Part shown: piece after piece, positions 1 through 64,000 of the stretch | Position numbering within the stretch: the stretch's first letter is position 1 | How the letters are laid out: every line of letters begins with the position of its first letter | Assembly (NCBI GenBank): GCA_038142325.1 | Contig: JAYQJW010000007.1 | Span: 1-64,000 of the forward strand | DNA length: 64,000 nucleotides | Direction of reading: 5' to 3' | Origin: Gammaproteobacteria bacterium | Lineage (GTDB): Bacteria; Pseudomonadota; Gammaproteobacteria; GCA-002705445; GCA-002716945 | The notes under the pieces: generated by a model | Database searches by the model: none | What the model was told of the DNA's origin: nothing | What the model saw: the letters and a program-made list of their open reading frames with translations, nothing else | Made by a program: the position numbers and the translations under genes

Positions 1-377
1 CAATATCCCAACATACCGAGCGTTCCTGAATATGAATAAGGCTGTATGGAGTCACCACCATACTGATTGAGATTAGTCTTGATATTTCCCGTTATGAGCT
101 TTAATGCATAGTCCCATGAGACTCTTTTGAATTTTCCTTTAGAACCCTTCGGCCCTATTCTTATATGCGGATACAATACTCGGTTTTTATTATAAACAAG
201 ATCAAGGTAATGATTGACTTTGTTGCATAAAAATCCTTTTGTTATCGGATGTTTTTCGTTGCCTTTTAACTTAACTGCTTTTCCAGTAGATTTATCAACT
301 GTTACGACTAGAGAACATGTATCTGGACAATCGTGTGGACATGTAACATTAATATTTTTAAATTTAGGCTGACGCAT
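1..377 (-). CDS. Molybdopterin (bis-MGD) oxidoreductase catalytic subunit, N-terminal part; runs off the window
   Basis: Manual translation from ATG at 377: MRQPKFKNINVTCPHDCPDTCSLVVTV...KGNEKHPITKGFLCNKV...RVLYPHIRIGPKGSKGKFKRVSWDYAL...PYSYSGTLGMLG. It has the CxxxCxxxC...C Fe-S motif and GFLC/RVSWD motifs of the DMSO reductase superfamily. Overlaps the stop of the upstream gene. Confidence 0.85.
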   Translation of the reverse strand, partial: MRQPKFKNINVTCPHDCPDTCSLVVTVDKSTGKAVKLKGNEKHPITKGFLCNKVNHYLDLVYNKNRVLYPHIRIGPKGSKGKFKRVSWDYALKLITGNIKTNLNQYGGDSIQPYSYSGTLGMLGY

Positions 378-2004
378 TTATCTTACTTAATTTTGATAAT
401 TTAATAGCTCCTGTTGGACAAGCTTTTTCACACTCACCACACCGAACACATTTTTTTGGATCGATATATAAAAGTCCATGATAGATTCCATGCGACTTGC
501 CAGGTTCAATATTTTTAAGTTCGATTTCACCATTTTCTTTTACTGATTTCGATGATACTTCTTTGATACATCCATCAACAGGTTTAACAAGAAGACATTC
601 ATCACACAAGACACACAAATCATTATTGATTTCAAATTGGTAATGACACAAATAACATCTTGATGATTCTTTTTTACTTTCTGATTTACTGAACCCTAAT
701 TCTACTTCAGCCTTAAATGTTCTTTGACCAATATCTCTTAATCTCATTTCAGTTAAAGGAATGTAATTAAGATTTAAGCTTCTTTTAGTTTGAGCATTAT
801 TTTTTCTAATAAATTCTTCTCTAGATAAATCTCTTTTCATAAGAAACTTGTCAATCTCATAGGCCACTTTCTTAGCATCACCGATTGCATTAATCAATGT
901 AGTTGCTCCAAGTTTGTAATCTCCGGCAAAAAATACATTTTTTAATTTATTCCGATTTTTAAACTCTTGTTTTTGTCCGATTGCCAAGATTATGTGATCA
1001 GTCTTGATTTTAAAATTACTACCACGTATATCTTTTAGAATACCCTTATTATCAACTTTCGTTTTGACTAGCTCTAGGAAATTGAGTCTACCATTTTTTT
1101 CTACAAGCTTATTAGGTCGAGCTCTAAATATCATGTTGCCTTTTTCATTGATAAGCTCTTCTAGTTCACCTGGCAAGATATCTAAATCTCCTTGTTCTCT
1201 TCTGTAAAAAGTCTTGACAGTTTTTGCGCCAAGCCTAAGAGCAGTTCTTGCACAATCCATAGACGTATACCCGCCACCTATAATAACTACGTTTTTACCA
1301 ACACGTTTATCAGACTTCTCATTTACACGCATTAAAAAATCAAGACCATCTTCCACATGTTTATTTTCTTTAAAGGATTTATCAAGGTAATTTGGTTTTA
1401 GTGTACCCATTGCACAGACAACAGCATCAAATTCTCTAGACAATTTTTCTATTTCACTGTTGGATGAGATGTTTTTATTTAGCTCTACTTTTATTCCTAA
1501 GTCTGTAATCTGTTTAATTTCTTTGTTAATAACTTTTCTAGGAAGTCTGAAGACTGGAATGCCTTGATTGAGCATGCCGCCTAGTGATGAGTGTCTTTCA
1601 TATATAGTGACATCGTGCCCACATCTTTTTAATTCAGCTGCTGCTGCTAGTCCAGCTACACCTCCGCCGATCACTAATATATGTTTACGTGTTCTTGGTT
1701 GTTTATTTTTGAGTTTAATATTTTCGTGATATTTATATTTTCCTGAGGCTCTTTTTGAAAAACATATTGATACTGAATCACCATTTTCATCCAAACCATG
1801 TCTACAAGATTTTTCACAAGGCCTAGAGCATACTCGTCCAAGTATTTCTGGAAAGAAGTTATCGTTGAAATTTATATCATAGGCTTTTTCATAATCGTTA
1901 TTATAAATAGCCTCAAGATAACCTGGTATATCGGTATCCGCTGGACAAGAGGTCCTACAAGGAACACTATCTTTGTATTGTTGTTTAAGTTCTGATAAAT
2001 CCAT
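364..2004 (-). CDS. GltD/SudA/DsrL-like FAD/NAD(P)-dependent oxidoreductase with C-terminal ferredoxin domain
   Basis: N-terminal CRTSCP and GRVCSRPCEKSC clusters, GGGVAG FAD site, GGGYTSMD plus YRR, C-terminal RCYLC, CVLCDEC and CVRCGECEKACP. Confidence 0.85.
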   Translation of the reverse strand: MDLSELKQQYKDSVPCRTSCPADTDIPGYLEAIYNNDYEKAYDINFNDNFFPEILGRVCSRPCEKSCRHGLDENGDSVSICFSKRASGKYKYHENIKLKNKQPRTRKHILVIGGGVAGLAAAAELKRCGHDVTIYERHSSLGGMLNQGIPVFRLPRKVINKEIKQITDLGIKVELNKNISSNSEIEKLSREFDAVVCAMGTLKPNYLDKSFKENKHVEDGLDFLMRVNEKSDKRVGKNVVIIGGGYTSMDCARTALRLGAKTVKTFYRREQGDLDILPGELEELINEKGNMIFRARPNKLVEKNGRLNFLELVKTKVDNKGILKDIRGSNFKIKTDHIILAIGQKQEFKNRNKLKNVFFAGDYKLGATTLINAIGDAKKVAYEIDKFLMKRDLSREEFIRKNNAQTKRSLNLNYIPLTEMRLRDIGQRTFKAEVELGFSKSESKKESSRCYLCHYQFEINNDLCVLCDECLLVKPVDGCIKEVSSKSVKENGEIELKNIEPGKSHGIYHGLLYIDPKKCVRCGECEKACPTGAIKLSKLSKINASA

Positions 2005-2071
2005 GAAGATTACCCCATTAATAATTTAGCAAAAAAAAATGAATTTTATAACTACTTCAAATTTATTCAGT

Positions 2072-2091
2072 ATATTAATAGGTCCTAATAT
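2072..2091. promoter_or_regulatory. Palindromic operator candidate ATATTAATAGGTCCTAATAT
   Basis: ATATTA-N8-TAATAT in the divergent intergenic region; 15/20 match to the consensus of the boxes upstream of the dsr genes. Confidence 0.45.
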
Positions 2092-2161
2092 GGCACATAA
2101 AATATATATTTATTTTAAAGATTGTACTAAGATAACTTAATAATTAATTGAAGGAGTTAAC

Positions 2162-2764
2162 ATGAGTTGGAGTTTAGAAGGCAACTATGCTGAAAATTGC
2201 AATTGCGACATAATGTGTCCATGTCTTTATTTGCAAACACCTACAGAGGGTTTCTGCGAAGCCATGTTGGTATGGGACATTAAAAAAGGGCACCTCAACG
2301 ATGTAAACCTTGATGGACTTAAAGTATCTATCTGGTTACATGCACCTGGTCCTCAGTTAACCGAAGGTGGTTTTAAGATTGCGCTTTACATAGATGAAAA
2401 TGCAACTGATGAACAAGCTGCTGCACTGGAAGAGCTTTACGGTGGTAAACATGGTGGGCATCTAGGCGTTATAGCTAGTCTGGTTGGCGAAGTAATGGGT
2501 GTTAAAAGAGCTGCAATTACATGTGATATATCAGGCAATAAAAAAACACTTAAAGTCGAAGGAGCAGGCGAGTGGGATATGGATGCAGTTGAAGATGGAA
2601 ACGGCAACGTTGCGAAATGTGAATATCATCCATTAGCAATTAATCCAGGCTTCCCAGTAGAGGTTAACAAAACAAATAAACAAACGTTTACGGATTATGG
2701 ACAAAATTGGAGCCCTAAACCAGATAGAGTTGGTTTATCAGGACCATTTTCTTACGCGCCATAG
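2162..2764 (+). CDS. DUF1326 family protein (Cys-rich, probably metal-binding)
   Basis: W-x-L-x-G...ENCNCDIMCPC...PTEGFC, LDGL and LYIDENATDEQ motifs; RBS AAGGAG upstream. Confidence 0.85.
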   Translation: MSWSLEGNYAENCNCDIMCPCLYLQTPTEGFCEAMLVWDIKKGHLNDVNLDGLKVSIWLHAPGPQLTEGGFKIALYIDENATDEQAAALEELYGGKHGGHLGVIASLVGEVMGVKRAAITCDISGNKKTLKVEGAGEWDMDAVEDGNGNVAKCEYHPLAINPGFPVEVNKTNKQTFTDYGQNWSPKPDRVGLSGPFSYAP

Positions 2765-2783
2765 TACGGTAAATTTCAAAAAC

Positions 2784-2813
2784 AAAAAAGGAGAGTCTTG
2801 ACTCTCCTTTTTT
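2784..2813. terminator. Intrinsic (bidirectional) terminator
   Basis: AAAAAAGGAGAGT-CTTG-ACTCTCCTTTTTT perfect hairpin after the DUF1326 stop. Confidence 0.9.
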
Positions 2814-2866
2814 ATATTTAAATGAAAGTCATTACTCTATATCATGATTAAATAGTATTAAAAATT

Positions 2867-4292
2867 ATGACTGAAGATCAAGACGATAAAATTAAACAAG
2901 AAATTAATAAGGCTATTAATTTTCTAGGTCAAAACAAATTTGATGAAGCAGAAAAAGCTTGCAAAAAAATCCTAGATGCTGGCGATAATCCAGATGCATA
3001 CCATATTTTATCATCCATAAAAATTTACAAGCGAGAATATGATGAGTCGATTGATTACGTCATGAAGTCAATTGAAATAAATGATACAAACCCTGGATAT
3101 CATGTAACTCTTGGTTGTGCGTATAGTTCAAAACAAGATTATGTTAAGTCGGTTGAAGCATTCAAAAATGCACTCAAGATCAATAGTAAAATTGCCCAAG
3201 TTCATTTTTATCTTGGTGAATCATATCGTAAATTAAAACAATACAATAACGCAATTTCCTCTTTCTACGACACCATTGAATTAGCACCTGATCACACAGG
3301 AGCACACATGTTACTTGGTATTGTTTATCAAGAAAAAAAGCAATTTGATTTATCTATTAACTCATTTAAAAAATGTATTGAAATTATGCCGGATTATGCA
3401 GAAGCACATATAAATCTTGGTTTATGTTATTTATTAATAGGTGATTATGATAACGGATGGAGAGAGTATGAATGGAGAAGGAAACTATTTAAAACTGATG
3501 AAGATAAACTTCAAAAAGAATGGACAGGGCAGAGTCTAGAGAATAAAACATTGTTGGTTATTGATGAAGAATCAACAGATAACTTAATTCATTTCGTTAG
3601 ATTTTTGAAAGAGCTATAGAAAGAGCAATGTAAAATTATACTTCAATGCAATCAACAGTCTCAAACTTTAATGTCACAACAATCATGGATTGATAATGTG
3701 GTTGATCATGAGCACTATCCTGATCATGATTATCATGTACAAATTGGCTCTATAATGAATGTTCTTAAATTCAACCCAAATCATCATGAGCAACGTTTTC
3801 CTTATCTAGAAAGTTAATAACAAGCCATCTGATTTAATTATTGATGATAATCTAAATGTTGGAGTAATTTGGGAGGCAAGTAGAGATTCGAATGCGCATG
3901 ATGATAACAGTATTAACTCAGAGTCACTTGCAAGTGTATTGATGGGACATGAAAATATAATTTGTTTAGATAAAGAAATAAGTAAAGACAACAAGCCAGA
4001 CTTTGTAAATGAAATTGCAGAATATTCAGACCTATTAGAATTAGCGCAACTTATCAAACAGCTAGATGTTGTGCTAACAGTCGACCATACAATAGCACAT
4101 ATAGCTGGAGCGCTTGATGTAAATACAATTCTCATGTTACCTTGTGTTCCTAATTGGAGATGGGATATGAATCACAGAAGTAATTCACCTTGGTACAAAA
4201 GTTTAAAAATATTTAGGCAACAAACGACAGGTGATTGGTCTTCTGTTTTAAATAAAGTCTCTAAATCGTTATTGGAAATAAAAAATGGCTGA
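2867..4292 (+). CDS. TPR-repeat protein with C-terminal glycosyltransferase family 9-like domain; in-frame TAG at 3617 and frameshift near 3810
   Basis: TPR repeats, GWREYEWR and WTGQSLENKTLLV; reading continues in frame past the TAG (KEQCKIILQC). Later VGVIW, LDVVLTVDHTIAHIAGAL and WRW...SPWYKSLKIFRQ...GDW. Confidence 0.75.
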
Positions 4293-5061
4293 ATTTTTAA
4301 TAGACCAAGCACTTAAAGAAGCAATTGATCTACATAATAGAAATCAACTAGATGAAGCAAAATCTATTTATCTTAAAATAATTAATCATGATAATAAAAA
4401 TAGCGATGCTCATCATTTATTGTCACTTATTTATTTAGTAGAGGGTAAACTTGAGGATGCAAAAAAATCTATTGTCTCTGCAATTAATCTCCAACCTGAT
4501 ATAGCTATTTATCATTCCAACTATGGCAACATACTCTATCACAGCAATAATTTAGAATTTGCTATACAAGAACATAAAAGGGCAATTAAGCTAGATAAGA
4601 AAAATTTTCAATCTTACTATGGTCTTGGAATTATTTATTCTCACCTAAAAAACTTTGAAAAATCTGAAAAGAATTATTTAAAAGCAATATCCATTGATAG
4701 TGAATCATCAGTTGCACACAACAACCTTGCAAATTTATACAATCAGATTAATCCAAATAAGGCTGAAGAGCATTATCTAAAAGTCCTAAAATTAAAATCG
4801 GATGATCCAATGCCATACATAAATATTTCAAATTATTATCTTAAAAATACTAAGTATAAAAAATGCGTATCAGTCCTTGAACAAGCATTAGATAAACAGA
4901 TCAATTCAAAAGAATTACTAAATAATCTTGGGATTGCATATCTTGCAACTAAAGATAATGAAAAATCAAAAATGATGTTTGAGGAAGCTCTTAAAATTGA
5001 TGCAAGCTATAAACCAGCTCTTGATAATCTAGAAAACCTGAAAAATATTGATATTTCTTGA
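4285..5061 (+). CDS. Tetratricopeptide repeat protein
   Basis: Multiple TPR units (DAHHLL, YHSNYGNI, AHNNLAN, LLNNLGIAY). Confidence 0.85.
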   Translation: MAEFLIDQALKEAIDLHNRNQLDEAKSIYLKIINHDNKNSDAHHLLSLIYLVEGKLEDAKKSIVSAINLQPDIAIYHSNYGNILYHSNNLEFAIQEHKRAIKLDKKNFQSYYGLGIIYSHLKNFEKSEKNYLKAISIDSESSVAHNNLANLYNQINPNKAEEHYLKVLKLKSDDPMPYINISNYYLKNTKYKKCVSVLEQALDKQINSKELLNNLGIAYLATKDNEKSKMMFEEALKIDASYKPALDNLENLKNIDIS

Positions 5062-5116
5062 GTTTTTTTATTTACATAGGCGTTTTCCTTCTTTAGTATG
5101 ATAAGTAGGGAAGTCT

Positions 5117-6044
5117 ATGTATAAAGCTAATATATCAAAAATATTTGGTGTCTTATTGTCTCTGATTTTAGCCAGTGAGCTATCATTCGCAGGAGGAGTC
5201 AAAGAGGCACTAGATGGTGCTAAAAATAGAGCTATTCAAAACGCTTATTCCTATGGGGATACCGCTATTGAATCTTGGGCCAGAGATAATTTATCCAGTC
5301 TCAGATTGATAGAGGTTGAAACTCGCTCCCGAGCTGATTCGAAACCAACTTTTAGAGCCATTACTCTTTTTGAACTTACTGGAAACCAGTTTGATAAAAT
5401 TCTAAGTCAGATATCATATTCCACTTTCAATGATCGCGAAACACTTAACACTGGTTTAGTTTATAGAACAATGAATCCTGCAATGACACATATTTATGGA
5501 ATAAATATTTTCTATGATCATGAATTTAATACAGGTCATGCAAGAACAGGTCTTGGTTTTGAAATGAAATCATCTGTCTATGACGTCAATATCAATTTCT
5601 ATGAGGCAATGACAGAGAGACATCATGTGAATGGTGTACCAGAAGTAGCTGCAGGTGGTTATGACGCAGAAATAGGTGCATTGCTTACCTTATCTACCAT
5701 GGGCAAAGTTATACTATAAATCTTATCAATGGAATAGTGAGACGCTCAACGTTAAACATGGACAAACAGTAAGTCTCTATATGGAACCTACATCAAGATT
5801 ATCAGTTGAAGCCGGAATGCAGGATGATAGTACTACAAATAATCATAATGCATTTGTAAAAGTAAATTATATCTTGTGTTGTAATGAGAGAAAAATGGGA
5901 CCTAATATCTTCACCGTGTCAAACAATGCCTATAATTTTGGTAGAATTAACCCAGATAGGATGTATGAAAAAGTAAGAAGAGAAAACAATATCGTAACTA
6001 CTAAAGGCGGTGGAGCAATTACACTAACGGCTTCAGGATTCTAA
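5117..6044 (+). CDS. Inverse autotransporter (intimin/invasin-type) beta-barrel protein without passenger; frameshift near 5680
   Basis: Signal peptide; LNTGLVYR, YGINIFYDHEF, HARTGLGFE, NFY, GYDAEIG/LPYLPW and RMYEKVRRENNIV motifs; protein ends ~15 aa after the barrel. Confidence 0.8.
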
Positions 6045-6046
6045 AG

Positions 6047-6920
6047 ATGAAAAGATTAATACCATTTTTATTTATATTCATAATCTCACCAATTCAGGTA
6101 AACGCAGCTTGTAGTGGATCAGATTGTTGTACTGTGTCTTCCAATGTTGTCACTCTTGACAGCGGAAGTTCATGTGCACTTACAACCAGACTCATACGGC
6201 ATAACTGTGTATGAGAAATATTTATGTACTGCTGCTCCAACGGCACCTACAACAACATCTGCTGTTGATTTGTCTAACTGTGTCCAAACATTTGCATCTA
6301 CGAATGGATCAACTGTAAGAATTACAGAAGAAACTAGTGCAACATTTACTGATGGCACGTTTACAAGACCTCCAAATGGAGTATATACACATGGTGTAAT
6401 TTTAATTAAAAATGCATTTCTTATAAAACTTTCTATTCAGTTAGATACTACATGGGATGGTAGTTCATCAGGACAGGGTTTATTTTGTGCAACAGTAGCT
6501 GGATCTGCATATGAGTCAGCATCAAATCAGATGGTATGTGACACGTCGGCTGTTACAGCAGGAGAGCTTGACGCAGGCTTATCAAGTTTTGGATCAGACG
6601 GATTAGGAAATCCAGAGTTTTCTGCAACTGCCTCGAATCTTAACAACACAGGTGCGAGTATATCAGGATATCTTTTGAACACTAGCGATTATCTAGCAAC
6701 ATCTACTGCAGAGGCGATAGCAAAAGAACGTCTACTCGGCATTAATACTTTTGCAACTCCAGTTGTGGTTACAGAAGAGACTGCTGGTTTTGATATGGCA
6801 TTTGGTATTAACCAAGGCGCAACTATATGGTCAGAAGGTGATAGCAATGCAAATGGTTATGAGGAAATAGGTGCAGGTAGTGGACCGTTCCAGGTAATAA
6901 TAACGCCCACAAACTTCTAA
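6047..6920 (+). CDS. Secreted Ser/Thr/Cys-rich hypothetical protein; frameshift near 6180
   Basis: ATG at 6047 gives MKRLIPFLFIFIISPIQVNA-ACSGSDCC (signal peptide), joining the 6114-6920 frame at QPDSYGITVYEKYLC. Confidence 0.7.
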
Positions 6921-6934
6921 TTTTGTATTAAATT

Positions 6935-7332
6935 TTATTTATGACACGTATAGTGTTCGGTTGCACATAACTTGCGATTTCTCAAATGAGAAATTATTAA
7001 TAGTGTACTTCCTAGTAATAGTCACAATGATAGTTATAAATTCTTCAGAATGCTGATGCTTAGGAGCTAATTCATGGATAATCATTGCAGTTATTAAACA
7101 CGCTAGCCCTAGGCAACCAAGTATAGCAACTTTAAGGTCACCGTGCTTTTTACATCCTAAAATAAATGCTACTGCTCCACAGGGCAGAATGAAATAAATT
7201 AAGAGCCACATGAAATTCATGGCTTGCTAGAAAAGAATATGGTGCAATTATAAAAATTGCAGGCAAAAAAACACAGTGGATTGCACAAACTGCCGATACT
7301 GTAATACCAAAATTATCTATTATTTTTTGCAT
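6935..7332 (-). CDS. MerC-domain membrane protein; two frameshifts (~7215, ~7017)
   Basis: DNFGITVSAVCAIHCVFLP, GCKKHG, and in the corrected frame LGSTLLIISHLRNRKLC. Confidence 0.75.
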
Positions 7333-7386
7333 GAATTATCAGGGTATTATGCATATATATTATAAAAAATGATAGCATAATTAAAT

Positions 7387-8725
7387 ATGACATCAGAGAA
7401 TTACACATTATGTCTTAAAAATGGTCAAGTCCTAATAGATGATCAGCTTGATAAAAACTAATGTATATGTTCAAGATGAAAAAATATCACTGATATCTGA
7501 CAAAAAATTTACTATCTACTCAAATAATTGAGTGTAAAAATCTAATTATTTTACCTGGTGTTATTGATTCTCAAGTACATTTTAGAGAACCAGGTTTAGA
7601 AGGAAAAGAAACTCTATCTTCTGGCATGTTAGCTGCTATTGCTGGTGGTGTAACATCAATTTTTGAGATGCCCAATACAAATCCACTTACCATCACTCCT
7701 GAAACAATTGAAGACAAATTAACACGCGCAAGTAAAGCTGCTTGGTCAGACTATGCTTTCTATTTAGGCGGGACAATGAGAACATCAAAAAATTTATCTA
7801 AATGGGAAAATATCAAAGGCGTTTGTGGAATTAAAATATTTATGGGTGCAAGTACCGGAGATTTAATGACTGCAACAGATGAAGAAGTTGAGTCAGTTGT
7901 ATCTAATGGCTCAAGAGTCATTGCTGTTCACGCTGAAGATCAAATGATCATGATGGAGAACATGAAATCCATCCTTCGTGATAGCACATGATGTCGGCAT
8001 GCACTGTAAGTGGAGATCGCCTGAGAGCTGTTTGTCAGCAACTAAGCGTGTTGTCGCACTTGCAAGAAAGCACAAACGACGTGTTCATATTCTTCATATT
8101 ACTACTCAAGAAGAAATGGATTTTTTAGAAAAAAATAAAGATGTTGCAAGTGTTGAATTATTAGCTAATCATTTAACATTGAATGCACCTGAATGTTATG
8201 ATAGTCTTGGCACACTTAGCGCAACAAAATCCTCCTATCAGAGAAAAGCATCATCAAGATGCTTTATGGGCAGCATTAAATAATAATATTGTTGATATAG
8301 TTGCATCTGATCACGCACCACACACTCTTGAAGAGAAATCTGCAACATATCCTAAATCACCAAGTGGGACACCAGGCGTTCAAACATTAGTACCTATCAT
8401 GTTAAACCATGTTAATAATGGCAAGCTATCTTTATCTAGGTTAGTAGAGCTATGGAGTTATGGTCCAGAACGTATACATAAAATACACAACAAAGGGAGA
8501 ATAAAAGAGGGATTCGATGCTGATTTCACTATTGTTGATATGAACAAAGAAATGACAATTAATAACAATCAACAGAAATCAAAAAGTAAATGGACGCCTT
8601 ATGATGGCGTAAAAGTTAGAGGATGGCCAACACATACAATTATAAGAGGAAATTGTGTTATGAATAATGATGAGATTATTGGCAAACCAATAGGTGAAAT
8701 GGTCAAATTCAAGGAGACCATGTAA
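7387..8725 (+). CDS. pyrC: Dihydroorotase (amidohydrolase superfamily); about four frameshifts
   Basis: LPGVIDSQVHFREPG, GGVTSIFEMPNTNP, GIKIFMG, VHAED, HILHITT, NPPIR, SDHAPH and DADFTIVD motifs spread over successive frames from ATG 7387. Confidence 0.8.
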
Positions 8726-8736
8726 GTTATTATTCT

Positions 8737-9204
8737 GTGAATACAAAATATAAATTATTTTATGAGTTAGCACTCAACTTAGCAAAGATATCATTTATAA
8801 AAGATGAGGTTCCTGTAGGAGCTGTAATTATCAAAGACGAGACCTATGAGCTGATTAGCTGGAGCTATAATCAGATGAGGACAAATAAATCATCACTTGA
8901 TCATGCAGAAATGATCGCACTTAAAGATGCTATGAAAAGACTGCAAAATGAGCGACTAACAGGATGTTCAATGATTACTACCTTGGAACCGTGCCCTATG
9001 TGTGCACAGGCTATAAGTTATGCCAGATTGAACAATATCATTTTTAGCGCTGAAGATACAAAAAGCGGTGGAATACTCAATGGGCCAAAAATATTTGAAT
9101 CTTCATCGTGTCACCATAAACCTGATGTAATTAGACTAAATGACGGTGAAAAATCAAAAAAACTTCTTCAAAAATTTTTTCAATTAAAGCGAAAAAAAGC
9201 CTAA
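8737..9204 (+). CDS. tadA: TadA-like tRNA adenosine/nucleoside deaminase
   Basis: EVPVGAVI, HAEM and TLEPCPMCAQAI zinc deaminase motifs. Confidence 0.75.
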   Translation: MNTKYKLFYELALNLAKISFIKDEVPVGAVIIKDETYELISWSYNQMRTNKSSLDHAEMIALKDAMKRLQNERLTGCSMITTLEPCPMCAQAISYARLNNIIFSAEDTKSGGILNGPKIFESSSCHHKPDVIRLNDGEKSKKLLQKFFQLKRKKA

Positions 9205-9302
9205 ATTAGCCTTTGTCAAGCTTGTAGATAGCTTTTTTTACAGGTATCGTGAGCACTGCTAATAACTTGGGTATGTTTATTGCACACTAAATTCATGAAA
9301 TT

Positions 9303-12106
9303 ATGAGCGAATTCCTAAAAACTATTGATAAATTAAATGATGCCCAATTGAGGTCGACTGTAAAACTCCTTGGTAAATTATTAGGGAATATAATTAAATC
9401 TCATGCCGGGACTGATGTATATGTAGCAGTTGAAAAATTACGCAAAGGTTTCATAAATCTAAGAAAAGATAATAATCAAGCAAAGCATGATCAGCTAATC
9501 CGTTATATTAGAAGACTGCAGCCAGATACTCTAAAAAATGTGATTAGATCATTTTCTAAATACTTTGCGCTTGTCAATGTCGCAGAAGAGGCATATCAGC
9601 ATATCAACAGAAACAATAGACTAAAATCTGGTTTTGATTCATGGGAGGGCTCTTTTGATCAAACTCTAAGAGACTGCAAATCTTCAGAAATAAATGACAA
9701 AGATCTTGAGACTTTAATTAACTCTCTTCACAACATTCCAGTATTCACTGCACATCCAACAGAAGCTAAAAGACGAAGTAAGCTTGAAGCAATGAGAAGA
9801 ATATTTAACACAATATTAGAGTTACAAAGATATAAGGGTCAGTCCATTAAAAGAGAAGAATTAATAGATGAGCTTCAAGCAGAAATATTAATTCTCTGGA
9901 GAACAGATGAGGTAAGACTCAAAAAACCAACTGTACTCGATGAAGTGGAAAACGGTCTTTATTATTTTAGGACTTCTTTGTTCAAGGCCATACCAGAGGT
10001 TTACAGAGATTTAGAGAAGGCGATTAAAAGGGTGTATCACAGAAATGATATTAAAGTACCAAGCTTTATTAGATTTGGATCATGGATAGGTGGTGATCGT
10101 GATGGAAATCCTTTTGTAACACCTGATATAACAAGAGAAGCCGTTTACATGCATGCAGAGACCGCACTTCATGAATACATACGAAGAGCTCAAAAACTAT
10201 CCACTCTCTTGACACACTCGTCTGGTCTTACCTCTCCTTCATCTGATTTCTTATCATCTGCATCTGATGATGAAAAATATTGTGAAGAGGCATTTAAAAT
10301 TTCAACACAAGATTTTTCGAAAGAACCTTATAGACGTAAATTTAAAATTATAAGATATAGTCTGCAACAAAGATTAAAGGCTATTAAGCAGCTCAAGAAT
10401 AATCCTGATGCTAAAGTTGAACATGCATATGAGTCAGAACAAGATTTGTTAAATGATCTATATCTTGTTAGGAATTCACTTTATGCAGATAATGATGCAA
10501 TTTTGTCTGATTTTGGTCTCAACGATTTTATAAGACTTGTTGAGACATTTGGTTTTTATCTAGTTAATTTAGATATAAGAGAAGAGTCAACTAATCATAC
10601 AAATACAGTTGCTGAGATAATGAAGAATAAACATGATGTGGACTATGATGCGCTTGATGAAAAATCTAGAATAAAAACACTAGAGGAATTTATTAAATCT
10701 GATATTACATTAGATGATGTCTATACAGCATTATCTGATGAATCTAAAAAAGTCTTAGATGTATTTTCTGTAGTAACAAAATTAAGAAATGAGATAAGTG
10801 AGCAAGCATTTGGTACATATGTAATATCAATGACACATCATGCAAGTCATGTGTTTGAGGTACTTGCTCTAGCAAAGTTATGCGGTATGGTGTCAAATGA
10901 TTCTGGCGAATTAAAATCCTCACTTCAGGTAGCTCCATTATTTGAGACTATTGATGATCTCACACGAATCGAGGAAATATTAGAAGACCTGTTTAGCAAC
11001 GAAACATACAATAGTTTAATAGGTCATTACAAAAATAAAAAACTACAGGAAGTAATGCTTGGTTATTCTGATTCATGTAAAGATGGCGGTATATTATCTT
11101 CATCATGGAGCTTATATAAAGCTCAGCAACAAGTATTAGACATATCAAAAAAATACCAAATCGAATGTAGATTATTCCATGGCCGTGGAGGTACTGTTGG
11201 AAGAGGTGGTGGACCGACTCATAATGCTATTCTCGCACAACCAAATAAAACAGTTAGAGGTATGATTAAGATTACCGAACAAGGTGAAGTTCTTTCATAC
11301 AAGTATGCTGTCCCACAATCTGCATCTTATGAACTTGAACTTGCAATCAGCGGACTTATCAAAGCAAGTAAGCATCTTGTTGTTGATGAAGAGATTTGTA
11401 CAAATAACTTTGAAGAAATGATGAGTGAAATGTCTAAGTGCGGTGAGAAAAAATACAGAGATCTTACTGACGATAAACCTGGCATCATGGATTATTTTTA
11501 TGAAGCAACGCCAGTACAGGAGCTTGCAGAATTAAATATTGGGTCACGACCATCTCATCATAGAAAAAAACACAAAGATCAAAGTATTCGATAAGAGCGA
11601 TACCATGGGTTTTTGGATGGTCTCTCTCTAGACACACTCTACCGGCATGGTATGGACTAGGTTCTGCGTTAAATAAAATAGTATCTGAAGATCCTAGTAA
11701 TATGGACAAGCTAAAAAATATGTATTCAGAGTGGCCTTTTTTCAGTGTGCTTCTCGATAATATTCAAATGGCATTAGCTAAATCAGACTTAGGAATTGCC
11801 AGAGATTATTCTCTTTTAGTACAAAATAAAGATGCAGCAAATGAAATAATAAATGATATTGAAGAAGAATTTAAATCTACGGTATCAACACTTTTGAAAA
11901 TTGTTGACTCTGAACAACTCCTATCAGAGAACACCAAGCTATCGTTATCACTTAATAGAAGACAACCATACTTGGATCCTTTAAATTATATTCAGGTAAT
12001 GTTACTAAAAGCTCACCGCGATATGCCTGATAAGGATACAGTTAACCTTGACCCGCTTTTGAGAACCATTCATGCTATTGCTACTGGCATGAGAAACACA
12101 GGTTAA
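9303..12106 (+). CDS. ppc: Phosphoenolpyruvate carboxylase; frameshift near 11570
   Basis: VFTAHPTE, SWIGGDRDGNP, PLFET, QEVMLGYSDSCKDGG, FHGRGGTVGRGGGP, TEQGE, NIGSRP and C-terminal IATGMRNTG. Confidence 0.95.
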
Positions 12107-12109
12107 GAT

Positions 12110-12307
12110 ATGTCAAAGATACTGATTACTCTAGGAGTTATCTTTCTCCTTTTGGGTATTTTATATCCTTATCTAGCTAATCTTGGCATAGGCCGCTTAC
12201 CAGGTGATATCATAATAAAAAAAAATAATTTTAATCTCTATTTTCCAATAACAAGTGCAATAATAATTAGTATATTGATAAGTATAATAATGAAAATTTT
12301 TAGATGA
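12110..12307 (+). CDS. DUF2905 family small membrane protein
   Basis: GRLPGDI...FYFPITS-type motif between two TM helices. Confidence 0.85.
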   Translation: MSKILITLGVIFLLLGILYPYLANLGIGRLPGDIIIKKNNFNLYFPITSAIIISILISIIMKIFR

Positions 12308-12636
12308 GTAATGACAAACAAATTACTGACTTAAATAGCGAATGTGGTTCGTCAGAGCCTTACGCTCTTCAGGTCACAGATAATAGTATGGAACCTGAAT
12401 TTCCAAAAGACTGTATTGTAATAATTGACCCGTCTGGCACTTGTGTTGATGGACAGTATATTTTTGTTGAGTACGATGGTGTTAGATGGTTCAGAAGATT
12501 TAAAATTATTAATCAAGAAAAATACTTACTTGCGCTTAATGATGAATATCCAGAAATAAAACTTGATAATTCATATGATGTTATTGGTATAATTGTCCAA
12601 AAAAACGTAAATAGAAAAATCACTCACTATAATTAG
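12304..12636 (+). CDS. Stand-alone S24 peptidase-like domain protein
   Basis: PYALQVTDNSMEPEF...IVIIDP...LLALND; no HTH domain. Confidence 0.75.
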   Translation: MSNDKQITDLNSECGSSEPYALQVTDNSMEPEFPKDCIVIIDPSGTCVDGQYIFVEYDGVRWFRRFKIINQEKYLLALNDEYPEIKLDNSYDVIGIIVQKNVNRKITHYN

Positions 12637-12637
12637 T

Positions 12638-12889
12638 ATGAAAAAAATAACTATATACAGTACTCGTATCTGCCCTTATTGCGTAAGAGCTAAGAATTTC
12701 TTTAACAAGAAAAATTTAGAATACACTGAGATAATGATTGATCAAGACCCATCTTTGATTAAAGAAATGATTGAAAAATCAGGACGACAATCAGTGCCTC
12801 AGATATTTATTGGAGACTATCATGTTGGTGGATTCGATGATTTAATCGAGCATGATATGGACGGAAAGTTGGAAGGTTTGCTCAATTAA
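12638..12889 (+). CDS. grxC: Glutaredoxin 3
   Basis: CPYC, SVPQIFIG and GGFDDL. Confidence 0.92.
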   Translation: MKKITIYSTRICPYCVRAKNFFNKKNLEYTEIMIDQDPSLIKEMIEKSGRQSVPQIFIGDYHVGGFDDLIEHDMDGKLEGLLN

Positions 12890-13326
12890 TGGATATGAGA
12901 GAAAATAGAGCCATGGAGCTTGAAAGTGGCATTGCTGCTTTTGAAACTAAAAATTTTGCTCATGCCACAAAACTACTATCACCGATAGCAGAAGAGGGTA
13001 ATCCTGATGCCATGTATCGTATGGCAATTATGTTACAAAACGGCTTAGGTTGTCTTGCTAATGAAGATAAAGCTTTTACCTATATGAAAAAAGCAGCCGA
13101 GGAAGGACTACCGCTTGCAATGCATGCGCTTGGTTTTATGTATTTTGAGGGAGAGTGTACTGAAAAAAACTCTGACCTTTGTATCAAATGGTTTGAGCGC
13201 GCAGCTGAAGAAGGAATGATGGGATCTGCGACAACATTAGGTATGATTTATGAAGAAGGTAAAATTGTAGAACAAGATTTAAGCAAAGCTGAAGAATGGT
13301 ATAAAAAGGCAGGCATATCTAAATAA
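12889..13326 (+). CDS. Sel1-repeat protein
   Basis: AEEGNPDAMYR, AMHALGFMYFEGE and KAEEWYKKA repeats. Confidence 0.85.
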   Translation: MDMRENRAMELESGIAAFETKNFAHATKLLSPIAEEGNPDAMYRMAIMLQNGLGCLANEDKAFTYMKKAAEEGLPLAMHALGFMYFEGECTEKNSDLCIKWFERAAEEGMMGSATTLGMIYEEGKIVEQDLSKAEEWYKKAGISK

Positions 13327-13330
13327 ATTC

Positions 13331-14734
13331 ATGAAATATTTTCCATTCTTCTTACAACTCGATAAACTTCCGTGTTTAATTGTTGGTGGTGGTACAGTAG
13401 CAGAGAGAAAACTTGATCTACTTGTCAAAGCTAAAGCTGATATAACAATTCTCTCCTTAGAATTTACAGATTATATTTTAGAGCTTGCTAAAAAAAATAA
13501 TATTACTTGTATTACAGGTAAATATTCTTCACAAATACTTAAAAACAAAAAATATAAATTTGTAATATCTGCTACAAATGATGTTTCTTTAAATGAGAAA
13601 GTTGCAAAAGACTGTTCGGATGAAAATATTATTGTAAATGTAGTCGATCAACCAGATATATGTGATTTTATTTTTCCATCTATTTTAGAGAGAGGTGATA
13701 TTACAGTTGCTGTTTCAACAGGTGGCGCATCACCCGTGCTTGCAAGAGTATTACGAACTAAACTTGAGACAATGGTTCCTGCAGGTTATGGAAAGCTTGC
13801 TGAAATAGTATCTGCTAATAGGATCAAAGTTAGAGAAAAAATGAAGAAGTTCTCTTCAAATAAAATATTTTGGGAACAAATGCTAAATGGTAAGTTTTTA
13901 GAGCTTGTTTTAGCAGGTAAAAATGAAGAAGCTGAAGTATTTCTCAATCAACAAATTGAAGAATTTGATGAGGATATAGCAAATCAAGGAGAAGTATATT
14001 TAGTAGGTGCTGGACCAGGTGACCCAGATTTACTTACCTTCAAGGCTCTTCGCTTAATGCAACAAGCTGATGTAGCACTTTATGATCGTTTAGTTCATCC
14101 TTCTATTGTTGATTTAATTCGAAGAGATGCAACAAAAATATATGTGGGTAAAGAAAGGGATAATCATGTTGTAAGACAAGATGAAATTAATCAACTACTT
14201 GTGAAATATGCTAAAGAGGGCAAAAAGGTTCTGAGATTAAAAGGCGGCGATCCTTTTATATTTGGAAGAGGTGGTGAAGAAATAGAAACATTAGCCGAAG
14301 AGAAAATAGCATTTCAAGTTGTACCAGGTGTTACTAGTGCTAGTGGTTGTTCAACATATAGCGGTATACCTCTAACTCATAGAGACTACGCACAGAGCTG
14401 CATTTTTGTTACAGGGCATCTTAAAGAAGGCAAACTAGAACTTAACTGGGAGAAGTTAATACAACCTAATCAAACAATTGTGTTTTATATGGGTTTAGTT
14501 TCTATTGATATCATTTGCTCTCAACTTATTAAAAATGGCATGAGCGAATCGACACCATGCGCTTTAGTTCAACAAGGTACTACGAATACCCAAAAAGAAT
14601 ATGTATCAACACTTCAGAATATGCCAAGTGTAGTCAAAACTGAAAAACCACAAGCTCCAACTATATTTATTATTGGAGGAGTCGTTTCCCTAAGAGATAA
14701 ACTTAAATGGTATACAGCTAACGCTGAAGACTAA
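13331..14734 (+). CDS. cysG: Siroheme synthase
   Basis: N-terminal dehydrogenase/ferrochelatase (LIVGGGTVAERK, VNVVDQP) plus SUMT domain (VYLVGAGPGDPDLLT, RLKGGDPFIFGRGGEE). Confidence 0.95.
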   Translation: MKYFPFFLQLDKLPCLIVGGGTVAERKLDLLVKAKADITILSLEFTDYILELAKKNNITCITGKYSSQILKNKKYKFVISATNDVSLNEKVAKDCSDENIIVNVVDQPDICDFIFPSILERGDITVAVSTGGASPVLARVLRTKLETMVPAGYGKLAEIVSANRIKVREKMKKFSSNKIFWEQMLNGKFLELVLAGKNEEAEVFLNQQIEEFDEDIANQGEVYLVGAGPGDPDLLTFKALRLMQQADVALYDRLVHPSIVDLIRRDATKIYVGKERDNHVVRQDEINQLLVKYAKEGKKVLRLKGGDPFIFGRGGEEIETLAEEKIAFQVVPGVTSASGCSTYSGIPLTHRDYAQSCIFVTGHLKEGKLELNWEKLIQPNQTIVFYMGLVSIDIICSQLIKNGMSESTPCALVQQGTTNTQKEYVSTLQNMPSVVKTEKPQAPTIFIIGGVVSLRDKLKWYTANAED

Positions 14735-15275
14735 AATTAATTGGAACTCTCAAATCTATTTTATTCTTACCAAGCGAGTCAGGTATTGGAGGAAACGGAG
14801 ATGATTTTAAGACAATCTTTTGAGCTTCTCGGTCCAGAAGACGATGACCTGATGAATTGACTTTCAAATTTACTACTTCACCACTTTTTAAAATAGTAAA
14901 CTCTACCACTGGTGTTCCCTCTTGTCTTCTTTGTAAAGAGAGAAGAGGATATTTTTTATTTGAGTCAAGCATATTTCTAATAACACCATAATAGGATTGA
15001 TATATCTTATCCGTCTTGTCACCTTGAAGACGGTTATCAAATATTGCTTGCTGCTGTTTTTCCTCTTTTTTTAAAACTTTTTTTTCATCAGAAGCTAGAC
15101 CATCATTATCAGATTCATCAATCTGATCCTGCATAAGAACCATTTGAATCTGCATTCCTTGCTCTCCAATCTGACTTATATCTTTTTGTGTATAAACTGA
15201 ATTAAAAGATAACAAAAAAAGACTATGAACTACCAATGAGATAAAAATATATTTATTGAGATTATCAGTTTGCAT
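14718..15275 (-). CDS. tonB: Energy transducer TonB
   Basis: N-terminal TM with SLVVHSL; C-terminal YP...QEGT.VVEFTI...SSGHRLLDREA...VPINF. Confidence 0.85.
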   Translation of the reverse strand: MQTDNLNKYIFISLVVHSLFLLSFNSVYTQKDISQIGEQGMQIQMVLMQDQIDESDNDGLASDEKKVLKKEEKQQQAIFDNRLQGDKTDKIYQSYYGVIRNMLDSNKKYPLLSLQRRQEGTPVVEFTILKSGEVVNLKVNSSGHRLLDREAQKIVLKSSPFPPIPDSLGKNKIDLRVPINFSLQR

Positions 15276-15663
15276 TGAGACTGGATAATAAACGTATGTT
15301 ATTGATTTTATTATTCTGAAGTACAAGTAAAACTTTATTAATATCTGAGACTAAGAGTGATTTATCTGCAATCAAAACGATGTTTGTAGCATCTGAAGTT
15401 TTTAGTAACGTAGAAATATCATTGAGATTTATTTTTTTATCATCAATAAATAATTCTTTATCTTTGTCATAATAAATTTTTATTACCTCTTTATTTTGAA
15501 ACCTATCAAGCTCTACACTAGGTAAATCAAGATTATCTTTTAATATACTTTTTTCAATTACGCCCACTATCATAAAAAATATTAACAGAAGAAAAATTAT
15601 ATTAACTAATGGCAATAATCCATCGTCATCATAATCTCTCTTTATAGTTTTTTTAATTCTCAT
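15265..15663 (-). CDS. exbD: Biopolymer transport protein ExbD
   Basis: LLPLVNIIFLLLIFFMI and LIADK; the usual TM Asp appears as Asn. Confidence 0.8.
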   Translation of the reverse strand: MRIKKTIKRDYDDDGLLPLVNIIFLLLIFFMIVGVIEKSILKDNLDLPSVELDRFQNKEVIKIYYDKDKELFIDDKKINLNDISTLLKTSDATNIVLIADKSLLVSDINKVLLVLQNNKINNIRLLSSLNAN

Positions 15664-16033
15664 TATCTTTAATTCCAATTGAAACATTATTCAATCCATT
15701 AGCCTTAAGAAAACTCATGATGTTTAGGTATCTTTGGTAGGTGACATTATCCTTGGCAGTAATAATGATATTATAATTCTCAGTATTTTTTATCGCGAGC
15801 TGAATCATAGATATCAATTCTTTGTCATCATATATCTTTCCTTCACTTATCACAGTTTCATCTTGTCTCACTAAAAGCTTGATAACTTTCATGTCATCAT
15901 TTTTAACTTGATTAGACTCTTTTGATGTATTCATCTCTAACTGTCCAACTTTATTAAAATTTGATGCGAGCATAAAGAATATTAAGAGTATAAAAACAAC
16001 ATCGATTACTGGCGTTAAGCTTATTTTGGTCAT
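15653..16033 (-). CDS. exbD: Biopolymer transport protein ExbD
   Basis: SLTPVIDVVFILLIFFML motif. Confidence 0.85.
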   Translation of the reverse strand: MTKISLTPVIDVVFILLIFFMLASNFNKVGQLEMNTSKESNQVKNDDMKVIKLLVRQDETVISEGKIYDDKELISMIQLAIKNTENYNIIITAKDNVTYQRYLNIMSFLKANGLNNVSIGIKDNEN

Positions 16034-16151
16034 TGCAATACTCTATGATATTTTCTTATCTTTTGGAACACAGATGCCATCATATCTATACAATCCCTTA
16101 ATACCCTTTAAAATTCAAACAAAATTTGATAGATTTGGGTGGGGTATATAA

Positions 16152-16544
16152 ATGAGTTCTTTGTATAAAGCATTTTTATTTTTTCTGATAGCTGTACAGC
16201 CTTTGCACAGTTATACGTATATAGACATCAAAACTGCAGAAGATTCAAATGGCTTTCATCTACTCCATGCTGAACTCTGTGGTTCAAAATACTCAAATTC
16301 TATTTCACACACTGAAAAACTTAGTGAGTTACTAGATAAAATAAATCAAGCTGTTTTAAGTGAAATGAAAACTGACTGTGTATGCTGCCAGTCTATTGAT
16401 ACATCTAGTATTGATACAATCGTCATGCATCCATATTATTTGGAATTTTCTAAGTCTGAATACATCACCGACAGTCTCTATTATTTTCAAGTTTCAGAAA
16501 ACTATTCAAATCAAAATTCTGTTAGAGCACCTCCAGTTATTTAA
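16152..16544 (+). CDS. DUF2946/CruR-like leader protein (signal peptide, CxxC, C-terminal RAPP)
   Basis: Hydrophobic N-terminus, ELCG, DCVCC and terminal VRAPPVI; immediately upstream of a copper TonB receptor. Confidence 0.65.
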   Translation: MSSLYKAFLFFLIAVQPLHSYTYIDIKTAEDSNGFHLLHAELCGSKYSNSISHTEKLSELLDKINQAVLSEMKTDCVCCQSIDTSSIDTIVMHPYYLEFSKSEYITDSLYYFQVSENYSNQNSVRAPPVI

Positions 16545-16580
16545 TTTCAATTTAATTAATTAACTAATCTGGAGGATAAA

Positions 16581-18596
16581 ATGAACAGATTTTTATTTTT
16601 AATCTTCGTCGCAGTAATAATAAACAATGTTGCAGCTGAAGAAATAACTGATATACAAATAAGTAGTCCAGTCATGGACAAAGCAATAATAAGTAATGAA
16701 GCCATTGAAGAAGTAGATACTCGTAATGCTGTTGATGGTGGCGATCTGCTTAAAAATATTAATGGTATAAATACTATTAGAAGAGGTGGCCATGGACTTG
16801 AAGCAGTTATTCGTGGACAAAGCGATCAAAGGTTAAATACCTTTTTAGATGGTGCTATGGTCTATGGAGCATGCTCATCAAAAATGGATCCAGCAAGTAC
16901 TTATGCTAATGTTAACAACTATGATTCTGTTACTGTCATTAAAGGAACTCAATCAGTTCTTTTTGGTGCAGGTGGACCTGGAGGCATAGTTAGCTTTAAA
17001 CGTGTAACAAATCCAGTAACCAAACCAGAATATAGTCTAGGACAGAGTTTTGATTCCAATGCAGGTGCTTACACAACAAGCGGTAATATGGTATTTCCTA
17101 TTTCATCAAACTCTTATTTAAGACTTAATGGTTCAACTTCAAATGCTGGTAACTATGAAACTGGATCTGGTATCAAGCCTTTGACAGAATATTCTACAAC
17201 TGATTATACAGTCATATTAGGCACACTTTTATCAGATGGTTCTAAATTAGAAGTTAACTACTCGAATAACAGACAAGATAAAGTTGGTTATCCAGGACTT
17301 GCTATGGATATTGCCTATAGTTATACAGATATGTATACGCTGAAGTATCACAGAGTTACTCCACTAGGTATATTTTCATCTATGAATCTAGAACTATTCA
17401 ATACTGACATTGACCATTTGATGGACAATACAACTCTCGGGAGAAAATCAGTTGGAGCTATGGGAGCCATGGCTTGGCCAACTGCATCAGATACATATGG
17501 GGGAAGAGTAATAGGTACTATTGGCTCGAATATGAGAACAGGTATTGATTACGAGCATAATACTAAAAATGCTGAGCAAAATATGGTCATGAGCATGATG
17601 GGCTCATTGACAAATGTTCACATGACATATCTATGGCCAGATGTTGAAACTGAAAAACTAGGCTTATTTTTTGAGCAAGATTTAAAAAATATTTCATATG
17701 GATTAAGATACGATCAAGTAGAGCTTGATCCAAGAAAAGCTAATGTTGATCCCGGAACTGGAACAATGCAAATCACAGCAAATGAAGTCTATGCAAATTC
17801 TGATAACGGTGGTTATGCAGCTGCAACCAAAAGAGAGTTTGATAACTTAAGTGGTTTTTTAAGATTTAACGATATAATGTCTGGAACATCATTGAGTTTG
17901 AGTATAAATGAGAGGGCGCCTGATACAACTGAGCTATTTCAATGCTAAAAAGCATAACTCTAGCGCAATGATGAGGCATGTTGGTAATCCACATCTATCC
18001 TCTGAGCGTCATATGACAGTAGAGCTAGGTTATGATGGAATGGTTTTGGGCAATCATATTAAAGGCTCAATTTATTATAATGATGTCGATGATTACATAA
18101 CAACACATCGTGTTGGTGATAGCGCTATGAAAGCTAGAACTTACAAAAATGTTGATGCAACTTTATTTGGATATGAAATCACAGCACATAGAGTAATCTC
18201 AGGTATAGATACAACGTTGAATCTTAACTACACAAAAGGAGATGACGACACGCAAAATAGACCTCTACCTCAAATTATGCCCCTTGCTGGTGACTTAACT
18301 TTTGAAGTGAAATCTGCAAAAAGTCAAACTATGGTCTTAGAATAAATTTTGCTGATACTCAAGATAGATTTGATTCAAAAGTACTAGATGTTGGAAGAAC
18401 TGCAGGATATACAGTCTATGATATTTTCGCTGGTTTTGAACCAACTCCTAATTTACGTTTTACAGTTGGAATGGGTAATATTACTGATAAAAGATATGCT
18501 ACTCATTTAAATACAACTAACACTCTAGATTCCTCAGCAACTCGTACAGATGAGCCAGGAAGAACACTATTTGGTTCAATCAATTACGATTTTTAA
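16581..18596 (+). CDS. TonB-dependent copper receptor (OprC/NosA-like); frameshifts near 17935 and 18320
   Basis: Plug GACSSKMDPASTY (CxxxM copper motif), IKGTQSVLFG, Met-rich loops, GNPHLSSERH, C-terminal DEPGRTLFGSINYDF with stop at 18594-18596. Confidence 0.8.
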
Positions 18597-18603
18597 GCAA
18601 AAA

Positions 18604-18638
18604 ATAGTCTAGTAGAGATATATTCTCTGCTAGACTAT
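18604..18638. terminator. Hairpin after the TonB receptor (terminator or mRNA stabiliser)
   Basis: ATAGTCTAGTAGAGA-TATAT-TCTCTGCTAGACTAT followed by GTTT. Confidence 0.6.
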
Positions 18639-18659
18639 GTTTCTGAATTAAAAAATATA

Positions 18660-19286
18660 ATGGAAATAACATCAATATTAACTAAAGGTGGGCCTGTAGT
18701 TTTTATACTACTTGCTCTATCTGTCTACGTTCTCTCAATAGTAATTTATAAGATTCATATTCTTCTTAAGGTAAATTTCTTTAGAAGTGATGTTACACAA
18801 GATAGTGTTTCTATGTGGCTTAATGATAATAAAGAAGATGCATATAACTTAATTTCAAAAGACATTCATCCTCAAAAAGAAGTTGTCTCTTTTACGATGT
18901 ATCACTTACTTAAAAATAATTTAACTCAAGATAAAGAACGTTATCTTAGAGAGGAAGTTTCAAGATTAAGTCAAGAGAGGCTTGAGTACTATGAATCTAA
19001 TCTTGATACGTTGAAAGTAATAGCAATGGTAGCGCCACTGCTGGGCCTACTTGGTACAGTATTTGGGATGATTGATGCATTTCAGCAAATGGAGATGGCA
19101 GGAAATAATATTAATCCCTCGACTTTATCTGGTGGTATTTGGGAGGCATTATTGACAACTGCTGTAGGTCTGTCAGTTGCAATACCAACTGTATTATTTG
19201 AGAGTTACTTTAGAGCTACAAATGAGAAACTAAAAATTAATATAGAGCATTCTGTAACTAAGATTCTTACAGCTCACATGAATTAA
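18660..19286 (+). CDS. exbB: MotA/TolQ/ExbB proton channel protein
   Basis: APLLGLLGTVFGMIDAF and GGIWEALLTTAVGL. Confidence 0.9.
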   Translation: MEITSILTKGGPVVFILLALSVYVLSIVIYKIHILLKVNFFRSDVTQDSVSMWLNDNKEDAYNLISKDIHPQKEVVSFTMYHLLKNNLTQDKERYLREEVSRLSQERLEYYESNLDTLKVIAMVAPLLGLLGTVFGMIDAFQQMEMAGNNINPSTLSGGIWEALLTTAVGLSVAIPTVLFESYFRATNEKLKINIEHSVTKILTAHMN

Positions 19287-19732
19287 TTACAGCAACCTTT
19301 ATTAAACTTTTTTAACCTCCAATAATTATAAGGCCAAGGTGTAAGAAAACCTTCTATTAACATTAGTGGCATTACCATTAAATTAATCTTAGCCCCACCG
19401 GTTACTAAGTAATCCACAAGATTCATTGCAATCTCCATACTAATCATAGAAATCAAACTCATCCCTATGGCTGTTCTAAAAGCAGATTTTAAATTCATTT
19501 GTTTAAGTAAGATAACTGTCTCAAGAATAATGCTTGTGATAATTCCATTTGTCATAGCTAGAAGCATAATGGATAATGTGCTCCAAGGAATCTCGTTGAC
19601 TTGAAAATAATATATGGTTCCCATATCACCGATACTACAGCCAATTAAACACCACATAGTATTATAAGCTGATTGTCTCCATGTACTGTTGCAATTCCAA
19701 TCTATGCTATTATCAAGCGCTGTAAAAATCAT
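19283..19732 (-). CDS. DUF4396 family membrane protein
   Basis: NTMWCLIGCSIGD, AIGMSLISMISMEIAMN and PWPYNYWRLKK. Confidence 0.75.
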   Translation of the reverse strand: MIFTALDNSIDWNCNSTWRQSAYNTMWCLIGCSIGDMGTIYYFQVNEIPWSTLSIMLLAMTNGIITSIILETVILLKQMNLKSAFRTAIGMSLISMISMEIAMNLVDYLVTGGAKINLMVMPLMLIEGFLTPWPYNYWRLKKFNKGCCN

Positions 19733-20031
19733 AATTCAATACAGATATTATTATCTTCAATAATTGTTTTGTATGTTTTGACTGGTGCGTCCGCTGGCTC
19801 ATTTAATGGCTGACCAGTCTCTAAATCGAAATAACTTCCATGTAATGAACACTTAATTGTTTTATTTTTTAAACATCCAAGTATTAATTCTGAGTTCTCA
19901 TGACTACACATATTATCGAGTACGAAATATCTTCCTTCGGTGTTTGCTACAAGGTATGAATGATTATTGTGTACAACTTCTATCATATCATTATTTGAGA
20001 AATCATCTTTTGAGCAAAGAGAGACAATCAC
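19729..20031 (-). CDS. Rieske-type [2Fe-2S] ferredoxin
   Basis: CSH...CSLHGSYFDLETG. Confidence 0.9.
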   Translation of the reverse strand: MIVSLCSKDDFSNNDMIEVVHNNHSYLVANTEGRYFVLDNMCSHENSELILGCLKNKTIKCSLHGSYFDLETGQPLNEPADAPVKTYKTIIEDNNICIEL

Positions 20032-21138
20032 TTTTTAAACCTATCTAGTGCTGAGCCACTTTTGATAACTTTTAATATTTCTTTGAGAGCATTGTTCTAT
20101 GCTGTTACCAGATATACGATGAAGGATGATGGCAGACCCAAGCTGAATACATGACATCATCGGACCATCTTTTCCAGAGAGCGCATCGAGTCCTGACTTT
20201 AGAGTTGCTTTAGCGATATCAATTGCATCAACTTTTGATTCTATTTTATCTTTTGTTTCTTTTCTTACAATATCTTCAGGAATATCGACTGCTCTTGATG
20301 ATTGTAAAATATCAAGGTCCTCTGGCTTAACTTCAAATACATCATCTTGATTATTTATATTCTTATAAAAATGCACTTTTCCAGCTTGTCTAAGCGATGG
20401 AATAATTCCTCCTTCTGTTCCTCTAATAACACTCGCAGAATTAAAGCCAGCATTTCTAGATAACTCTAGATATATCGGTGGATAGGGCTTATGAACGAAG
20501 CCTGTGAAATAATGATCATTTTTAGAAGTTACAGGTTTGACAAGAACTTCAACTGTAGTGATAACAGGGCGCTTGATAATTTTTTTCCTAAGCTCCATTA
20601 AACTATATAGTTTAGGATTAAAGATTGACTGATCAGCGTATGCCCACCCTATGTTTTTATCCTCTAATCGATTAATAATTTCTTCATGGCTGTTTAGGGA
20701 ATTATAACCAAGCTCTTTTAAGGTTAGATGATGAGTACATCCATATTTAGGCCCAACGGCAAGAACTCCATGAGAGAGAATCGGATAACCTAACTCAGCT
20801 AGAACTGGCAATATAAAAATTGATGATGGTAAATTTCGAGAAAAACCATCATAAGGGTCTGCAATATTTATAAGACTCTCACAAGATGTAGTTTTAGTGA
20901 TAGTTGATTCTATGATGGCATCATGCACCCCAAGATTTTCATCCATCGTCTCCCTTTTCATTCGAAGCGCAATTAGGAATATTGCGGATTGAACAGGATC
21001 AATCTCACCGTTAAGTATATCTGCCATCGTACGTTTTGCTTCCTCTCGGGAGATGTTTTTACTTAGCTCAGGTCCAGTAGCTATTCTTTGAATTACCGAT
21101 TTAATATTTTCTTGTATCCCTGTGTGACTTTTACTCAT
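20028..21138 (-). CDS. Anthranilate phosphoribosyltransferase-like (TrpD2/YbiB-like) protein; probable frameshift near 20082
   Basis: IATGPELSKNIS, AIFLIALRMKRET, PYDG, GPKYG and RGTEGG. The corrected C-terminus EILKVIKSGSALDRFKK* overlaps the Rieske start (GTGA). Confidence 0.75.
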
Positions 21139-21734
21139 TTAAATACAATCCATGTTGTTGCAATATATTTTGAACCATTTCTTACTGTAACACCACGATG
21201 TTCGTGGGTCCAAAAAGGTGGAAATATTACTAATTTTCCTTGTTCTGGTTTTATTTTAACTTTTTGATGTAAAAATTCCGTTTCACCACCAGGCCCTTCT
21301 ACATCGTTTAAGTACCAAATAGCAACAAGTTGTCTATCGCTCATTTGATGACTTCCGGTATCAACATGCCAATGAAAAAACTCATCTTTATCAGTCCTTT
21401 GTATCGCATAGCCAATATCCTTAAATTTGCCATTGAAAAAATCATATTCTTTTTTCATTTTTGCTAGCGCTTTGGAGAGGCTAATAAAAAATAATTCATC
21501 TATATCTTTCCAGGAGTCTTTACCGCTTATGACCATATCTGTAGATTGTTTGACAGAATCATTTTCTTCAAAGTTAGGACCAACTCTACCGCGGTAGTGA
21601 TCATCTTTTGAATCCTCAAATCGTTGAATTATTTCACTACATTTTTCAGGTGATAATTCATTATCAAATTCAAAAATGAAACTTCCAGGCGACTTTTCAA
21701 TAAGCCGTTTATCTATCTTAATTTCATTAGCCAT
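21135..21734 (-). CDS. 2OG-Fe(II) oxygenase (prolyl hydroxylase-like)
   Basis: WHVD, WYLNDV.G.GGETEF, FPPFWTHEHRG and KYIATTW. Confidence 0.88.
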   Translation of the reverse strand: MANEIKIDKRLIEKSPGSFIFEFDNELSPEKCSEIIQRFEDSKDDHYRGRVGPNFEENDSVKQSTDMVISGKDSWKDIDELFFISLSKALAKMKKEYDFFNGKFKDIGYAIQRTDKDEFFHWHVDTGSHQMSDRQLVAIWYLNDVEGPGGETEFLHQKVKIKPEQGKLVIFPPFWTHEHRGVTVRNGSKYIATTWIVFK

Positions 21735-21774
21735 AATATTTATATTCTGCAGTAAGTGTTATCATCTGAATAGT

Positions 21775-22338
21775 ATGGCAATAAGAATTAAAAGCAAGTG
21801 GTCTAAAACTGTTAAAAGAAAGAAGACGCCTGAAGACTATGGAAGTGCACTTTCATTTATATCTTGGAGACTATCTCTAGACAAAGCAAAGACGCTTCAT
21901 GGTGAAGATTTTGAATATGAAAATGACCATCAAAGGGTTTCTATAATCGTGGAGTATATGTCTTTTCAAGTGCACCTAGTAGATAGATTATTGTTTGAAG
22001 ATAAAACGGATGATGAATTTAGAAATCAAGTTATGAACTCTCTTGGTAAACAGTCATCAAGAATTATGCAAGAGAACTGTGAAGACCTATTTGGCCCAGG
22101 AGATTATAAAAAAGGATACATCAACACTTTAAACATGAGGTCATCAGAATATTCTGCATTTGAATTTTCAAGAACAGGGAGTAATTATTCTTTGTATAGA
22201 CATTTATCTCAAAAGTGTCAGGATGTTATGGGATACAGTCAGACGAATAAATGGGTGATGGATCAGATTATTGATATAGATTCGGTAGAAATACTTAAAA
22301 AAATACTTGAAGTTTATGACTCGGTAACAACTACCTAG
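21775..22338 (+). CDS. Conserved hypothetical protein of sulfur-oxidizer dsr neighbourhoods
   Basis: Likely start MAIRIKSKW; ALSFISWRL...LHGEDFEY..D.QR and WVMDQIIDID resemble proteins I recall near dsr clusters. Confidence 0.6.
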   Translation: MAIRIKSKWSKTVKRKKTPEDYGSALSFISWRLSLDKAKTLHGEDFEYENDHQRVSIIVEYMSFQVHLVDRLLFEDKTDDEFRNQVMNSLGKQSSRIMQENCEDLFGPGDYKKGYINTLNMRSSEYSAFEFSRTGSNYSLYRHLSQKCQDVMGYSQTNKWVMDQIIDIDSVEILKKILEVYDSVTTT

Positions 22339-22339
22339 T

Positions 22340-22534
22340 TTAAGCTTTATACTTTTCTACGTTATCAAAGTTGTTATTCTTACCGTCTTCGTATCCAGCC
22401 TGATATGCGTCAGTTACACGCTGCTCTTCTACTTCAGGCGAATCTTGGTAACCTTCTTGCCAGCCTAGGATGTACTGATCATCAGCATTCATGTTTTCAA
22501 GTTCTGTTACTTTATCAAAATATTCTTGGTTCAT
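22340..22534 (-). CDS. Alvin_2107-family sulfur globule oxidation protein
   Basis: YILGWQEGY..SPEVEEQRVTDAYQAGYEDGK signature; dsr context. Confidence 0.75.
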   Translation of the reverse strand: MNQEYFDKVTELENMNADDQYILGWQEGYQDSPEVEEQRVTDAYQAGYEDGKNNNFDNVEKYKA

Positions 22535-22767
22535 TATGTTCTTATAGACCCCTTAATTTGATGAGCAATGTCGACCAACCTATTCGCTAGTTTTTCGTGC
22601 TCTTCTTTATATTCTTTTACGATGCCTTTAGGATTATGGTGAATGTCCTTCTCTGTAATCCCTTTTTCTCTTTCAAGTTCCATGAATTTCTTTTGAATCT
22701 CTAATATTCTAGAGATGATTTTTTTTCTTTCTTCCTGAAGTTCTTTTTCATTAACTGCGTCAGTCAT
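22534..22767 (-). CDS. Small helical hypothetical protein
   Basis: Coupled to both neighbours by TAATG overlaps; QKKF...LVDIAHQIKGS. Confidence 0.7.
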   Translation of the reverse strand: MTDAVNEKELQEERKKIISRILEIQKKFMELEREKGITEKDIHHNPKGIVKEYKEEHEKLANRLVDIAHQIKGSIRT

Positions 22768-23105
22768 TAATATCCACCTTTTCTCCTACTCTCAGGTAAA
22801 CCACCGATTCTACCTGCTTGTTTACTTGGATTGCCAGGAAATAGATCAAATAATGTTTTTGAATCTATCTTTTCACCCCATAACTTTCCCATATCTTTAA
22901 TCATGTTCCTAGTGTTAGGCTGATTCTCTTTATTGTTAATAAATTCGTCTCTTAGATAATTTATGACATCCCAATGTCTTTCACTAAGTTCAATTCCTTC
23001 TTGTTGCGCGATTACTTTCGCTATATCCTCTGTCCAATCTTCTATATTAGTCAGAAAACCAGTATCTGTTGTAGATATTTCATTTCCGTTAACTTCAACT
23101 TTCAT
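22767..23105 (-). CDS. DsrC/TusE-family protein with no cysteines (RspA-type)
   Basis: TGFLTNIEDW, ELSERHWDVINYLR and LFDLFPGNPSKQAGRIGGLP; ends RRKGGY instead of CV; RBS GGAG. Confidence 0.88.
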   Translation of the reverse strand: MKVEVNGNEISTTDTGFLTNIEDWTEDIAKVIAQQEGIELSERHWDVINYLRDEFINNKENQPNTRNMIKDMGKLWGEKIDSKTLFDLFPGNPSKQAGRIGGLPESRRKGGY

Positions 23106-23131
23106 TTAAGTCTCCATGCCTGAATTCATCA

Positions 23132-23170
23132 ATATTGGAAAATTCTAATATACTAAAAAGTATAAGTCTA
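23132..23170 (-). promoter_or_regulatory. Sigma70 promoter (TAGACT-17-TAGAAT) with palindromic operator overlapping the -10
   Basis: Minus-strand -35 at 23165-23170 and -10 at 23142-23147; palindrome ATATTGGAAAATTCTAATAT at 23132-23151. Confidence 0.65.
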
Positions 23171-23186
23171 GATTGATGTCAGTATA

Positions 23187-23867
23187 TTATTCTTCTTCTT
23201 TGAAATTATTCACTGCATCTATTGATTTATGCGGAAGAAATATACCACATCCGTAGAGCCTCTTCTCTCCAACACCTTCTTCTTGTAGTCTAAGCGACTC
23301 TTTTTTAGAGAGATCTGCAATCATTAGGGATCTCGTATAAAAAGTTTCAGATCCAAATCTAATCATTTTCGATTGTCCGCATAAAGCTTTTCTGAGATTT
23401 ATGTTGTATTGCTTGAGCTCATTTTGAATTAGCTCAAGAAATTTATCCTCATCAATATTAGGATCACTTACGATGAATCTACAAAAAAGATCTTTAACTA
23501 TTACAAAACTTTTAACCTTTGATTTACCAATTTTCAATTTATTACCGAAAAGTTTGATCTCTTGACCCTCAATCGTTTTGATATGATCTATCTGACTTTT
23601 ATTGATACGCATAATAAGCTTGGCTCTTTTTGATAGAGGTATATTTTGACCATCTGGTCGTACCCAACCATTGCCCGACATCGGACCATGAAGCGTTTGA
23701 ATTGCATTCCTTTTGTCATTTTTAATCTCCGGTATGAGATTAAGTATCTCTGAGGAGAGTTCGAAGGCATGATCATATGGGAGTTCTTTACAGTCAACTG
23801 AGAATGATAACTCAATCATATCTGAGGTATTTGATGGAGGTTTATTTTCTTGTGATTCTTGCCACAT
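23187..23867 (-). CDS. cas6: Orphan Cas6 (Cmx6/MYXAN-like) RAMP endoribonuclease
   Basis: LPYDHAFELS (conserved His), LSKRAKLIMR, SLMIADLSKKESLRLQEEG and C-terminal G-loop GVGEKRLYGCGIFLP (GhGxxxxxGhG). Confidence 0.85.
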   Translation of the reverse strand: MWQESQENKPPSNTSDMIELSFSVDCKELPYDHAFELSSEILNLIPEIKNDKRNAIQTLHGPMSGNGWVRPDGQNIPLSKRAKLIMRINKSQIDHIKTIEGQEIKLFGNKLKIGKSKVKSFVIVKDLFCRFIVSDPNIDEDKFLELIQNELKQYNINLRKALCGQSKMIRFGSETFYTRSLMIADLSKKESLRLQEEGVGEKRLYGCGIFLPHKSIDAVNNFKEEE

Positions 23868-23869
23868 AA

Positions 23870-24064
23870 TTATTCTTTTATGTATCCACTGAAAACACTT
23901 TCTACACGATCTTGCCAGTTTTCAGGAGTATCAGGAAAAGGAGGTTTCAAATCAAATCTTATAAACATTTCGCCTTCTATTGCTTTTTGTTTTATCACTT
24001 CTAAAAACTCATCAAATGTTTCAACATCCTTATGTTCAATTAATAGCGTGCTCAAATACAACAT
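23870..24064 (-). CDS. Small conserved protein of dsr clusters
   Basis: MLYLS...FDEFLEVIK...DLKPPFPDTPENWQDRVESVF; coupled to both neighbours; no Cys. Confidence 0.7.
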   Translation of the reverse strand: MLYLSTLLIEHKDVETFDEFLEVIKQKAIEGEMFIRFDLKPPFPDTPENWQDRVESVFSGYIKE

Positions 24065-24891
24065 TATAATCTCTCGTATGATCTAATCCTTAAAAGCTTC
24101 CTTTGTACTTTATCATCTTTAAATGAATTTCTTCCATGTAAAATATTATTACTCAAGATTCCCTCATTTTTAGATAGCTTGTAAGTAATAGAATACTTGG
24201 AACAATTATTTTCAATAACATTTATCAATTTAGACATAGCTGTTAATGTATTGTCACTCATCTTGATATTCTCTTTTCTCATAGAAAATCTCATATGCAA
24301 TTTTTCATAATCATTATCGAATGAAAAAATATATGTAGATATTTCTGATCTTTTTGAACCTTGACTTTCAGGAATTGTTATAGCTCTTTTATTCATTAAA
24401 ACTTCTATATCATCGTAACTCAGTACATACTCTCTCATAGCTAATTCATGATCTAACAGGTAATTTTCACCGCCATCATCAGCTGGGTTAATGCAATGGA
24501 GCAACCATGAAAACAATGGTTTCTTATCATAGTTCCCATCGGTGTGCCAATTTAGAGCCTTATTTGTATAGGGGATATATTGTATTTTCTGATTTTTAAT
24601 TGATGAAATTGTACTTATCTCATTTGCCTCAATGTTGTTACAGTCAAATGTTTTCATCCCTACGGCTTTTGCAAAGTCTAAAAGACATGAATTGGACTCT
24701 AAATCTCTATTACTTCTATACAAACAACTGTTGAATCTATCCAATGTTGATCTAATTTTAGATATTTCATTTTTTGTAGTGCGGTTAATGTCTTTAATTT
24801 CCACAGATATTTCATTGATGTTTTTAGGGATATTGTTCTCTTTCTGGGAAGCCCATTTAAGGAATTTGCTTGATTTTGAGCTTAGAAACAT
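24064..24891 (-). CDS. TauD/TfdA-family dioxygenase-like protein
   Basis: YIPYTNKALNWHTDG, LLHCINPA..GGEN and NNILHGRNSF...RKLLRIR (HxD...H...R). Confidence 0.82.
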   Translation of the reverse strand: MFLSSKSSKFLKWASQKENNIPKNINEISVEIKDINRTTKNEISKIRSTLDRFNSCLYRSNRDLESNSCLLDFAKAVGMKTFDCNNIEANEISTISSIKNQKIQYIPYTNKALNWHTDGNYDKKPLFSWLLHCINPADDGGENYLLDHELAMREYVLSYDDIEVLMNKRAITIPESQGSKRSEISTYIFSFDNDYEKLHMRFSMRKENIKMSDNTLTAMSKLINVIENNCSKYSITYKLSKNEGILSNNILHGRNSFKDDKVQRKLLRIRSYERL

Positions 24892-24909
24892 ACTTATCTG
24901 TGATTATAA

Positions 24910-24996
24910 ATATTAGAGCATTTTAATGCTTGTTTTTTGTAATAAATCCATGCAATATTAACTTCACGTGGACATATTAGAAATCAATGATAAAAT
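24910..24996. promoter_or_regulatory. Divergent control region: dsrA promoter and two operator-like boxes
   Basis: TGGACA (24969)-16-TAAAAT (24991) with extended TG; boxes ATATTAGAGCATTTTAATGC (24910-24929) and ATATTAGAAATCAATGATAA (24974-24993). Confidence 0.55.
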
Positions 24997-25035
24997 AATA
25001 TACATTGGTAACCAAAGGTTTTTATGGGATAAATT

Positions 25036-26292
25036 GTGAAAAAACATGATACACCAATGATCGATGAGCTAGAAAACGGGCCATGGCCTAGTTTTATAAG
25101 CGGCATAAAAAAATTAAGAGATACACACCCAGATAACAGAATTAATGAAATGACAAACGACCTTCTTGGTCAACTTGAGCATTCATATGAAACACGCAAA
25201 GGATATTGGAAAGGTGGGACAGTGAGTGTCTATGGTTATGGTGGCGGAATCATTCCTAGGTTTTCTGAAGTTGGTGCTGCATTCCCTGCATCTAAAGAAT
25301 TCCACACACTAAGAGTACAGCCTCCTGCTGGTAACTTCTATTCAACAAGCATGCTAAGAAAATTAGCAGATAGCTGGGAAAAGCATGGATCAGGCTTAGT
25401 AACATTTCATGGTCAAACAGGAAACATCATGTTCATCGGCTCAACTACCGAAAACACACAGCATTTCTTTGATGAAATCAATGATTATGGTTTTGATTTA
25501 GGTGGTGCGGGACCATGTGTTAGAACAGCAATGTCATGTGTTGGTGCAGGACGATGTGAAATGTCTAACGTAAACGAACATAAAGCCCACAGACTTTTAG
25601 TAAATAACTTTACAGACGACGTTCACAGACCGGCTTTACCATACAAATTCAAATTTAAAGTGTCTGGATGTGCTAATGACTGTATGAATTCTATCGAAAG
25701 AGCTGATATGTCTGTCATCGGAACTTGGAGAGATGCAATTAAAGTTGATCAAGACGAATTCAAGAAATACGTTGAGATGAAAGGTCGCAAGTATGTAATT
25801 GACAATATCGTAACAAGGTGTCCAACTAATGCAATTTCACTTAACGATGATAATTCAATAGAAATTGATAATCAGAACTGTGTCAAATGCATGCATTGTC
25901 TAAATGTTGTACCTAAAGCACTTCATCCTGGAGATGATAAAGGTGTAACGATACTTATTGGCGGTAAAAGAACTCTTAAAATCGGTGATTTAATGGGTAC
26001 AGTTATTGTTCCATTTATGAAGTTAGAAAAAGAAGAGGATTGGGAGAGACTAGTCGAGATTGCAGAAGAAACAATTGATTTCTGGGCTGATAATGCTCTT
26101 GAACATGAGAGATGTGGCGAGATGATTGAGAGAATTGGTCTTGTTAACTTCCTTGATGGAATTGGCATCGATGTTGACCCTAACATGGTAGCTAATCCTA
26201 GAGAGAGTTCTTACGTAAGGACCGATGATTGGGATGATGAGGCAGTAAAATGGTATGAAAAAGCCGATCAAAGAGCAAAGGATTCAGCATAA
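25036..26292 (+). CDS. dsrA: Reverse-type dissimilatory sulfite reductase alpha subunit
   Basis: TPMIDELENGPWPSF, WKGG, siroheme Cys motifs CVGAGRC and GCANDC, ferredoxin CVKCMHC. Confidence 0.98.
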   Translation: MKKHDTPMIDELENGPWPSFISGIKKLRDTHPDNRINEMTNDLLGQLEHSYETRKGYWKGGTVSVYGYGGGIIPRFSEVGAAFPASKEFHTLRVQPPAGNFYSTSMLRKLADSWEKHGSGLVTFHGQTGNIMFIGSTTENTQHFFDEINDYGFDLGGAGPCVRTAMSCVGAGRCEMSNVNEHKAHRLLVNNFTDDVHRPALPYKFKFKVSGCANDCMNSIERADMSVIGTWRDAIKVDQDEFKKYVEMKGRKYVIDNIVTRCPTNAISLNDDNSIEIDNQNCVKCMHCLNVVPKALHPGDDKGVTILIGGKRTLKIGDLMGTVIVPFMKLEKEEDWERLVEIAEETIDFWADNALEHERCGEMIERIGLVNFLDGIGIDVDPNMVANPRESSYVRTDDWDDEAVKWYEKADQRAKDSA

Positions 26293-27377
26293 TGAGTGAG
26301 AACGCAAAAAAAGAAATGAGATCACCAATAGAGACAGGTTGTCCTGATGGTTTTCAATATATGCATCCAACGATGCGTAAAAACTTTGGTCAGTGGAAGT
26401 ATCATGAACATCCACGCCCTGGAGTACTTCTTCATGTCGCAAACAGTGGAGATGAAATTTGGACAGTAAGAGCTGGCACACAACGTATATTAGATGTATT
26501 TACACTTAGAACACTATGCGACATAGGCGATGAATTTGCAGATGGTTATGTGAGATTTACCATCAGAAGTAACATTGAGTATATGGTTAAAGACAAAGAT
26601 AAAGTACAACCTTTAATCGATGCGCTTGAAAAAGAAGGATTTATAGTTGGTGGTACAAAAAATTCCGTAGCTATGATTTCACATACACAAGGCTGGCTAC
26701 ACTGTGATATACCAGGTACTGATGCATCCGGCGTTGTAAAAGCTATGATGGATGAACTTATTGATGAATTTAGAAATAATGATATGCCTAACCGTGTTCA
26801 TTTAACAACATCATGTTGTCAGATAAATTGTGGTGGACAAGGTGATATTGCGATCAATATCCAACACACCAAACCACCAAAAATTAATCATGATCTTGTT
26901 TCAAACGTTTGTGAGAGACCATCTGTAGTAGCTCGTTGTCCTGTGGCAGCGATCAGACCAGCAATGGTCAATGGCAAACCATCACTTGAAGTTGATGAAA
27001 AAAAATGTATTTGTTGTGGTGCGTGCTTTCCACCATGCCCACCTATGCAAATTAATGATCCAGAACACAGTAAATTAGCAATTTGGGTCGGTGGTAATCA
27101 CTCTAATGCGAGAAGCAAACCATCTTTCCAAAAACTGGTTGCAGCTGGTATACCTAATAATCCACCAAGATGGCCTGAAGCAACAGCAATTGTTAAAAGA
27201 ATATTAAGCGCTTATAAGGAAGATGCTCGTGATTGGGAAAGAATAAACGATTGGATAGAACGAATTGGATGGCCAAGATTCTTTGAACTAACAGAGCTTC
27301 CATTTACTAAACACCATATTGATAATTGGCGTGGTGGTAGAAAAACACTTAATTCATCAGCATACGTTAGATTTTAA
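26292..27377 (+). CDS. dsrB: Reverse-type dissimilatory sulfite reductase beta subunit
   Basis: HTQGWLHCDIP, CCQINCG, CICCGACFPPCP and PNNPPRWPE. Confidence 0.98.
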   Translation: MSENAKKEMRSPIETGCPDGFQYMHPTMRKNFGQWKYHEHPRPGVLLHVANSGDEIWTVRAGTQRILDVFTLRTLCDIGDEFADGYVRFTIRSNIEYMVKDKDKVQPLIDALEKEGFIVGGTKNSVAMISHTQGWLHCDIPGTDASGVVKAMMDELIDEFRNNDMPNRVHLTTSCCQINCGGQGDIAINIQHTKPPKINHDLVSNVCERPSVVARCPVAAIRPAMVNGKPSLEVDEKKCICCGACFPPCPPMQINDPEHSKLAIWVGGNHSNARSKPSFQKLVAAGIPNNPPRWPEATAIVKRILSAYKEDARDWERINDWIERIGWPRFFELTELPFTKHHIDNWRGGRKTLNSSAYVRF

Positions 27378-27389
27378 TTAACTAACATT

Positions 27390-27782
27390 ATGAAATTTGG
27401 TGTACTAATAAATGAAGGCCCTTATCAACACCAAGCTTCAGACACCGCTTATAAGTTTATTGAAGCAGCAATAGAGGAAGGCCATGAAATATTTAGAGTC
27501 TTCTTTTATCATGACGGTGTTAATAATGGCACACGTTTAGCTACTCCCCCTCAGGACGATAGACACATACCTAATCGCTGGACTGAATTAGCCGAAAAAC
27601 ATGATCTTGATTTAGTGTTGTGTGTTGCGGCAGCTCAAAGAAGGGGTATGGTTGATGAAGATGAGATGAAAAGAAATAGTAAAGATGCAAATAATATTGC
27701 AGGTAAATTTCGTATTTCTGGTCTAGGACAATTAATAGAAGCAGGCATACAAGCTGATAGAATGATTACATTTGGTGATTGA
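27390..27782 (+). CDS. dsrE: Sulfurtransferase DsrE
   Basis: VFFYHDGV, LCVAAAQRRG and FRISGLGQL. Confidence 0.95.
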   Translation: MKFGVLINEGPYQHQASDTAYKFIEAAIEEGHEIFRVFFYHDGVNNGTRLATPPQDDRHIPNRWTELAEKHDLDLVLCVAAAQRRGMVDEDEMKRNSKDANNIAGKFRISGLGQLIEAGIQADRMITFGD

Positions 27783-27783
27783 T

Positions 27784-28170
27784 ATGGAAGATCAAGAGTT
27801 AGAATCTGGAATTGTAAAAAAATTCATATATGTAAATAGAAAAGCTCCTCACGGAACAATATATGCACATGAGGCTCTTGAAGTTGTTTTGATCGCAGCA
27901 GCATTTGAGCAAGATGTATCATTAGCGTTCATTGATGATGGTGTGTATCAACTTAAAAAAGGTCAAAACACAGATGGTATAGCAACGAAAAACTTCACTA
28001 AAACATTTGGAGCTCTAGAAATGTATGATGTTGAAAAACTTTATGTAGAAAAAGAGTCTTTAGAAGAACGCGGTCTTAGTGAGGATGATTTGTCTGTTGA
28101 TGTTGAAGTTTTAGCATCTTCAGATTTAAAAAAACTATTTAATGAATCTGAGGTATTTTTCAACTTCTAA
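27784..28170 (+). CDS. dsrF: Sulfurtransferase DsrF
   Basis: RKAPHGTIYAHEALE, AFIDDGVYQL and SLEERGL. Confidence 0.95.
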   Translation: MEDQELESGIVKKFIYVNRKAPHGTIYAHEALEVVLIAAAFEQDVSLAFIDDGVYQLKKGQNTDGIATKNFTKTFGALEMYDVEKLYVEKESLEERGLSEDDLSVDVEVLASSDLKKLFNESEVFFNF

Positions 28171-28473
28171 TGTTACATACGATAAACAAGTCGCCTTTTG
28201 AGAAAGATAGCCTTAAAACCTGTCTAAGATACGCAGAGAAGGGCTCATCAGTATTGTTCATAGAAGATGCTGTTTATGCATGTACAAAAGGAACAACCTT
28301 CGAGAAAGCAGATTACAGAGCACCAAGAAAATATAAGTTTTTATGTGCTTGGACCTGACCTTGATGCGAGAGGACTTGATAATTCGAATTTAACAAATAA
28401 TATAGAAATTATAGATTATAAAGGTTTCGTTAAACTTGTAGCTGATAACGAAAAAACTCAAAATTGGCTTTAA
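28170..28473 (+). CDS. dsrH: Sulfurtransferase DsrH; frameshift near 28308
   Basis: MLHTINKSPF...LFIEDAVY in one frame, then YVLGPDLDARG...IDYKGFVKLV...QNWL in the next. Confidence 0.9.
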
Positions 28474-28485
28474 CAGGAGAAAAAG

Positions 28486-28818
28486 ATGGCAATTGAAGTA
28501 AATGGCAAATCTTTTGAAACAGACGAAGAGGGATATTTAGCAAACCTCAACGACTGGGAAAAAGACGTAGCAACAGTAATGGCAAAAGAAGATGATATTG
28601 AACTATCTGATGATCATTGGGAAATTATTAATTTCCTCCGTGAGTACTATGAGGAATATCAAATTGCGCCAGCTGTAAGAGTTCTTACAAAAGCTGTAGG
28701 TAAGAAACTTGGAAAAGACAAAGGAAACAGTAAATATTTATATGAGCTATTTCCATATGGACCAGGTAAACAGGCTTGTAAATTCGCTGGGCTTCCAAAA
28801 CCAACTGGGTGCGTATAA
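28486..28818 (+). CDS. dsrC: Sulfur carrier DsrC
   Basis: C-terminal arm GPGKQACKFAGLPKPTGCV with both cysteines. Confidence 0.97.
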   Translation: MAIEVNGKSFETDEEGYLANLNDWEKDVATVMAKEDDIELSDDHWEIINFLREYYEEYQIAPAVRVLTKAVGKKLGKDKGNSKYLYELFPYGPGKQACKFAGLPKPTGCV

Positions 28819-28843
28819 GTAGTCAGCAGGTCAGGGAGAGACG

Positions 28844-29581
28844 GTGACATTTGTAACTATATTGTATGCAGCGATGTTTTATTTCGCTGCAGCAATATTA
28901 TTTGTAGGTCTTGCATACAGAATATATGAATATGCAACTATACCAGCACCGTTAAAAATCCCAACACCACCGGCTCCAATGACACAAAAAGGAGTTGCAG
29001 TGCGAATATTTAGAGAAGTTGTATTTTTCGAAAGTTTATTCTCCGCAACGAAGTGGACTTGGCTTTTTAGCTGGCTCTTTCATTTAGCACTTCTTCTAGC
29101 CGCGTTCAGACATCTGAAGTATTTCACAGATCCTGTCTGGTTTTGGGTATCATTTGAATTAGTTCAAGTTGCCGGTCATTATGCTGCTTATTTGATGTTA
29201 TTTGGTTTATTAGGATTATTTGCAAGACGAGTTTTTGTAGATAGGGTTAGATACATATCATCACCTTCTGATTATTTGATTCTAGTTTTAATTATTTCCA
29301 TCGCAGGTTCCGGACTAATGATGAAATGGTTTCCCTCAGATATTTTGGCTATAAAATTATTTTTTGTTGGGTTACTAACATTTAATTTTTCAGAACTACC
29401 TGCAGATACTATGCTGCTGATTCATCTATCATTAGTTATTGCATTAATGATAATTTTTCCATACAGTAAATTGTTACATGCACCTGGTTTATTTTTTAGC
29501 CCAACTAGAAACCAAGTTGATAATGCAAGAAGCAAAAGACATTTAGCAAATTGGGCAAAGCGAATGGAGTCGAATAAATAG
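28844..29581 (+). CDS. dsrM: DsrM membrane b-type cytochrome
   Basis: NarI-like; PAPLKIPTPPAP, WLFH, RVRYIS and PYSKLLHAPG. Confidence 0.93.
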   Translation: MTFVTILYAAMFYFAAAILFVGLAYRIYEYATIPAPLKIPTPPAPMTQKGVAVRIFREVVFFESLFSATKWTWLFSWLFHLALLLAAFRHLKYFTDPVWFWVSFELVQVAGHYAAYLMLFGLLGLFARRVFVDRVRYISSPSDYLILVLIISIAGSGLMMKWFPSDILAIKLFFVGLLTFNFSELPADTMLLIHLSLVIALMIIFPYSKLLHAPGLFFSPTRNQVDNARSKRHLANWAKRMESNK

Positions 29582-29582
29582 T

Positions 29583-31079
29583 ATGGCTAGTAAATTTCAA
29601 ACACCGGAAGTTAGAAAGTTTCCTGTAATACCTAAACTCAAAGATGATGCAACTGCTCATCTATCACCATTTAAATCAAAAGAAGAATTTCAGTCTAGTC
29701 TTGGCTATCCTGGTGAGCTTGTTGACAACTGGCAAGAAAAAGCCATCGATAAGATGGGAGAATTGCTTGGAAAGTACCGCTCATTAAGAGTTTATCTTGA
29801 TTCTTGTATACAATGCGGAGCTTGTACAGACAAGTGTCATTACTATCAAGGAACCAAAGATCCAAAAAATATGCCTGTAGGTAGACAGAACTTAATGAGA
29901 AGTGTCTACAGACGCTATTTTACTTTACCCGGTAAGTACTTTCCAAAATTAGTAGGTGCTCAAGATTTAACGGAAGAAGTGTTAGATGATTGGTATTCAT
30001 ATTATCATCAATGCTCTCAGTGCAGACGATGCGCTGTGTTTTGTCCAATCGGTATTGATACTGCAGAAGTATCTATGGCTGCCAGAGAGGTCATGGATTC
30101 TATAGGTGTAGGTCAAAAATACTGTAATGAAATAATAGGCAAGGTTCATAAAATTGGAAATAACTTAGGTCTTCCAGAACCTGCACTTGCTGATACATTA
30201 GAGGGTCTTGAAGAGGATGTTTTAGATGATACAGAAGTTGATGTTAAATTTCCTTTAGATGTAAAAGATTCAGAAGTTCTTTTAGTTACACCCTCAGCAG
30301 ATTTTTTTGCTGAGCCACATGTTGACGGATTAATAGGTTATGCGAAAGTATTTCATCAAGCTGGAATAAGCTGGACCTTAAGTTCCCATGCAAGTGAAGC
30401 TGCTAATTTTGGAATGTTCATAGGAAGCTATGACAACATGAAAAAACTTGCAATGCGTATACGTGAAGCTGCATTAGAATTAAATGTTAAAAGAATTGTA
30501 TTTGGTGAATGTGGTCATGCTTGGCGCGTTGCTTATAGTTTCTTAAATACGTTAGCAGGGCCTTTTGATTTCTTAGATCCGAGATATCCTGTTCCACAGC
30601 ATATATGTGAAATTACAAATAGCTTAATTGATCAAAATGTACTGAATTTTGATAAATCTGCCAATGATGATATGACTCTCACCTATCATGATTCATGCAA
30701 TGTTGCTCGTGCATCTAGCATGGGGGGTGTAATGGGCGGACAATTTACAATTCCAAGAAAAATCATACAAACTGTTGCCAATAATTTTTATGACATGGAT
30801 GATGAAACAATTAAAGAAAAGACCTATTGCTGTGGTGGAGGTGGAGGCCTTTTAACTGATGATTTAATGGAACTTCGTGTTAAAGGAGCACTGCCTAGAA
30901 TGGAAGCTCTGAAGCAGTTGATTGAAGAAAAAGGAGTTACACATATGGCAGCAATATGCGCCATCTGTAAGAGTCAATTTAGTAAGGTATTTCAGTATTA
31001 TGATCTAGAATTGGATCAAATAGTGAGCCTGCATCAGCTTGTGAGTAATGCGCTAATTATGAACAAAAAAGAGGTTTAG
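29583..31079 (+). CDS. dsrK: DsrK (HdrD-like Fe-S protein)
   Basis: CIQCGACTDKCH, CSQCRRCAVFCP, GECGH, YHDSC and CCGGGGG. Confidence 0.96.
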   Translation: MASKFQTPEVRKFPVIPKLKDDATAHLSPFKSKEEFQSSLGYPGELVDNWQEKAIDKMGELLGKYRSLRVYLDSCIQCGACTDKCHYYQGTKDPKNMPVGRQNLMRSVYRRYFTLPGKYFPKLVGAQDLTEEVLDDWYSYYHQCSQCRRCAVFCPIGIDTAEVSMAAREVMDSIGVGQKYCNEIIGKVHKIGNNLGLPEPALADTLEGLEEDVLDDTEVDVKFPLDVKDSEVLLVTPSADFFAEPHVDGLIGYAKVFHQAGISWTLSSHASEAANFGMFIGSYDNMKKLAMRIREAALELNVKRIVFGECGHAWRVAYSFLNTLAGPFDFLDPRYPVPQHICEITNSLIDQNVLNFDKSANDDMTLTYHDSCNVARASSMGGVMGGQFTIPRKIIQTVANNFYDMDDETIKEKTYCCGGGGGLLTDDLMELRVKGALPRMEALKQLIEEKGVTHMAAICAICKSQFSKVFQYYDLELDQIVSLHQLVSNALIMNKKEV

Positions 31080-31113
31080 CTCAAAAATTCTTATGCTATA
31101 CTCATTGGATACT

Positions 31114-31133
31114 GTATTAGAAAAGTATAATAA
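31114..31133. promoter_or_regulatory. Operator-like box containing a TATAAT -10, upstream of dsrL
   Basis: GTATTAGAAAAGTATAATAA; 16/20 match to ATATTAGAAAATTCTAATAT. Confidence 0.55.
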
Positions 31134-31156
31134 ACTTATATTAAATGTTGAAATAA

Positions 31157-33130
31157 ATGACAAAAATTGAAAAAACTATAAATTTGATGAAAGAGGAAAA
31201 CACCTACAAAAGGTTTAATGAAGGTGATCATAAATATACTGATTTTTCAGAAGCAATATTTGAACAGGACCATTCACATAAATGTCCTACATATGTTCAT
31301 AAAACTCCTCCTTGTCAAGGAAGTTGTCCATCAGGGGAAGACATAAGAGGTTGGTTGCAAATTGTCCGCGGTATTGAGCAACCTCCAGCAGACATGTCTA
31401 TGTCTGAATATGCTTTTAGAAGATCAACTGCTGCAAACCCATTCCCTTCACAAATGGGAAGAGTCTGCCCAGCACCATGTCAGAGTGGTTGCAACAGAAA
31501 TGAAGTTGATGATTATGTGGGTATTAATGCAGTAGAACAATTTATAGGAGATAAAGCGATTAAGGAAGGATACACCTTTGATGCTGCGCCTGAATTAAAC
31601 AAAGAGAGAGTCGCTATCATAGGTGGTGGACCCGCTGGCTTGTCTGCTGCATATCAATTAAGAAAGATGGGTTATGCATCTACAATTTTTGAAGAAAGAA
31701 AAGAGCTTGGTGGAATGATGCGCTATGGCATACCAGGATATAGAACACCTAGAGATTTATTAGATAAAGAAATTGAGAGAATTATTAATCTCGGAGACAT
31801 CGAGATTGTATTGGGTAAAAGAGTTGGAAAAGACATTGCACTTGATGAAGTAGAGAAATCTCATGATGCTGTTCTTTGGACAATAGGGTGTTGGAATGGT
31901 AAAGCAATACCTGTTGATGGAGGAGATGCAACTAATTGCATTACAGGTGTAGATTTTCTTGAAGCTTTTTGCGACGGCAGACTTAAAGTAGGTTCAAAAA
32001 AAGTAATCTGTGTAGGTGGCGGTGATACATCAATCGACGTTGTATCAGTTGCAAGAAGACTAGGTCATATATCAAAAATGAATGAACAAGATACTCCAGA
32101 GAACATAGTACATGGTTATGTCGCTCAAGACGTATCTGAGTCAGCTGCAAAAGAGGGTGCTGATGTAACACTGACATCATTATTTAAGAAAGAAGAAATG
32201 ACAGCTGCAGAACAAGAAGTAAATGATGCTATGCATGAGGGCGTTAGTATTTTGAATGGTGTTATGCCAGTAAAAATTGAGAAGGATGACAACAACAGGG
32301 CAATAGCTATGATTGTTGCTGATTGCAGCTTTGATGAAAATAACATCCCTACACCGATCGACGGCACAGAAAAAAGAATAGAAGCTGATTTAATAGATGC
32401 AGCCATAGGTCAGGCACCAGATATCGAAGGTATAGATGAGCTTGGAAATGACAAAGGTTTCTTCGAAGTAGATGACTACTACAGACATAAAACAAAAGAA
32501 GGTCATTTTGTAGCGGGCGATATAATTAGACCACATTTACTAACAACAGCAATTGGTCAAGGATCAATTGTTTCTCAAACAATCAAAAGCTATTTTGAAA
32601 ATAAAGATTTTAAAAGACGTCCAAAAGTTGACGTTCATCATTTTAATTTACTTGATAAATTAAGAGAAACAGACTTGGCGCCTGAGCCTTATACAGCTCC
32701 AATTAGTCCTGATTCATATCGTGGTTCAGATACTAGTAAGAATGTTTTACATAATTATGAAGATAGATCTGCCCAAGAAATTATTCCATCTACAGAACTT
32801 TTTCTCGGACACTTCAAACATGAAGAGAGACTCAAAAGAGGTGAGGATGTACCATCTGGCGATGAGGTAATAGATAACTATAAAGATAGAATTATCGGTT
32901 TAACTGAAGAGCAAGCTATTGCTGAAGCATCTAGATGTATGAGTTGTGGCATGTGCTTTGAATGTGATAATTGTGTAATTTACTGTCCTCAAGATGCAGT
33001 GTTTAGAGTTAAAAAAGATGAGTCAACACTTGGTAGATATGTTGATACAGATTATAACAAATGTATTGGTTGCCACATTTGTGCAGATGTCTGTCCAACA
33101 GGTTATATTAAAATGGGGCTTGGCGAGTAA
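31157..33130 (+). CDS. dsrL: DsrL NAD(H):acceptor oxidoreductase (DsrL-1 type)
   Basis: KCPTYVHKTPPCQGSCP, GGGPAG, GGGDTSIDV with SLF rather than YRR, RCMSCGMCFECDNC and CIGCHICADVCP. Confidence 0.96.
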   Translation: MTKIEKTINLMKEENTYKRFNEGDHKYTDFSEAIFEQDHSHKCPTYVHKTPPCQGSCPSGEDIRGWLQIVRGIEQPPADMSMSEYAFRRSTAANPFPSQMGRVCPAPCQSGCNRNEVDDYVGINAVEQFIGDKAIKEGYTFDAAPELNKERVAIIGGGPAGLSAAYQLRKMGYASTIFEERKELGGMMRYGIPGYRTPRDLLDKEIERIINLGDIEIVLGKRVGKDIALDEVEKSHDAVLWTIGCWNGKAIPVDGGDATNCITGVDFLEAFCDGRLKVGSKKVICVGGGDTSIDVVSVARRLGHISKMNEQDTPENIVHGYVAQDVSESAAKEGADVTLTSLFKKEEMTAAEQEVNDAMHEGVSILNGVMPVKIEKDDNNRAIAMIVADCSFDENNIPTPIDGTEKRIEADLIDAAIGQAPDIEGIDELGNDKGFFEVDDYYRHKTKEGHFVAGDIIRPHLLTTAIGQGSIVSQTIKSYFENKDFKRRPKVDVHHFNLLDKLRETDLAPEPYTAPISPDSYRGSDTSKNVLHNYEDRSAQEIIPSTELFLGHFKHEERLKRGEDVPSGDEVIDNYKDRIIGLTEEQAIAEASRCMSCGMCFECDNCVIYCPQDAVFRVKKDESTLGRYVDTDYNKCIGCHICADVCPTGYIKMGLGE

Positions 33131-33159
33131 TATTTCGCTCTCTTATTTAGGGGAAAATA

Positions 33160-33615
33160 TTGAGACATCTTAAGATATCTTCTGTGATATTTATTTTTAT
33201 GATTACTCTACAATCAGGGTATACACATGATGGAAATCCTCACGTAACTGTTGGAAAGTCTAAAGCAGATTCACAGGAAGCCTGTGTAGAACCAACTGAT
33301 ATCATGCGAAAAGAACATAATCTTTTTCTGTTGCATCAACGAGATGAGACTGTCGTAGACGGCATAAGAACTAAAAATCATAGTTTAGCGAATTGTGTTG
33401 ATTGTCACGTTTCTTATGATGAGAAAGGAAAGGCAATTCCAATAAATGCAGAAGGTCAATTTTGTCAGGAATGTCATATGAAGACTGCAACAAATATAAC
33501 TTGTTTCTCATGTCATGCCGCTGAGCCAAGGTTTCCAAAACATTCAGGCAATATAAGTAAAAATAATACAGCCGAAATAAGTAAAATTGCTAAGAGTATT
33601 AAAAATGAAAAATAG
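33160..33615 (+). CDS. dsrJ: DsrJ triheme cytochrome c
   Basis: Signal peptide, CVEPTDIMR.EH and three CxxCH motifs. Confidence 0.93.
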   Translation: MRHLKISSVIFIFMITLQSGYTHDGNPHVTVGKSKADSQEACVEPTDIMRKEHNLFLLHQRDETVVDGIRTKNHSLANCVDCHVSYDEKGKAIPINAEGQFCQECHMKTATNITCFSCHAAEPRFPKHSGNISKNNTAEISKIAKSIKNEK

Positions 33616-34333
33616 AAGAGACTTTCTTGTCAAATCTGCCAGCGCATTAGCTGTCACTTTTATTATTCCGTCTCTATTGACTGAGAAAGCTCATGCCAGA
33701 AAACCATTAGCACAAAAAGTGACTAATAAAAACAGTTGGGGCATTCATATAGATGTAGATAAATGCGTTGACGGATGCACGGCATGCGTTGATGCATGTA
33801 ATGAAGAAAATGGTTTAACCGGTTTTGGACGTCCTGAGACAGATTCCCAATGGATCAGAAAAGTTAAAATCCAAGATAATACAACTAATAAAATCTCCAC
33901 AATGCCTCTAATGTGCCAGCACTGTGAGAATCCACCATGTTGTGATGTATGTCCCACAGGCGCTTCATTTAAAAGAGAAGATGGAATTGTGATGGTTAAT
34001 CAACATACATGTATCGGTTGTAGATATTGTATGATGGCTTGCCCATTTAAAGCTCGTTCTTTTGTACATGAGACACTAACACAACAGAATACAAACGCAC
34101 CTAGAGGAAAAGGTTGTGTTGAAAGTTGTAACTTATGTGTTAACCGCATTGATCACGGTGCCGAGACAACTGCTTGTGAAGATGCATGTACTAAAGCTGG
34201 ACACAATGCTATTACATTTGGTGACTTAAAGGACTCTAGTAGTAAAGTAAGTGTAGTAGTTAGTTCAAATAGCCCAAGAAGGCTTCGAAATGATTTGAAT
34301 CTGCAGCAGAAAGTTTTTTATTCCAACATATGA
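33605..34333 (+). CDS. dsrO: DsrO periplasmic Fe-S protein
   Basis: Tat signal NRRDFL; CQHCENPPCCDVCP and CIGCRYCMMACP. Confidence 0.94.
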   Translation: MKNRRDFLVKSASALAVTFIIPSLLTEKAHARKPLAQKVTNKNSWGIHIDVDKCVDGCTACVDACNEENGLTGFGRPETDSQWIRKVKIQDNTTNKISTMPLMCQHCENPPCCDVCPTGASFKREDGIVMVNQHTCIGCRYCMMACPFKARSFVHETLTQQNTNAPRGKGCVESCNLCVNRIDHGAETTACEDACTKAGHNAITFGDLKDSSSKVSVVVSSNSPRRLRNDLNLQQKVFYSNI

Positions 34334-35505
34334 GCGATTACACATTAGATAAATTAAAAGCTCCTAGGTTTGTCTACTGGGGATTATTTTTATTTCTTGG
34401 TTTTCTTATACTTATTGGTTTGGCATCTTCTGCATACATGGAACATGAGGGCCATTATGTTACAGGTATGAATAATCAAATTGTTTGGGGGCTACCTCAT
34501 ATTTTTTGCCGTGACTCTTATAGTCATCGCCTCAGGTGTACTTAACATCGCATCATTATCATCTGCATTTAATAAAAAATTATATAAACCACTAGCACCA
34601 TTATCTGCTTTGTTTGCAATTGCTTTTCTAATTGCTGGTTTAATAATACTTGTATTGGATCTTGGAAGGCCTGACAGACTGATCGTTGCAATGACCACAT
34701 ATAACTTCAAATCAATATTTGCGTGGAATATTTTTTTATATTCAGGATTTTTTGTAATTTTAGCTATATACATTTGGTCAATGCTAGATTTTAATGTTAC
34801 CAAATACTCCTCTATAGTTGGCAAATTTGCATTTGGATGGAGAATTATTTTAACAACAGGTACAGGTTCCATATTTGGTTTTTTAGTTGCACGTGAGGCA
34901 TATTCAACAGCTGTGCTAGCACCACTATTTATTGTAATGTCACTTCTTTACGGTACAGCAGTATTCTATTTACTATTAAAAGTTATATCTAAATTGCAAT
35001 CAGTTGATATACCACTCGAGATTACTAAAAATATTAGAAAACTCATGATTATTTTTTTATTGGCTAATATTTATTTCTTGATTTTGTATCATATAACTAA
35101 CTTATATATTTCAAAACAGGTTGCTGTTGAAACATTTATTCTTCTTGATGGAGGAGGTTACACAACTATGTTTTGGCTAGGTCAAGTTGGCTTAGGCCTT
35201 CTAATCCCTCTCTTATATGAAACAACTAATCATGAAGGTAGGGAGTTTCCTTTGTTAATCACCTCATTTATGGTGGTTCTAGGTGGTTTTTTTGCTGTAG
35301 CAGTCATAATTATTGGTGGACAAGCATTTCCATTAAACATCTTTCCTGATCACACTATATTAGAATCAACTTTTTATGATAATCAAATTCACGCTTACAC
35401 ACCTTCATTATTTGAGTTTGGTCTAGGAATAGGTGGGACTTCCTTGCATTAATAATAATACTTATATTAATAACTAACCTAAAATTTATTCCTATAAAAA
35501 AATAG
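34330..35505 (+). CDS. dsrP: DsrP (NrfD/PsrC family); frameshifts near 34505 and 35442
   Basis: GHYVTGMNNQIVWGLPH, DLGRPDRL, TTGTGSIFG and IIIGGQAFP. Confidence 0.9.
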
Positions 35506-35516
35506 AATAAATCTCC

Positions 35517-36869
35517 ATGTTAAAGCCTCTGCTAATATCATCGACTAAAAAGTCATCTGGAAAAACGATTCTGTCAATAGGCTTATCCAAAATTGCTAAT
35601 GATCTAAAATATAATATTCAAACATTTAAAAAAGGACCTGATTTCATTGATCCATCGTGGCTATCATATGCATCATCTAATCCATGCTATAACTTAGATT
35701 TTAATACTATGTCATCGAGTGAAATAGCAAAGATGTATCGTGAAAAGTCCAAAAACTCCAATCTAAATATTATAGAAGGGACAAAAGGATTATATGATGG
35801 TGTGTCAATTACAGGAGATGATAGTAATGAACAGCTAGCATTGTTATTAAAAGCTGAGATTTTATTAATTATTGACTGTGAAGGTATGACCAGAGGTATT
35901 GCACCTTTGTTAAACGGATATAAGTCTTTTAATAGAAAATTAAATATTAATAGAGTTGTTTTAAATAATGTCTCAACAGCAAGACATGAAACAAAACTCC
36001 TATCTGCAATCAAAGAATATACTGATTTTAACGTCATAGGGTGTATACCTAAAATCAAGGACTTTATTGTTGAGCGACATTTAGGACTAATTCCGACTTT
36101 CCAGCATAATCAAAAAAGAAAGGTACTATCTTCAATAGCTACTATCATCAAAAGAAACATAAACTATAAATCTCTTTTACCAAAAATGACTAAGGTAAAA
36201 GAGTTAAGAAATGTTACATCACAAAGAGCGAACAAATCTTCTTTTACAATTGGAGTTGCCGTTGATTCAGCATTCGGATTTTATTACCCTGATGATCTTG
36301 AAAAAATAGAGAAGTACGGATGCAAAATCAAACGTGTTAATTTAATAAAAGACAAACAAATTACTTCGTTAGATGCATTGTTTATTGGAGGAGGTTTTCC
36401 AGAAACACAAGCTAGAGATTTAGAGAAAAATAAAAGCATGAAAAAGTCTATTAAAGATGCAATTGAAAATGGCATGCCAACATATGCTGAATGTGGCGGA
36501 CTAATGTATTTAGCTAAAACTATTAAATTTAAAAACTCTAAAATGAAGATGTGTGGAGTATTCGATATTGATGTTGAAATGCATGATAAGCCTATTGGCA
36601 GAGGATATACAAAGCTTATCACGAATAACCATCCCTGGGGCATGAGCTTAGAAAAAATTAATGCTCATGAATTCCACTATTCATCAGTTAGATTTAATAA
36701 TAAAAGATATAAATATGCATACAATATAAAACGAGGATATGGTATAAACGGTAAGGATGACGGTTTAATCTATAAGAATACAATTGCCTCATTTTCCCAC
36801 TTAAGATCAACTGAGCAATTTGACTGGGTTAAAAACTTTATTAACTTTATAAAAAAAATTAATGGTTAA
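35517..36869 (+). CDS. dsrN: Siroheme amidase DsrN (CbiA/CobB-like)
   Basis: KSSGKT, FKKGPDFIDP, ERHLGL, GGGFPE, AECGGLMYL and AHEFHYS; position in the dsr operon. Confidence 0.92.
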   Translation: MLKPLLISSTKKSSGKTILSIGLSKIANDLKYNIQTFKKGPDFIDPSWLSYASSNPCYNLDFNTMSSSEIAKMYREKSKNSNLNIIEGTKGLYDGVSITGDDSNEQLALLLKAEILLIIDCEGMTRGIAPLLNGYKSFNRKLNINRVVLNNVSTARHETKLLSAIKEYTDFNVIGCIPKIKDFIVERHLGLIPTFQHNQKRKVLSSIATIIKRNINYKSLLPKMTKVKELRNVTSQRANKSSFTIGVAVDSAFGFYYPDDLEKIEKYGCKIKRVNLIKDKQITSLDALFIGGGFPETQARDLEKNKSMKKSIKDAIENGMPTYAECGGLMYLAKTIKFKNSKMKMCGVFDIDVEMHDKPIGRGYTKLITNNHPWGMSLEKINAHEFHYSSVRFNNKRYKYAYNIKRGYGINGKDDGLIYKNTIASFSHLRSTEQFDWVKNFINFIKKING

Positions 36870-37218
36870 ACAAATATTTGAAATTAGCGATGACGCAGCA
36901 AAACAAATTAACGAAGCGTCAAAACTAGCAGACAGCGAGAAATGGCCACTGCGAATATCACTGAATGTTGATTCGAATGGAAAATATAACTATGCTATGG
37001 GATTTGATCAATCTAAGGAAGAGGACCTACAATTAAAGATCAATGGTATTGATATCCTCATAGACCCTAATTCAATGGTCAATCTTAAAAATACTAAATT
37101 AGATTACGTTGCAATAGATGGAGCTGATAAACAGTTTATATTCATCAATCCAAATGATCCAGATTTCAAGGAACCAGACGAATCCTTAGATACTAATACT
37201 ACTCATGATTTTAGTTAA
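36862..37218 (+). CDS. dsrR: DsrR (IscA/HesB-like, no cysteines)
   Basis: YAMGFD...LDYV...FIFINPNDP; last gene of the dsr operon. Confidence 0.85.
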   Translation: MVKQIFEISDDAAKQINEASKLADSEKWPLRISLNVDSNGKYNYAMGFDQSKEEDLQLKINGIDILIDPNSMVNLKNTKLDYVAIDGADKQFIFINPNDPDFKEPDESLDTNTTHDFS

Positions 37219-38164
37219 CCTTTTTTAATTCTTTAGGTATTGAAAAAGTTATATTTTCACTTTTAAAGTCTAATTTTTTATTTGATAATTTCGCCCCTTT
37301 GCTTTCGAGAAATTTAACTAATGATTGAACAGTCTCTTCTGGGGCTGATGCTCCAGCGGTAATGCCGATTACATCACCATTACTGAGCGCACCTAAATCA
37401 AGCTGACTAACTTCATCAATTAAATATGACGGGATACCATATTGTTCTGCAATTTCTTTGAGTCTTTGTGAATTTGAACTATTTTTAGAACCCACAACAA
37501 TTAATGAACTACAATATTTGAGAATCTTTTTAACAGCTTCCTGTCTATTTTGAGTTGCATAGCAAATATCATCTTTTCTTGGTCCAATAATATTTGGAAA
37601 CTTAGTTTTTAAATAATCTATTATATTTTGAGTATCACTTACTGATAGGGTTGTCTGTGTCACATATGCTATCTTCGCTGAATCAATATTTAATCGGTCT
37701 ATATCATCTAATGTCTCAACTAAATGTATTTGCCCATGATCTGATATGTATTGCCCCATAGTGCCTTCTACCTCAGGGTGTCCACTATGACCAATTAATA
37801 CAACATCAATATTTTCAGATGCATATTTATGTATTTCAAAATGTACTTTAGTAACAAGAGGACAAGTTGCATCAAACACTTTTAGGTTTTTTGATTTAGC
37901 CTGATTGCTAACTTCTTTGGAAACACCATGTGCACTATAAATAAGAATAGATCCATTAGGAACATCGTCAAGAGATTCTATAAATATTACTCCCTTATCT
38001 ACTAGGTCTTTAATAACATGCTTGTTATGTACTACTTCATGTTTGACATAAACAGTTTGATCAAATATTTCTACTGCACGATTTACTATATCAATAGCTC
38101 TGTCAACACCTGCACAGAATCCTCTTGGCTCGGTTAATAAAAGTTCTACATCTTTAAGTGGCAT
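37211..38164 (-). CDS. ispH: 4-hydroxy-3-methylbut-2-enyl diphosphate reductase
   Basis: PRGFCAGVDRA, DATCPLVTKVH, ICYATQNRQ and TAGASAPE. Confidence 0.96.
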   Translation of the reverse strand: MPLKDVELLLTEPRGFCAGVDRAIDIVNRAVEIFDQTVYVKHEVVHNKHVIKDLVDKGVIFIESLDDVPNGSILIYSAHGVSKEVSNQAKSKNLKVFDATCPLVTKVHFEIHKYASENIDVVLIGHSGHPEVEGTMGQYISDHGQIHLVETLDDIDRLNIDSAKIAYVTQTTLSVSDTQNIIDYLKTKFPNIIGPRKDDICYATQNRQEAVKKILKYCSSLIVVGSKNSSNSQRLKEIAEQYGIPSYLIDEVSQLDLGALSNGDVIGITAGASAPEETVQSLVKFLESKGAKLSNKKLDFKSENITFSIPKELKKVN

Positions 38165-38585
38165 TTTTTATATCTAAAATATCTACTTCAAAAACAATAT
38201 CTTTATTACATAAGGGGTGATTAAGATCTACCAAAATACTTTTATCCTTTCTTTCAATTATCGTTATGTAATAAGATTCATTATTCTCTACAGTTTCTAT
38301 AATATCACCAGTCTTTATATCTTTATAATTTTTAAAAGCACTTAATGGCATACTTTTAATTTTTTTTTGATCATAATCACCAAAGATATTTCTTGATGAG
38401 AACGAGAAACATTTCTTGTCTCCTACTTTTAAGCCGTAAAGAGCACTCTCTAGAATTTGAGGAAGATTGCATTCACCTATGCTTATCTTTATAGGATCAT
38501 TATTAAAAGTGCTCTCAAATAATACCCCTTCAGCCTTAAGAGAGTAATGTAAAGACACCTCACTTTTGTATTTGATTGTATTCAT
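38154..38585 (-). CDS. fkpB: FKBP-type peptidyl-prolyl isomerase (SlpA/FkpB)
   Basis: VSLHYSL, ALYGLKVGD and VDLNHPL; lspA-ispH synteny. Confidence 0.8.
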   Translation of the reverse strand: MNTIKYKSEVSLHYSLKAEGVLFESTFNNDPIKISIGECNLPQILESALYGLKVGDKKCFSFSSRNIFGDYDQKKIKSMPLSAFKNYKDIKTGDIIETVENNESYYITIIERKDKSILVDLNHPLCNKDIVFEVDILDIKNAT

Positions 38586-39054
38586 GACTGTAAAAAAATA
38601 AGTAAATTACTACAAGTAGTGCACCTATACTGATTGATAGATCTGCAATGTTGAATATTGCAGGGAAGTATAAATCTTCATAATAAAGAATTATAAAATC
38701 TGTAACTGAGCCATTATCATATCGATCAAATAGATTAGAAATGCCGCCACCAAGTATTAGTGACAACCCAGTAATATATATATTAGATAACTTGATATTT
38801 TTATATAGTTCATAAAATATAAACAATATGATCAAAATTATTAATGCATTAAGGACTAAGTAGCCTTTTTCGCTAAGATTATCAAATATGCTAAATGCAA
38901 TCCCATAGTTTTCAATCATATGTATTTTGATGAATGAGTTTAGTATAAAGCTTTGACCTATATTTAAAATCATTTGCTTTGTATAGATATCACATAATAC
39001 AACAAGGAAAACTATTAAAATGGAAAACAATACTTTCAGGCGTATGTTCTGCAT
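38560..39054 (-). CDS. lspA: Lipoprotein signal peptidase
   Basis: NYGIAFS, GGISNLFDR, VTDFI and FNIADLSI. Confidence 0.92.
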   Translation of the reverse strand: MQNIRLKVLFSILIVFLVVLCDIYTKQMILNIGQSFILNSFIKIHMIENYGIAFSIFDNLSEKGYLVLNALIILIILFIFYELYKNIKLSNIYITGLSLILGGGISNLFDRYDNGSVTDFIILYYEDLYFPAIFNIADLSISIGALLVVIYLFFYSHEYNQIQK

Positions 39055-41810
39055 TCTCCATCACCATGCACGTTATCGAAACATCTTTGACAAATAGTTG
39101 GGGCTTTGTCTATTTTTCCAACAGATTCATTCAAGTGCCAGCATCTTTCACATTTTTCATTTGATGATTTTGTAATTCTAATCGAGAGTTTATAGTTATC
39201 ATGATTGAAATCATAATTGTCTGACTCAGCGCCCACCTTAAGATTACATTCAGAAACAACAAACACAAATTTTAGTTCATCTTTTAAGCTTTCCAGTATG
39301 CCGTGTAAAGCTGTGTTACATGTGATATCTAGGCAACATTCCAATGATGAACCTACTGTATTTAGATTCCTTGCTTCTTCAATAAGTTTTGATACATTAG
39401 GCTTGATTTCATACAGACAATCAAAAATATCAATATAATCATCATCAATTTCAATTGGAAATTCATACCAATCTTTATGGTAAATACTCTGTTCACTATT
39501 AGGCATTTTCGAATGAATTTCTTCAGCAGTAAATGTCAATATGGGTGCAATCCATGAATTAATGTATGACATGAGTATATAACATGTCTTTTGTGCTGAT
39601 CTTCTTGGAAGCCCATCTTTTTTAGACGTATACAGTCTATCTTTTATAATATCTAGATAATATCCACCTAAATCAAGTGTACAAAAATTAATGATATCTT
39701 GAGTAATTTTATGAAACTTAAAATTTTCATAGTCTTTTTTAATTTGAATATTTAGCTTTCCAGCTTTATGTATTATCCATTTATCTAGAAGAATCATATC
39801 TTTAACTGATAACGATTCATTTTCAAAATCACTAATGTTTGACAAAAGAAATTTAGATGTATTTCGTATTCTTCTGTATGACTCTGAAACACGTTTAAGT
39901 ATTTCATCAGATATAGTCATTTCTTTTGAATAATCAGTCATAGCTACCCAAAGTCGTAGTATATCTGCGCCCTTATCTTTAATAATTTTTTGTGGGGAAA
40001 TAATATTACCAATAGATTTGGACATTTTTTGACCCTCAGAATCAACAACAAACCCATGCGTTAAAACATTTTTATATGGAGATTTCTTGAACATTGCATG
40101 GGATGTTATGAGAGACGACTGAAACCAACCTCTGTGTTGATCAGAACCCTCAAGATACAAATCTGCTACATTGTTAATTCCCCTCTCTTTAAGAACTGTT
40201 TGATGTGTTACTCCCGAATCAAACCATACATCTAGTGTATCTTTGACTTCTATATATTCATCAATATCTTTGACAATTTTGCTTTTGTCAAAATCAATCC
40301 ATGCCTCTATATTGCCCTCTTTAATAATCTTTGCAGCTTCATCCAAAATTTTATGAGTTTCAGGATGAAGTTCTTTTGTTTTTTTGTTTAAAAATAATGG
40401 TATTGGGACACCCCAGTTTCTTTGTCTAGATAAACACCAATCTGGCCTTCCTTCAATCATGTTATAGATTCTTTCTTCTCCCCAAGAAGGAAGCCAATTA
40501 ACATTTTTTATATCATTTTTTATTGAGTCTCTTAATGAGGATTGATCCATACTCATGAACCATTGAGGAGTAGCTCTGAATATTAAAGGTGTTTTATATC
40601 TCCAGCAATGAGGATATGATTGTTCATAGTTTTCAGAAAACAATAAGCGATTTTTTTCTTCTAAAATATCAATGATCTCATCATTTGATTCTCTGATTTT
40701 CATACCACCAAAAATTGGAAGTTCATCTACAAACTTTCCATAATCATCTACAGGATTATATACTTCTAAGTTGTATTTAAGCCCAGCCAGATAATCATCC
40801 GTGCCATGACCTGGTGCAATGTGTACCGCTCCCGTTCCATTCTCATCTGTAACATGGTTAGCTGTTATTAGAGGTACAGTTATGTTGTAAAAGGGATGTT
40901 TAAGTTCTAGTGAGCTTAAAGCTGTATTATCAACGCTTCCTTCAATAGAATATTTTTTTATTTCAGATTTTTCCATAACAGAATCTACTAAATTCTTAGC
41001 TATGATTAAGTATGACTTCCCTATGTAGACTAATGAGTATTCTATATCACCACCAATCGCGACAGCTCTATTTGCAGGCAATGTCCATGGCGTTGTTGTC
41101 CATATTGGAATATTCACTTTCAAATCATTTTTAAGACCCTTGAAGATTGATTTATCAAGATTGGTTATTTCAAAATTAACACAGACAGCTTTCGAGGTAA
41201 CATCCTTGTACTCAACTTCAGCTTCAGCCAACGCTGAAGATGATTCGATACACCAGTGAACTGGCTTAGATCCAAAATAGATGTGTTTATTTTTAATAAT
41301 TTGTGAGAGACTTCCAACAATTCCTGCTTCAACATCTTTGTCCATACTTGAGTATGAGTTATCCCAATCTCCGAAAATTCCTAGTCTAATGAAATCTATC
41401 TTTTGTTTTTCAATTTGTTTTTTTGCATACTCTCTACAAGCTAATATGAAGGCTTTTGGATCATCCTTAAATTTACCCTTACCATATTTCTTTTCTACTT
41501 GTAACTCTATAGGTAAACCATGACAATCCCATCCTGGAATAAAAGGAGTGCTATATCCAGACATTAATTTAGACTTTATGATGAAGTCTTTTAATATCTT
41601 ATTCACAGCATGTCCAATATGAATATCACCGTTAGCATATGGAGGGCCATCATGTAGAATAAATTCTTGATTACCTTTTTTATTTATCAATGCTTCCTTG
41701 AAAACACAATTATCTTGCCAAAATTTAAGTATTTCAGGTTCCCTGTTAGGCAGGTTTGCCTTCATGGGAAAATCAGTCTTTGGTAGGTTGAGAGTGTCTT
41801 TATATTCCAT
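39036..41810 (-). CDS. ileS: Isoleucine--tRNA ligase
   Basis: HIGH, WTTTPWT, KMSKS and C-terminal zinc finger. Confidence 0.98.
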   Translation of the reverse strand: MEYKDTLNLPKTDFPMKANLPNREPEILKFWQDNCVFKEALINKKGNQEFILHDGPPYANGDIHIGHAVNKILKDFIIKSKLMSGYSTPFIPGWDCHGLPIELQVEKKYGKGKFKDDPKAFILACREYAKKQIEKQKIDFIRLGIFGDWDNSYSSMDKDVEAGIVGSLSQIIKNKHIYFGSKPVHWCIESSSALAEAEVEYKDVTSKAVCVNFEITNLDKSIFKGLKNDLKVNIPIWTTTPWTLPANRAVAIGGDIEYSLVYIGKSYLIIAKNLVDSVMEKSEIKKYSIEGSVDNTALSSLELKHPFYNITVPLITANHVTDENGTGAVHIAPGHGTDDYLAGLKYNLEVYNPVDDYGKFVDELPIFGGMKIRESNDEIIDILEEKNRLLFSENYEQSYPHCWRYKTPLIFRATPQWFMSMDQSSLRDSIKNDIKNVNWLPSWGEERIYNMIEGRPDWCLSRQRNWGVPIPLFLNKKTKELHPETHKILDEAAKIIKEGNIEAWIDFDKSKIVKDIDEYIEVKDTLDVWFDSGVTHQTVLKERGINNVADLYLEGSDQHRGWFQSSLITSHAMFKKSPYKNVLTHGFVVDSEGQKMSKSIGNIISPQKIIKDKGADILRLWVAMTDYSKEMTISDEILKRVSESYRRIRNTSKFLLSNISDFENESLSVKDMILLDKWIIHKAGKLNIQIKKDYENFKFHKITQDIINFCTLDLGGYYLDIIKDRLYTSKKDGLPRRSAQKTCYILMSYINSWIAPILTFTAEEIHSKMPNSEQSIYHKDWYEFPIEIDDDYIDIFDCLYEIKPNVSKLIEEARNLNTVGSSLECCLDITCNTALHGILESLKDELKFVFVVSECNLKVGAESDNYDFNHDNYKLSIRITKSSNEKCERCWHLNESVGKIDKAPTICQRCFDNVHGDGECRTYA

Positions 41811-42717
41811 ATTTTTTGCTTCTGATTATTGCATATTTATAGTCTTCATTCATTTGTTTAATTAATTCATCTTGATTATTAAACTTTATCTGTTTTCTAA
41901 TCTCTTCAAGAAAACAGATTTCTAATTTCTCTCCGTAGATATCTTTATCAAAATCTAAAATAAAAACCTCTAATAATTTTTCAGATCCATTAAAGGTAGG
42001 TTTATCACCTATAGAAGTTAAGCTTAAATAATTTTTTTTATCTAAAATAGTTTTTGTCAGATAAACTCCATCTAGAGGATAATCATGATCAAGAGAAATG
42101 TTAGCAGTAGGATATCCAAGTTTCCTTCCAAGTTTTTCACCAGAAACAACAGTTCCAGAAATCATATATTCTTTACCTAAACACTCATTAGCCGCATTTA
42201 TGTCACCTTCTTGAAGAAAATTTCTAATTCTAGAACTACTTATACTCTCGTTTTTATAGAGGACAGAGTCAGGTATTATCAGTTCAAACGATCTGTCATC
42301 CTGATAGTTTTTTAATAGGTTTGTATCACCAGATCTATTCTTACCAAATCTAAAATTATCACCTATAACTAAAAATTTTAAATTAAGTTGATCAATAAGG
42401 ATATCTTCACAAAAACGCTCTGCATCAACATTCATTATTTCATTAAAATCAATTGATAGCATAGTATCAATCTCATATGATTTAAAAAAACTTTCCTTGT
42501 TTTCATTATTGTATAGGCGGTGAAAATCTTTAGGATTAAATATTTCTCTTGGGAACTTATCAAATGTAAATATTAAAGATTCAAGATTATTTTCTCTCGC
42601 TATCTTTCTTGTCTGATTAAGTAACTCTTGATGGCCTTTATGAACACCATCAAAATTTCCTATTGTTATAGCTTTGGGTGTTGATGAGATATCATTGATA
42701 TTTTTTACTATTTTCAT
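41800..42717 (-). CDS. ribF: Riboflavin kinase/FAD synthetase
   Basis: IGNFDGVHKGH, ISSSRIR and GRKLGYPTAN. Confidence 0.96.
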   Translation of the reverse strand: MKIVKNINDISSTPKAITIGNFDGVHKGHQELLNQTRKIARENNLESLIFTFDKFPREIFNPKDFHRLYNNENKESFFKSYEIDTMLSIDFNEIMNVDAERFCEDILIDQLNLKFLVIGDNFRFGKNRSGDTNLLKNYQDDRSFELIIPDSVLYKNESISSSRIRNFLQEGDINAANECLGKEYMISGTVVSGEKLGRKLGYPTANISLDHDYPLDGVYLTKTILDKKNYLSLTSIGDKPTFNGSEKLLEVFILDFDKDIYGEKLEICFLEEIRKQIKFNNQDELIKQMNEDYKYAIIRSKKYGI

Positions 42718-44285
42718 ATTCTATAATTTTTTAATTTTATTCCCGATAATTTCAAGAAAGAATAGTAGATTAATGCACCAGATATAATATACATAATCAA
42801 GTAACTTGCTCTCATTAGCGCTGACAAATCTTGGTCAAAGAGAGATGCTTCAAAAAAGTAATACAAAATAAAACTCATTACTGAGGAACTTAAGATAATT
42901 TTTAGTGAAGCTTTGTTTATGAATATCTGATTCTTAATTATATTTTGTTGTCTAAGTTTCAAACTCATTAATATAACTTGAACCCATGCTGATAGTGATG
43001 TTGCAAGTGCAATGAATGCATGTGCGCCCTCGAATGGATGATTTAGATATACAAATAAAACGCTAACATTAGCTAAGATATTTATTGATATACCTACTAG
43101 CGAGTAAAGGACTGGCGTTTTAGTATCTTGTCTTGAGAAAAATGCAGTGACGAGAATTTTCATAAAAATAAATGCTGGTAGTCCTAAACTATAGGCAACT
43201 AAACTTAATGCAGTCATTCTTGCGTCAAAAATGTCGAAGCTTCCATACATAAATAAAGCGGATGTAATTGAACTAGATAGAATAATTAAGCCTGCCATTG
43301 AGGGGATTGCTATCAAAAATGCAAGCTTGATAGATTTTTCGATTGTAGATGAGTATTCATCAATATTGTTTTTTTGAAAATAGTTTGAAAGAACTGGAAG
43401 TATAACTATAGATATAGCAATTCCAAAAACTGCTAAGGGTAACTCAATTAAACGATCCGAGAAATACAGCCAACTTATACTACCAGTCACAAGCATTGAT
43501 GCAATTATTGTATCTATCAATAAATTTATCTGTACAGCTGCAGTTCCTATAATTGCCGGACCCATAAGCTTTATAACTTTCACAGAACCATGATTATAAA
43601 AATTGATTTTTGGTATTTTTAAAAAACCTAACTTATACATTAATGGTAATTGAATGAGTAGCTGAACTATACCTGCAACAAATACTCCATATGCAAGTGA
43701 TAGTATAGGAATAACAAACAAGGTTGTTGAAAAAATTGTGAACACTATTAAGCTTAGATTCAAAAAAACAGGTGTAATACCTGACAATATAAACCTGTTA
43801 TAGCTATTGAAGATTCCTGAACACATTGCTGTTAAAGATATCAATAGTAAATATGGAAATGTTATAAATAACATATCGGATGCTAAATCCGATTTTCCTT
43901 CATTATCAACAAAACCAGGTGCAAATAAGTAAATTAATTCTTGAGAAAAGTACATACCAAGACCAGTTATAATGAACAATACAAAGAAAAGATTGCCAAA
44001 TATATTTTGAATAAATTCACTTATCTCATGAGGTTTTTTAACTTTGTATTCTTGTAATACTGGAACAAATGCTTGAGTGAATGAACCCTCAGCAAATAAT
44101 CTTCTAAAAAAATTTGGTATTTTGAATGCAACAAAAAAAGCATCGGTATTGGTGCTAGCTCCAAAGTAATTTGCAAATAAGACATCTCTGAAAAACCCAG
44201 TAATTCTTGAAATAAGGGTAGTTAGTCCGAAATGACTTGAGGACTTAATAACAGTATTTGTTTTCTTTGCTGATTCTTCCGTCAT
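42714..44285 (-). CDS. murJ: Lipid II flippase MurJ
   Basis: SRITGFFRD, IPNFFRRLFAEG and DRLIELP. Confidence 0.96.
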   Translation of the reverse strand: MTEESAKKTNTVIKSSSHFGLTTLISRITGFFRDVLFANYFGASTNTDAFFVAFKIPNFFRRLFAEGSFTQAFVPVLQEYKVKKPHEISEFIQNIFGNLFFVLFIITGLGMYFSQELIYLFAPGFVDNEGKSDLASDMLFITFPYLLLISLTAMCSGIFNSYNRFILSGITPVFLNLSLIVFTIFSTTLFVIPILSLAYGVFVAGIVQLLIQLPLMYKLGFLKIPKINFYNHGSVKVIKLMGPAIIGTAAVQINLLIDTIIASMLVTGSISWLYFSDRLIELPLAVFGIAISIVILPVLSNYFQKNNIDEYSSTIEKSIKLAFLIAIPSMAGLIILSSSITSALFMYGSFDIFDARMTALSLVAYSLGLPAFIFMKILVTAFFSRQDTKTPVLYSLVGISINILANVSVLFVYLNHPFEGAHAFIALATSLSAWVQVILMSLKLRQQNIIKNQIFINKASLKIILSSSVMSFILYYFFEASLFDQDLSALMRASYLIMYIISGALIYYSFLKLSGIKLKNYRI

Positions 44286-44299
44286 AAGTGCTTATTTTA

Positions 44300-44328
44300 T
44301 TGACACTAGTCTACTAGACTGAGATAAT
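44300..44328 (+). promoter_or_regulatory. Sigma70 promoter of rpsT
   Basis: TTGACA-17-GATAAT with extended TG. Confidence 0.6.
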
Positions 44329-44364
44329 CTTGTTTTATTTTACCTATTATTGGAGACAAATACA

Positions 44365-44625
44365 TTGGCAAATACTGCACAAGCTAGAAAAAGAGTTAGA
44401 CAGGCAATTAAGGCAAGATCTGCTAATGCGGCGAAGAAGTCTGAATTTAGAACAAGTATCAAAAACGTCCTTAAATCAATATCCGACAAAAATGCTGAAC
44501 AATCAAAAAAAGATTTTATAAAAGCTGTATCGTGTATAGATAAGCTTGCAGCTAAAGGCATTATTCATAAAAATAAAGCTGCACGTCACAAATCAAGACT
44601 TAATAGTAAGATTAAGTCTCTATAA
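44365..44625 (+). CDS. rpsT: 30S ribosomal protein S20
   Basis: TTG start after GGAG; ANTAQARKRVRQ and KGIIHKNKAARHKSRL. Confidence 0.95.
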   Translation: MANTAQARKRVRQAIKARSANAAKKSEFRTSIKNVLKSISDKNAEQSKKDFIKAVSCIDKLAAKGIIHKNKAARHKSRLNSKIKSL

Positions 44626-45714
44626 CAATTAAACTATCTGCATGAATTAGTTCTTTATTGAATTCGTCTGAGTGTTTTGCCTCAATCTCATTCATAGATT
44701 TTCCCTTCATCTCTAATACTTCATTTGATGAATAATTAGTTATCCCTTTTGCAATACATGATAGATTTTTATTCTTACACTGAATAACATCACCTTTTTG
44801 AAAAGCTCCTTCAATATCACAGACACCTACAAATAAAAGACTTTTATTATTAAGTAATGCTTTGCATGCACCATCATCTATAATAACGGATCCTCTATTA
44901 TCCGTTGTATCAAGCCATTGTTTCTTCGCACTAACTCTTTTTTTATTGGGAATAAATAAAGTTCCAATGTGACTATCTTCAAAAACATTTTCTAAAACAT
45001 TTGTCTCAAAGCCACTAGCAATTAATGTATATGTATTCGATAATGCTGCTCTTTTCACAGCTTGTATTTTAGTTGCAAAACCTCCTGTACCAATGTTACT
45101 CGCCGTCCCAAAATCAGAATCTAGTGTATTCAAATCATCAACATTAATTGTATGAATAAGTTCTGCATTTTCATAATGATCTGGGTTTTTATCATACATG
45201 CCTTTCTGATCTGTAAGAATTATTAATAAGTCTGCATCAACTAGATTAGATATCATCGATGCTAGATTATCATTATCACCTAGCTTAATTTCTTCTGTAG
45301 AGACTACGTCATTTTCATTAATGATAGGGATAATATTATTTGAAAGCAGTTCTTCTAAAGTGCCTTTAATATTCAAGTATCTAACCCTATCGTTTATATC
45401 ACCGTGTGTAATGAGAACTTGTGCTGGTATAAGATTATGTTCAGTAAATATTTTTTCATATTTAAACATTAACTTTTGTTGTCCTATAGCAGCTAACGAC
45501 TGAAGTTTTTTTATATCCTTTGGCCTATCCTGGATATTCATCTGTCTCATTCCTTGAGAAATAGCCCCTGAAGTAACTAAAATAATTTCTTTTTCTCAGA
45601 CATAAGGTTACTAATGTCTTTGCATATTTCTTTCAAAACTAAACTATCAGCATCCATAATAGAGCTTCCAATCTTTACAATAATTCTTTTGGATTCACTT
45701 AGTTTTATTTTCAT
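44612..45714 (-). CDS. proB: Glutamate 5-kinase; frameshift near 45595
   Basis: RIIVKIGSS, LVTSGAI, INENDVV, GDNDNLA and PUA domain; follows obgE. Confidence 0.92.
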
Positions 45715-46705
45715 ATTTCAAAAACTCATAAATTTGATTGGTCAAATCTTTTACTCCAATTTTACTGATAGATGAAATAAAAAATACTTTAAATTTATTT
45801 TTTACAAACACATCTCGTAAATCATCTAGTTCTTGTGGAGTCAATAAATCTATTTTATTCATCACTATCCACAACTCTTTTTTTACTAATTCTGAATCAT
45901 ATGATTTTAATTCATGATTTATCTGTTTTATTTCTCGAATTATATCCTCATGACCTTTATTTGAGCAATCTATTAAATTTAATAACATTTTTGTTCGGCT
46001 AATATGCTTTAGAAATCTTGTTCCTAACCCAACGCCTTTTGATGCGCCTTCTATTATTCCAGGTATATCAGCCACCACGAACTTTTCATAGTCTGAGTAT
46101 AAAACAACACCTAAATTTGGTGTTAGCGTAGTAAATTCATAGTCAGCAACCTTTGGTTTTGCCATACTTATAGCTCTTAAAAAGGAACTTTTTCCGGCAT
46201 TTGGTAATCCTACTAATCCGACATCAGCTAAAACTTTTAATACAATTTTAATATCCTTTGATTCACCTTCTTTGCCATTAGTTTTCTTTCTTGGAGCCCT
46301 GTTAGTAGATGTCTTAAAACGAACATTACCATAACCATGCTCTCCGCCTTTTACCAGTACGATTGATTTATCTTCACTATCGAGATCGTATAATTCCTCA
46401 TCAGTTTCTAGATCATAGATAACACATCCTATAGGAAGATTAATTACTAAATCATCACCTTTTCTGCCATGTTTATTTTTACCAGAACCTGGTTTTCCAT
46501 TTTCAGCTTTGAAAAGACTCTTATTTTTGAAATCTGCTAAAGTGTTGAGACTATCAGTTGCTTTGACAATTATTGAACCACCATCACCACCATCACCACC
46601 ATCTGGTCCTCCAAATGGGATGTATTTTTCTCTTCTAAAGCTCAAACATCCCGACCCACCATTACCGGCTTTAACTGTGATCACAGTTTCATCAATGAAT
46701 TTCAT
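45695..46705 (-). CDS. obgE: GTPase ObgE
   Basis: GGPDGGDGG, GLPNAGKS, FTTL, DIPG and NKID. Confidence 0.97.
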   Translation of the reverse strand: MKFIDETVITVKAGNGGSGCLSFRREKYIPFGGPDGGDGGDGGSIIVKATDSLNTLADFKNKSLFKAENGKPGSGKNKHGRKGDDLVINLPIGCVIYDLETDEELYDLDSEDKSIVLVKGGEHGYGNVRFKTSTNRAPRKKTNGKEGESKDIKIVLKVLADVGLVGLPNAGKSSFLRAISMAKPKVADYEFTTLTPNLGVVLYSDYEKFVVADIPGIIEGASKGVGLGTRFLKHISRTKMLLNLIDCSNKGHEDIIREIKQINHELKSYDSELVKKELWIVMNKIDLLTPQELDDLRDVFVKNKFKVFFISSISKIGVKDLTNQIYEFLKYENKTK

Positions 46706-46723
46706 GATTATTAAGAGTTTGAG

Positions 46724-46987
46724 TTAGTGTTTGGTTGGAAGAACACTAACGTATTTGTGCTTGTTAGGCCCTTTTTTATGAAAATGAACGTAACCATCAC
46801 TGGTTGCAAATAGGGTGTGATCTCTTCCACAACCTACATTATCGCCAGCTTTTACAGGTGTACCTCTTTGTCTAAGTATTATATTGCCAGCATGAACGAA
46901 TTCACTACCATATTTTTTTACGCCTAGCCTCTTAGACTCAGAATCTCTTCCGTTTTTTGTACTTCCACCTGCTTTCTTATGTGCCAT
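46724..46987 (-). CDS. rpmA: 50S ribosomal protein L27
   Basis: [16 protein letters not shown]. Confidence 0.98.
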
Positions 46988-46988
46988 T

Positions 46989-47297
46989 TTACTTAATCGA
47001 CTCTATTTTAATTTCTGAGAAACCTTGTCTATGACCTTGTGTTCTCATGTAGTGTTTCCTTCTTTTAAATTTTACTATTCTTACTTTTGGATATCTACCA
47101 TGTTTTTGAACAGTTGCTTCAATTTTGACTGAAGATAGGGCTTTTTTATCTAGCAATGAATCTTTGTCATCAAATGCCATAAGGATATTTTGCAATTTTA
47201 TCTTTGAACCCTCTGGTTCAGACAGCTGATCAACTCTGATTATATCACCTACAGAGATATTGTATTGATGTCCACCTTGTTTGATAATTGCATTCAT
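46989..47297 (-). CDS. rplU: 50S ribosomal protein L21
   Basis: GGHQY and KFKRRKHY...GHRQ. Confidence 0.96.
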
Positions 47298-47393
47298 AAC
47301 CTGATAAGTCGTGTGATTTTACCCTGATTTTTTGAAATAATAAACCACTTTATCCCTATTTTGCTGACCTAAATATGATATATTTTTCTGACC

Positions 47394-48353
47394 ATGACGG
47401 ACTTATCTGAAATTAATCAAAAACTTTCTCAGGAAATCGCAGATCTTAATACTTTTCTAAAAAAAGCCACATCCACAGATGTCTCTTTAATCAATACCCT
47501 TTCAAGCCATATGATTGATAGCGGAGGCAAGAGAATCAGACCAATTATCCTCTTTCTCATCTCAAAAATTATGAACAATAAGTCTAACATGATTGAGTCT
47601 GCTGCAATTATCGAACTAATACATGCAGCAACTTTGTTACATGATGACGTTGTAGATCAGTCAGATTTAAGACACAACATCAATACTGCAAATAAATTAT
47701 ATGGTAACGACAGTGCAGTTTTAGTTGGAGATTTCCTATACTCAAGAGCATTTGAATTAATCGTGGCTATAAATCGGGATCGTGTTTATAAAATTCTTGC
47801 AGAAACTACAAACAAAATTTCGCAGGGAGAAGTTTTACAACTAATGTTTAAAAGAAAGATTATTGAATCAGAAGAAAAATACATAGATATTACTTATCTT
47901 AAAACAGGAAAATTGTTTGAGGCATCAGCTTTGGTAGCTGCAGATATCGCTGATTGCTCAGATGATGATTGGCCGAGAGAATTTGGAAAAAATTTCGGCA
48001 TAGCATATCAGCTTAGAAATGATTATTTAGATTATTTTGGTGATGATGAGCAGACAGGGAAAAATATTGCTGAAGATTTATCTGAGGGAAAGTCAACCTT
48101 ACCACTAATTCACAGCTACCTAAATTCAAACAGAGAAGATCAAAAAACTATATTAGATATATTTGAAAATCAAGTTGTGAACGAGGCAGAAAGGTTATGC
48201 CAGATATTTAAAAAATATAAATCTGATTCTTATACCCTCAAACAGATAAATAAATATTCCTCTAAAGCTATACAAGCTATTGAGCCAATAGACGATAAGT
48301 ACAAACAAGCGCTATTTGATTTGACGACGTACTGTTCAACAAGATCTAGGTAG
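47394..48353 (+). CDS. ispB: Polyprenyl (octaprenyl) diphosphate synthase
   Basis: GGKRIRP, LLHDDVVD, NDYLD and DLSEGK; divergent from rplU. Confidence 0.9.
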   Translation: MTDLSEINQKLSQEIADLNTFLKKATSTDVSLINTLSSHMIDSGGKRIRPIILFLISKIMNNKSNMIESAAIIELIHAATLLHDDVVDQSDLRHNINTANKLYGNDSAVLVGDFLYSRAFELIVAINRDRVYKILAETTNKISQGEVLQLMFKRKIIESEEKYIDITYLKTGKLFEASALVAADIADCSDDDWPREFGKNFGIAYQLRNDYLDYFGDDEQTGKNIAEDLSEGKSTLPLIHSYLNSNREDQKTILDIFENQVVNEAERLCQIFKKYKSDSYTLKQINKYSSKAIQAIEPIDDKYKQALFDLTTYCSTRSR

Positions 48354-49446
48354 ACGGAAAAGGATATTTGCCTTTGACTATCTCGGTAAGAGTTTTGCCA
48401 GTTGAATAACCATCCATAAATTTTTTGCCGAAAAACAACTTCAGCATCCAGTAACTCATTCTTTGTTTTTTATACAATATCTTGGAGCCACGATTATACA
48501 AAGCTAGCTCCTTTTTCATACCGTCTAAAAATTTATTATATTTACTATAAACATCATCAGGACTCTGTGCATCTTTAATTGCATTAGCTATATACTTTCC
48601 AGAAATCACTGCATTGTAAATACCTTCGCCTAAAAGTGTCTCGGCTAAACCTGCAGCGTCTCCTATAAGGTACATTCTTTTAGATTTAGGTTCATAGTTT
48701 TTTCCTTCAGTTCCTATGGGAAAACCAGTAATATGATCTATTTTTTCTGTCCCAAGTTGTTCTTTAACAAAAGTATAGAGATCACTTTTTTTTGGTTTAG
48801 GATAAGATTTATCAAAAACAAGATTACCGATGCCAACATTATAGTGATCTTTTTTCGGAAAAATCCAGCTGTAACCAAGCTTATTAAATACAAATTTTGT
48901 GGGTATGTTTTCATCACAGTTTTTTTTGTCAACCAATCCTTCGAAAGCAAAAACAGGATTATCAAATTTCAGATCTGTGATTAGTCTTCGAATAGTGCTA
49001 TTGGCACCATCAGCACCTATTAAATATTTAGACTTGATAATTGAACAATCTGTTTTAATTGTGATTTCATCTTTATCCTCGTATATGTCTACAACTTTTG
49101 AATTCAAAAAATCTACACCTTTTTGTTTAACATAACTAAAAAAGTAATTATCGAAATCTTCTCTAACTACCATTTTACAAGCACCTAATTCATTGTTTAA
49201 ATCAACTGTTTTACCATTTGTAAATTGAAAGAGCATTTTTTTCGAGTTGTGCTGACTTAGATGTCCTACATCAAATGGCAGTTCAGATAATGTTTTAGGT
49301 GTTAGTCCACCTGCACATGATTTATGTCGTGGAAACTTACTCTTATCAATCAATAATACTTTCATGCCAGCATCAAGGAGTATATTTGCTGCCATACAGC
49401 CTGAAGGGCCAGCTCCAACAATTGCTATATCTGTGTTTATGTCCAT
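48346..49446 (-). CDS. Geranylgeranyl reductase family FAD oxidoreductase
   Basis: GAGPSG, FPRHKSCAGG, GADGANS, GYSWIFPK and GDAAG...GEGIY. Confidence 0.85.
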   Translation of the reverse strand: MDINTDIAIVGAGPSGCMAANILLDAGMKVLLIDKSKFPRHKSCAGGLTPKTLSELPFDVGHLSQHNSKKMLFQFTNGKTVDLNNELGACKMVVREDFDNYFFSYVKQKGVDFLNSKVVDIYEDKDEITIKTDCSIIKSKYLIGADGANSTIRRLITDLKFDNPVFAFEGLVDKKNCDENIPTKFVFNKLGYSWIFPKKDHYNVGIGNLVFDKSYPKPKKSDLYTFVKEQLGTEKIDHITGFPIGTEGKNYEPKSKRMYLIGDAAGLAETLLGEGIYNAVISGKYIANAIKDAQSPDDVYSKYNKFLDGMKKELALYNRGSKILYKKQRMSYWMLKLFFGKKFMDGYSTGKTLTEIVKGKYPFPST

Positions 49447-49459
49447 ATTTAGTGCTTTA

Positions 49460-49476
49460 TGCCTCTTTTAGATGCA
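49460..49476. promoter_or_regulatory. Putative NtrC-binding site
   Basis: TGCCTCTTTTAGATGCA (TGC-N11-GCA), about 95 bp upstream of the sigma54 promoter. Confidence 0.5.
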
Positions 49477-49569
49477 CTTTTTAGGTTGAGCGCATATTAA
49501 TAAGTCTAAAAATAATTCAGAAAAACTATTATTACAATTAATTTCTAGTAATTCTATTTCGCACTAGTT

Positions 49570-49585
49570 TGGCACAGTTATTGCA
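49570..49585 (+). promoter_or_regulatory. Sigma54 (-24/-12) promoter of amtB
   Basis: TGGCAC-AGTTA-TTGCA, matching the consensus. Confidence 0.85.
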
Positions 49586-49614
49586 CTAAATTATGCATTG
49601 AATGAGGAAATATT

Positions 49615-50913
49615 ATGAAAATCAAAAATATCTACACTGCAGTAGTAGTCTTACTGCTGTCATTACTTAATTTTGAGATAGCTTTTGCAGCGGAAGAAAC
49701 TATTTCAAACTCCAATACTGCTTGGATTCTTACCTCCACAGCGTTAGTACTGTTTATGACGCTTCCTGGCCTTGCTTTTTTCTATGGAGGACTGGTGCGA
49801 AGCAAGAATGTTCTCTCTGTTCTAATGCAATGTTTTAGCCTAGCGTGCTTAGTTAGCATAATGTGGGTTGCATTCCTGTACAGTCTTGCATTTGGTGATG
49901 GAGGCTCATTGAATTCTTACATTGGCGGTTTAGATAATTCCTTTTTAGCAGGGTTATCCTTAGGATCAATGTCAGGAGATATTCCTGAAACAGTCTTTAT
50001 TATGTTTCAACTTACATTTGCAATCATCACGCCTGCACTTATTGTGGGAGGATTTGCTGAGAGGATGAAATTTTCATCTATGTTCGTATTTAGTTTTGTC
50101 TGGATGATATTAGTTTACGCACCAATTTGTCATATGGTATGGGGCGGAGGCTTCCTTGGTGAAATGGGGCTGATGGATTTTGCAGGTGGCACAGTAGTTC
50201 ACATTAACGCTGGTGTCGCAGCCTTAGTTTTAGCAGTCTATCTTGGTAACAGGACAGGATTTCAATCTGTACCAATGCCACCACACAACTTAAGTATGAC
50301 GGTAGCAGGTGCATCAATGCTATGGGTCGGTTGGTTCGGATTCAATGCTGGTTCTGCTCTAGCAGCTGATCAATCTGCAGGCATGGCAATGCTAGTAACT
50401 CACATTGGTGCTGCTTCAGGTTCTCTAGCTTGGATGTTCAGGGAATGGTCTAAATCTGGGAAACCTAGTGTTTTAGGGATCGTCACAGGTATGGTTGCCG
50501 GTCTAGGAACGATTACACCTGCCTCGGGATTCGTGGGCCCTATCGGCGCATTGGTTATAGGTATACTTGCAGGTTTAATCTGTTATGAAGCCACGCAATA
50601 CATTAAAAATAAAATTAGAATCGACGATTCACTAGACGTCTTTCCGGTTCATGGTGTTGGCGGTATTTTAGGCACATTACTTACTGCTGTATTTGCTTCT
50701 TCACAGTATGGTGGATTAGGTCTTGAAAATTCAATTTCTGAACAATTTATGATTCAGTTGTTTGGCGTTGTCTTCACAATTATATGGTGCACATTGTTCA
50801 CTCTTGTGGCTATTAAAGTAGCTGAAATGTTTACTGGAAACTTAAGAGTTACATCTGAAGATGAAGAAACCGGAGTTGACATATCTTCACATGGCGAATC
50901 AAGCTACAATTAA
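49615..50913 (+). CDS. amtB: Ammonium transporter
   Basis: FMTLPGLAFFYGG, FQLTFAIIT, DFAGGTVVHINAG, WFGFNAGS and DDSLDVFPVHG. Confidence 0.96.
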   Translation: MKIKNIYTAVVVLLLSLLNFEIAFAAEETISNSNTAWILTSTALVLFMTLPGLAFFYGGLVRSKNVLSVLMQCFSLACLVSIMWVAFLYSLAFGDGGSLNSYIGGLDNSFLAGLSLGSMSGDIPETVFIMFQLTFAIITPALIVGGFAERMKFSSMFVFSFVWMILVYAPICHMVWGGGFLGEMGLMDFAGGTVVHINAGVAALVLAVYLGNRTGFQSVPMPPHNLSMTVAGASMLWVGWFGFNAGSALAADQSAGMAMLVTHIGAASGSLAWMFREWSKSGKPSVLGIVTGMVAGLGTITPASGFVGPIGALVIGILAGLICYEATQYIKNKIRIDDSLDVFPVHGVGGILGTLLTAVFASSQYGGLGLENSISEQFMIQLFGVVFTIIWCTLFTLVAIKVAEMFTGNLRVTSEDEETGVDISSHGESSYN

Positions 50914-51654
50914 TCATAGTCTTACAACTTTTGTATCTAATGAGTTACCGTGTAATGAAATTACACGGTAACCATAGCTAGCATCTTTATCAATAGCAAA
51001 ATCATCAGTTTCTGATTTAAACTGATAACATGATGAAGGTGATGTGAAAAACTCAACATTGTTTATTTTATGGTGAAATTCTTGATGAACATGACCGGAA
51101 AAAATAAAAAATAAGAGATCACTTCTTTTAAGCATACACTGTATCAAGGCATTGTTATTTTCAGTTACATTCTTATCTATCCAAAGAGAGTTAATTTTAA
51201 CGAGCGGGTGATGAGTGAAAAAAATTACATTCTCTCTTATCCTCTCAACCTCACTCTTTATTTCTCTCAAGTCATTATCTTTAATACAACCCTGAACATT
51301 ATCTTGGATAGATGTATCAATGTTATGTGCTATAAAATTTGAATTCTTTATATTTATTTGATTAAGTGAAATCTGATCATCACATATACATTTCATGTTA
51401 TTTAAATCATCATGATTACCAGGAAGAAGACTTATTTGAAATTGATACTGCTTTAGAAGAGTTTTGATATTTTGGTATGACTCTCTCGAATAATCACTTG
51501 ATAGATCTCCTGTAATTACTAATCTAGCATCATTACCATGATTTCTTTTAATTTCACTAAGTGAGTGTTTCAATCTTTCATAAGGGCAACAATCGTGCTT
51601 TTCTTGGTTTATGTCTCTACTTATGTGGAGATCTGTAATTTGGATTATTTCCAT
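50914..51654 (-). CDS. CpdA-like metallophosphoesterase
   Basis: TDLH, TGDLS, PGNHD, THHP, GHVHQ and PSSCYQF. Confidence 0.85.
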   Translation of the reverse strand: MEIIQITDLHISRDINQEKHDCCPYERLKHSLSEIKRNHGNDARLVITGDLSSDYSRESYQNIKTLLKQYQFQISLLPGNHDDLNNMKCICDDQISLNQINIKNSNFIAHNIDTSIQDNVQGCIKDNDLREIKSEVERIRENVIFFTHHPLVKINSLWIDKNVTENNNALIQCMLKRSDLLFFIFSGHVHQEFHHKINNVEFFTSPSSCYQFKSETDDFAIDKDASYGYRVISLHGNSLDTKVVRL

Positions 51655-51714
51655 ACTTTTTTATATCACTAAAAGATTAAACTTTTCACAAAATATGATA
51701 TATTACGCTTCATT

Positions 51715-51960
51715 ATGAAAAAAGATATTCATCCAGATTATAAGCCTGTAATATTTCATGATGTTACATGCAATAAAAGCTTCTTGTTGTCATCTACTAT
51801 CAAAACAAATGAAACTATGAAGTATGAAGATGGTAATGAATATCCTGTATACAAAATCGAAACATCTTCAGAATCACACCCTTTCTACACCGGTAAAGGT
51901 CGTATAGAGACAAAAGAGGGACGTGTAGCTAAATTCAAGAAGAAATACTCTAAAAAATAA
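51715..51960 (+). CDS. rpmE: 50S ribosomal protein L31, type B
   Basis: MKKDIHPDY, EDGNEYP, SSESHPFYTG and GRVAKF. Confidence 0.93.
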   Translation: MKKDIHPDYKPVIFHDVTCNKSFLLSSTIKTNETMKYEDGNEYPVYKIETSSESHPFYTGKGRIETKEGRVAKFKKKYSKK

Positions 51961-51997
51961 CCCCATAAATAATAATCAATTTTTTTCAAAAAATATG

Positions 51998-52125
51998 TTG
52001 ACACATTTGTTTTCATATCATATTGTTATGGACAGAAAGTAGACAAAGTATAAATATATTAGACAAAACTTATATATTAATACTCTAATCTACTTAATTA
52101 ATTGACAAAATGCGGACAAAGGAGG
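51998..52125 (+). promoter_or_regulatory. Control region of the AlkB-like gene: sigma70 promoter, phased GACA repeats and sulfur-box
   Basis: TTGACA-17-TATTGT; GACA at 52000, 52031, 52042, 52062, 52104 and 52115; box ATATTAGACAAAACTTATAT at 52056-52075; RBS GGAGG. Confidence 0.55.
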
Positions 52126-52130
52126 CAATT

Positions 52131-53324
52131 ATGTCAACAATATTTGCAAACATTAAGTATTTGCTTGCACCATCACTAATTCTAGTAACTCTAGCAGGTG
52201 TGATTGCAGGCGGAATGCTTTCTTGGATTGGTGTTGCACTTTTAGGCGTAGGTGTCATCGTTGACACTATTCTTCGTAAGCAAGCTTCAAGCTCAATGCA
52301 CAAAGAAGACGGTTCTACTAAAGCAAGCCCAACATTCCAAAACTTGGTAATGTACATGATGTTACCTGTATTCGTACTACTACAACTTGCATTAGCATGG
52401 AGAGTATACGGATTCATGACAGGTGTACCAGTAGAAATAACAGCAACATGGTTTGGTCTAATACCTGTATATAGCGGGATTACCTCATTAGATTTAATCG
52501 GTGCAGTATTATCAACAGGTATATTTGCCGGTATAGGTATCATTTACGGACATGAGTTATCACACTGCAAAGGCTTTGCATTCATTATTTCAAGAATGAC
52601 AATGGGTCTTTCAGGTTCAGCTCATTTCTGCTATGCACACGTATACAACCATCACCTAGAACTTGCTAGTGAAGATGATCCTGCAACTGCACCACGCGGT
52701 CGTACAATTTATGGTCACTACTTACTATCATACCTAGGACAATCAAAATTCGTGTTTAACATGGAAAAAGAAAGACTTTCTAGAATGGGAGTACCTTTCA
52801 TTTCATGGCAAAACCGTTGGATTCGTGGTTATATGATGTCAGTACCTTCAGCTGTATTATTCTTTATGGCTGGTGGCTGGATTGGTATCGCAGCACTTGC
52901 TACAGTGTGGGTAATTTCAAACTTTGAATTAGAAGCTTTGAACTATCTTGAGCACTATGGCTTAATTCGTGTGAAAGACCAACCAATTGACTATCGTCAT
53001 AACTGGGACAACAACACATTGTTCACAAGCTGGTTCTTCATCGAAATCGGTCGTCAAGCTGACCACCATGATCGTGGAGAAACACATTTCTGGGAACTTG
53101 AAAACGTAGGCGCACCTAACACAGGTTGGGGCTACTTTACAATTTTCGCGCTAGCACTAGTACCACCACTATGGCACTGGTATATGCGTAAAAGATTAGC
53201 TACTTGGGATGAAAAATTCGCAACAGCTGAAGAAAAAGGTATCGCTAACAGAATCAACAAAGAAGTTGGTTATGAAGGTACTTCATTCAAAGGCGACGAG
53301 CTATCTTTCCCTGTAGAAAACTAA
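52131..53324 (+). CDS. AlkB-family membrane di-iron monooxygenase (substrate unknown)
   Basis: His boxes HELSH, HVYNHH, NYLEHYGL and QADHH; EDDPATAPRG; multiple TM helices. Confidence 0.88.
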   Translation: MSTIFANIKYLLAPSLILVTLAGVIAGGMLSWIGVALLGVGVIVDTILRKQASSSMHKEDGSTKASPTFQNLVMYMMLPVFVLLQLALAWRVYGFMTGVPVEITATWFGLIPVYSGITSLDLIGAVLSTGIFAGIGIIYGHELSHCKGFAFIISRMTMGLSGSAHFCYAHVYNHHLELASEDDPATAPRGRTIYGHYLLSYLGQSKFVFNMEKERLSRMGVPFISWQNRWIRGYMMSVPSAVLFFMAGGWIGIAALATVWVISNFELEALNYLEHYGLIRVKDQPIDYRHNWDNNTLFTSWFFIEIGRQADHHDRGETHFWELENVGAPNTGWGYFTIFALALVPPLWHWYMRKRLATWDEKFATAEEKGIANRINKEVGYEGTSFKGDELSFPVEN

Positions 53325-53335
53325 TATAGGAAATA

Positions 53336-53849
53336 TCAAGAATCAAAAGGACTTGATGCACCCCTCTTTTGAGGGGGTGTTTTTTTGTCTTCATTCTCTG
53401 GCATATACCTTAAGCCTATGCCAATAAGCGCAGCTTTTAATATTTCAATAGCATCTCTCTTATTAATATCATCAATACTAAATAGCTTAATAGTGGAAGC
53501 AGATTGTTTTTTCATTTCCATCAACCTCTAGTTTACAGCTACTACATTTATACTTAAGCCCAATATTAGTAAGTGTCTTGACGATTATTAAATTACTTAG
53601 AGAGCCTTTAATATTTTTGGGCAAACTTATCTCGATATAACCATTTTTATTGGATACATTGTATGGCTCTATTTTTACCTTACTATTACAAAGAATAGAT
53701 CTAAGCTCGTTGACGATTACCACATTAGGTATTCTTAAAAACTCTTTGTTCTCTTTGTAGAAATATACTTTTACTGAGCCTGAATAGGCTGCAATTTTGG
53801 CAGAACTCGATGGATTATCAAGCTCAGCTGCGGTTTCATGATTTCTCAT
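53336..53849 (-). CDS. Hypothetical protein under tandem SAM riboswitch control (one gene frameshifted near 53510, or two overlapping ORFs)
   Basis: ATG 53849 after SD GAGGAG; internal repeat LTNIGLKY / LIGIGLRY across the two frames. Confidence 0.55.
53358..53386 (+). terminator. Intrinsic terminator of the AlkB-like gene
   Basis: GCACCCCTC-TTTT-GAGGGGGTGT followed by a T-run. Confidence 0.8.
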
Positions 53850-53855
53850 TTTTAT

Positions 53856-53914
53856 CTCCTCTTTAGTGTTTTTACTGATCAGTATTGGCACACAATCTAG
53901 AGTTCAAATGCCAA
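53856..53914 (-). ncRNA. SAM-V riboswitch (translational)
   Basis: Minus strand UUGGCAUUUGAACUCUAGAUUGUGUGCCAA-UACUGAUCAGUA-AAAACACUAAAGAGGAG. P1 is UUGGCA/UGCCAA; conserved AUUUGAAC, UUGU and ACUAAA; loop CUCU can pair with the AGAG of the SD. Confidence 0.8.
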
Positions 53915-53946
53915 AAAAAAACCATCACGCTAAAGCAAGTGATGGT
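53913..53946 (-). terminator. Intrinsic terminator between the SAM-II and SAM-V aptamers
   Basis: ACCAUCAC-UUGCUUUAGC-GUGAUGGU followed by a U-run. Confidence 0.85.
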
Positions 53947-53951
53947 ATCTG

Positions 53952-54000
53952 ATCGCTTTAGCTCTTTTACGCCTGCAAGCTGAAATTCAAATTAGGCGTG
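53952..54000 (-). ncRNA. SAM-II riboswitch (transcriptional)
   Basis: Minus strand CACGCCUAAUUUGAAUUUCAGCUUGCAGGCGUAAAAGAGCUAAAGCGA. P1 is ACGCCU/AGGCGU; AUUUGA, UUGC and GCUAAA pseudoknot elements are present. Confidence 0.8.
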
Positions 54001-54005
54001 TCATG

Positions 54006-54034
54006 ATTAAAACATTACTATTATTTACTGTCAA
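54006..54034 (-). promoter_or_regulatory. Sigma70 promoter for the riboswitch leader
   Basis: Minus strand TTGACA-17-TTTAAT with extended TG; predicted start falls at the SAM-II 5' end. Confidence 0.7.
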
Positions 54035-54815
54035 CTTTTTTATTAAATGGATGATACAAATTATCAATTAATTTTAGCTCTAAATTTCTATTTTCCACAC
54101 CCATTACTTCTCTATCATCATCAGAAGCATCTACATATGATCTAAAGATAAAATCCCACACAGTAAAGATACTTGCATAGTTAGCTTCTCTAGATGCTGT
54201 AGCTTTAGTATGATGATTTGTATGATATTTTGGCGTTACTATAATTCTTGATAATGTTTTATCAAGTGTTTCTGTAAGCTTGATATTGCTGTGATGAAAT
54301 TGAATTGATAGAACTAAAATAATCTCATAAAACAAAAATTCTGCGAGTGTAATTCCGAAAATAAATATAACAGCAGCTTTGTAAACAGTCGACATGATAA
54401 GTTCACCTATATGAAACCTAACAGATGTGCCAACATCCATGTGCGTATCAACATGATGAACGAAGTGGAATTTCCATAGGAATGAATTAGTATGATTAAA
54501 TCTATGCCACCAATACATTGCAATATCTAGAACTAGAAAACTCAAAACAAACTTCAAAATATCAAGATCAGTAATAGAATTTAATATACCGTAATGATTT
54601 TCTGTAACCATAAGTAAGGTAGGCATGAGTATAAATATAATCGGCAAACGCATTATTATGGTATTTATAAATCCGATTATTGAGTGAAAAATCAATCTTT
54701 TGTATCTAGGAGTCTCCCAATTCCTATTCGAAAAAAATGTTTCAAGTATAAAAAATAAAATAAACCCTAGAATAAAAAATGAAAATTTTAATGTAGTTAA
54801 AGTCTCTATTGTCAT
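54021..54815 (-). CDS. Sterol desaturase/fatty acid hydroxylase family protein
   Basis: YWWHRFNH, FHFVHH, FHHSN, HTNHH and NYASIFTVWD. Confidence 0.88.
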   Translation of the reverse strand: MTIETLTTLKFSFFILGFILFFILETFFSNRNWETPRYKRLIFHSIIGFINTIIMRLPIIFILMPTLLMVTENHYGILNSITDLDILKFVLSFLVLDIAMYWWHRFNHTNSFLWKFHFVHHVDTHMDVGTSVRFHIGELIMSTVYKAAVIFIFGITLAEFLFYEIILVLSIQFHHSNIKLTETLDKTLSRIIVTPKYHTNHHTKATASREANYASIFTVWDFIFRSYVDASDDDREVMGVENRNLELKLIDNLYHPFNKKVDSK

Positions 54816-54860
54816 AATTCATTATACCATTTACTTTGAAATTACTGATATACTATCACG

Positions 54861-55626
54861 ATGACAGATTCAGATAGACATAGACTAAGCCTAATCATTG
54901 CAACTCTTGGCCCATCTACGGACAATGAAAAAGAGCTAATTACCATGCTCATGGCTGGTATAGCAAGGCAATGGACAGACGGAGTCGACATTGCAAGAGT
55001 GCTACACAGTGACGGGCATGACATCGCTAAAGAGAGAATTGATACCTTTTAGGGAACAATCTAAAAAAAGAAACTTATCAACTTCTATCTATCTTGATAC
55101 AGATGGCTCAGACATTGATGAATACTTATCTTTTACAAATGAGGTAGTACCGGAAATAGTTACATTTGATAAATCTAATGGTTTAGATTTTTTCAAAGGC
55201 ATTAAAGATAAAGTTAATAATCAATCAAAAGTATGTGTAATATTTAAATTAGGTGAAATTACAGATGATTTAGATGATTATTATAAAGAGTGCGACTATG
55301 CGATGATAGAGCTTGATTCAAAGATTATAGTTGATGAGAAAATTGTTCAAAGAGCTAAAGAGAATAATTGTGAACCTATTTATCTTGCCTTAATGCCAAC
55401 TTTAATGTCTGGTCAAGTTCAATCAAGAGAAGAAAATTTTGAGATAGGCCATACGCTTGAAGAAGGTTTTGATTTAGTGGCGCTCTACCAAGAAACAGCA
55501 CATGGACCCTATCCAGCAAGATCAGTCAAATGTATTGATGAAATAAGCGTTGAATCTGAGAAGTTAAGAGTTAATCCGTTTCAGGATTTAGTTGATAAGT
55601 TTTTATCTTTTTTCAAAAAAAAATAA
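54861..55626 (+). CDS. Degenerate pyruvate-kinase-barrel protein; frameshift near 55047
   Basis: IIATLGPST, GVDIARV and DLVALYQETAHGPYP; no B or C domain, catalytic motifs altered. Confidence 0.6.
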
Positions 55627-55964
55627 TTATCCTGGTGGCCAACCTAATGTCCTTTGAGCTAGAATGTGTATGTGCAGATGAAACACTGTCTGACCAGCTT
55701 CGCTACCGTTATTTATAACAAGTCTGTAATCTTTAATTTTTAGATTATCCATTTCTCTCTTTATAGTCATCAACAAGTGACCAATTATTTCTGAATCTGA
55801 CTCTGTTAAATCTGAGACACCTTTGATTTCTTTTTTGGGATTGCAAGATAGTGAATGGGAGCTTGAGGACTTATATCTTCTATTATTATTGATTTATCAT
55901 CTTCAAAAATTATATTAGCAGGAATTTCCCTATTTATTATTTGAGTAAATATAGATTCGGTCAT
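55627..55964 (-). CDS. hinT: HIT family nucleotide-binding protein; frameshift in the A-run near 55835
   Basis: Manual translation: [16 protein letters not shown]...[15 protein letters not shown] / ...[18 protein letters not shown]...GWPPG. Confidence 0.88.
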
Positions 55965-56200
55965 TATTTTGGTGGCTGATATGGGTTTTGCATGAATTGC
56001 GTTTTATACTTTTCAAGTTCAGTATGAGGCATAGGTCCACTCTCATCCTCATCATTCTTTTGAGATTCATCCTTCTCAATTAGTTTTTTTAAAAGCATAT
56101 TATTTTCATTTTGAATTTTGATTAATTTTCTCATAAAGACTAATCCATTAATCAAAGTCAGGATAACCATAATGAACAATAGTAAAGCAACTAACTTCAT
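55964..56200 (-). CDS. Small single-TM hypothetical protein
   Basis: Hydrophobic N-terminus; overlaps both neighbours. Confidence 0.6.
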
Positions 56201-56667
56201 TGATACTCCCTCAGTTTCTCTATCACTTCATCGACATGGCCTTTAACTTTTACATTTCTCCATGCATGTAAGATTTTTCCATCTTGAGAGATTATAAAAG
56301 TTGACCTATCAACCCCCATATATTTTCTTCCATAAAGACTCTTTTCTTTAATCACATCAAAACTCTTACAAAGTTTTTCCTCAGGATCTGATATCAATGG
56401 GAATTTGAAGCCATGCTTTTCTATGAATTTTTCATGGAGACTCATTTTATCTCTTGAAACACCAACTATGTTTGCTCCCAATTTTTTTATTTTAGCTAAA
56501 TTTGTATTGAACTCTATACTTTCCGTAGTACATCCAGGGGTCATATCTTTAGGGTAAAAGTACAAAATAAGTTTTTTATCAAGAAAGTCATGTAGTTTAT
56601 TTTTTTTTGAATCTGTACATTCGATATTTATGTCTCTTGTTTTAGTGTTTACTTTACCATCTGCCAT
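56197..56667 (-). CDS. bcp: BCP-type peroxiredoxin
   Basis: YFYPKDMTPGCTTE, GVSRD and RSTFII. Confidence 0.9.
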   Translation of the reverse strand: MADGKVNTKTRDINIECTDSKKNKLHDFLDKKLILYFYPKDMTPGCTTESIEFNTNLAKIKKLGANIVGVSRDKMSLHEKFIEKHGFKFPLISDPEEKLCKSFDVIKEKSLYGRKYMGVDRSTFIISQDGKILHAWRNVKVKGHVDEVIEKLREYQ

Positions 56668-56675
56668 TATTGCTC

Positions 56676-56840
56676 CTATTTAATTTTTCTCGCATTATCA
56701 ACTAGCATGATTGGTATACCATCCTTTATGGGGTATGCTAGTTTCGATTCCTCACAAATCAGTTCATTGTTAGATTTATCTAACTTTAATTTTCCCCCTG
56801 ATTTAGGACATACAAGAATATCTAAAAGATTATCATCCAT
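56676..56840 (-). CDS. Trm112/YcaR family protein
   Basis: LLDILVCP...[13 protein letters not shown]. Confidence 0.9.
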
Positions 56841-56911
56841 ACAACCAAAATATATTTCATATAAAGTAAAATTCAAGTGAAATGATAAATTTAATATGAC
56901 ATAATGATTGC

Positions 56912-57403
56912 GTGAGAATTTTAGCTATACTTCTTCTGTCTATTTCAATACCAACATGGGCTTTCATGAGTGGCATCGATCCTAATCGTGATACACAAGG
57001 TGAAATTGAAATAATTGGTGCAACAATACCTTTAGCGCCACCCAATGCATCAGTTAACGCAGGCTATGTTAAATTTACAAATACATCAGACAGAGATGTT
57101 GAATTTCATAGCTTTACAAGTCCAGTTTATGACAGCGTAGAAATGCATGTTATGGAATACAAATCTGGAACAGCTAAAATGAAGCAAGCGAAGAAAATTC
57201 TAATACCTGCTAAAGACAGTATTGAGCTTAAACCCGGTGGAACACACTTAATGTTAATCGGCCCAAGAAGAGATGTTAAAGCAGGAGAACAAATTCTCAT
57301 GATTGCTCAAGATGCTCTTGAAAGACGATTCATGCTTAAGTTCAACGTCGTAGACTTCAGAGACATAAAAGCAGAAGCTGATCACAACCATCACAGCCAT
57401 TAA
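56912..57403 (+). CDS. PCuAC-family copper chaperone
   Basis: Signal peptide, NAGYV, VEMH...[13 protein letters not shown] and His-rich tail. Confidence 0.88.
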
Positions 57404-57449
57404 TCTCACCTAGACTTGTTTTTCATACAATCAACCATACATTCCCAGT

Positions 57450-60041
57450 ATGGATATAAATAATATAAAGTTTACCGACAAAGTTCGAGAGATTTTGTCG
57501 ATTTCTAATGAGAACTCAAAACAAAGAAAGAATCAATTTGTTGATAATCCACATGTGATTTTGGCAATATTAAACACTAATTGTTTTGGTAAAAAATTAT
57601 TAGACTATTTTAAGATTGAACATCAAGACTTAGTTGATTTTTCTGAATCACTTATAAGTGATCTACCTGTTATTCAAAATCCAAATAATAAAATAGAAAT
57701 CACAACGTCACTATTAAAAGTAATACAGAAGTCTGATGAAACTGCAAAAAGCATGAATGACAAATATGTCGCTTCAGATTTATTAGTTTTTTATATTCTA
57801 TCCGATCAAAGTTTTAAGTCTTTCGTTAATAGACATCATATCAGTCTTACTAAGTTTAAAGATAAAATTAATTCTGATAGAAAAGTAAATGTAATAACCG
57901 ATTCATCACTTGAAGATGACGATGAATCTTTTTCTGAATATCTAATAAATATAACTGAAAAAGCTGAACAAGGTAAATTAGATCCTGTAATTGGCAGAGA
58001 TACTGAAATTAGAAGGACGATTCAAGTTCTTCAAAGAAGAACAAAGAATAATCCTATTTTAATTGGTGAGCCAGGTGTAGGTAAAACTGCAATTGTTGAG
58101 GGGCTAGCACAAAGAATTATTAATCACGAAGTTCCATCAGGACTTAAAGATAAAGTAATTATGCAACTTGATCTTGCTGCAATTTTGGCAGGCTCTAAAT
58201 TCAGAGGTGACTTTGAGGAAAGATTAAAAAAAGTTATTAATGAAATTGAAAATAATCGTGATAAGTACATTTTATTTGTAGATGAAATTCATACAATGGT
58301 TGGAGCAGGTAAAGCGGAAGGATCCATGGATGCAGGAAATATGTTAAAGCCTGCCTTAGCTCGAGGAGAACTTCATTGTATTGGTGCAACTACTCTTGAT
58401 GAATTTAGAGAAAATATTGAAAAAGATCCTGCATTAGAGAGAAGGTTTCAAAAAGTACTTATAGAACAACCTTCACAAGATGACACAATTGCTATTTTAA
58501 GAGGACTTAAAGAGAAATATGAAATACATCATGGAGTATCAATTTCAGATGCATCTATAATAGCTGCAACAAGACTTTCTATAAAATATATCACAGATAG
58601 AAACCTCCCAGACAAAGCTATAGATTTAATTGATGAATCAGCAAGTTTGATAAGAATGGAAATCGATTCGAAACCTGAGGATCTTGATGAATTAGACCGG
58701 AAAATTATCACTTTAAAAATTGAGAAAGAGGCTCTTAGTAAAAGTCAAGACAATGAACATGAAGCTATTGAAGAAATAGAAAATAAGCTAAGAGAGTTAG
58801 AACAAAAGTATCATGAGCTTGAAAAAATATGGATAGAAGAAAAAAACATACTCAATAAATCCAATTCTCTCAAATCACAACTTGAAGAGTCTCGTCTAGA
58901 GTTAGAGTCAGCAAAAAGAAATGGCGATTTAATGAAAATGGCTGAATTAAGACATGGTGTAATACCAGAGATTGAGACTAATCTTAAGAACGTTGAAAAT
59001 ATTAATCATAAAGATCTAAAACTTCTTCGAAATAAAGTTACAGAGGAGATTGTTGCATGCGTAGTTTCCAAATGGACAGGCATACCGGTATCATCCATGA
59101 TGTTATCTGAAAAGGAAAAATTACTTAACCTAGAAAAAAGATTGTCTGAAACTGTCATTGGGCAAGAAAATGCATCTTTGGCAATCAGCAATGCAATTCG
59201 AAGGTCACGATCCGGTATATCTAATCCTAATAAACCTAATGGCGTCTTTTTATTTTTAGGCCCTACTGGTGTTGGTAAGACTGAGCTAACTAAGGAATTA
59301 GCAAAATTACTTTTTGACAATGATGATTCTCTAATTAGATTGGATATGTCAGAATTTTCAGAAAAACATAATGTTTCAAGATTTATTGGTTCACCTCCAG
59401 GATATATTGGTTATGAACAAGGAGGCTCACTAACTGAGGCCATCAGAAGAAAACCTTATTCAGTTATACTTTTAGATGAAATAGAAAAAGCACATCCTGA
59501 GGTTCTAAATATTCTTCTTCAATTATTTGATGATGGTCGATTAACGGATGGTCAGGGAAGAGTAGTTGATTTTAAAAATACAATAATTATTATGACATCT
59601 AATTTAGGAGCTGAGTATTTTTCTGATACCAACGCTGATATTAAAAATAAGATAAAAGATATTATTCAAACTACTTTCAGACCAGAATTTATTAATAGAA
59701 TAGACGACATAATTGCATTTAATAAATTAACAATCCAAAATCTTCATACAATTACAATCAATCAACTATCTTATTTGTCTAAAAGAATATACGATGATAT
59801 GGATATAGATATAAATTTTGACACATCAGTAATAAATCACATTGCTAACACGGGTGATAATAATATTTATGGTGCTCGACCAATAAAAAGAAGAATTCAA
59901 AGCCAAATTGAAAATGAGCTTTCAAAATTAATTATTTCTGATGAGATTATTAAAGGCGGAAGTTATAATATAAGTTTTTTAGATGGACAGATTTCCTTCA
60001 GTACTAATCAAAAGCAACTACAATCAAATCCATCTTCTTGA
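57450..60041 (+). CDS. clpB: ClpB disaggregase
   Basis: Two AAA+ domains ([16 protein letters not shown]) with middle coiled coil; GYIGYEQGG. Confidence 0.95.
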
Positions 60042-60692
60042 GTTTTGTAGATAATTCTTATAAGTGTCACCAAACACATTTTTTAAATATACCTCCTCTT
60101 TTTTTATGATCTTGTAATGTAGAAGAATTATAGTAACAACTGCTAATAAACTTATATGCAAAAAGCTCAATACCATACCAATACCTATTTGAAAAATCAC
60201 CAGAGCAAGATACATCGGATTTCTAATATATTTATAAATACCTGTAGTTAGAAGTTTATTAGTTTGTGTAACTGGATTGGGATCCTCATTATTAATCTTG
60301 AACAATCCTACAGAGAGATAAATAATTAAGAGCGATACTAATATTAAAAATGAACCCAATTCATAAGACCTAAAAACATTTAATATTTCAGGGAGTTTAT
60401 AGATTTGGAAAAAATATAAATTACTTACACCTATCAATAGTCCTAAATTGACTGAAAAAAGCATTATTAATGGCGGGTAAGTAGGAATTATCGCTGAATT
60501 TACAATATTTTTAGGAAAGTAAGAAATATGAATAAATAGTATAAATATAATCCCAGATAAAAAAGCCAGCAAACCCATATTCAGCGCTAATTCTATTTGA
60601 ATTTGTTCATCATTAAGATACCAATAAAAGAATCCATAATAATGATAAAGCATATTAATCATCAAAAAGTATGAACTAATTTTTTTCAACAT
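60024..60692 (-). CDS. Isoprenylcysteine carboxyl methyltransferase-family membrane protein
   Basis: GIYKYIRNPMY and EEVYL...FGDTY..Y....RRWI. Confidence 0.82.
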   Translation of the reverse strand: MLKKISSYFLMINMLYHYYGFFYWYLNDEQIQIELALNMGLLAFLSGIIFILFIHISYFPKNIVNSAIIPTYPPLIMLFSVNLGLLIGVSNLYFFQIYKLPEILNVFRSYELGSFLILVSLLIIYLSVGLFKINNEDPNPVTQTNKLLTTGIYKYIRNPMYLALVIFQIGIGMVLSFLHISLLAVVTIILLHYKIIKKEEVYLKNVFGDTYKNYLQNSRRWI

Positions 60693-61440
60693 ATTCGCTT
60701 AATCTAAAATAATCATTAACAGAGAGGTTTTCAGCACGTAAAGCATAATCAATTTTCAAATTATCAAAATCTGTTTTATTAAGAAAATTATCAAGTGATT
60801 TTCTAATCATTTTACGTCTACCTTCAAAAGCTGACTTCACTAGATCAAAAAAAATAATCTCTTGTTTCTTGTTATAGAAGATATTTTTTTTAGGTATGAA
60901 CTTTATAAATGATGATTTGACTTTAGGTTTTGGGAAAAAAACATTTTCGCTAATATTAAATAATCTCTTTACATTAAAATAGGCTTGAGCCATTACGCTC
61001 AGTCTTCCAAATGATTTTGAGTTATGTTCAGCAACTATTCTATCTACAACTTCTTTTTGTAGCATAAAATGCATATCTATAGTGTTTTTATGAGAACACA
61101 TTTTAAAAATTATTTCCGTAGAAATATTATATGGTAAATTTCCGATTACTCTTATGGGATAAGTTATGCTGTTAAGATCATACTTTAAGAAATCACAATG
61201 TATAATTTCTGTATTTGGATAACCATCAGTAATCTCATGTAGATGTTCTATTAAATTAGAATCTTTTTCTACTAGTGTTAATTTATTGATTCTATTAATT
61301 ACTGACTTCGTAAGTGCACCATCACCAGGACCTATTTCTAAAAATATTTCTGATTTAAGTGGTTTAATATGTTTTATAAGCTTATCAATGATATTTTGGT
61401 CTACAAGGAAATGTTGACCAAGTCTTTTTTTATATTGCAC
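60676..61440 (-). CDS. rsmA: 16S rRNA dimethyltransferase
   Basis: GQHFL, EIGPGDGALT, GNLPYNIS, MLQKEV and RAENLS. Confidence 0.96.
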   Translation of the reverse strand: MQYKKRLGQHFLVDQNIIDKLIKHIKPLKSEIFLEIGPGDGALTKSVINRINKLTLVEKDSNLIEHLHEITDGYPNTEIIHCDFLKYDLNSITYPIRVIGNLPYNISTEIIFKMCSHKNTIDMHFMLQKEVVDRIVAEHNSKSFGRLSVMAQAYFNVKRLFNISENVFFPKPKVKSSFIKFIPKKNIFYNKKQEIIFFDLVKSAFEGRRKMIRKSLDNFLNKTDFDNLKIDYALRAENLSVNDYFRLSEYVEKN

Positions 61441-62410
61441 TTTTAGAAATATTTTTTGCTACTTTCAATGACTGAACAAAACTAGCTATATTTACATCAC
61501 CTGTCCCAACTAGTTCTGTAGCAGTTCCATGATCAACGGATACTCTAATAATAGGTAATCCGAGTGTTACATTTGTTGTATGGCTAAAATCATTAAATTT
61601 AATTACTGGCAAACCTTGATCATGATACATGGTATGAATTACATCATATTTTTTTATGAATTTATCAATGAAGGCTGTATCTGCTGGCACAGGACCATCA
61701 ACTTTCAGACCCATTTTTTTTAATGACTTAATTGCAGGCTCGATAATATTAATTTCTTCTTTACCTAGAAGACCTTGCTCGCCAGCGTGAGGATTCAAAC
61801 CGCATAGCAATATTCTAGGATTTTTATATCCAAATTTATGCTTAAGATCATGATTGATAATTTTGATTTTTTCAATAATCTTAGCTTTAGTAATCTCTTT
61901 TGCAACTTTACTTAAAGGAATATGTATAGTTTGAAGTGTTACTTTTAGTTGGTTGTTCATTAGCATCATAATAGATTTAGATTTGCATATTTGAGCTAGA
62001 AACTCAGTATGCCCTGAGATTTTAAATCCACCTTGATTGAGTATAGATTTAGAAATTGGACCAGTAACCATCGCTCCAAAAGCCCCATCAAGACATCCCT
62101 GCGCTGCTTCTTTAATAGATTCTATTACAAACCCTGCATTTTTATAATTCATGTGTCCAGGTTTATTTTTGACATTCAGTTTAATTGGGAGAACATTGAT
62201 TACATTTGAACCACTGATTGTTTTTAAATCATTTTTTTTTAATTGATTTATATGAATCTTAGTTTTTAGTCTCTTTGCACTATCTAATAATATTGTTGGA
62301 TCAGTAATGACAATATGATTTCTATTAAGATGATCACGTGCCATTTTTACACAGATATCAGGTCCGATTGCCGCAGGATCCCCAAGAGTGATAGCTATTT
62401 TCTTACTCAT
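61430..62410 (-). CDS. pdxA: 4-hydroxythreonine-4-phosphate dehydrogenase
   Basis: GDPAAIGPD, GHTEFL, GLNPHAGE, MYHDQG and SVDHGTA. Confidence 0.96.
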   Translation of the reverse strand: MSKKIAITLGDPAAIGPDICVKMARDHLNRNHIVITDPTILLDSAKRLKTKIHINQLKKNDLKTISGSNVINVLPIKLNVKNKPGHMNYKNAGFVIESIKEAAQGCLDGAFGAMVTGPISKSILNQGGFKISGHTEFLAQICKSKSIMMLMNNQLKVTLQTIHIPLSKVAKEITKAKIIEKIKIINHDLKHKFGYKNPRILLCGLNPHAGEQGLLGKEEINIIEPAIKSLKKMGLKVDGPVPADTAFIDKFIKKYDVIHTMYHDQGLPVIKFNDFSHTTNVTLGLPIIRVSVDHGTATELVGTGDVNIASFVQSLKVAKNISKSAI

Positions 62411-63624
62411 TGTATAACTTTTATGTAAGCTTGATCTCTTAGCTTTGATAACCATTCTTTTTTGGCTACAAGAACTTTTCTATCTTTGAGGATAGAAATA
62501 ATCTGATTTCGTTGAATATCAGAATACATGTTCTTTGTTCTTTTATCTTCTAGGTAGAGAATATGCCAGCCATACTGTGTTTTAAAGGGTTCGCTAATTT
62601 CACCAATAGAAGTATTAATCATTACTCGTCTAAAGCTATCCACAACCAACTCTTTTGTTATCCATCCGAGTGACCCACCTTTTATGGCCGAGGTTTTATC
62701 AAGTGAATATTTTTTTGCATAATCAGAAAAATCATTACCATCAAGAACCTCTTTTTTTATCTTATAAAATTTCTCTTTGACTTTATCTATACCTTCCATC
62801 GGATTAGTTTTCATTAATATATGACTTACTTTATATTCATCTTTGAACATATTGCTTTTGAGAACTTTTAACATAGTAAAGCCCTTACCAGTTTGAAAAG
62901 TTTTAGTAAAATTGTTTTCATCAAGCACTTGAAGATTATTTTGGTATATATCTGGTAGCTTAGTAATTTGGATATCATTCAAGACTGATATCTCTATTTC
63001 ATAACCAGGATATTTTGTATTATTTTTCTCATCACCTTCAAGACGAATACTATCAAATAATATTTTCGCCTGACTTAAATTCAATTTTTTGTATTTGTCT
63101 TTTATTACATACTCTTGTAAATTTATGTTTGTCGATAATTCTGGTAGTGTATTATTTTGAATATAGCTATTGATTTCCTCCTCTGATACATAGGCCCTGT
63201 TAGTGAATTGAGTTCTAAGTAACTCTTGTCTTTTAATATTTTTTCTTAATATTTCTAGATAATTTATATAACTAAGACCACTATTTTCAATTTTCTCTTT
63301 GAGTTGAAGGACTGTTAAACCCTCTCTTTTTGCAATTGATCTAATTTGATTTTGAAGGTCAATATCAGACACATTAATACCTAGTCTTTCACTGGCTTGA
63401 TTCATGAGAGACTCTTCAATTAATTTTTCTAAGATATCGTTTTTAATTTTAGATAATTGGATTCTACTTAAGTTATTAATATCAATTTGTTGAAGTCTAT
63501 TATCTAGTTCTGATTTTAGTATTACGCGATCATTAACAATTGCTACAATGGAATCTTCTAAGGAGAAAGCAGGCTTCATACAAACCATGGCAAAGATAAT
63601 AATCGATATTTTTATTTTATTCAT
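62407..63624 (-). CDS. surA: Periplasmic chaperone SurA
   Basis: IVAIVNDRVILKSEL and parvulin domain SHILM...GGSLGW...PFKTQYGWHI; lptD-pdxA synteny. Confidence 0.9.
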   Translation of the reverse strand: MNKIKISIIIFAMVCMKPAFSLEDSIVAIVNDRVILKSELDNRLQQIDINNLSRIQLSKIKNDILEKLIEESLMNQASERLGINVSDIDLQNQIRSIAKREGLTVLQLKEKIENSGLSYINYLEILRKNIKRQELLRTQFTNRAYVSEEEINSYIQNNTLPELSTNINLQEYVIKDKYKKLNLSQAKILFDSIRLEGDEKNNTKYPGYEIEISVLNDIQITKLPDIYQNNLQVLDENNFTKTFQTGKGFTMLKVLKSNMFKDEYKVSHILMKTNPMEGIDKVKEKFYKIKKEVLDGNDFSDYAKKYSLDKTSAIKGGSLGWITKELVVDSFRRVMINTSIGEISEPFKTQYGWHILYLEDKRTKNMYSDIQRNQIISILKDRKVLVAKKEWLSKLRDQAYIKVIQ

Positions 63625-64000
63625 AATCTGTTCGATCCATATATCCAGGTATTCCTCTTCTCAGCAAAGCTGATGTTTTGTTGTTTGTTGTTGTGAGGCC
63701 TTTAGGCAAAAATTCAAAATATAAAACATTATCTTTTTTTGCCCCAGTCCAGTAGTCTCTAGCCACAACTTTAAGTGAATAACAACAACTGTCAAATTCT
63801 ATACCTATCATGGTATCAATTAAATCTTCTGTATTACTTCTATTATTGGAAAACGAATAATTATATTTGCCAACTAGAGAAAACTCTTTATTGAAAGAAT
63901 ATACTCCCGATAAGTCAATTTCTTCTTCACTACCTCTGATAAAGCGATAATCAGTATTAAATATTTTATTTCTCGAACCAGAGCTAGCATCATATCGATA
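63617..64000 (-). CDS. lptD: LPS assembly protein LptD, C-terminal part
   Basis: GIEFDSCCY and LLRRGIPGY; directly upstream of surA. Confidence 0.85.
   Translation of the reverse strand, partial: YRYDASSGSRNKIFNTDYRFIRGSEEEIDLSGVYSFNKEFSLVGKYNYSFSNNRSNTEDLIDTMIGIEFDSCCYSLKVVARDYWTGAKKDNVLYFEFLPKGLTTTNNKTSALLRRGIPGYMDRTDYE

Follow-up and report, generated by a model that had tools for sequence, protein, structure and literature searches.

Described relatives of the Cas6-like protein

The Cas6 family normally consists of RNA-cutting enzymes that act in CRISPR immunity. The closest described relatives of the protein analysed here are the Cas6 of type I-MYXAN/I-B systems (Cmx6), which are similar in length and share its HMM family, its double-RAMP fold, the 'P-DH' His, and the G-loop LQ-xGxGxxRxxGCG-F, but whose sequence identity with it is 21–26%. 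True Cmx6 sits in cas6-cas3-cas8-cas7-cas5-cas4/cas1-cas2 loci (L023; Gloeothece plasmid NC_011737.1), which is never the case for the proteins linked to dsr (hereafter dsr-type), and the I-MYXAN context (cas6-cas3-cas8a1-devR-cas5-cas4/cas1-cas2) is absent around every dsr-type locus inspected. The best-matching structures, 8fcj_B and 8fcu_B, are Cas6 of the Cascade of a type I-B CRISPR-associated transposon.

The sections of PMC8730458 consulted describe CRISPR parts recruited elsewhere: Streptomyces cas5-cas6-cas7-cas8 with a STAND NTPase, haloarchaeal HRAMP, CASTs, and type IV systems. As in these cases, the dsr-type gene encodes a Cas protein that persists with neither adaptation module nor array, in association with other genes. 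The cases in those sections, however, involve several effector subunits together and are mostly guide-RNA or defence-linked, whereas the dsr-type protein is a lone Cas6 among metabolic genes that belong to a core energy pathway. It is unmentioned in the passages on Cas6 consulted in PMC8730458 and PMC12669027, and our literature search found no paper on a dsr-linked Cas6-like protein.

Organization of the locus

The window, i.e., the whole 64-kb stretch of DNA that was analysed, encodes dsrA and dsrB on the forward strand (25036–27377; dsrA itself at 25036–26292, with a TIGR02064 match of 612 bits over 25060–26262). Divergent from dsrA, with 144 nt separating the starts, a unit on the reverse strand encodes a TauD-like protein (24064–24891, 275 aa), orf64 (23870–24064, 64 aa), the Cas6-like protein (23187–23867, 226 aa), a Cys-free DsrC-like protein (22767–23105, 112 aa), orf77 (22534–22767, 77 aa), and a small Alvin_2107-like protein (22340–22534). 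The ORFs agree with the order given in the preliminary description, which had nonetheless placed the Cas6-like gene inside a sulfur-oxidation operon; it sits instead in an accessory module that is distinct from the dsr operon and transcribed divergently from it. The tight packing described there stands for three junctions with 1-nt overlaps (TAATG) and one with a 2-nt gap, between orf64 and the Cas6-like start, but not for the 81 nt ahead of the DsrC-like gene, the sole loose junction of the unit, where a separate promoter is probable.

The TauD-like protein resembles Fe(II)/2-oxoglutarate (2OG) dioxygenases (PF02668, E 1.7e-10). Its residues H116, D118, H252, and R264/R268 are invariant across 28 sequences; since metal and 2OG ligands are retained, the module contains real enzymes. 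No Pfam or NCBIfam family matches orf64, an alignment of which has 10 invariant columns among 30 sequences, or orf77. [quoted passage not shown] Among its 24 invariant columns are R108, K109, G110, G111, and Y112, and the RKGGY end is invariant in 30 sequences. Without Cys it is unable to carry sulfur. It would group with the Cys-less 'RspA'-type members of the DsrC family named in the part of PMC8477390 consulted. The Alvin_2107-like protein matches NF049856 (83.7 bits, cut-off 60).

The conserved neighbourhood extends further. It includes orf220 on the forward strand (21676–22338, true start uncertain), which has no Pfam or NCBIfam match and is near the module in other families too, in protein clusters all named 'hypothetical'. 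A 2OG-Fe(II) oxygenase of the prolyl-hydroxylase type (21135–21734, reverse strand; PF13640, E 9e-15) recurs in other families at 1.4–5 kb from the module. A TrpD2/YbiB-like protein of glycosyl-transferase family 3 (20041–21138, reverse strand; PF02885, E 4.2e-15; PRK07394 and YbiB-type NCBIfam matches all below cut-off) adjoins Alvin_2107 again in other families. Up to three 2OG oxygenases are found in such neighbourhoods: the TauD-like, the prolyl-hydroxylase type, and, in larger genomes, a PKHD type.

A Cas6 fold with conserved and gained features

The Cas6-like ORF matches PF09559 (Cas6) along the entire profile (positions 1–191 of 191, E 1.9e-53) and exceeds the cut-off of TIGR02807 (Cas6/Cmx6; 125 bits versus 98.85). 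Its AF2 model (pLDDT 87.7, pTM 0.83) gave 43 Foldseek matches at E≤0.001, of which ranks 1 to 41 are Cas6/Cse3/CasE structures; the top ones are 8fcu_B and 8fcj_B (TM 0.73–0.77; E 1.1e-15 for 8fcu_B). A profile of 47 sequences of the family also matched 8fcj_B, a type I-B Cas6, over its full length (E 2.9e-30). Judging from the predicted structure, ORF 23187–23867 is a genuine Cas6-fold protein with the double RAMP, i.e., two ferredoxin-like domains, and the full-length Cas6/Cmx6-like ORF with RAMP fold, DH His, and G-loop that had been proposed is borne out by the profiles, the model, and the residues.

These residues are D32-H33 and the G-loop GVGEKRLYGCG at 198–208. Among 196 family members, the G-loop glycines are kept in 191 (G198), 188 (G200), 193 (G206), and 194 (G208), the basic residues R81, R87, and K214 in 193, 194, and 186, respectively, and H33 in 180. 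The G-loop aligns with that of 8fcj_B and weakly with that of CasE (E about 0.75). The 'P-DH' His is common to the three CRISPR-linked Cmx6 proteins (3/3), whereas 8fcj_B, the one solved relative, has Asn at the position aligned with His33; on these alignments, His33 is at most a candidate catalytic residue.

The dsr-type branch also has features of its own, namely an N-terminal Trp-acidic tail (MWQE here), a SGNGWxRP insert of 9–11 residues (63–71 here), and a C-terminal HKGIxAV tail. The CRISPR-linked relatives (I-MYXAN/I-B loci), which form a separate branch of the tree with support 98, have none of these. Arg occupies positions 130 and 179 in dsr-type proteins, where the CRISPR-linked L009 has His. 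The tails and insert may have been gained along with new contacts, perhaps with a partner other than RNA. This bears on a serious rival to an RNA-based role, namely that the RAMP fold has been re-used without RNA, as a scaffold, chaperone, or ligand-binding subunit beside the TauD-like, orf64/orf237, and DsrC-like proteins, e.g., in altering either a protein or a small, sulfur-carrying molecule by which Dsr is supplied or regulated. We regard this as a possible, if tentative, explanation. It accounts for W2, N66, G67, and W68, near-invariant in the family (181, 180, 195, and 191 of the 196 members) and absent in CRISPR-linked relatives, and it fits the ligands kept by the TauD-like protein, the constant coupling to TauD-like and orf64 or orf237 genes even far from dsrA, and the negative searches for RNA elements (below). 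Yet the G-loop, many invariant Arg and Lys, and the His shared with Cmx6 are conserved equally with the new features. No fusions of the Cas6-like protein to other domains were found, which speaks weakly against this role. Contacts between the Cas6-like protein and the proteins encoded beside it found no support in our analysis.

Independence from CRISPR

We searched the host genome (1,095,520 bases in 9 contigs, 98.46% complete) for CRISPR partners. Cas1, Cas2, Cas5, and Cas7/DevR had no match in it, and the sole match to the Cas3 core is a helicase with 34 bits, compared with a cut-off of 102 bits. A k-mer scan of the genome revealed no repeat-spacer pattern, TRF no tandem array of period 40–120, and the window holds no direct-repeat family. 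For these five cas families and for arrays, the absence previously reported for the surroundings of the gene extends to the whole genome, with the caveat for arrays that assemblies often omit repeats.

An ordinary Cas6, processing crRNA from an array and working with effector genes that lie elsewhere or were left unassembled, would be consistent with this caveat, with the score above the TIGR02807 equivalog cut-off, and with the presence of Cas1 somewhere in 50 of the 89 genomes that have both the Cas6-like gene and dsrA. The other 39 lack a Cas1 match. Together with the lack of all five Cas partners in such a complete genome of 1.1 Mb, the separate branch of the true Cmx6 of cas loci, and the identical, non-cas neighbours of dsr-type genes in each family examined, this brings the ordinary Cas6 explanation close to refuted, and we consider it very improbable. 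The dsr-type branch is a distinct, CRISPR-independent part of the Cas6/Cmx6 family.

The missing partners, and nothing else, would also suit a gene that has no function and is decaying after the loss of its CRISPR locus. The reading frame is intact at every locus read, and full-length wherever no contig end cuts it. Relative to a 99%-identical relative, the gene has 14 synonymous and 3 non-synonymous differences, which shows purifying selection. Of the 36 genomes in the window's family, all of about 1 Mb, 29 retain the gene, and its synteny is conserved in many families. These conservation data refute decay, to which we give a negligible probability.

Linkage with dsr across genomes

Among 301 genomes of the window's class (Gammaproteobacteria), 95 have PF09559 and 92 have dsrA: 89 have both, 6 only PF09559, 3 only dsrA, and 203 neither. 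In 71 of the 89 double-positive genomes, the Cas6-like gene is 1,458–5,113 nt from dsrA. The exceptions to the pairing mostly dissolve: two are true CRISPR loci, two have dsrA cut at contig ends, two more have the module itself at the edge of a contig, and in two of the three genomes with dsrA alone a contig ends at most 650 nt upstream of dsrA. The order of the genes, i.e., dsrA followed in the opposite orientation by TauD-like, orf64, sometimes orf237, Cas6-like, and Cys-free DsrC-like, is identical in 26 wide loci, which represent many families. The TauD-like gene and orf64 are each present in 24 of these loci, the DsrC-like gene in 25, and orf77 was detected by tblastn in 14. The Cas6-like gene is always accompanied by the TauD-like gene and orf64 or orf237, even at sites remote from dsrA. 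In this class, the Cas6-like branch is a constant component of an accessory module that lies head-to-head with dsrA. The link with dsr, mentioned for other sulfur oxidizers in the preliminary description, is strongly conserved across families; the findings that were to count against its proposal (no RAMP fold, a cognate array and Cascade, or a linkage that is not conserved) were not obtained.

Not every dsr-bearing lineage has the module. In 37 dsrA-positive genomes from other classes of the phylum, PF09559 had no match, and a TauD-like gene adjoins dsrA without a Cas6-like gene in two of them. The Cas6-like module is thus restricted to the window's class.

Possible roles in sulfur oxidation

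A Cas6-family protein without CRISPR, encoded in a set of genes that co-travels with dsr, has apparently been recruited to a new job. Our preferred reading, to which we assign a probability of about 0.5, is that it derives from CRISPR, still binds or cuts specific RNA, and acts post-transcriptionally on the sulfur-oxidation regulon. The G-loop and the conserved arginines would grip one specific RNA stem-loop, which the retained His33 may cut. Acting after transcription on RNA of the regulon, the protein would process or stabilise a transcript; alternatively, it might hold the RNA for the enzymes of the module. We infer the RNA binding, its target, and its effect. Besides the negative searches for an RNA target, the Asn of 8fcj_B at the His33 position, and the gained tails and insert, two further observations argue against this reading: the module's neighbours are mainly oxygenases with an unproven link to RNA, and Dsr as such works without the Cas6-like gene in the 37 genomes of other classes.

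The oxygenases also allow for RNA chemistry, in which the Cas6-like protein would present structured RNA (tRNA, rRNA, or mRNA) to the Fe/2OG dioxygenases and the DsrC/TusE-like protein, for modification or for repair of sulfite or persulfide damage arising from the cytoplasmic Dsr chemistry. C-sulfonates yield sulfite through TauD-family enzymes, single-stranded nucleic acids acquire pyrimidine-6-sulfonate adducts with bisulfite, YbiB is a nucleic-acid binder, and TusE is part of a tRNA-thiolation relay, all of which suits a neighbourhood that combines a TrpD2/YbiB-like protein and a TusE/DsrC-fold protein with as many as three 2OG oxygenases. But dioxygenases require O2 and many hosts of oxidative dsr are anoxic, the Cys-free DsrC-like protein cannot carry sulfur, and dsrA-positive genomes of other classes manage without the Cas6-like gene. 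RNA chemistry of this kind is unlikely. It is a shade more doubtful still that a Cas6 was domesticated from I-MYXAN/I-B into the core energy metabolism of gammaproteobacterial sulfur oxidisers, as the RNA-recognition subunit of a module comprising the 2OG dioxygenases, the Cys-less DsrC/TusE-fold protein, and the TrpD2-like protein, which would modify or repair structured RNA that meets sulfite and persulfides from the cytoplasmic Dsr pathway. CRISPR-derived RNA recognition linked to sulfur redox stress was not found in the literature searched.

If the recruitment is confirmed, it would clearly exemplify how a single Cas protein can pass, by itself, from CRISPR immunity to a pathway of central metabolism. 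The protein is conserved across numerous families of sulfur oxidisers that dominate in the environment, among them marine lineages with genomes reduced to about 1 Mb, and belongs to a module upstream of dsrA (TauD-like, orf64, orf237, Cas6-like, Cys-less DsrC-like, orf77, and Alvin_2107) that is uncharacterised throughout. Should the Cas6-like protein be a sequence-specific binder or cutter of RNA, it would offer a direct handle on the post-transcriptional control of sulfur oxidation. There are also consequences for annotation. Because the protein scores above the TIGR02807 cut-off, pipelines using this model apply the Cas6/Cmx6 name to it, as they already do for its relatives. TIGR02807 and PF09559 therefore tag genes as 'CRISPR-associated' in CRISPR-free genomes, which makes CRISPR appear commoner among sulfur oxidisers than it is and conceals a dsr-linked gene family.

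RNA elements, promoter, and transcripts

A protein acting on specific RNA in the sulfur-oxidation regulon, as in our preferred reading, would grip a stem-loop. Neither the spacer between the Cas6-like and DsrC-like genes nor the region upstream of dsrA contained a hairpin that was significant or conserved; the host genome had no dispersed repeat family, and the 64-kb window no Rfam match.

The 81-nt spacer upstream of the DsrC-like gene contains a weak match to a sigma-70-like promoter (TAGACT-17-TAGAAT, 23142–23170, reverse strand), in which 9 of 12 positions agree, a level at which the shuffled region yields more such matches than the real one. Metatranscriptomes were available from four runs as assembled contigs, from which RNA ends and levels cannot be read; contigs from three runs span 22424–23115, ending short of the promoter match, and indicate presence only. 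From the sequence of the spacer, a promoter specific to the DsrC-like gene is probable, and the TAGAAT element is found again between the Cas6-like and DsrC-like genes of other families.

Identity and genomic context of the Cas6-like gene

By sequence and by predicted fold, the Cas6-like ORF of the window (23187-23867, minus strand, 226 aa) is a real Cas6. A profile search and a structure prediction, the checks named in the preliminary description, agree on this point. The protein matches PF09559 over the whole profile (E 1.9e-53) and exceeds the cut-off of TIGR02807 (125 bits vs 98.85). Its sole solved relative by sequence is 8fcj_B, a Cas6 from a type I-B CRISPR-associated transposon, matched at E 9e-8 by the single sequence and at full length by a profile of 47 family members (E 2.9e-30). 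The AlphaFold2 model built from the 47-member alignment (mean pLDDT 87.7, pTM 0.83) has two beta-alpha-beta domains. Foldseek ranked 8fcu_B and 8fcj_B highest (E 1.1e-15, TM 0.73-0.77), followed by Pyrococcus Cas6, Thermus Cas6, and Cse3/CasE, and Cas6-type structures fill ranks 1 to 41 of the 43 matches with E≤0.001. The residues pointed out previously, D32-H33 and the G-loop GVGEKRLYGCG (198-208), are both present. Relatives carry the source label 'type I-MYXAN CRISPR-associated protein Cas6/Cmx6', a name that the NCBIfam cut-off will predictably reproduce. We found no fused forms among the longer proteins searched with the family alignment (a weak result), and no viral copies in viral contigs or phage records. 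Compared with a 99% relative, the gene shows 14 synonymous and 3 non-synonymous differences and is thus under purifying selection.

The source genome (1,095,520 bases in 9 contigs, the window being on contig C7) has a completeness of 98.46%, a contamination of 5.33%, and a G+C content of about 32%. The gene belongs to a tightly packed unit on the minus strand, which begins with a TauD-like gene (24064-24891, PF02668) divergent from dsrA (25036-26292, plus strand), the two starts being 144 nt apart. It continues with orf64 (23870-24064), which encodes a 64-aa protein without match in Pfam or NCBIfam, and the Cas6-like gene. After an 81-nt spacer come a DsrC-like gene (22767-23105; PF04358 and TIGR03342), orf77 (22534-22767, no family match), and an Alvin_2107-like gene (22340-22534; NF049856, 83.7 bits vs a cut-off of 60). 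A 2OG-Fe(II) oxygenase (21135-21734) and a TrpD2/YbiB-like protein (20041-21138) are encoded directly past the unit; orf220, which has no family match, is oriented opposite to it.

Linkage to dsrA and independence from CRISPR

The preliminary description mentioned similar annotations beside dsr genes in other sulfur oxidizers, and the observation is now confirmed in a much stronger form. We analysed a sample of 301 genomes of the class, each at least 90% complete, scoring dsrA over the TIGR02064 cut-off. PF09559 matched in 95 genomes and dsrA was found in 92: both were present in 89, PF09559 alone in 6, dsrA alone in 3, and neither in 203. Because the genomes are kin, these counts are descriptive and do not amount to a statistical test. 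Of the genomes with both, 71 had them on a single contig with match starts separated by 1,458-5,113 nt, 15 had them on different contigs, and 3 had them on a single contig but far apart. Within the window's own family, the gene occurs in 29 of 36 other genomes, all of about 1 Mb. The seven genomes lacking it include six with a completeness of 57-90% and one with 92%.

Most exceptions to the pairing dissolve on inspection. In G057 and G307, PF09559 belongs to true CRISPR-Cas loci and the contig also carries Cas1; the G057 locus encodes a WYL regulator, Cas6, Cas3, Cas8b, Cas5, and Cas4-Cas1. In G219 and G296, dsrA is cut by contig ends, and in G148 and G178 the module lies at a contig end, exactly where dsrA would come next. 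In two of the three genomes with dsrA alone, the contig ends less than 650 nt upstream of dsrA. The third, G246, has a lone dsrA-like gene (L090, G246:C85, 6503-7702) without dsrB or any module gene in 6.5 kb on either side.

The absence of an array and of other cas genes near the gene extends to the whole genome. There is no direct-repeat family in the 64-kb window. Genome-wide, Cas1, Cas2, Cas5, and Cas7/DevR had no match, the sole Cas3 match was a sub-threshold helicase, and we found neither a repeat-spacer pattern by k-mer scan nor a tandem array of period 40-120. The only three-copy k-mer match was a 30-nt in-gene tandem repeat and is not a CRISPR array; it lies outside the window (G000:C2:156471-156760) and has about 9.4 copies inside a Lys/Ala-rich ORF. 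Such a scan alone is no proof of absence because arrays can drop out of assemblies, and the case for independence from CRISPR is made by the comparative data. Cas1 is present in 50 of the 89 genomes with both the Cas6-like gene and dsrA and has no match in the other 39, and it occurs in 74 of the 206 PF09559-negative genomes. Cas1 therefore does not track the Cas6-like gene. Ordinary CRISPR function or decay is a very improbable account of the dsr-linked gene.

A conserved accessory module

We compared 26 wide loci from many families (20 picked from the 71 adjacent cases and six from an initial survey), scoring presence by tblastn. Their order is kept: dsrMCFEBA on one side and, divergently, TauD-like (24/26), orf64 (24/26), in some loci orf237 (10/26; 237 aa, no family, not in the window), Cas6-like, the Cys-less DsrC-like (25/26), and in some loci orf77 (14/26). 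A second group, comprising the 2OG-Fe oxygenase, orf220, Alvin_2107, and the TrpD2-like gene, lies 1.4-5 kb further and is packed straight against the first group in the window's family. The gaps of larger genomes contain genes for a PKHD-type 2OG-Fe(II) hydroxylase, a GNAT acetyltransferase, and a two-domain DUF6866 protein (loci L081, 8335-11516; L073, 2248-3315; L078, 8224-11931); all three are absent among the annotated genes of the window at about 19-29.6 kb.

In 9 of 11 loci where the Cas6-like gene lies away from dsrA, it still adjoins TauD-like, orf64, orf237, or DsrC-like, the exceptions being G058 and G163. In G058 (L018, G058:C75, 8434-9960) its neighbours encode a SpoU-family RNA 2'-O-methyltransferase and a large glycosyltransferase, and dsrA is on another contig.

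The partners are themselves well conserved. TauD-like proteins have invariant H116, D118, and H252 along with two invariant arginines, and the orf64 alignment has 10 invariant columns. DsrC-like proteins end in an RKGGY that is invariant in 30 sequences from many families, and because this conservation is so strict, it suggests that the tail itself may be a recognition or modification site. The Atlas cluster name of orf64, 'sulfur relay protein DsrC', is probably annotation noise, since orf64 shows no homology to the DsrC-like profile (probability 0.3%).

Divergence from CRISPR-linked Cmx6 and taxonomic limits

A family search of 1.84 billion proteins gave 782 matches at E≤0.001 and 341 at E≤1e-10, from which 142 full-length representatives were aligned with 54 locus sequences. 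In these 196 rows, His33 is conserved in 180, the G-loop glycines in 188-194, R81 in 193, R87 in 194, and K214 in 186. Similar conservation is found for W2 (181), in an N-terminal Trp-acidic tail, and for N66 (180), G67 (195), and W68 (191), in an SGNGWxRP insert. We compared three CRISPR-linked Cmx6 proteins, those of G057 and G307 and a copy on a Gloeothece plasmid, where the locus is a canonical cas6-cas3-cas8a1-devR-cas5-cas4/cas1-cas2. The 'P-DH' histidine and the G-loop of the dsr-type occur in each of them, but they lack its Trp-acidic tail, its SGNGWxRP insert, and its C-terminal HKGIxAV tail. In an unrooted FastTree tree, the two CRISPR-linked genome copies split from all 52 module-linked loci (branch length 0.86, local support 98). 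Recruitment out of CRISPR would be the economical direction, since the wider Cas6 superfamily is CRISPR-linked. The earlier interpretation is supported in two of its parts, recruitment (a separate branch with non-cas neighbours) and dsr linkage (co-occurrence and synteny with dsrA): a lone Cas6 was probably recruited to serve sulfur oxidation in gammaproteobacteria as part of an accessory module that is conserved among them. Its third part, a putative role on RNA, is considered below.

The linkage has taxonomic limits. In a phylum sample of 251 genomes, drawn differently from the class sample, PF09559 matches were confined to two genomes, the window's own and G163, and dsrA passed the cut-off in 39. 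Among the 37 genomes outside the class that have dsrA, orf64 was found in one and Alvin_2107 in none, the latter being a weak result, as controls also gave no match anywhere. Two of these 37, which have class-like dsr clusters, have TauD-like head-to-head with dsrA and no Cas6-like gene, so the TauD-like/dsrA pairing is wider than the Cas6 linkage. In these loci (L087, G487:C12, 9339-10764; L088, G462:C5, 10251-11407) TauD-like is followed by DUF6967 and, in one of them, also by the siroheme synthase gene cysG. The dsrA genomes without the module show that the Cas6-like/DsrC-like part is one lineage's addition; it is no requirement of Dsr chemistry.

Possible functions and expression

We propose that the Cas6-like protein would retain RNA binding or RNA cleavage within the sulfur-oxidation regulon. 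Weighing the points on both sides, we give this a probability of about one half. In its favour, the Cas6 fold and G-loop, numerous invariant basic residues, and the histidine shared with Cmx6 all persist down to about 30% identity. Against it count the Asn that 8fcj_B has in place of His33, the newly conserved Trp motifs, which suggest a new partner, and the lack of a target in our searches of the spacer, the region upstream of dsrA, repeats, and Rfam. The last two points would fit a Cas6 fold serving a non-RNA role, a possible but less favoured reading that must account for the retained G-loop, basic residues, and histidine. A module for RNA modification or repair seems improbable. One four-chain complex prediction (TauD-like, orf64, and DsrC-like, with Cas6-like as partner) scored 0.00 with a setup unlike the tool's calibration, a result that speaks neither for nor against binding.

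The searches for an RNA target were as follows. The window's spacer between Cas6-like and DsrC-like, taken as 96 nt, folds no better than shuffles (z -1.5), and its 6-bp hairpin is disrupted in relatives, with no compensating changes. Comparing this spacer across 41 loci gave promoter-like TAGAAT elements but no hairpin in common. When the 700 nt preceding dsrA were inspected by eye in 28 loci, neither a common motif nor a shared hairpin emerged. A candidate motif common to the upstream regions of dsrA and DsrC-like, TATTAGAA...CAAT..GAT, did not stand up: the composite pattern matched once, and the 10-mer is no more frequent than expected by chance (24 occurrences vs 20.8). There is no dispersed repeat family in the genome (exact 15-mers, at least 4 copies) and no Rfam family at gathering score in the window.

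Full-text searches found no paper on a dsr-linked Cas6; supplementary tables may mention these genes. The passages matching Cas6 and dsr terms in PMC5944118, PMC5728499, and PMC10952691 concern ordinary CRISPR loci, and a dsr-linked Cas6 is absent from the Cas6 passages of two recent CRISPR-diversity reviews (PMC8730458, PMC12669027).

The spacer before DsrC-like may be a promoter: it has a promoter-like TAGACT-17-TAGAAT, and TAGAAT recurs in other families. This evidence is weak because shuffled versions of the region give more promoter-like matches than the region itself. Assembled contigs of four metatranscriptome runs, each from a different study, cover dsrA and 22424-23115 (DsrC-like, orf77, and Alvin_2107). 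The sole contig touching orf64 and the first bases of Cas6-like is 186 nt long (23839-24024), and the uncovered parts prove nothing. In the neighbouring dsr cluster, dsrH (28170-28473, plus strand) is split into overlapping frames (28170-28358 and 28267-28473) and is a single ORF of about 102 aa in four relatives, which implies a 1-nt indel near 28300-28335, due to misassembly or to a genuine frameshift.

Follow-up and report, generated by a model that had tools for sequence, protein, structure and literature searches.

Poiata et al. [quoted passage not shown] In the published tandems, as PMC9481103 describes them, the SAM-II element is always associated with a terminator and the SAM-V element always with the ribosome-binding site. 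The Pelagibacter bhmT leader accordingly runs from a SAM-II aptamer through an intrinsic terminator and a SAM-V aptamer to the ribosome-binding site, and its first, transcriptional stage and second, translational stage are both predicted there to be off with SAM. The pairing of the two classes is called unique to Pelagibacter among organisms sequenced by 2016 in the relevant passage of PMC5069961.

The leader at 54034-53850 on the minus strand of the window (the whole 64-kb stretch of DNA analyzed here) is a SAM-II/SAM-V tandem of this known 'bi-mechanism' design, in a new lineage and before an unexplained target. Read along the minus strand, it consists of a promoter, a SAM-II-like pseudoknot, a terminator, a SAM-V-like pseudoknot, a Shine-Dalgarno sequence (SD) and the ATG at 53849. 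It thus carries a SAM-II element with an intrinsic terminator, then a SAM-V element at the ribosome-binding site of one open reading frame, as in the tandem arrangement defined in PMC9481103, and it shares the order of elements and the predicted division of labor with the Pelagibacter bhmT leader. It differs in its host (~1-Mb rDsr sulfur oxidizers rather than SAR11), in its target (an orphan 120-aa protein, geneA, rather than bhmT) and in its scores, as both aptamers lie below the Rfam cut-offs. The features of the locus are as follows.

54021..54815, minus strand: fatty-acid-hydroxylase-family membrane oxygenase gene, upstream of geneA (PF04116, E 6e-25)
54029..54034, minus strand: -35 hexamer TTGACA, within the final codons of the oxygenase gene upstream
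54006..54014, minus strand: extended -10, TG 54014-54013, one base, TTTAAT 54011-54006 (read from the sequence)
53955..53999, minus strand: aptamer 1, SAM-II-like H-type pseudoknot (SAM_alpha below cut-off)
53999-53994 with 53974-53969, minus strand: aptamer 1 P1, followed by the U-rich L1
53980-53975 with tail 53962-53955, minus strand: aptamer 1 P2, the pseudoknot helix
53949..53954, minus strand: linker GAUCAG, whose complement is the 5' half of the SAM-V P3 hairpin (53882-53877)
53913..53946, minus strand: intrinsic terminator, 8-bp stem 53946-53939 with 53928-53921, 10-nt loop and U-run (sequence and folding)
53861..53914, minus strand: aptamer 2, SAM-V-like pseudoknot (SAM_V over the full model length)
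53914-53909 with 53890-53885, minus strand: aptamer 2 P1
53895-53891 with 53868-53863, minus strand: aptamer 2 P2
53884-53873, minus strand: aptamer 2 P3 hairpin
53856..53861, minus strand: SD GAGGAG, adjoining the P2 tail; potential P2a partner CUCU 53902-53899
53487..53849, minus strand: geneA (P0001), the controlled gene, a complete 120-aa orphan protein (homologue comparison)
53336..53521, minus strand: second cistron (P0002, 61 aa), read in the +1 frame and sharing the final geneA codons; a slot variable among relatives
53358..53380, no strand assigned: hairpin between two convergent genes, a likely two-way terminator (simple scan)
52110..53324, plus strand: AlkB/fatty-acid-desaturase-like membrane oxygenase gene (paralogue A), convergent (PF00487, E 4e-28)

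An initial annotation had proposed the tandem leader together with its layout, a TTGACA-17-TTTAAT promoter, an 8-bp terminator with a U-run, an antiterminator pairing between aptamer tail and terminator loop, and a SAM-V loop CUCU able to mask the SD. This observation is confirmed. All elements lie on the minus strand where they had been placed, the tail and loop are exact complements, and the pyrimidine stretch corresponds to the P2a helix that PMC6061858 describes for SAM-V. Its expectation of support from the Rfam covariance models held in part, as both SAM_alpha and SAM_V match in a permissive search while neither reaches its gathering score. In that search (53700-54150) SAM_V matches 53853-53922(-) over all 66 model positions at 34.9 bits against a cut-off of 41 (E 5e-4), SAM_alpha matches 53937-54007(-) at 18.9 bits against 36 (E 0.059), and the SAM-II long-loop model gives 18.2 bits against 44. 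The two elements match on the right strand and in the right order. Across the 1.1-Mb genome this is the sole SAM_V match at E<=1 (E 3e-4), and a sample of 150 genomes belonging to other families of the class yields no match to this model at E<=0.01. Among relatives the scores range from 25.8 to 40.1 bits for SAM_V and from 17.7 to 24.7 bits for SAM_alpha; the gathering score is reached by nothing in the window and by neither model in any relative. The SAM_V cut-off is statistical and belongs to a model blind to the pseudoknot; short models of pseudoknotted RNAs score lower for this reason. With both models below their cut-offs, the element escapes standard annotation. A further tail motif of SAM-II/V type was found neither in a pattern scan of the genome nor in the 330 nt upstream of metK, both metX copies and metY.

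The individual domains share structural features with their classes. Aptamer 1 shares with SAM-II (RF00521, SAM_alpha) the P1 hairpin, the loop strand that pairs with the 3' tail, the U-rich L1 and the terminator-type expression platform, and its P1 and loop are shorter than in the alphaproteobacterial consensus. Aptamer 2 shares with SAM-V (RF01826; metY structure 6FZ0, as presented in PMC6061858) an H-type pseudoknot with a U-rich third strand, a tail abutting the SD and the short anti-SD helix P2a. Its match covers model positions 1-66 with conserved blocks identical to the consensus, and ends at 53853, four positions from the ATG, where it would be placed to occlude the SD. A 4-5 bp complement to the SD is present in the L1 linker of 15 of 16 distinct SAM-V sequences, and the anti-SD stretch of 4-5 nt compares with the 2-bp P2a described for the metY SAM-V (PMC6061858).

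The structure is conserved well beyond this genome. The whole leader is kept before geneA in all 22 aligned relatives, which represent 6 genera. The leaders share identities of 0.91 (aptamer 1), 0.85 (linker plus terminator) and 0.87 (aptamer 2) with this genome, compared with 0.59 in the promoter spacer region, and the encoded proteins are only 25-75% identical. Five further genomes have a SAM_alpha match 200-280 nt upstream of geneA, and in one genome the geneA locus is split across two contig ends. Within the 22 leaders 96.7% of 613 helix cells are paired, against 28-46% with slid partners, and the covariation score was matched by 0 of 500 shuffles. Compensatory changes occur in SAM-V P1 (C-G in 12, U-A in 9), which covaries among relatives as does P3, and in the terminator stem, where one pair is U-A in 13 and C-G in 9. 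A helix between the linker and P3, returned by RNAalifold, is kept in 22/22 with one pair G-C in 13, A-U in 8 and G-U in 1. Aptamer 1 P1 is 97.5% paired, and its sixth pair, read from the alignment as U-A or G-C, is hidden from this count by an alignment gap. The P2 pairs of both aptamers are kept in every sequence but are invariant, and lack covariation support because they never vary; the L1 U-run of aptamer 1 is invariant as well. The covarying pairs separate essentially two clades of kin that are not independent, and may reflect few evolutionary events.

Conservation extends to the promoter and to the alternative pairing on which the first stage would depend. The two hexamers are spaced by 17 nt; positions 4-6 of the -35 hexamer and the TG and final AT of the extended -10 are invariant in the 22 aligned leaders, and positions 1-3 of the -35 hexamer are at least 90% conserved. 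We infer a transcription start near 53999. A simple promoter scan did not list this promoter because it requires A as the second base of the -10 hexamer, and the corresponding terminator scan did not list the terminator because its loop limit is 8. The terminator U-run consists of nine U ending at 53913. The terminator loop contains GCUUUAGC (53936-53929), to which the aptamer-1 tail GCUAAAGC (53962-53955) is exactly complementary and which forms the 3' arm of the antiterminator. This loop is conserved and still complementary to the tail among the relatives, with the antiterminator 97.1% paired compared with 24-50% when slid, and the unconstrained minimum-free-energy fold of the 97-nt RNA of aptamer 1 plus terminator is the antiterminator form (-24.1 kcal/mol). 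GeneA is covered by contigs of four RNA-library runs (three studies), from which RNA ends and strand are not resolvable. The contigs of three of these runs extend into the leader, with one spanning the terminator without mismatch (53873-53980). Another passes through the promoter to 54084 and could reflect either transcription continuing from the upstream gene or the presence of DNA in that library.

With high confidence, we regard the leader as a genuine two-stage SAM 'off' switch (SAM-II, terminator, SAM-V) before a complete, lineage-specific protein of 120 aa. By analogy with the known riboswitch classes, from which ligand binding and both switching steps are taken, transcription would start near 53999 from the promoter within the last codons of the oxygenase gene. 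Without SAM, the aptamer-1 tail (53962-53955) would pair with the terminator loop (53936-53929) in an 8-bp antiterminator helix whose loop captures the 5' terminator arm, with no spacer before the 3' arm; because the 5' arm is trapped in this way, the terminator could not form and the polymerase would read on. With SAM, the tail would be held in the pseudoknot with 53980-53975, the terminator would form and transcription would stop at the U-run (53920-53913). In the full-length mRNA, SAM would stabilize the SAM-V triplex (P2, 53895-53891 with 53868-53863) and also the short helix between CUCU (53902-53899) and the SD, and ribosome binding would be blocked. According to PMC11508383, SAM has hardly any effect on the SAM-II domain within the full-length tandem of Pelagibacter, and the first stage here may be more complex than this scheme.

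[quoted passage not shown] The scores below the curated cut-offs would fit such a change, as would the observation that none of the targets of such switches seen in the family is a recognized Met/SAM gene, and rare variants of a SAM aptamer are described in PMC10853860 as sensing spermidine. The permissive-search alignments argue in the other direction, since all deviations from the Rfam consensus lie outside the triplex core and the U-rich third strand, the P2 strands and the tail equal the consensus letter for letter; low scores are moreover expected of short models in which the pseudoknot is not represented. We therefore consider a changed ligand improbable and retain SAM as the predicted signal.

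The target of this predicted SAM switch is a genuine gene of restricted distribution. The initial annotation had treated it as a merged reading frame of no recognized family in a sulfur-oxidizing host. The host assignment agrees with the dsrAB, dsrMKJOP-type and cysG genes in the window, and the host family consists of ~1-Mb rDsr sulfur-oxidizing bacteria. The idea of a merged frame is not supported, as the C-terminus is the same in all 21 full-length homologues of the 22 read and the frame 53849-53487 is complete. In the 22nd homologue (G010) the frame breaks off after residue 86 and continues in a different one, and three genomes have a terminator directly after the geneA stop codon. GeneA is neither a known Met-pathway gene nor a non-conserved remnant, with homologues in 28/37 family genomes and in 0/24 genomes of other families, and it has only 22 clusters among 1.84 billion proteins. 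It has no Pfam, PDB or named relative: no Pfam family was matched at E<=0.1 beyond a chance DUF2469 row, PHROGs gave only weak matches to families of unknown function, the best ESM Atlas score (0.86) was below the usable level, the profile found nothing at E<=10 among PDB sequences, and a scan of viral contigs returned no relative. The second cistron keeps a shared motif in G000, G011 and G008 and is cut short in G003. GeneB, the second cistron of some relatives, matches no Pfam family and gives a poor model (pLDDT 67.2, best fold Z 3.5). A partial duplication relating P0001 to P0002 is unsupported (BLASTP E 0.38).

GeneA has a fixed place beside membrane oxygenase genes, in a lineage in which no known methionine synthase was detected. 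The upstream oxygenase gene occurs in 30/37 family genomes and adjoins geneA in every genome that has geneA; it sits at the end of a contig in the two extra genomes, and both genes are missing from seven. These seven include G009 and G012, of the same genus and 90-92% complete, and because neither gene was found in them the pair is dispensable. The AlkB-like neighbor shows no riboswitch-like match in its leader (51650-52250) and is absent beside geneA in genus g3. The AlphaFold model of geneA (pLDDT 75.8) is predicted to have a generic ferredoxin-like fold, for which Foldseek gave no row at E<=0.001. Its conserved residues are Cys54, Cys102, Cys105, Cys117 and His119, with only C54 and C105 invariant among the Cys/His positions, and the predicted fold together with these residues suggests that the protein probably binds metal. 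The leading candidate role, which we put forward tentatively and at less than even odds, is as a redox or regulatory accessory to the neighboring membrane di-iron oxygenase or oxygenases, made only at low SAM. Adjacency in small syntenic genomes is weak evidence for the role of a protein.

The initial annotation had placed the protein in Met/SAM or organosulfur metabolism, induced when SAM is low, and the context of fixed oxygenase neighbors and a missing methionine synthase favors such a placement. A role of geneA in methionine or organosulfur supply is plausible but unproven; it is plausible because metX, metY and metK are present in the genome (98.5% complete) and no MetE-, MetH- or BHMT-type domain was found. 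This genome has no match to TIGR01371, TIGR02082, PF01717 or PF02574, and MetE, MetH, core-MetE and BHMT/MmuM/MtgE-type domains are also almost absent from the family, with PF01717 in 0/37 genomes and PF02574 in 4/37. A split cobalamin-dependent methionine synthase was considered and rejected, as no B12-binding domain lies above its cut-off (PF02310 reaches 16.1 bits against 32.1) and both pterin-binding matches are dihydropteroate synthases. In its broadest form, a methionine role would mean that the family lost every known homocysteine methyltransferase and that SAM riboswitches turn on a lineage-specific module at low SAM, constituting an undescribed route of methionine supply. Such a module would comprise geneA, its membrane-oxygenase neighbor and further small orphans behind their own SAM-II-type switches, and might, for example, release methanethiol oxidatively from dimethylsulfide or a related compound for use by MetY. 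We regard this broader proposal as unlikely.

Improbable to the same degree as a changed ligand is the narrower proposal that geneA, alone or with the second cistron, supplies the missing homocysteine-to-methionine step of the lineage as a new minimal thiol-activating (zinc) module. The absence of known enzymes for this step would leave room for it, and the conserved Cys/His of geneA presumably resemble the zinc sites of homocysteine methyltransferases. In SAR11, moreover, SAM-off control is carried by methionine-synthesis genes, as reported in PMC5069961. Against this, an enzyme of this kind would be very small at 120 aa, and a methyl-donor-binding partner is not evident. The gap also exists independently of geneA, as neither geneA nor PF02574/PF01717 was found in G009 and G012, and it could be closed by MetY with methanethiol or by import.

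Less probable still is that geneA is a small SAM-cleaving enzyme akin to the phage SAM lyases, or another SAM- or sulfonium-handling enzyme of that fold. The phage SAM lyase Svi3-3 (PDB 6zm9) is the best structural match of the model and tops the VIA-align fold search (Z 7.4, rmsd 3.1 over 92 residues), covering residues 21-120, nearly the whole folded part, and among the listed Foldseek matches it ranks first by probability (0.97, TM 0.46, E 0.016); a SAM-AMP lyase is also among the fold matches (Z 5.6). These Z values lie in the noise range, below the 8 that is the usual best for models without a true match, and the fold is a generic one. Any likeness would be confined to the fold; Svi3-3 has no sequence or profile similarity to geneA. 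Kinship with the SAM lyases was rejected at the sequence level, with an hhalign probability of 0.3% against the T3 SAM lyase. Production of a SAM-destroying enzyme at low SAM would also make little regulatory sense.

That the conserved leader is instead a protein-dependent or purely kinetic attenuator with a coincidental likeness to SAM aptamers is scarcely credible, as the sub-threshold scores and invariant key helices that would allow it are set against the adjacency of two distinct SAM-class matches, arranged as in the published tandems and each joined to the expression platform expected of its class, and against a genome-wide SAM_V match that has no counterpart in the 150 genomes from other families.

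The two-stage SAM switch stands as the preferred reading of the leader. The 120-149 known tandems may already include this type among their metagenomic members; strings of this leader were absent from the supplementary alignments of PMC2704228, which are gapped and carry low weight on this point. The finding widens the known range of the SAM-II/SAM-V tandem to an abundant group of marine sulfur oxidizers. A riboswitch is a reliable label of physiological role, and this one marks the conserved orphan geneA, together with several other small orphans in the family, as part of a low-SAM response. The combination of a SAM switch with the lack of a recognizable methionine synthase provides concrete candidate genes for methionine supply in these streamlined bacteria.

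On the minus strand upstream of geneA, an ORF for a 120-aa orphan protein, the initial annotation had placed a promoter, a SAM-II-like element, a terminator, a SAM-V-like element, an SD sequence and an ATG, and we recovered this order within 54034-53850.

Features of the geneA region (leader elements from sequence reading)
54034-54029, minus: TTGACA box
following TTGACA, minus: 17-nt spacer
54014-54006, minus: TG-n-TTTAAT
53999-53955, minus: first pseudoknot-type element (aptamer 1, SAM-II-like)
53946-53913, minus: hairpin (stem 8 bp, loop 10 nt) followed by nine U
53914-53861, minus: second pseudoknot-type element (aptamer 2, SAM-V-like)
53861-53856, minus: SD GAGGAG
53849, minus: start codon ATG of geneA
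53521-53336, minus, +1 frame: second cistron, overlapping the last codons of geneA

An Rfam search of the whole window at gathering thresholds returned zero matches, and a permissive search of 53700-54150 found both elements at scores under those cut-offs. The entire SAM_V model aligned at 53853-53922 (34.9 bits versus a cut-off of 41, E 5e-4). SAM_alpha matched 53937-54007 (18.9 bits versus 36, E 0.059), and the SAM-II long-loop model reached 18.2 bits versus 44. The leader of geneA is the sole SAM_V match at E<=1 in the whole 1.1-Mb genome. A simple consensus scan listed neither the leader promoter nor its terminator, because both fall outside the rules of the scan.

To evaluate conservation of the leader, we aligned the upstream DNA from 22 of the 28 geneA-bearing genomes, representing six genera (alignment A2). 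The promoter, both aptamers, the terminator and the SD are common to all 22 leaders; five of the six unaligned genomes have a SAM_alpha match 200-280 nt upstream of geneA, and in the remaining one the geneA locus is divided between two contig ends. Identity to the leader of the window is 0.91 for aptamer 1, 0.85 for the linker and terminator and 0.87 for aptamer 2, far above the 0.59 of the promoter spacer; the geneA protein itself is 25-75% identical. For the tested structure, comprising P1 and P2 of both aptamers and the terminator, 96.7% of 613 cells are paired versus 28-46% with slid partners, and the covariation score was reached by none of 500 shuffles. Compensatory pairs occur in the terminator stem (U-A in 13, C-G in 9) and in SAM-V P1 (C-G in 12, U-A in 9), and compensatory changes are also present in the P3 hairpin of SAM-V. 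In SAM-II P1, pair six is masked by an alignment gap; judged by eye, it is either U-A or G-C, likewise a compensatory change. These differences mainly split two clades and thus represent few independent events, and both pseudoknot helices are invariant, so that covariation speaks neither for nor against them. The linker that follows aptamer 1 (53954-53949, minus) has the same sequence as the loop and 3' strand of SAM-V P3 and can pair with the 5' strand at 53882-53877; this helix is kept in 22/22 leaders with one compensatory pair (G-C in 13, A-U in 8) and may provide cross-talk between the two switches.

The proposed antiterminator is borne out at the level of complementarity: the tail of aptamer 1 is exactly complementary to the terminator loop in the window, and 97.1% of cells in this pairing are kept across the 22 leaders versus 24-50% when slid. 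Conservation of a terminator loop is unusual in itself. Formation of the tail/loop helix would enclose the 5' arm of the terminator in the helix loop, and since zero nucleotides separate this helix from the 3' arm, antiterminator and terminator should be mutually exclusive. In pseudoknot-free folding, the 97-nt RNA adopts the antiterminator form (-24.1 kcal/mol), and its 52-nt portion from the aptamer tail onwards forms the terminator (-14.2 kcal/mol). [quoted passage not shown] The overall design is the same as the SAM-II/SAM-V "bi-mechanism" tandem. According to PMC9481103, 120 examples of it were first described and 149 were known in 2022; in every case SAM-II is placed at a terminator and SAM-V at the RBS. 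The arrangement is therefore already known, and what is new is the lineage and the target. Literature searches combining SAM-V with gammaproteobacteria, and SUP05 with riboswitch, found no report of such a tandem, and SAM_V was not found in a sample of 150 genomes from as many other families in this class; the known metagenomic examples may include the type found here.

Contigs from four RNA-library runs in three studies cover geneA, and those of three runs extend into the leader. One (53873-53980, no mismatch) crosses the terminator, one ends at 53921 in the U-run and one continues past the promoter to 54084. These contigs give no ends, strand or level and thus provide only a hint of transcription of the unit.

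Homologues of geneA occur in 28 of 37 family genomes and in none of 24 genomes of other families. The merged ORF of the initial annotation is unneeded: among 22 sequences examined, all 21 full-length homologues share the same four C-terminal residues and the other (from genome G010) has a frame broken after residue 86, and in three genomes a terminator directly follows the geneA stop, so the 120-aa ORF is whole. No Pfam family was found for the protein, and a PDB sequence search returned no relative; its 46 relatives in 5.8 billion clusters are unnamed or "hypothetical", and only 22 clusters were found among 1.84 billion representatives. C54 and C105 are invariant in the alignment; C102 and H119 are kept in 90% or more of the sequences and C117 in most of them. 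The structural model (pLDDT 75.8) predicts a beta-beta-alpha repeat of the ferredoxin-like type, with a phage SAM lyase as the top match at Z 7.4, inside the stated noise range of the tool. Foldseek gave this pair a probability of 0.97 but an E of 0.016, and profile comparison (probability 0.3%) gave no backing for the fold match. A possible SAM lyase likeness next to a SAM riboswitch is striking, though in the noise range.

The second-cistron slot behind geneA holds geneB (111-119 aa) in six relatives, a protein of ~55-60 aa in five, and is empty in four. GeneB is itself a conserved orphan (L023:1820-2176, L032:527-859 and others). A membrane oxygenase gene of the fatty-acid-hydroxylase family immediately precedes geneA in all geneA-bearing genomes and occurs in 30 of 37 family genomes; in the two beyond the geneA set it lies at a contig end. 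An AlkB-like oxygenase gene is convergent with geneA in most genera and missing beside it in genus g3; no riboswitch of its own was found for the copy in the window. Most family genomes, among them those without geneA, carry a second AlkB-like paralogue (G000 C2:389484-390671 in this genome) that is ~72% identical to the geneA-adjacent one.

The sulfur-oxidizing host proposed initially fits the window, where dsrAB, dsrMK/O-type genes, cysG and a sirohydrochlorin amidase-like gene indicate a reverse-Dsr sulfur oxidizer. An ORF just upstream of the dsr cluster (23190-23867, minus) scored above the cut-off of the NCBIfam Cas6/Cmx6 model (125 bits versus 98.85). The 98.5%-complete genome encodes metK, two metX-like genes and metY, with no match at all to MetE, MetH, or the Meth_synt_2 or homocysteine S-methyltransferase domains, no B12-binding domain above cut-off, and no core-MetE or BHMT/MmuM-type domain found. 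Across the 37 family genomes, PF01717 occurs in none and PF02574 in four, two of them on very short contigs. GeneA as the sole missing methionine enzyme is disfavoured by its absence from two fairly complete genomes: seven genomes have neither geneA nor the fatty-acid-hydroxylase-family oxygenase gene, and two of these are 90-92% complete. Elsewhere in this genome, glmM lies in two overlapping ORFs (L087, C2:799871-803590), one metX copy is interrupted by TGA (C2:213887-214937), and the similarity of a 180-aa ORF at 8183-8722 of the window to dihydroorotase models is confined to their C-terminal part. Either assembly frameshifts or gene decay would account for these cases. The 1.1-Mb genome carries two separate dihydropteroate synthase paralogues (L087 and L088, contig C2).

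A single SAM_V match (38.8 bits, L007:1501-1569, minus, on contig C7 of genome G031) directly precedes a gene that is unrelated to geneA and whose 448-aa product has two Cys-His-Met motifs of cupredoxin-like type. SAM-II-like aptamers of a second type (SAM_alpha 18-32 bits), all of which overlap an SD, occur at G000 C8:1376-1457 and 1615-1693 (locus L002) and at L056, L053, L055 and L080, with two units in tandem in three genomes. Behind these lie ORFs of ~59 aa (start apparently ATT/ATC/ATA), 79-83 aa, 98 aa (a membrane protein) and 60 aa. Additional SAM-II-type aptamers in the family precede other small orphan ORFs, and no upstream SAM-II/V-type element was found for metK, metX or metY of this genome; uncharacterized genes therefore appear to make up the low-SAM regulon in this lineage.
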